This document shows positions 1 through 5,768 of a DNA stretch of 5,768 nucleotides, piece by piece (the stretch's first letter is position 1; each line of letters begins with the position of its first letter). The notes under the pieces were generated by a model that did no database searches, had not been told where the DNA came from, and saw only the letters and a list, made by a program, of their open reading frames with translations. The stretch is from a virus. The stretch is from positions 1-5,768 of the IMG/VR virus record IMGVR_UViG_3300045988_016372. One strand, 5' to 3'. The translations under genes were made by a program, and so were the position numbers.

Positions 1-1526
1 ATGAGGAAGGTAAAGCAGTAACAATAGAAGACAGTACACACCTTACATACAGCAGCAGTAGTATAGTAGCATATCTCGGAAAAAGAAGCGGGGCGGCAAT
101 ATATTCAGACAAAATAATAATAAATAATGCAGTACCATGGTTAGCATACTTGGATATATTTAAAAATTACTATGCAAACAAACAAGAAGACAACTACTAC
201 TGGATAGGCAAGTTCGAAAATGTATATAAAGTAGAAGATACCAACATAGTCTATGCGACTATAACAGGAGAACCATCAATAACATCAGGATATTTCCTAA
301 TAAAAAATGCAAATATAGACATAGTAGACTATACAACTGTAAAATACACAAGAAACGGTATCACAAAAGAATATGAACCAACATATTTAAAAGCACACTT
401 TACTATTAGTCAATCAGGTCCCGATCTAAAATACACAAGAAAAAATGACGGAAGTGTAATATATGGAAAACTAAGCGGATTCGCAATAGATAAAAGAAAA
501 AATTCAATAGACAATGCAAAATTAACGGAATTAGATACACTACGAGAAAAGATACTTGCGGCGGGCAAAACACAATTTGTTATTAACAAAACAACAAATA
601 AATACTTCGCAAACGTACTAGGACAAAACAACAACAAGTGGAATCTCAAAGAAGCAGGTTGCGGGTTAATCTTGAAAACATACCAAAGTGATATTTTTAA
701 CAACTGGGTTAAATCAGAATGGATAAGTGGAGAAAACGGAATCAGTGCAATAACGGCAATCAGCACAGCGGGGGATAAATTTACAATAGACCAGCTAAAC
801 CTGTCGAAAAAAGTGTACGACATGTTAAACAGAATTGCAGTAAGCGGAGGCACATATCAAGACTGGGTAGAAACAGTGTATACATCTGAATGGAACATGC
901 ACACGGAAACACCTATGTACGAGGGTGGACTATCAAGTGAAATTGAATTCCAAGAGGTAGTGAGTAACTCAGCAACAAACGATGAACCGCTAGGAACATT
1001 AGCAGGTAGAGGTATCAATACCATGAAAAAGGGCGGAAAGTTGCACATCAAGGTGACAGAACCTAGTTACATCATGGGAATAGTAAGTATAACACCTCGA
1101 GTAGATTATTGTCAAGGGAATGATTTCGACATTTACTTCACGACACTAAATGATCTGCACAAACCAGCACTAGATGGTATAGGTTATCAGGACTTATTAA
1201 CGTGTAAAGTAGCAGGGTGGACACCATATACAGCCGCATACGGGAAAACGGTGGCATGGATAGACTACATGACAAATTTTAATAAAACATACGGAACATT
1301 CGCAGAAAATGGAAATGAGGCATTCATGGTACTTAACAGAATCTTCGAGCCAAAAAATGGAGAATTCAAACAAAATGAAATAGATAACACAAGTTATATA
1401 GACCCAAGTAAATACAACTACATATTCGCAGAAACATCAGCAGAATCACAGAATTTTTGGGTACAAATAGGATTCGGAATCGAGGCTAGAAGAGTTATGT
1501 CGGCAAAACAAATACCAAATTTATAA
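1..1526 (+). CDS. VP1: Major capsid protein (Microviridae F/VP1 family), 3' portion. The 5' portion is at 5340-5768 and joins here across the circular junction.
   Basis: Frame 0 (first full codon at 3) is open from the window edge to the TAA at 1524-1526 and has no start of its own. The same frame is open from ATG 5340 to the window end, and 5692-5768 duplicates 1-77, so the two pieces are one 1878-nt gene (625 aa). The N-terminal piece carries the capsid signatures LPGDTF and IDIFTAPFRLYN (compare phiX174 F ...VDIFTFYVPHRH...). The ORF track entry 150..1526 only reflects an internal TTG. Confidence 0.92.
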   Translation, partial: EEGKAVTIEDSTHLTYSSSSIVAYLGKRSGAAIYSDKIIINNAVPWLAYLDIFKNYYANKQEDNYYWIGKFENVYKVEDTNIVYATITGEPSITSGYFLIKNANIDIVDYTTVKYTRNGITKEYEPTYLKAHFTISQSGPDLKYTRKNDGSVIYGKLSGFAIDKRKNSIDNAKLTELDTLREKILAAGKTQFVINKTTNKYFANVLGQNNNKWNLKEAGCGLILKTYQSDIFNNWVKSEWISGENGISAITAISTAGDKFTIDQLNLSKKVYDMLNRIAVSGGTYQDWVETVYTSEWNMHTETPMYEGGLSSEIEFQEVVSNSATNDEPLGTLAGRGINTMKKGGKLHIKVTEPSYIMGIVSITPRVDYCQGNDFDIYFTTLNDLHKPALDGIGYQDLLTCKVAGWTPYTAAYGKTVAWIDYMTNFNKTYGTFAENGNEAFMVLNRIFEPKNGEFKQNEIDNTSYIDPSKYNYIFAETSAESQNFWVQIGFGIEARRVMSAKQIPNL

Positions 1527-1536
1527 CCAATACGAT

Positions 1537-1893
1537 ATGAAAAGAAAAAAATATATACCAACATTCATGGGATCGGTAGAATCATTCGAGGGTGAAGCCA
1601 TCGAAAAAAAAGTATCGAGACTAATTGAAAATAATGAACCGATCACGGACGGAGCACCGATAATTTTTACAGAAAAAAAGGACGGAGTATTACCTCAATA
1701 CGACATCAGGACGGACAAATGGGATATAGCCCAATCGGCTATGGACTTAGCCAACGCAAGTAAAATAGCGAAGAGCAGAGGTTTGAAAAAACCTGAAGAA
1801 CCAAAACAGAGTACAGGACAACAGCAGAGTACAGGACAACAGCAGAGTACAGGACAACAGCAGAATACAGGACAACAGCAGAGTACAGAATAG
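1537..1893 (+). CDS. 118-aa protein with a basic N-terminus (MKRKKY) and a Q/S/T/G-rich repetitive C-terminal tail. Possible internal scaffolding (VP3-like) protein, function unconfirmed.
   Basis: ATG at 1537 lies 10 nt after the VP1 stop, on the same strand as all other genes, and the ORF ends with TAG at 1891-1893. The central segment PIIFTEKKDGVLPQYDIRTDKWDIAQSAMD resembles, from memory only, the conserved core of gokushovirus scaffold proteins. No search was run. Confidence 0.75.
   Translation: MKRKKYIPTFMGSVESFEGEAIEKKVSRLIENNEPITDGAPIIFTEKKDGVLPQYDIRTDKWDIAQSAMDLANASKIAKSRGLKKPEEPKQSTGQQQSTGQQQSTGQQQNTGQQQSTE
1807..1890 (+). repeat. In-frame 18-bp tandem repeat cagagtacaggacaacag x4.7, encoding (QSTGQQ)n at the C-terminus of the 118-aa protein.
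   Basis: Copies at 1807-1824, 1825-1842 and 1843-1860 are identical. The copy at 1861-1878 has one G>A change (S>N). A partial copy spans 1879-1890 before the stop. Confidence 0.97.
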
Positions 1894-1913
1894 CGGCAAA
1901 GCACGTATGAGTA

Positions 1914-1937
1914 TAAGGGACTTTTCGGAGTCCCTTA
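1914..1937 (+). promoter_or_regulatory. Perfect 9-bp stem-loop (taagggact / tttcgg / agtccctta), 20 nt downstream of the 118-aa gene stop. No U-tract follows.
   Basis: The inverted repeat was verified base by base. It is followed by cttctaacg rather than a T-run, so it is not a classic intrinsic terminator. Possible partial terminator, RNA-stability element or processing site setting the 118-aa/VP2 expression ratio. Confidence 0.45.
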
Positions 1938-1949
1938 CTTCTAACGAAT

Positions 1950-1965
1950 CACACGGGTACGTGTG
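1950..1965 (+). promoter_or_regulatory. Second short stem-loop (cacacg / ggta / cgtgtg) in the 118-aa-to-VP2 intergenic region.
   Basis: 6-bp perfect inverted repeat with a 4-nt loop, centred on a GTAC palindrome. It sits 50 nt upstream of the VP2 start in an A-rich leader. Confidence 0.35.
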
Positions 1966-2016
1966 TACTCTTATATATGAACTAAGTTATCAACGCTTTT
2001 AAAAAAAGCTACGAAA

Positions 2017-3063
2017 ATGGGAATCGGTAAAGAAATAGGAAGTGCAGCCCTAGGAGGGCTGACAGGTGGAGTTGGAGGTCTAGTATCAGGAGCAATCGGA
2101 GGGCTAGGATCACTAATGGGCATCGGCAGGCGAAAAGAGAAAAAAGCCCGAGAAGCCGAAGAAAGGGAGCATCAAAGACAGCTGGAATACATGGGGCTAC
2201 AAGCTCAGTATAACAAGGATCAAGCGAAATACTCCACAGAACTCAGCAAGGAAATGTGGGACTATACCAACTATGAAAATCAAAAAAAACATCTGGAAGC
2301 GGCAGGACTGAATCCAGCACTACTGTACGGTAGCGGTGGCGGTGGCGGTGGAAGTGCAGCAGGCGGCGGAAGTGCAGCAGGCGTAGGGCTGCCATCATCA
2401 ACAGGAGTAGGAATGGGCATCCAGTGGGAACAAATGGAAGCCCAAAAAGAGCTGGCTAAGGCAGAGGCAGCAAAGACTAACGCAGAGGCAGCGAAGCTGA
2501 TAACGACAGACACCGAGAACGTGAAGTCAGAAACAGAAAAAAACAAACAAGAAATCAAAGAATCCAAGAAGAGAATAGAACACCTAACCAGTCAGATTCA
2601 TAAGACTAATGAAGAAAGTAAGGGGCTGGAATTTAACAACTATCTGAACGACCTAAGAAAAGGCATCAAGCTGCATGGCGAGGTAAACGGAAAGACAGTA
2701 TGGACTAAGGGATTTGATGAAATTTTCAAGGAAAATGAGCTACAAAGAATGTTAGCAGATTACGGAATCTCACAAAAAGAATATCAAGAGGCAAAAAATG
2801 ACAAGGAGATAGCTATGAAGCTATCTGATGCTCTCGACGAGATTGCAAATGGAAAGATAGCAGTATTCGGCAAGATGGTAGAAGAAGCCAAACAGGCTAA
2901 GAACGAAACAGCCATTCAAAAATGGCAATTCGAACAGGACAAGGCACTCAGCGACCTGATCAATGAGCTAGGAGGTGAAGGAAAATACGGAAAATTACTA
3001 ACATCAATAATAAACGCAATATTCAACAAATGGAGCGGTTACGGAGGAAAGAAAGGAAAATAA
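2017..3063 (+). CDS. VP2: Minor capsid / DNA-pilot protein (Microviridae VP2 / H-like).
   Basis: 348-aa ORF with the A-rich leader aaaaaaagctacgaaaATG. The N-terminus is glycine-zipper-like and hydrophobic (GGLTGGVGGLVSGAIGGLGSLMG). The conserved VP2 block WDYTNYENQKKHLEAAGLNPALLYG is present, followed by a poly-Gly linker and a roughly 150-aa charged heptad-like (coiled-coil) region, consistent with a pilot protein forming a DNA-translocation tube. Confidence 0.85.
   Translation: MGIGKEIGSAALGGLTGGVGGLVSGAIGGLGSLMGIGRRKEKKAREAEEREHQRQLEYMGLQAQYNKDQAKYSTELSKEMWDYTNYENQKKHLEAAGLNPALLYGSGGGGGGSAAGGGSAAGVGLPSSTGVGMGIQWEQMEAQKELAKAEAAKTNAEAAKLITTDTENVKSETEKNKQEIKESKKRIEHLTSQIHKTNEESKGLEFNNYLNDLRKGIKLHGEVNGKTVWTKGFDEIFKENELQRMLADYGISQKEYQEAKNDKEIAMKLSDALDEIANGKIAVFGKMVEEAKQAKNETAIQKWQFEQDKALSDLINELGGEGKYGKLLTSIINAIFNKWSGYGGKKGK
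2335..2385 (+). repeat. Composite microsatellite inside VP2: (ggtggc)2-ggtgga followed by an imperfect 18-bp tandem duplication ggaagtgcagcaggcg(gc/ta), encoding GSGGGGGGSAAGGGSAAGVG.
   Basis: Direct inspection: copies at 2350-2367 and 2368-2385 are 16/18 identical. Hexamer repeats precede them at 2335-2352. Confidence 0.9.
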
Positions 3064-3065
3064 TT

Positions 3066-3998
3066 ATGTGTTTATACACCAAATACATTACAAACAAAAA
3101 GTACCAGCCAAACAAGAAAAACAACTTTAGAGCGCCTATCTGCAAAGATAGGCGTTTATTATTAGTACCAGCGAAATGCGGAAGATGTATCGAATGTAGA
3201 AAGGCGAGAAAAAGGGAATGGGTAATCAGACTGAACGAGGAGATTCGGAATAATCCTGAAAAGGCTACCTTCTGGACGCTGACAATAAGTAACGAAGACT
3301 ACGAAAAATTGAAGAATGACAGCAAAAAAAAAGACAGAGATAGCATATGTAAATTAGCAGTTAAGAGAATGCTCGAGCGAATACGAAAAAAAACAAAAAA
3401 GTCTGTCAGACACTGGTTTATCACAGAACTAGGAGAGAACACAGGAAGAATACACCTACATGGTATATGCTGGGGGGATCCTGATCTAATAAAGGAAAAC
3501 TGGAAATACGGATTTGTATTTCAAGGCAATATGTGCAATGAAAAGACAGTGAATTACGTAGTGAAATACATGCTCAAAGAGAATCCAATAGAGCGAAACT
3601 ATATAGGAATTGTACTATGCAGCGCAGGGATAGGCAAAGGATATGAGCAAAGCTACAACAGCAAAAGGAATGCATATAGGGAAAACAATACCAATGAATA
3701 TTACAAATTACCTAATGGAATGGAACTACCATTACCTGAATACTATCGGAAAAAAATATACAATGAAGAGGAACGGGAGAAACTATGGATTGAGAAGCAG
3801 GAGAGGGGCTACAGATACATATGTGGCGAAAAAGTATCAATAGATGATGAAGAAGAATACAACAGTATTCTTAATTACTACCGTGAAAGAGCCAAAGAAT
3901 TATATAACGAAAATTATGATAATTGGGAGAAAGAGCGGCACAAAAGGCAACTTCAGAAACTCAAAGAATATCAGCAAGAACACAAAAGAGGCGGTTAA
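3066..3998 (+). CDS. VP4: Rolling-circle replication initiation protein (Microviridae VP4 / gpA-like HUH endonuclease).
   Basis: ATG 3066 lies 2 nt after the VP2 stop and is preceded by the purine-rich ggaggaaagaaaggaaaataatt. An in-frame ATG at 3030 would overlap VP2 by 34 nt; this is the less likely start. The N-terminal Cys cluster is CKDRRLLLVPAKCGRCIEC...REW. RCR motif I is FWTLTI (about 3270), motif II is IHLHGICWG (HLH at 3454-3462) and motif III is NYVVKYMLK with a YxxxY catalytic tyrosine pair (3555-3578). TAA stop at 3996-3998. Confidence 0.92.
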   Translation: MCLYTKYITNKKYQPNKKNNFRAPICKDRRLLLVPAKCGRCIECRKARKREWVIRLNEEIRNNPEKATFWTLTISNEDYEKLKNDSKKKDRDSICKLAVKRMLERIRKKTKKSVRHWFITELGENTGRIHLHGICWGDPDLIKENWKYGFVFQGNMCNEKTVNYVVKYMLKENPIERNYIGIVLCSAGIGKGYEQSYNSKRNAYRENNTNEYYKLPNGMELPLPEYYRKKIYNEEEREKLWIEKQERGYRYICGEKVSIDDEEEYNSILNYYRERAKELYNENYDNWEKERHKRQLQKLKEYQQEHKRGG

Positions 3999-4012
3999 TA
4001 ACCGCTTTTTTT
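3991..4012 (+). terminator. Rho-independent terminator at the end of VP4: stem gcggtt/aaccgc (loop aat) followed by a T7 run.
   Basis: gcggttaataaccgc ttttttt. The VP4 stop codon (3996-3998) lies in the stem/loop. A GC stem plus 7 consecutive T is canonical. Confidence 0.7.
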
Positions 4013-4055
4013 GTGTTGATAAGTATACAAAATCGGTTAATAAACATGTTAATAA
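3994..4055 (+). repeat. Three copies of GTTAATAA(C) at 3994-4001 (in the terminator loop), 4036-4043 and 4048-4055.
   Basis: Exact octamer matches. Two copies are 12 bp apart, immediately downstream of the rep terminator. Confidence 0.8.
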
Positions 4056-4212
4056 CTTGTGAATAAAAAAATAAATTTTTAACACTTTATTAAGATTTGA
4101 TTTATATATAGAAAAAAGATTTATATTTCAAAATTTAATAATAGAAAGTTATAAAAAGTTATGAACAGAGTTATGAACAAGATAAATAGCTATGTTTCAG
4201 GCTATTAACATG
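4045..4212. repeat. 10-bp inverted repeat pair, catgttaata (4045-4054) and tattaacatg (4203-4212), bracketing a roughly 150-nt, roughly 19%-GC segment.
   Basis: Exact reverse complement, verified by hand. A chance 10-mer inverted repeat within 160 bp is improbable. It could form a large hairpin in the packaged single strand. Confidence 0.8.
4101..4115 (+). repeat. TTTATATATAGAAAA, copy 1 of an AT-rich direct repeat (copy 2 at 4258-4270).
   Basis: Compare ttgatttatatatagaaaaaag (4096-4117) with ctgtttatatagaaaatta (4255-4273). Confidence 0.75.
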
Positions 4213-4223
4213 GTTATGAACAG
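4146..4223 (+). repeat. Iteron-like direct repeats (A)GTTATGAACA(G/A): a partial copy aagttat at 4146-4152, a tandem pair at 4157-4168 and 4169-4180, and a third copy at 4213-4223.
   Basis: Exact 11-mer gttatgaacag at 4158-4168 and 4213-4223, and gttatgaacaa at 4170-4180. The tandem pair is phased at 12 bp. The third copy directly abuts the right arm of the 10-bp inverted repeat. Confidence 0.85.
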
Positions 4224-4257
4224 TTTCAACAGGATATTATTATCATATATATTTCTG

Positions 4258-4270
4258 TTTATATAGAAAA
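4258..4270 (+). repeat. TTTATATAGAAAA, copy 2 of the AT-rich direct repeat.
   Basis: See copy 1. It lies 11 nt upstream of a perfect TATAAT hexamer. Confidence 0.75.
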
Positions 4271-4280
4271 TTATAAATAT

Positions 4281-4286
4281 TATAAT
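4281..4286 (+). promoter_or_regulatory. Perfect TATAAT hexamer 5-10 nt upstream of the GC-rich island. Candidate -10 element if the host uses sigma70-type promoters.
   Basis: The tataat string is present. The best -35 at 17-bp spacing (tttata, 4258-4263) is weak (3/6). TATAAT arises by chance in AT-rich DNA, so this is low confidence. Confidence 0.25.
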
Positions 4287-4290
4287 AATG

Positions 4291-4560
4291 GCGTTACCCC
4301 TAAAGGGGTCGGGCTTTCCGCTGTGATCCCTAACGCAGCAGCGCAAAGGACAGTACGGTTTCCATGCAACATCCATGGATCAGGAAGTAAGAGCCAGATA
4401 ATAATTTTTACGCGGGCATGGTGTCAATATCACAGGGAAGCTCGCACTCTGTGCGCCGGGATCAGGCTACATGTCACACGGCAGCACTAAGTTATCTAAG
4501 GTGCTAACGCTATCGGGGCTACGCGCCCCTATACCCCTCGTACGCAACAAAGTTGCGATT
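4291..4560 (+). other. GC-rich (about 53% GC), hairpin-dense non-coding island. Candidate complementary-strand (ssDNA to dsDNA) origin / primosome-primase entry site, or a novel structured ncRNA.
   Basis: A sharp composition step from about 19% GC (4081-4290) to about 53% GC, by my own count. No ORF of 60 aa or more on either strand. Verified local stem-loops: 4296-4309 (acccc-taaa-ggggt), 4361-4379 (tccatg-7nt-catgga), 4443-4455 (cgcac-tct-gtgcg), 4483-4505 (agcac-13nt-gtgct), 4515-4529 (ggggc-tacgc-gcccc) and 4543-4557 (cgcaac-aaa-gttgcg). Internal repeated motifs: GGATCAGG x2 (4377-4384, 4459-4466) with its complement tgatcc at 4324-4329, and CTAACGC x2 (4330-4336, 4504-4510). Confidence 0.5.
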
Positions 4561-4564
4561 ATAT

Positions 4565-4882
4565 ATGCCTACGGCAGTTTTTTTAACAAAATATATTTGT
4601 TACTTTCAGAAAAAATACAGTAACTTTAGGGCAAACAAAATTCAAGATATAAAAAGAATATACGAATTCAGCTTTATTCCAAAAGGTCTAGCTTACATGT
4701 TAAAAGACAATACAGAACGATATTGGTATCTATACATACGAAATAATGAAGAAGGTATAGTTACAGAAACAAAAGAAGGATTCTACATATACGATTATAC
4801 AAAATTAAATAATATATATGCAGGAAATAATATGCTAACACTGGCGAAAAAAATAAGAGAATTATATAATTTATTCAAATAA
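4565..4882 (+). CDS. Hypothetical Tyr-rich small protein (105 aa from ATG 4565; alternatively 61 aa from ATG 4697).
   Basis: ORF on the coding strand with A-rich codon usage like the other genes and a TAA stop at 4880-4882. Its 5' 130 nt overlap a T7 run and a promoter-like motif, so the shorter form MLKDNTERYWYLYIRNNEEGIVTETKEGFYIYDYTKLNNIYAGNNMLTLAKKIRELYNLFK may be the real product. I recognise no homology. Confidence 0.4.
   Translation: MPTAVFLTKYICYFQKKYSNFRANKIQDIKRIYEFSFIPKGLAYMLKDNTERYWYLYIRNNEEGIVTETKEGFYIYDYTKLNNIYAGNNMLTLAKKIRELYNLFK
4566..4584 (+). terminator. Weak terminator-like element: 4-bp stem tgcc/ggca followed by a T7 run (4578-4584), just downstream of the GC island.
   Basis: tgcctacggcag ttttttt. 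The stem is short, so this is low confidence. It would delimit an island transcript of about 290 nt if TATAAT 4281-4286 is a promoter. Confidence 0.25.
4592..4599 (+). promoter_or_regulatory. TATATTTG. Matches the Bacteroidetes sigmaABfr -7 promoter consensus TAnnTTTG.
   Basis: Exact consensus match. No clean TTTG -33 element was found upstream (gttttttt). It lies inside the long version of ORF 4565-4882, which would push that gene's start to ATG 4697. Confidence 0.3.
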
Positions 4883-4915
4883 TGTTCCACGTGAAAAAAC
4901 CTATTAATTAATGAT

Positions 4916-5128
4916 ATGAAAATAGAAGAAAAGTATAAAAAATTAATTCGTGAAATCACAATTGCAGTATTGTCAGCCATCCTGACATGGTTGGGAGTAA
5001 GTTGTACCAACATGCTATCTATTCAGAGAAATGTGAAAGATAGCAGCATAAGTACAGAAAACAAGACAGAAGGAAAGGTAAGTGCAGATAGCACAAGTAT
5101 TAACTTATTTAACAAAGAAAAAAAATGA
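4916..5128 (+). CDS. 70-aa small protein with a signal-peptide / lipoprotein-like N-terminus (membrane-anchored or secreted). Candidate lysis or superinfection-exclusion factor.
   Basis: MKIEEKYKKLIRE, then the hydrophobic stretch ITIAVLSAILTWLGVS followed by Cys (a lipobox-like LGVSC), then a polar S/T/K-rich tail. Its TGA stop (5126-5128) overlaps the ATG of the next ORF (ATGA), which argues for real translation. Confidence 0.6.
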   Translation: MKIEEKYKKLIREITIAVLSAILTWLGVSCTNMLSIQRNVKDSSISTENKTEGKVSADSTSINLFNKEKK

Positions 5129-5343
5129 ATGTAGAAGAATTATTCAAGATCAGACCTACTAACGAAGAACAAAATGATTTCATAATCACCGTAGGACAAC
5201 ACTTAGCAACAGAACAACATTTCAATACTAGAGAAGAAGCAGAAAAATACACAAATACACCGCAATGGGACATGATTCTAGCTATGGTAGCTGAAATGTT
5301 CCAGATTCAAACAGAAGTTGAATACAAAAAAGATAAGGAATGA
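5125..5343 (+). CDS. 72-aa acidic (Glu-rich) small protein immediately upstream of VP1, translationally coupled to it.
   Basis: ATG 5125 overlaps the upstream stop, and its own TGA (5341-5343) overlaps the VP1 ATG 5340. The leader is A-rich (gaaaaaaaATG). It is not basic, so it is not phiX174 J-like. Function unknown. Confidence 0.6.
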   Translation: MNVEELFKIRPTNEEQNDFIITVGQHLATEQHFNTREEAEKYTNTPQWDMILAMVAEMFQIQTEVEYKKDKE

Positions 5344-5768
5344 GCATATCAAAATCAATAGGAAAGAGCACCCTAGGCGGTGGTAAATCCATACAGGTTG
5401 ACCTGAAAACCTACAATAGAAGTACACACAATCTATCATACGCATGGCGAAGTAGTATGGGTGTAGGTACACTAGTACCATGCATGAAATTAGTAGGATT
5501 ACCAGGAGATACGTTTGACATTGACATAGATACTAAAGTACTGACACATCCAACAGTAGGACCACTATTCGGTTCATACAAATTACAAATTGACATATTT
5601 ACGGCTCCATTCAGACTATACAACGCAATGTTACACAACAACGCACTAAATGTAGGTCTAGATATGAGTAAAGTCAAATTACCTAAAGTTGATGAGGAAG
5701 GTAAAGCAGTAACAATAGAAGACAGTACACACCTTACATACAGCAGCAGTAGTATAGTAGCATATCTC
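5340..5768 (+). CDS. VP1: Major capsid protein VP1, 5' portion (continues at 1-1526 through the circular junction).
   Basis: ATG 5340 overlaps the TGA (5341-5343) of the upstream 72-aa ORF (ATGA), with the A-rich leader aaaaaagataaggaATG. Translation reads MSISKSIGKSTLGGGKSIQVDLKTYNRSTHNLSYAWRSSMGVGTLVPCMKLVGLPGDTFDIDIDTKVL...SYKLQIDIFTAPFRLYNAML, the typical Microviridae jelly-roll capsid N-terminus. The frame stays open to the window end. Confidence 0.9.
   Translation, partial: MSISKSIGKSTLGGGKSIQVDLKTYNRSTHNLSYAWRSSMGVGTLVPCMKLVGLPGDTFDIDIDTKVLTHPTVGPLFGSYKLQIDIFTAPFRLYNAMLHNNALNVGLDMSKVKLPKVDEEGKAVTIEDSTHLTYSSSSIVAYL
5692..5768. repeat. Terminal redundancy: exact 77-nt duplicate of positions 1-77 (circular-genome assembly overlap). 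Unit genome = 5691 nt.
   Basis: Direct string identity of 5692-5768 with 1-77. 5691 is divisible by 3, so the VP1 frame is preserved across the junction. Confidence 0.97.

Follow-up and report, generated by a model that had tools for sequence, protein, structure and literature searches.

Where does replication start in the microviruses that lie outside the phiX174 group, whose origin is unmapped? In guts and oceans these phages account for the dominant share of single-stranded DNA phage diversity, and in the searchable literature we found no description of their origin and no microvirus origin built on iterons. The window analysed here is the whole 5,768-nt stretch of virus record IMGVR_UViG_3300045988_016372, a gut microvirus, and it holds a non-coding cassette of ~300 nt (3991-4290) directly 3' of the replication gene VP4. 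This module is a self-contained cis-acting cassette of a Bacteroidetes-infecting microvirus clade and the best candidate so far for the missing origin. If it is one, Microviridae outside Bullavirinae would have their first defined origin architecture.

Beginning at the stop codon of VP4, which ends at 3998, the module contains about eleven copies, degenerate ones included, of a single 9-bp motif, GTTATNAAC, phased in two opposed arrays. In the left array (3994-4067) the motif lies on the - strand and reads GTT(A/G)ATAA(C/A) on the + strand; the units at 3994-4002 and 4048-4056 are exact, and those at 4015-4023 (GTTGATAAG), 4036-4044 (GTTAATAAA) and 4059-4067 (GTGAATAAA) complete the array with spacings of 21, 21, 12 and 11 nt. 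The right array (4148-4231, + strand, GTTATNAAC(A)) comprises units at 4148-4156 (GTTATAAAA), 4158-4166, 4170-4178, 4201-4209 (GCTATTAAC), 4213-4221 and 4223-4231 (GTTTCAACA), spaced by 10, 12, 31, 12 and 10 nt. Because spacings of 10-12, 21 or 31 nt are near whole helical turns, the sites should lie on one face of the helix. Between the arrays is a spacer without strand (4062-4141) that forms the GC minimum of the genome, its AT-richest 80 nt (GC 8.75% against 37% overall). The sequence of this spacer is moderately conserved, its length differs between subclades, and it is a candidate DNA-unwinding element.

An initial annotation of this DNA had described three direct-repeat families plus an inverted repeat. 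All of the strings it listed are present where it placed them (GTTAATAA at 3994, 4036 and 4048; GTTATGAACA at 4158, 4170 and 4213; TTTATATA(TA)GAAAA at 4101 and 4258; CATGTTAATA at 4045; TATTAACATG at 4203; ATAGCTAT at 4186), and the region is as AT-rich as it had said, with a GC content of 12-26% in 100-nt windows. The division into families was over-split: GTTAATAAC and GTTATTAAC are reverse complements, and in the 10-bp inverted repeat one left-array unit faces one right-array unit, so that a single motif in two orientations is left. The paired TTTATATA..GAAAA string and the palindrome ATAGCTAT, both put forward as elements, are not conserved in relatives and look like chance occurrences in AT-rich DNA.

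At the left edge, a long inverted repeat at the VP4 stop (3979-4017, + strand, 19-nt arms, 89% complementary) folds as an 18-bp stem followed by a T7 run on the + strand, and the first GTTAATAAC sits at its tip, which bears out the earlier placement of the first repeat copy in a terminator loop. A terminator-like match is also found on the - strand. This hairpin resembles an intrinsic terminator, and the exchangeable cassette has its left border here; four relatives (L018, L025, L017 and L003) lack it, so it does not belong to the module in every genome.

Counting both strands, GTTATNAAC occurs seven times in the window against 0.30 expected, a number reached in none of 200 shuffles. Five of the seven copies fall within 3994-4221, where regional composition predicts 0.025 (0 of 2000 simulations reached five). 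An unbiased "largest repeat family" statistic computed from this sequence alone is borderline, with 58 of 1000 simulations reaching five, so the decisive evidence is comparative.

We therefore rely on a comparative set of 60 non-redundant relatives with Reps 43-97% identical. Relative to an anchor at 4213, forward sites are found at -55 (4158) in 60/60 relatives and at -43 (4170) in 59/60, both in columns outside every search pattern; the anchor site itself is present in 60/60, in columns whose conservation is inflated because part of the set was gathered with DNA patterns covering 4205-4232. Across the same 60 relatives, inverted copies peak at -219, -198, -187, -177, -166, -154 and -143 from the anchor, an 11-nt register. 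The exact motif was counted in 48 genomes, where 280 copies fall in the 350-nt module (16.7/kb) and 23 elsewhere (0.089/kb), a ~190-fold difference in density. Unbiased subsets of the set also exist, including 11 genomes found via VP4 (Rep) alone, and in these 11 the right and left arrays hold the first and third places when all 60-nt windows are ordered by conservation (4204-4263 with 1.67 bits and 4014-4073 with 1.65 bits; mean 1.19, sd 0.26). The initial annotation had proposed looking across related genomes for a conserved iteron sequence with non-random spacing, and the fixed positions in 60 relatives clearly provide one; repeats absent from relatives or randomly spaced in them, which it had named as counting against its reading, were not what we found.

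The module is more conserved than rep: nucleotide identity is 72-88% in its 110-nt core and 56-66% in the VP4 gene of the same genomes. Its conservation is on par with that of the capsid gene, or of the best-conserved coding DNA, in relatives whose Reps are only ~50% identical. The stretch with the right array is the sole DNA-level (blastn) match to a distant relative (L003, Rep 44-46% identical), and another relative (L242) is 97-98% identical over 3991-4322, from a start at ~3991, yet has a Rep only 49% identical. At the level of genome comparison, these data show the cassette moving between Rep lineages as one unit.

The full core is confined to microviruses with a VP4 at least 49% identical, and within this clade one motif accompanies Reps that are 49-97% identical. 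In other Rep lineages different repeats occupy this place, namely GGTAAGAATATAT x3 in L266 and TGTTAAA x2-3 in environmental clades, a change with VP4 lineage that is confounded in that the hosts probably differ too. A search for relatives of L003 in which iterons and Rep might co-vary returned none, and in distant clades de novo searches for repeats gave noisy results, since VP4 is followed there by coding DNA with hardly a gap. A similar array (GTTAATAA x4 plus TTATTAACA x ~10) occurs in unrelated tailed-phage contigs; the terminases of these phages are like those of Blautia and Clostridium phages, which indicates that their host phylum differs.

VP4 is the Rep protein, matching PF23343 and phrog_942; it belongs to the HUH superfamily, carries the two-tyrosine motif YVVKY, and is the only replication initiator that the genome encodes. 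Its N-terminal 60 residues, with five Cys, are the most conserved part (29/60 positions at least 95% conserved) and, from this pattern, are likely to be the DNA-binding part. We found no strongly suppressed synonymous window in VP4 (lowest 0.49, mean 0.72), which argues against an intragenic origin of the phiX174 style. Nor was the phiX174-type 30-bp origin CAACTTGATATTAATAACACTATAGACCAC found inside rep, the best matches (15/19) all lying outside VP4. An origin inside rep was rejected for the lack of synonymous-site constraint; rep has no embedded conserved element.

The reading that we tentatively favour, and to which we give somewhat less than an even chance, is that the module is a viral-strand (double-strand) rolling-circle origin in which Rep-binding iterons flank an unwinding element. 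The Rep-iteron interpretation of the initial annotation is partly supported. On the supercoiled replicative form, several VP4 molecules would occupy the phased sites, and binding on one helix face in two opposed arrays would bend or wrap the DNA and open either the AT-rich spacer or the core beside it. A + strand nick inside the module or at its edge would then be made by the HUH/Tyr centre of VP4, and the 3' end would be extended by host helicase and polymerase. One round later, the regenerated site would be cut and the strand closed, as for phiX174 protein A. Priming of the complementary strand would probably be served by other structured DNA, either the GC blocks or the hairpins at 1894-2016. 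It is also possible, with considerable doubt, that this large clade of microviruses infecting gut Bacteroidetes as a whole keeps its origin outside rep in a portable ~300-bp cassette, with opposed iteron arrays and an unwinding element like those of plasmids or chromosomes, read by an HUH nickase via a zinc-binding N-terminal domain and swapped between Rep lineages by recombination.

Several points run counter to the origin reading. The link between motif and protein is putative, for VP4 and for a host protein alike. About eleven sites in two opposed arrays around an AT-rich spacer are more typical of theta iteron origins or centromere-like sites than of the known rolling-circle origins, in which 2-4 repeats adjoin a nick hairpin. 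The presence of the cassette beside Reps only 49% identical fits a specificity shared across the clade, and it equally fits independence from Rep.

Two places in the module could hold the nick. The first is in a conserved non-repeat core immediately behind the last full iteron, GTTTCAACAGGATATTATTATCATATATAT (4223-4252, + strand, consensus gTTTCAACAGgcTATtAT.atcATAta), which falls inside the top-ranked conserved window 4204-4263. Here CAACAGG/ATAT at 4227-4237 resembles the phiX174 site CAACTTG/ATAT, and 4227-4245 matches 15/19 of the first bases of the phiX174 origin, G/ATAT included (origin verified against NC_001422). Equally good 15/19 matches lie at 573 and 684, none of the three is in VP4, the local p is ~0.014-0.03, and the base after GG is C rather than A in most relatives, so the putative cut position is not conserved; we regard this site as a weak lead. 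The second place is the right-border motif TATTATAATAAT (4278-4289, + strand), with the family consensus (A/G)ATTATAAT(A/G)(A)(T)(A)G, which might serve as a nick site. Environmental clades with a Rep identity of ~45% have a conserved TATAAATTATAG that is related to it. To the right of the motif the sequence differs between lineages, and GC cassettes are inserted there.

A sharply bounded, conserved and exchangeable cassette next to rep offers a concrete fragment on which Rep binding, nicking and trans-replication could be tested. For such work, GTTATNCCC is an altered version of GTTATNAAC that would serve as the mutant control sequence, and GTTATGAAC would be the duplex partner for the VP4 N-terminal domain. 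If it is the origin, Bacteroidales genetics could use the module as a minimal replicon or as a substrate for packaging, and it could be a marker for the annotation of microvirus genomes.

The proposed origin shares features with several known systems. With phiX174 and the other Bullavirinae it has in common the virus family, the Rep superfamily (HUH, two tyrosines), a single-stranded circle and the rolling-circle mode. The phiX174 origin is a 30-bp CAACTTG/ATATTAATAACACTATAGACCAC that protein A cuts at a single site inside gene A, without iterons, whereas the candidate here is a ~300-bp non-coding cassette with ~11 repeats, and nothing conserved is embedded in rep. Among rolling-circle plasmids, pMV158 has separate nic and bind loci (the latter with three 11-bp direct repeats), pT181 is a further example and pC194 has a phiX-like CTTGATA nick; the repeats of plasmid double-strand origins (dso) are bound by the initiator, apart from the nick sequence. 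These origins generally adjoin rep and have helically phased short direct repeats, and relatives exchange origin and single-strand origin (sso) cassettes among themselves, much as happens here with the module and the GC blocks. In general, however, the 2-4 repeats of a plasmid dso all point the same way and its nick is placed in a hairpin loop, while here two opposed arrays surround an AT-rich spacer and there is no conserved nick hairpin.

CRESS-DNA viruses (geminivirus, circovirus) likewise combine an HUH Rep with lineage-specific iterons by rep and with recombination that exchanges origins. The module differs from theirs in having no conserved stem-loop of the nonanucleotide type, the 3979-4017 hairpin being missing in several relatives, and in having many more copies. 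In Ff phages (M13/f1), too, one non-coding region combines repeats that the initiator binds, an enhancer-like AT-rich stretch and structured DNA close by, but their Rep family is unrelated and their hairpins are selected for structure, where here a sequence motif is selected. Theta iteron origins (plasmid Rep iterons, lambda ori) share the many phased repeats and an adjacent GC-minimum region; theta replicons use winged-helix Rep or O-type initiators and recruit DnaB, whereas only an HUH nickase is encoded here.

A different function for the arrays would be transcriptional control, as the initial annotation had suggested in proposing operator sites for the small-ORF-to-VP1 operon. VP4 as a repressor or activator, or a host factor, would bind the arrays and tune either the promoter of this operon or a weak core promoter, putatively TTTC-N21-TATATTTC at 4224-4256. 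We consider this unlikely, but several observations speak for it. In most relatives a canonical TTTG-N~20-TAnnTTTG promoter follows downstream of the module at a distance of ~100 nt, near-consensus -33 (4224-4227) and -7 (4249-4256) elements are found in the conserved core, and sigma-70-type scans also match 4217-4286. The lineage-specific repeats of L266 overlap the promoter itself, and geminivirus Rep proteins autoregulate through their own iterons. However, 3994-4290 contains no exact + strand TAnnTTTG, only 10/60 relatives have one in the module, and in the lineages inspected the near-consensus core box is without its terminal G. The sole + strand TAnnTTTG in non-coding DNA of the window is the box TATATTTG (4592-4599), outside the module, the -7 box of the Bacteroidetes-type promoter of the operon; in 53/60 relatives TAnnTTTG is likewise downstream of the module, its median position being +117 relative to the anchor. 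Since whole GC cassettes are inserted between array and promoter, the two are anywhere from 100 to 428 nt apart in different relatives, which an operator would not tolerate. VP4 is the only conserved regulator candidate, since the small ORFs differ among close relatives, and eleven sites plus a GC minimum are excessive for an operator. The operator reading is disfavoured because the promoter is outside the module at a variable distance (~100 to >400 nt) and no regulator besides Rep is conserved.

Less probable still, in our estimate, is that a host protein (DnaA-like, nucleoid-associated or a partition-type adaptor) binds the arrays and, recruited by the phage, acts in replication or maintenance of the circle in carrier cells whatever the sequence specificity of VP4; were it so, the module would point to a new host dependency of these phages. 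That one cassette accompanies Reps 49-97% identical would suit such a protein, as would the resemblance of phased arrays and an AT-rich spacer to chromosomal or plasmid theta origins and parC-type centromeres, and the similar arrays of the unrelated tailed phages. The motif is one base off the relaxed DnaA box TTATNCACA; at 4058-4066 on the - strand there is a single exact box, TTATTCACA, and in L003 the left array is GGTGAATAA, or TTATTCACC when the opposite strand is read. Against this, position 7, at which the motif departs from a DnaA box, is A in 327/328 copies, and any TTATNCACA occurs in only 8/59 modules, as a single exact box in each. A cluster of DnaA boxes was rejected on account of this invariant A. 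Moreover, the tailed phages with similar arrays have hosts of a different phylum, a comparison of the module with 72,556 plasmids gave no match, and the full core is limited to one VP4 clade.

We think it improbable that the module is instead the complementary-strand origin, with the opposed arrays pairing into a long imperfect hairpin for host primase or RNA polymerase; the minus origin of Ff phages and the sso of rolling-circle plasmids are analogues of such a hairpin. The arms 4031-4059 and 4198-4226 are 79% complementary, the stretch 3975-4295 folds as single-stranded DNA with z = -4.9, and pairing of left with right recurs in the predicted folds of relatives. Most of this z value comes from the VP4 terminator hairpin, however, and without it z falls to -2.5 in the window and to between -0.5 and -1.7 in seven relatives. 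For this reason we rejected the view that selection acts on a single-strand hairpin. The repeat copies also keep to the consensus and do not co-vary with their partners, which suggests selection on sequence and not on pairing, and better-structured DNA is found elsewhere, at 1890-2020 (z = -4.7) and in the GC blocks.

Very improbable, finally, is an XerCD-type attachment site, a dif-like attP such as those of Bacteroidetes proviruses (BMV1-7) and enterogokushoviruses (PMC3091885, PMC7062461), which is also a short cis element in microvirus non-coding DNA and has a parallel in L090, a distantly related prophage in a Rikenellaceae MAG (Rep 33% identical) flanked by a dif-like 15-nt direct repeat ~35 nt after the VP4 stop, in the same intergenic position: searches with E. 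coli, B. subtilis, consensus and L090-derived queries found no dif-like 11-6-11 site above chance (the best window matches have 7-13 mismatches to the 28-bp dif, within the simulated range), 185,579 species genomes contained no prophage of the clade, and arrays of about eleven sites are unlike Xer sites. Among long metagenome contigs, L215 is a chimera and L213 has its bacterial junction at the VP4 N-terminus, with the module intact and internal, and a dif/attP site was rejected on these grounds, the long contigs being chimeric or truncated. The dif-like site of BMV lies upstream of rep (PMC3091885); here VP2 and VP4 are 2 nt apart, which leaves no room for one.

Outside the conserved module, a GC-rich mosaic block (4290-4565, + strand, GC 46-57%) separates it from the promoter in this subclade. 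Neither the whole window (E up to 1) nor 4270-4610 (E up to 10) gave a match in Rfam, and a tRNA scan found nothing. The block folds with z ~-2 on both strands; a structured RNA was rejected on finding only two compensatory pairs and no convincing consensus fold, and a structure of the + strand is possible. Among relatives the block is present, partial or absent, and the clustering of recombination breakpoints and inserted GC cassettes at the module borders would be explained if the module is an origin.

The window comprises one complete, circular genome of a microvirus with a terminal overlap of 77 nt, and all of its genes lie on the + strand. The VP1 capsid gene (Phage_F) runs from 5340 across the ends to 1526 and is followed by a small ORF (1537-1893), which closes with a tandem 18-nt repeat coding (STGQQQ)n (~1806-1890), the VP2 pilot protein gene (2017-3063) and VP4/Rep (3066-3998; PF23343, phrog_942 'replication initiation protein'). 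Approximately 700 nt of non-coding DNA follow VP4, and three small + strand ORFs separate this DNA from VP1. Relatives came from human, pig and mink gut samples, and the GenBank relatives of VP1 are animal-gut microviruses, Parabacteroides phages among them. The promoter type (TTTG-N~20-TAnnTTTG) indicates a Bacteroidetes host.

The initial annotation had placed a putative iteron array, with three direct-repeat families plus a 10-bp inverted repeat, in AT-rich DNA downstream of rep. Each string it listed occurs at its position and the region is AT-rich, but the repeats do not form separate families; all are copies of one 9-bp motif, GTTATNAAC. The reverse complement of GTTATTAAC is GTTAATAAC, and the 10-bp inverted repeat is formed by a left-array unit (4045) and the right-array unit opposite it (4203). 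The two copies of TTTATATA..GAAAA and ATAGCTAT are not conserved in relatives and were treated as chance. With degenerate copies included, the inverted array has units at 3994, 4015, 4036, 4048 and 4059 (spacings of 21, 21, 12 and 11 nt) and the forward array at 4148, 4158, 4170, 4201, 4213 and 4223 (spacings of 10, 12, 31, 12 and 10 nt), every spacing approximating whole helical turns. The spacer between the arrays (4062-4141) is the AT-richest 80 nt of the genome, with a GC content of 8.75% vs 37% overall. The exact motif occurs seven times in the window (0.30 expected) and five times in the region (0.025 expected from local composition). Because an unbiased 'largest family' statistic on the window alone was borderline (observed value reached in 58/1000 simulations), the case is carried by comparative evidence.

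Searching viral contigs with VP4 yielded 80 loci. The same layout lies downstream of VP4 in every locus with a Rep identity of at least 50% and enough DNA after VP4, as well as in the distant locus L003, and is absent from the mostly environmental relatives in this search at 44-49% Rep identity. Counted from the forward site at 4213, sites at -55, -43 and 0 were found in 60/60, 59/60 and 60/60 non-redundant genomes, in which the inverted sites keep an 11-nt register, and a 110-nt core is 72-88% identical at the nucleotide level vs 56-66% for VP4 genes, conservation over 4205-4232 being inflated in both comparisons because part of the loci were gathered with DNA patterns there. In an 18-genome alignment the right half is nearly invariant (AAAAGTTATgAACAaAGTTATgAACA.GATAAAT...ATTAACAtaGTTATgAACAgTTTCAACAGgcTATtAT...CATATA). 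Columns -55 and -43 lie outside all search patterns. When 11 genomes picked through VP4 alone were aligned over their full length, 4204-4263 ranked first and 4014-4073 third among 60-nt windows (1.67 and 1.65 bits vs a mean of 1.19, sd 0.26), which puts them level with the most conserved stretch of the capsid gene. Exact motif density in 48 near-complete genomes was 16.7 per kb in the module vs 0.089 per kb elsewhere, and the core was the only DNA similarity that blastn detected between the window and L003 (Rep 44-46% identical). The conserved iteron at non-random spacing that the initial annotation had proposed to look for in related genomes is thus present, in a fixed register across 60 non-redundant genomes.

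The module is also portable. Positions 3991-4322 are 97-98% identical to 1265-1600 of L242, a relative whose Rep is 49% identical, and judged from the sequences this is a cassette exchange by recombination with sharp borders. To the left the shared stretch is bounded by the VP4 terminator hairpin, and to the right it ends inside a GC block. Rightward of a border motif, ATTATAAT(A/G)..(A)G (4278-4289), lineages are entirely different, some passing directly into the promoter and others carrying the whole or part of a 270-nt GC-rich block. This non-coding block (4290-4565, GC 46-57%) lies between the iteron module and the promoter and is mosaic among relatives: whole, partial, part-duplicated (L182), replaced (L006) or absent (L018, L019, L026 and L003). 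Rfam yields no match to the block. G.U pairs favour a structure on the + strand, compensatory pairs number only two (in hairpins GGGGCTACGCGCCCC and CGCAACAAAGTTGCG), and lengthy unpaired segments such as TCTAAGGTGCTAACGCTATCGGG do not vary. Another subclade (L019, 3015-3180; also L016, L020, L022, L023 and L024) has a different block of ~150 nt, rich in GC and hairpins, between its VP4 stop and left array, so GC cassettes flank the module on either side by lineage. The 31-nt GC hairpin element GGCGTTACCCCTAAAGGGGTCGGGCTTTCCG (4290-4320) is 100% identical in L093 (4567-4597), where it is placed upstream of VP4, which suggests a small mobile hairpin unit.

Our tentative reading is that the module is the viral-strand origin. 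The phased GTTATNAAC sites would be occupied by VP4 molecules, strain from the opposed pair of arrays would open either the AT-rich spacer or the adjoining conserved core, and the HUH/Tyr centre of VP4 would nick the + strand, after which replication would run and terminate as with phiX174 protein A. Indirect support for VP4 binding comes from VP4 being the sole conserved DNA-handling protein of these genomes and from the equivalent place in other Rep lineages holding other repeats. A third indirect hint is that the Cys-rich residues 1-60 of VP4 (3066-3245) are its most conserved part (29/60 positions at least 95% conserved, with conserved cysteines C2, C26, C38, C41 and C44). Within the clade they vary less than the catalytic HUH/Tyr region, and they may form a zinc-binding DNA-recognition domain. 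One candidate nick site, CAACAGG/ATAT at 4227, shares 15/19 bases with the verified phiX174 origin; matches as good occur at other positions in the genome, and in most relatives GG is followed by C. The other is the ATTATAAT border motif, the insertion point of foreign cassettes, and the related TATAAATTATAG is conserved in clades at ~45% Rep identity.

Among these other lineages, L266 (5060-5120) carries three copies of GGTAAGAATATAT, the third overlapping a TATATTTG promoter box. Environmental clades (L036, L044 and similar) have two to three copies of TGTTAAA ~60-120 nt after VP4 or, alternatively, a palindrome, TTAACAGG..CCTGTTAA, followed by the conserved TATAAATTATAG.

In function, the module is most like two kinds of origin, the bind-plus-nic type of rolling-circle plasmids and the iteron-plus-stem-loop type of CRESS-DNA viruses. 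By descent its nearest counterpart is the phiX174 origin, which is defined as a 30-bp site within rep, features that the module does not share. The searchable literature yielded no account of a comparable module in microviruses; as closest precedents it offered dif motifs (PMC3091885, PMC7062461) and, for minus-strand synthesis, proposed hairpins (PMC9865509). For the origin of microviruses outside the phiX group, the module supplies a defined 300-bp fragment to test.

Three points argue against an origin: eleven sites in two opposed arrays are a layout commoner in theta origins or centromere-like sites than in known rolling-circle origins, the cassette functions beside very different Reps, and similar arrays are carried by tailed phages that are unrelated and belong to another host phylum. 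For these reasons we hold the viral-strand origin at somewhat below an even chance. In the tailed-phage contigs L180 (~5750-6330) and L136, four intergenic copies of GTTAATAA precede ~ten of TTATTAACA at 11-nt spacing, with the motif family and opposed layout of the microvirus module; their terminases resemble those of Blautia and Clostridium phages.

A regulatory role for the module is unlikely. The lone + strand TAnnTTTG of the non-coding DNA is at 4592, TTTG-N~20-TAnnTTTG lies downstream of the module in 53/60 relatives (100-428 nt from 4213), and the small ORFs that could encode a regulator differ between close relatives, all of which argues against a promoter or operator. A weak promoter-like pair, TTTC-N21-TATATTTC at 4224-4256, leads us to keep a regulatory side-role as a possibility.

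That the arrays are a host-factor site is more doubtful still. DnaA boxes were rejected, as the discriminating base is A in 327/328 motif copies; the one exact relaxed match, TTATTCACA (4058-4066, - strand), is made by the fifth left-array unit, and only 8/59 relatives have a relaxed box. The left array of L003 contains two exact copies of GGTGAATAA (TTATTCACC on the other strand) and a third, GGTGAATTG.

We regard a minus-strand origin within the module as improbable. A structure-selected single-strand element was rejected on folding z-scores, which without the terminator hairpin were -2.5 for the window and ranged from -0.5 to -1.7 among relatives. Rfam gave no match to a known RNA family, and a phiX-style origin inside rep was discarded because VP4 synonymous diversity is high throughout (lowest 10-codon window 0.49 vs a mean of 0.72).

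An attP is the least credible identity, even though a distant prophage has a dif-like repeat just after VP4, since the window holds no dif-like site above chance, no prophages of this clade were found in 185,579 species genomes, and the long contigs from metagenomes, either chimeric or truncated, have the module in their interior. The prophage (L090, 3586-9037; Rep 33% identical) lies in a Rikenellaceae MAG, flanked by a 15-nt direct repeat, AAATTATGTCTGGTT, inside dif-like sites (ACATAA-TATAAA-TTATGT), the phage-side site being ~35 nt past the VP4 stop. L215 (4689-5217) is a chimeric assembly in which an ABC-transporter gene is fused mid-gene to VP1. In L213 (12700-14536), bacterial DNA joins a VP4 lacking the N-terminal 60 residues, and the VP4 frame continues through the left iteron array, coding ...VNNSRKPVDNSAKSVNKPVNKLLIK.

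As single-stranded DNA, the other intergenic region (1894-2016) has a strong fold with two hairpins (z = -4.68). It contains an iteron-like pair, TATATGAAC at 1975 and GTTATCAAC at 1986, 11 nt apart, which is retained in the close relatives L006, L007, L214 and L225. This region is a candidate complementary-strand origin or second Rep contact.

Follow-up and report, generated by a model that had tools for sequence, protein, structure and literature searches.

A GC-rich intergenic island in a microvirus genome as a possible accessory cassette containing a Flavo-1-related repeat

The GC-rich island at 4291-4560 of this microvirus genome is best explained, with about even confidence on our part, as an accessory, recombining mosaic cassette of non-coding DNA that contains host-type repeat sequence. 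A reading made earlier from the sequence alone had treated the island as one unit. Comparison of ~25 related genomes, gathered by BLAST and pattern scans, shows a break at 4348/4349, and the island is therefore split into a 62-nt insertion (4287-4348) and a separate module (4349-4562). The insertion holds a copy of a palindromic repeat related to Flavo-1 that occurs abundantly both in chromosomes of Bacteroidota and in the phages infecting them. The presence of a Bacteroidota repeat inside the phage is evidence, drawn from the sequence itself, on the phylum that hosts this uncultured gut clade of microviruses. It also marks one junction in a 5.7-kb genome at which non-coding DNA is gained, lost and swapped in genomes otherwise >90% identical, a turnover unexpected for viruses under tight size constraint.

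Genome context and composition of the island

The window, that is, the whole stretch of 5,768 nucleotides analysed here, is one complete circular microvirus genome with a unit of 5691 nt and a terminal redundancy of 77 nt. All recognisable genes lie on the + strand, and they comprise the capsid protein gene (5341 through the origin to 1526), a 118-aa ORF, the pilot protein gene (2017-3063), the Rep gene (3030/3066-3998) and three small ORFs from ~4697. The sole long non-coding stretch of the genome is 3999-4696. The Rep terminator (3991-4005), graded strong, stands at its start and is followed by an AT-rich segment of 19% GC, which extends to 4290, and then by the island. A cluster of DnaA-box-like 9-mers (4014-4222) is, judged from the sequence, a more conserved candidate for replication control than the island, and essential origin functions would sit in this conserved AT-rich part of the intergenic region. 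The abrupt change in composition described earlier was reproduced, with 53.0% GC at 4291-4560 against 18.6% at 4081-4290 and 37.3% genome-wide. The GC level itself is not unique to the island; a 270-nt segment within the pilot-protein gene has 53.7%. The idea of a prophage or att remnant was rejected, the exact Rep being found only on a 3.9-kb contig without bacterial flank.

The island had been described as free of ORFs on either strand. Small ORFs do overlap it (4323-4490, 4471-4623, 4197-4376 on the minus strand), and a comparison of 20 relatives shows none of them to be conserved. The variable columns of the island, 60 in number, are distributed over the three codon positions as 22/21/17. 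Because no ORF is conserved and the substitutions are spread evenly over codon positions, the island is regarded as non-coding. The T run near 4578-4584 has a length of 4 to 7 nt among the relatives, and a frame reading through it would therefore shift; the hypothetical protein annotated in GenBank MG945660, whose ATG corresponds to position 4471 of the window, is the product of a shorter T run, through which frames become fused. ARAGORN detected neither tRNA nor tmRNA, and Rfam gave no match at E<=10 with the whole window or with 4270-4600 alone, in agreement with the earlier statement that no tRNA or known RNA class can be recognised. The two internal repeats were also found, namely GGATCAGG at 4377 and 4459 (0.10 expected) and CTAACGC at 4330 and 4504, the latter with a third copy at 2477 (0.33 expected). 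The supposed density of hairpins does not exceed chance. Folding energies lie within the range of dinucleotide shuffles, with z values of -0.81 (+) and -1.62 (-) for RNA and -1.64 (+) and -1.77 (-) for DNA, none of them significant, and only some of the hairpins of the island have comparative support. A literature search with the sequence string returned unrelated primer matches only.

A TATAAT box (4281-4286, + strand) at the left junction of the cassette and a T7 run (4578-4584) at its right edge, both read directly from the sequence, are present as had been claimed. The T7 run follows a weak hairpin, GCC-TAC-GGC (4567-4584 in all, + strand); in the relatives L001, L009 and L312 it is swapped for a different A/T hairpin followed by TTTTT. 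Together with TTTATA 17 nt upstream, the TATAAT box fits a sigma-70 promoter at 10/12 positions (4258-4286), and in every clade member the island begins directly behind it, though the surrounding sequence diverges. Bacteroidota promoters use TAnnTTTG at -7 (as cited in PMC13472631), and the TATAAT at 4281-4286 is a mismatch to this consensus. The only + strand match to TAnnTTTG within the intergenic region 3999-4696 is TATATTTG at 4592-4599, just downstream of the island and outside the cassette. No such box occurs on the + strand of the intergenic region upstream of the island, and none occurs inside the island on either strand. Genome-wide, 9 matches were seen vs 8.1 expected, which is not above chance. 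Shine-Dalgarno sequences are generally absent from the window, and this absence, together with the repeat in the island, points to Bacteroidota as the most likely host of the phage.

A polymorphic insertion at one junction

The insertion at 4287-4348 (+ strand) is composed of the repeat copy and a 10-nt tail, cagcgcaaag, and is polymorphic among close relatives. The distance from TATAAT to GAYAGTACGG gives the insert a length of 0, 62, 89-94 or 172 nt. In 11 clade members it has 0 nt, and TATAAT is directly followed by GATAGTACGG without interruption. The insert of L313 also has 62 nt and represents another deletion form than that of the window; L021/L303, L302 and L006 have 89-94 nt, and L306 has 172 nt. 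Two-unit forms of the repeat were found at this junction in L006 and L315. Altogether, five insert length forms share one identical junction.

The cargo behind the first element is exchangeable too. The Rep of L298 is 95% identical to that of the window and its intergenic flanks are ~97% identical; nevertheless, the first element is followed there by a different cargo of ~100 nt, which replaces 4349-4562. In L038, the repeat with an L298-like cargo stands elsewhere in the genome, directly upstream of Rep. Conservation with compensatory base changes, which the earlier reading had proposed to look for, is seen in parts of the island; the first 62 nt are missing from 11 clade members. Likewise, absence from close relatives, named in advance as a finding that would speak against a functional site, is observed in part, in the 11 genomes without the 62 nt, the five length forms and the cargo swap of L298. 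Searches for a transposase, a target-site duplication and a terminal inverted repeat for the window's repeat copy found none, and for this reason we infer the route of insertion only indirectly. A Rep nick site at the TATAAT/GATAG junction was considered and rejected, as the motif is not kept in L006-type genomes.

Structure of the repeat and its relation to Flavo-1

The window carries a one-unit copy of the repeat at 4288-4338 on the + strand. In the P1 stem, 4291-4295 (GCGTT) pairs with 4332-4336 (AACGC); the P2 hairpin occupies 4296-4309 (ACCCC-TAAA-GGGGT); and in the P3 stem 4311-4316 (GGGCTT) pairs with 4325-4330 (GATCCC). The covariance model R1, whose seed consists of 24 copies with none from the window's clade, matched 4288-4338 on the + strand with 44.7 bits (E 3.9e-9) over its full length (1-65). 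The copy possesses the outer stem GCGUU/AACGC, the variable P2 and the conserved UCGGGCUUUCC ... CAAUCCCU core. Other microviruses and larger phage contigs also contain the conserved blocks GGGCGTT ... TCGGGCTTTCC ... CAATCCCTAACGC.

In total, 141 distinct copies of 50-180 nt were extracted. Common to them are the P1 stem GCGUU/AACGC and a P2 hairpin of variable sequence, accompanied by one or two GGGCUU...AA[GU]UCC units and, optionally, by inserted hairpins. In the 24-sequence alignment, 89% of the cells are paired, compared with 30-45% in slid controls, and there are 29 double-change cells vs 9.3 in shuffles, a value of 29 being reached by 0/500 shuffles. More copies (97 vs 43) are predicted to fold slightly more stably when read from the strand opposite to that of R1.

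The family resembles Flavo-1 (Rfam RF01705; Weinberg et al., 2010, PMC2864571), whose GGAAAGCC units are GGCTTTCC on the R1 strand and which, likewise multi-copy within genomes, is without a known function. It differs from it in several respects. The Rfam model sits on the opposite strand and spans just the two inner units, its 3' flank is CAATCGGGGCTAAAA (in R1 orientation) where the present repeat has CAATCCCTAACGC, and it is missing the P1 outer closing stem and the variable P2 hairpin, so that a Flavo-1-type element has an outer stem and a hairpin outside the curated model. Against the longer repeat members, the Flavo-1 model scores 28-35 bits, below the gathering score of 42 (L204 31.3, L120 35.1 and L150 28.1 bits, all opposite to the R1 strand). 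A gathering-mode scan of 16 loci yielded no match, and the window copy gave no match to Flavo-1 at E<=10. This copy has a single unit, GGGCTTTCCGCTGTGATCCC, and not the two mutually pairing GGAAAGCC units of Flavo-1. Because the longer copies are below threshold and the window copy is not detected, the repeat is described as Flavo-1-related and not as a curated member. The range given for Flavo-1 by Rfam, which we take to be Bacteroidota with some Spirochaetes, resembles that of the R1-family scan, which gave Bacteroidota and a few Treponema/Spirochaetales among the matches listed. In the literature searched, no report of the repeat family in microvirus genomes was found.

Distribution and behaviour of the repeat

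The chromosome scan covered one genome per species with a pattern that fixed the 3' strand of P1, so that variation there is under-sampled. It gave at least 120 repeat matches, nearly all from Bacteroidota among the matches listed, with several copies per genome, complete chromosomes included. The taxa among these listed matches are Flavobacteriaceae, Chitinophagaceae, Sphingobacteriales and Bacteroidales, in addition to the few Treponema/Spirochaetales. Among the matches listed, 112 of the 116 chromosomal copies are intergenic, and they lie at a median of 25 nt past gene 3' ends; 26 are co-oriented with the flanking genes, 41 are anti-oriented, 16 lie in convergent gaps and 10 in divergent gaps. 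A stop codon directly precedes the repeat in L004, L120 and L150. No recurrent neighbour gene was detected beside the repeat, the maximum of 8 among the 120 loci listed being orthologous neighbourhoods. Microviruses mostly carry the repeat on the gene strand, L055 and L168 being exceptions with the reverse placement. A match to host chromosomal DNA, another finding named in advance as adverse to a phage site, therefore applies to 4288-4338, which has >110 intergenic copies in Bacteroidota; for 4349-4562, no host match was found in ~1 Mb of Bacteroidota loci. According to work on the Flavobacterium transcriptome (PMC9723704), Flavo-1 matches may lie in sense or in antisense to transcribed stretches, and many fall in untranscribed DNA. 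In these respects the repeat behaves like REP-type DNA and not like a strand-specific RNA or ssDNA signal. A Flavo-1-type element, catalogued as an sRNA motif, thus behaves as orientation-independent repeat DNA.

The repeat shares several features with REP/REPIN elements. Both are short, GC-rich, palindromic, intergenic and of high copy number, occur in either orientation and often just past gene ends, and have variable stems that are kept by compensatory change. REP/REPIN elements are, however, mobilised by RAYT tyrosine transposases and have a GTAG/CGTC 5' tag, whereas the repeat starts with (T)GGGCGTT and neither a RAYT nor any other gene recurs beside it in the 120 loci listed. They form a single hairpin of 20-40 nt, in contrast to the multi-stem structure of 50-180 nt described here, and they belong to Proteobacteria, whereas the repeat belongs to Bacteroidota and its mobility is putative.

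The second module

The module at 4349-4562 (214 nt) is confined to this microvirus clade apart from one distant relative, and in the metagenome scan it was found only on microvirus-size contigs of <=10.4 kb. Its 5' sub-module (4349-4406, + strand) is variable and holds most of the within-clade substitutions; the L009/L312/L001 subclade has a different sequence there, and in L306 the sub-module is duplicated. In the window it forms a hairpin between TCCATG (4361-4366) and CATGGA (4374-4379), and this inner helix (4361-4379) is kept on the + strand mostly via G-U to A-U changes. The remainder (4407-4562, + strand) is a conserved core with a mean column identity of 91% over 17 distinct sequences. 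In a subclade with ~75% whole-genome identity, the core still has ~80% identity.

Within the core, a variable loop occupies 4419-4437, and three hairpins on the + strand can be followed through the alignment. Hc (4443-4447 with 4451-4455) never varies. Ha (4515-4519 with 4525-4529) changes a GC pair to AU in 3 sequences, and Hb (4543-4548 with 4552-4557), which is followed by ATTATATAT, changes an AU pair to UA in 1 sequence. Hb with its tail was flagged as terminator-like. The cargo of L298 and the block of L168 end in a similar way, with a hairpin of C-AAA-G loop and then A/T-rich sequence. Several one-sided changes preserve G-U pairs that are specific to the + strand. The covariation in 4349-4562 is real but thin, amounting to two independent compensatory events with few divergent homologues. 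The long-range pairings GCGGGC (4411-4416) with GCTCGC (4440-4445) and TACGCGGG with CCCCTCGTA have one-sided changes or breaks only. An AGCAC/GTGCT helix at ~4484-4505 was discarded, as the L009/L312/L001 subclade is unable to form it.

The sole distant relative of the module is found in L003 (Peromfec virus RodF7_5). It has three collinear blocks, one of which is a 29-nt local model match at E 0.01. All six annotated genes of L003 are on the other strand, and direct repeats of 21 nt flank the homologous stretch on both sides. No homologue was present in 8 further related microviruses. Among the five related microviruses examined, all except L319 have unrelated GC-rich islands in non-coding gaps at varying positions. 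Beyond L003, blastn-short against ~1 Mb of Bacteroidota loci and a search of 34 loci with model R2 gave no host match. A link to the guide scaffolds of Bacteroidota RNA-guided dCas12f was dropped, since those guides adjoin their operons.

Interpretation of the island

The proposed cassette would occupy a single permissive site within the long intergenic region, flanked by the terminator of Rep on one side and the downstream promoter on the other. In favour of this explanation are the many chromosomal copies of the repeat, its indifference to orientation, the polymorphism at the junction, the cargo swap in L298, the repeat with cargo at another position in L038, the inverted copies in other microviruses, the direct repeats around the module of L003 and the unrelated islands of related microviruses. 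The repeat would derive from the host or from co-resident phages. It may have arrived by a hairpin- or ssDNA-dependent route or by recombination, and a rolling-circle genome would offer abundant single-stranded substrate for this. Internal direct sub-repeats (GGGCTTTCC...CAA[GT]TCC) would drive slippage deletions and exchanges, which would explain the five length forms, and the cassette would be dispensable for replication. The conservation of 4407-4562, its two compensated hairpins and the + strand G-U pairs suggest, at the level of sequence, selection on a + strand fold. This weakens the explanation as accessory DNA, because purely selfish DNA would not need such a fold.

A fold of this kind could belong to a phage small non-coding RNA, made from the + strand of the replicative form, which would comprise 4349-4562 with or without the repeat, start just past TATAAT and have its 3' end either at Hb and the AU-rich tail behind it or at the T run. 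We consider such an RNA rather unlikely. The TATAAT box that abuts the island in every clade member, with its sigma-70-like fit at 10/12 positions, would be a suitable start, and Hb with ATTATATAT, like the C-AAA-G-loop hairpins that end the L298 cargo and the L168 block before A/T-rich sequence, a suitable end; the one-sided changes that maintain + strand G-U pairs are consistent with it, and the inverted orientation in L003 would be no obstacle to a unit that is transcribed independently. However, the host is most likely one of the Bacteroidota and no TAnnTTTG lies upstream of the island on the + strand, the terminators are weak, the folding is no better than that of shuffled sequence, the covariation consists of two events, and L298 manages without the module. 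The case for a discrete transcript of ~290 nt from the island, which had been raised as an alternative reading, is weak on the sequence. A further explanation is that the island acts in cis on dsDNA or on transcription, either as a terminator or insulator before the promoter at 4592-4599 or by binding a protein, a role proposed for REP elements. A palindromic dsDNA element, or one that works in both directions, would be expected to be indifferent to orientation, as is seen here. The position of the island, after the Rep terminator (3991-4005) and before the sole + strand match to TAnnTTTG, agrees with such a role, as do the chromosomal repeats, among the matches listed at a median of 25 nt past gene ends and in L004, L120 and L150 directly after the stop codon. 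We nevertheless regard it as very unlikely, as the window repeat is ~290 nt from the nearest stop codon and a strong terminator already follows Rep.

The sequence-only reading had preferred a complementary-strand origin, in which hairpins of the packaged + strand recruit host primase, primosome or RNA polymerase for minus-strand priming. On the present comparison this is quite improbable. Like the G4 ori(c), the phiX174 primosome assembly site, the M13 ori(-) and plasmid sso elements, the island is structured, relatively GC-rich non-coding DNA of a rolling-circle replicon; it is located in the sole long non-coding region of an ssDNA phage, and conservation extends to some of its hairpins, which retain + strand G-T/G-U pairs. 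Rolling-circle plasmids exchange functional second-strand origins as cassettes, as happens with the island, so that polymorphism alone leaves a function possible. Second-strand origins of ssDNA replicons, however, work in a single orientation relative to the displaced or packaged strand and persist in close relatives, and the island varies in both. The repeat in L055 and L168 and the module in L003, there on the non-packaged strand, are opposite to the genes. Other cargo replaces the second part in L298, in spite of its 95%-identical Rep, the 62 nt are missing from 11 genomes, a homologue of the module from 8 microviruses, and any GC-rich island from the related microvirus L319. Also unlike these origins, the island consists in part of a host chromosomal repeat, which occurs in both orientations. 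Such an origin must act in the packaged strand and should be common to phages with the same replication proteins. This is contradicted by three findings, namely the variable orientation, the presence or absence of the parts among relatives and the derivation of the first part from chromosomal DNA. The ssDNA folding is unexceptional (z -1.64), and a folded promoter is impossible, with TAnnTTTG missing from the island on both strands. The hexamer TAGCGT, which we take to be ssoA CS-6-like, is present just as the reverse complement of 4506-4512. In the reekeekee- and roodoodoo-microviruses, conserved intergenic hairpins with compensatory substitutions have been proposed, without proof, to serve in minus-strand start (PMC9865509). 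These are compensated hairpins in a microvirus intergenic region, as in the present case, and the proposal favours the same role here; they are, however, one or two clade-wide hairpins, whereas the island is a 270-nt mosaic with parts that vary between near-identical genomes. A GC-rich hairpin island in a microvirus thus need not be its missing minus-strand origin.

Returning to the accessory cassette, its second part may have a mobility of its own. The module at 4349-4562 could be a new mobile non-coding element or a small-RNA gene that moves among microviruses in either orientation; from the sequences compared, we judge this distinctly unlikely. If it were true, then together with the Flavo-1-like repeat it would make ssDNA phage genomes both targets and vehicles for hairpin-forming repeat elements, and an HUH-type enzyme (the phage Rep or a host transposase) might mobilise such elements while the DNA is single-stranded.

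Candidate Replication-Associated Features of the Circular Genome

The window carries an exact 77-nt terminal direct repeat (positions 1-77 are identical to 5692-5768). This repeat is an overlap left by the assembly, and it shows that the genome is circular, complete and 5691 nt long. Within this genome, the sequence TTATNMACA, a relative of the DnaA box TTATNCACA that lies one mismatch away from it, occurs six times between 4014 and 4222, and seven times in the entire genome against 0.76 expected. Three copies lie on the minus strand at 4014-4066, one of which is a perfect TTATTCACA (4058-4066), and three lie on the plus strand at 4159-4222. The two groups can pair with each other as single-stranded DNA (z -2.24). 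Their inverted arrangement is kept in the subclade member L001, whose genome is about 75% identical, and is absent from L004 (MG945282). On this sequence evidence, the box cluster at 4014-4222 is a candidate for replication control, and even for a minus-strand start of the DnaA-box hairpin type, and in both roles it is a better conserved candidate than the GC island at 4291-4560. Three perfect DnaA boxes (TTATCCACA) were also seen in L020 (about 6400-6650) and L027, immediately upstream of a 17-nt match; these two loci entered the comparison set solely through that match, which is a chance one.

Predicted Transcription Signals and the Downstream Leader

Across the intergenic region (3999-4696), the plus strand matches the Bacteroidota -7 promoter box at a single place, TATATTTG at 4592-4599. 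Together with the strong terminator of the Rep gene at 3991-4005, this match suggests a single transcription unit, which would run from about 4606 round the circle. At the site of the box, some relatives have just ...ATTTG. Further downstream, in the leader of the following ORFs, CTTTAGGGCAAAC (4624-4636) is 85% complementary to 4293-4305, an arm of the P2 hairpin of the Bacteroidota-type repeat. This complementarity is probably due to chance, since the near-identical genome L298 does not conserve the downstream site.

GC-Rich Islands and Module Homologues

GC-rich non-coding islands have been found in several related microviruses, at 4700-4850 in L317, 3643-3840 in L318, 4740-4900 in L320 and 4100-4220 in L316, and none was found in a further relative, L319. 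These four islands reach up to 60% GC per 100 nt and lie either behind Rep or in the gap that separates it from the pilot-protein gene. Their sequences are unrelated; CGCTAC-type words are common to several of the GC-rich islands of related microviruses. The post-Rep non-coding region of L004 extends over 1.5 kb and holds the repeat, followed by a long inverted repeat of about 200 nt (1314-1512) that matches its own reverse complement at 79%.

In L003 (Peromfec virus RodF7_5, OM869668), a 193-nt GC-rich module within 3519-3753 is homologous to part of the island of the window. It is flanked by 21-nt direct repeats that are 86% identical, of which a third, partial copy is also present, and it resembles either a scar of recombination or an insertion accompanied by a duplication. 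The sole module-bearing contig that exceeds the length of a microvirus genome is L303 (an ERZ773144 contig of 10,367 nt). Since it measures about two unit lengths and carries exactly the island of another compared locus, L021, this contig is probably a concatemeric assembly and not a different replicon.

Many chromosomal copies of the repeat contain a second mini-palindrome, CCCGATAGCTATCGGGA, nested in their hairpin loops, which is a repeat within a repeat; in Flavobacteriaceae it occurs at L174, L177, L203, L204, L212, L224, L251 and L281.

Coding Sequences

The GenBank "hypothetical protein" at 38-439 of L002 (MG945660) starts within the island homologue and extends into the next ORF, the frames being fused by a T6 run at the place of a T7 run in the window; this annotation is probably not a gene. 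In the window, the 118-aa ORF contains at its 3' end (1801-1890) an 18-nt unit (cagagtacaggacaacag) that recurs in tandem about five times and encodes a repeated QSTGQQ peptide.
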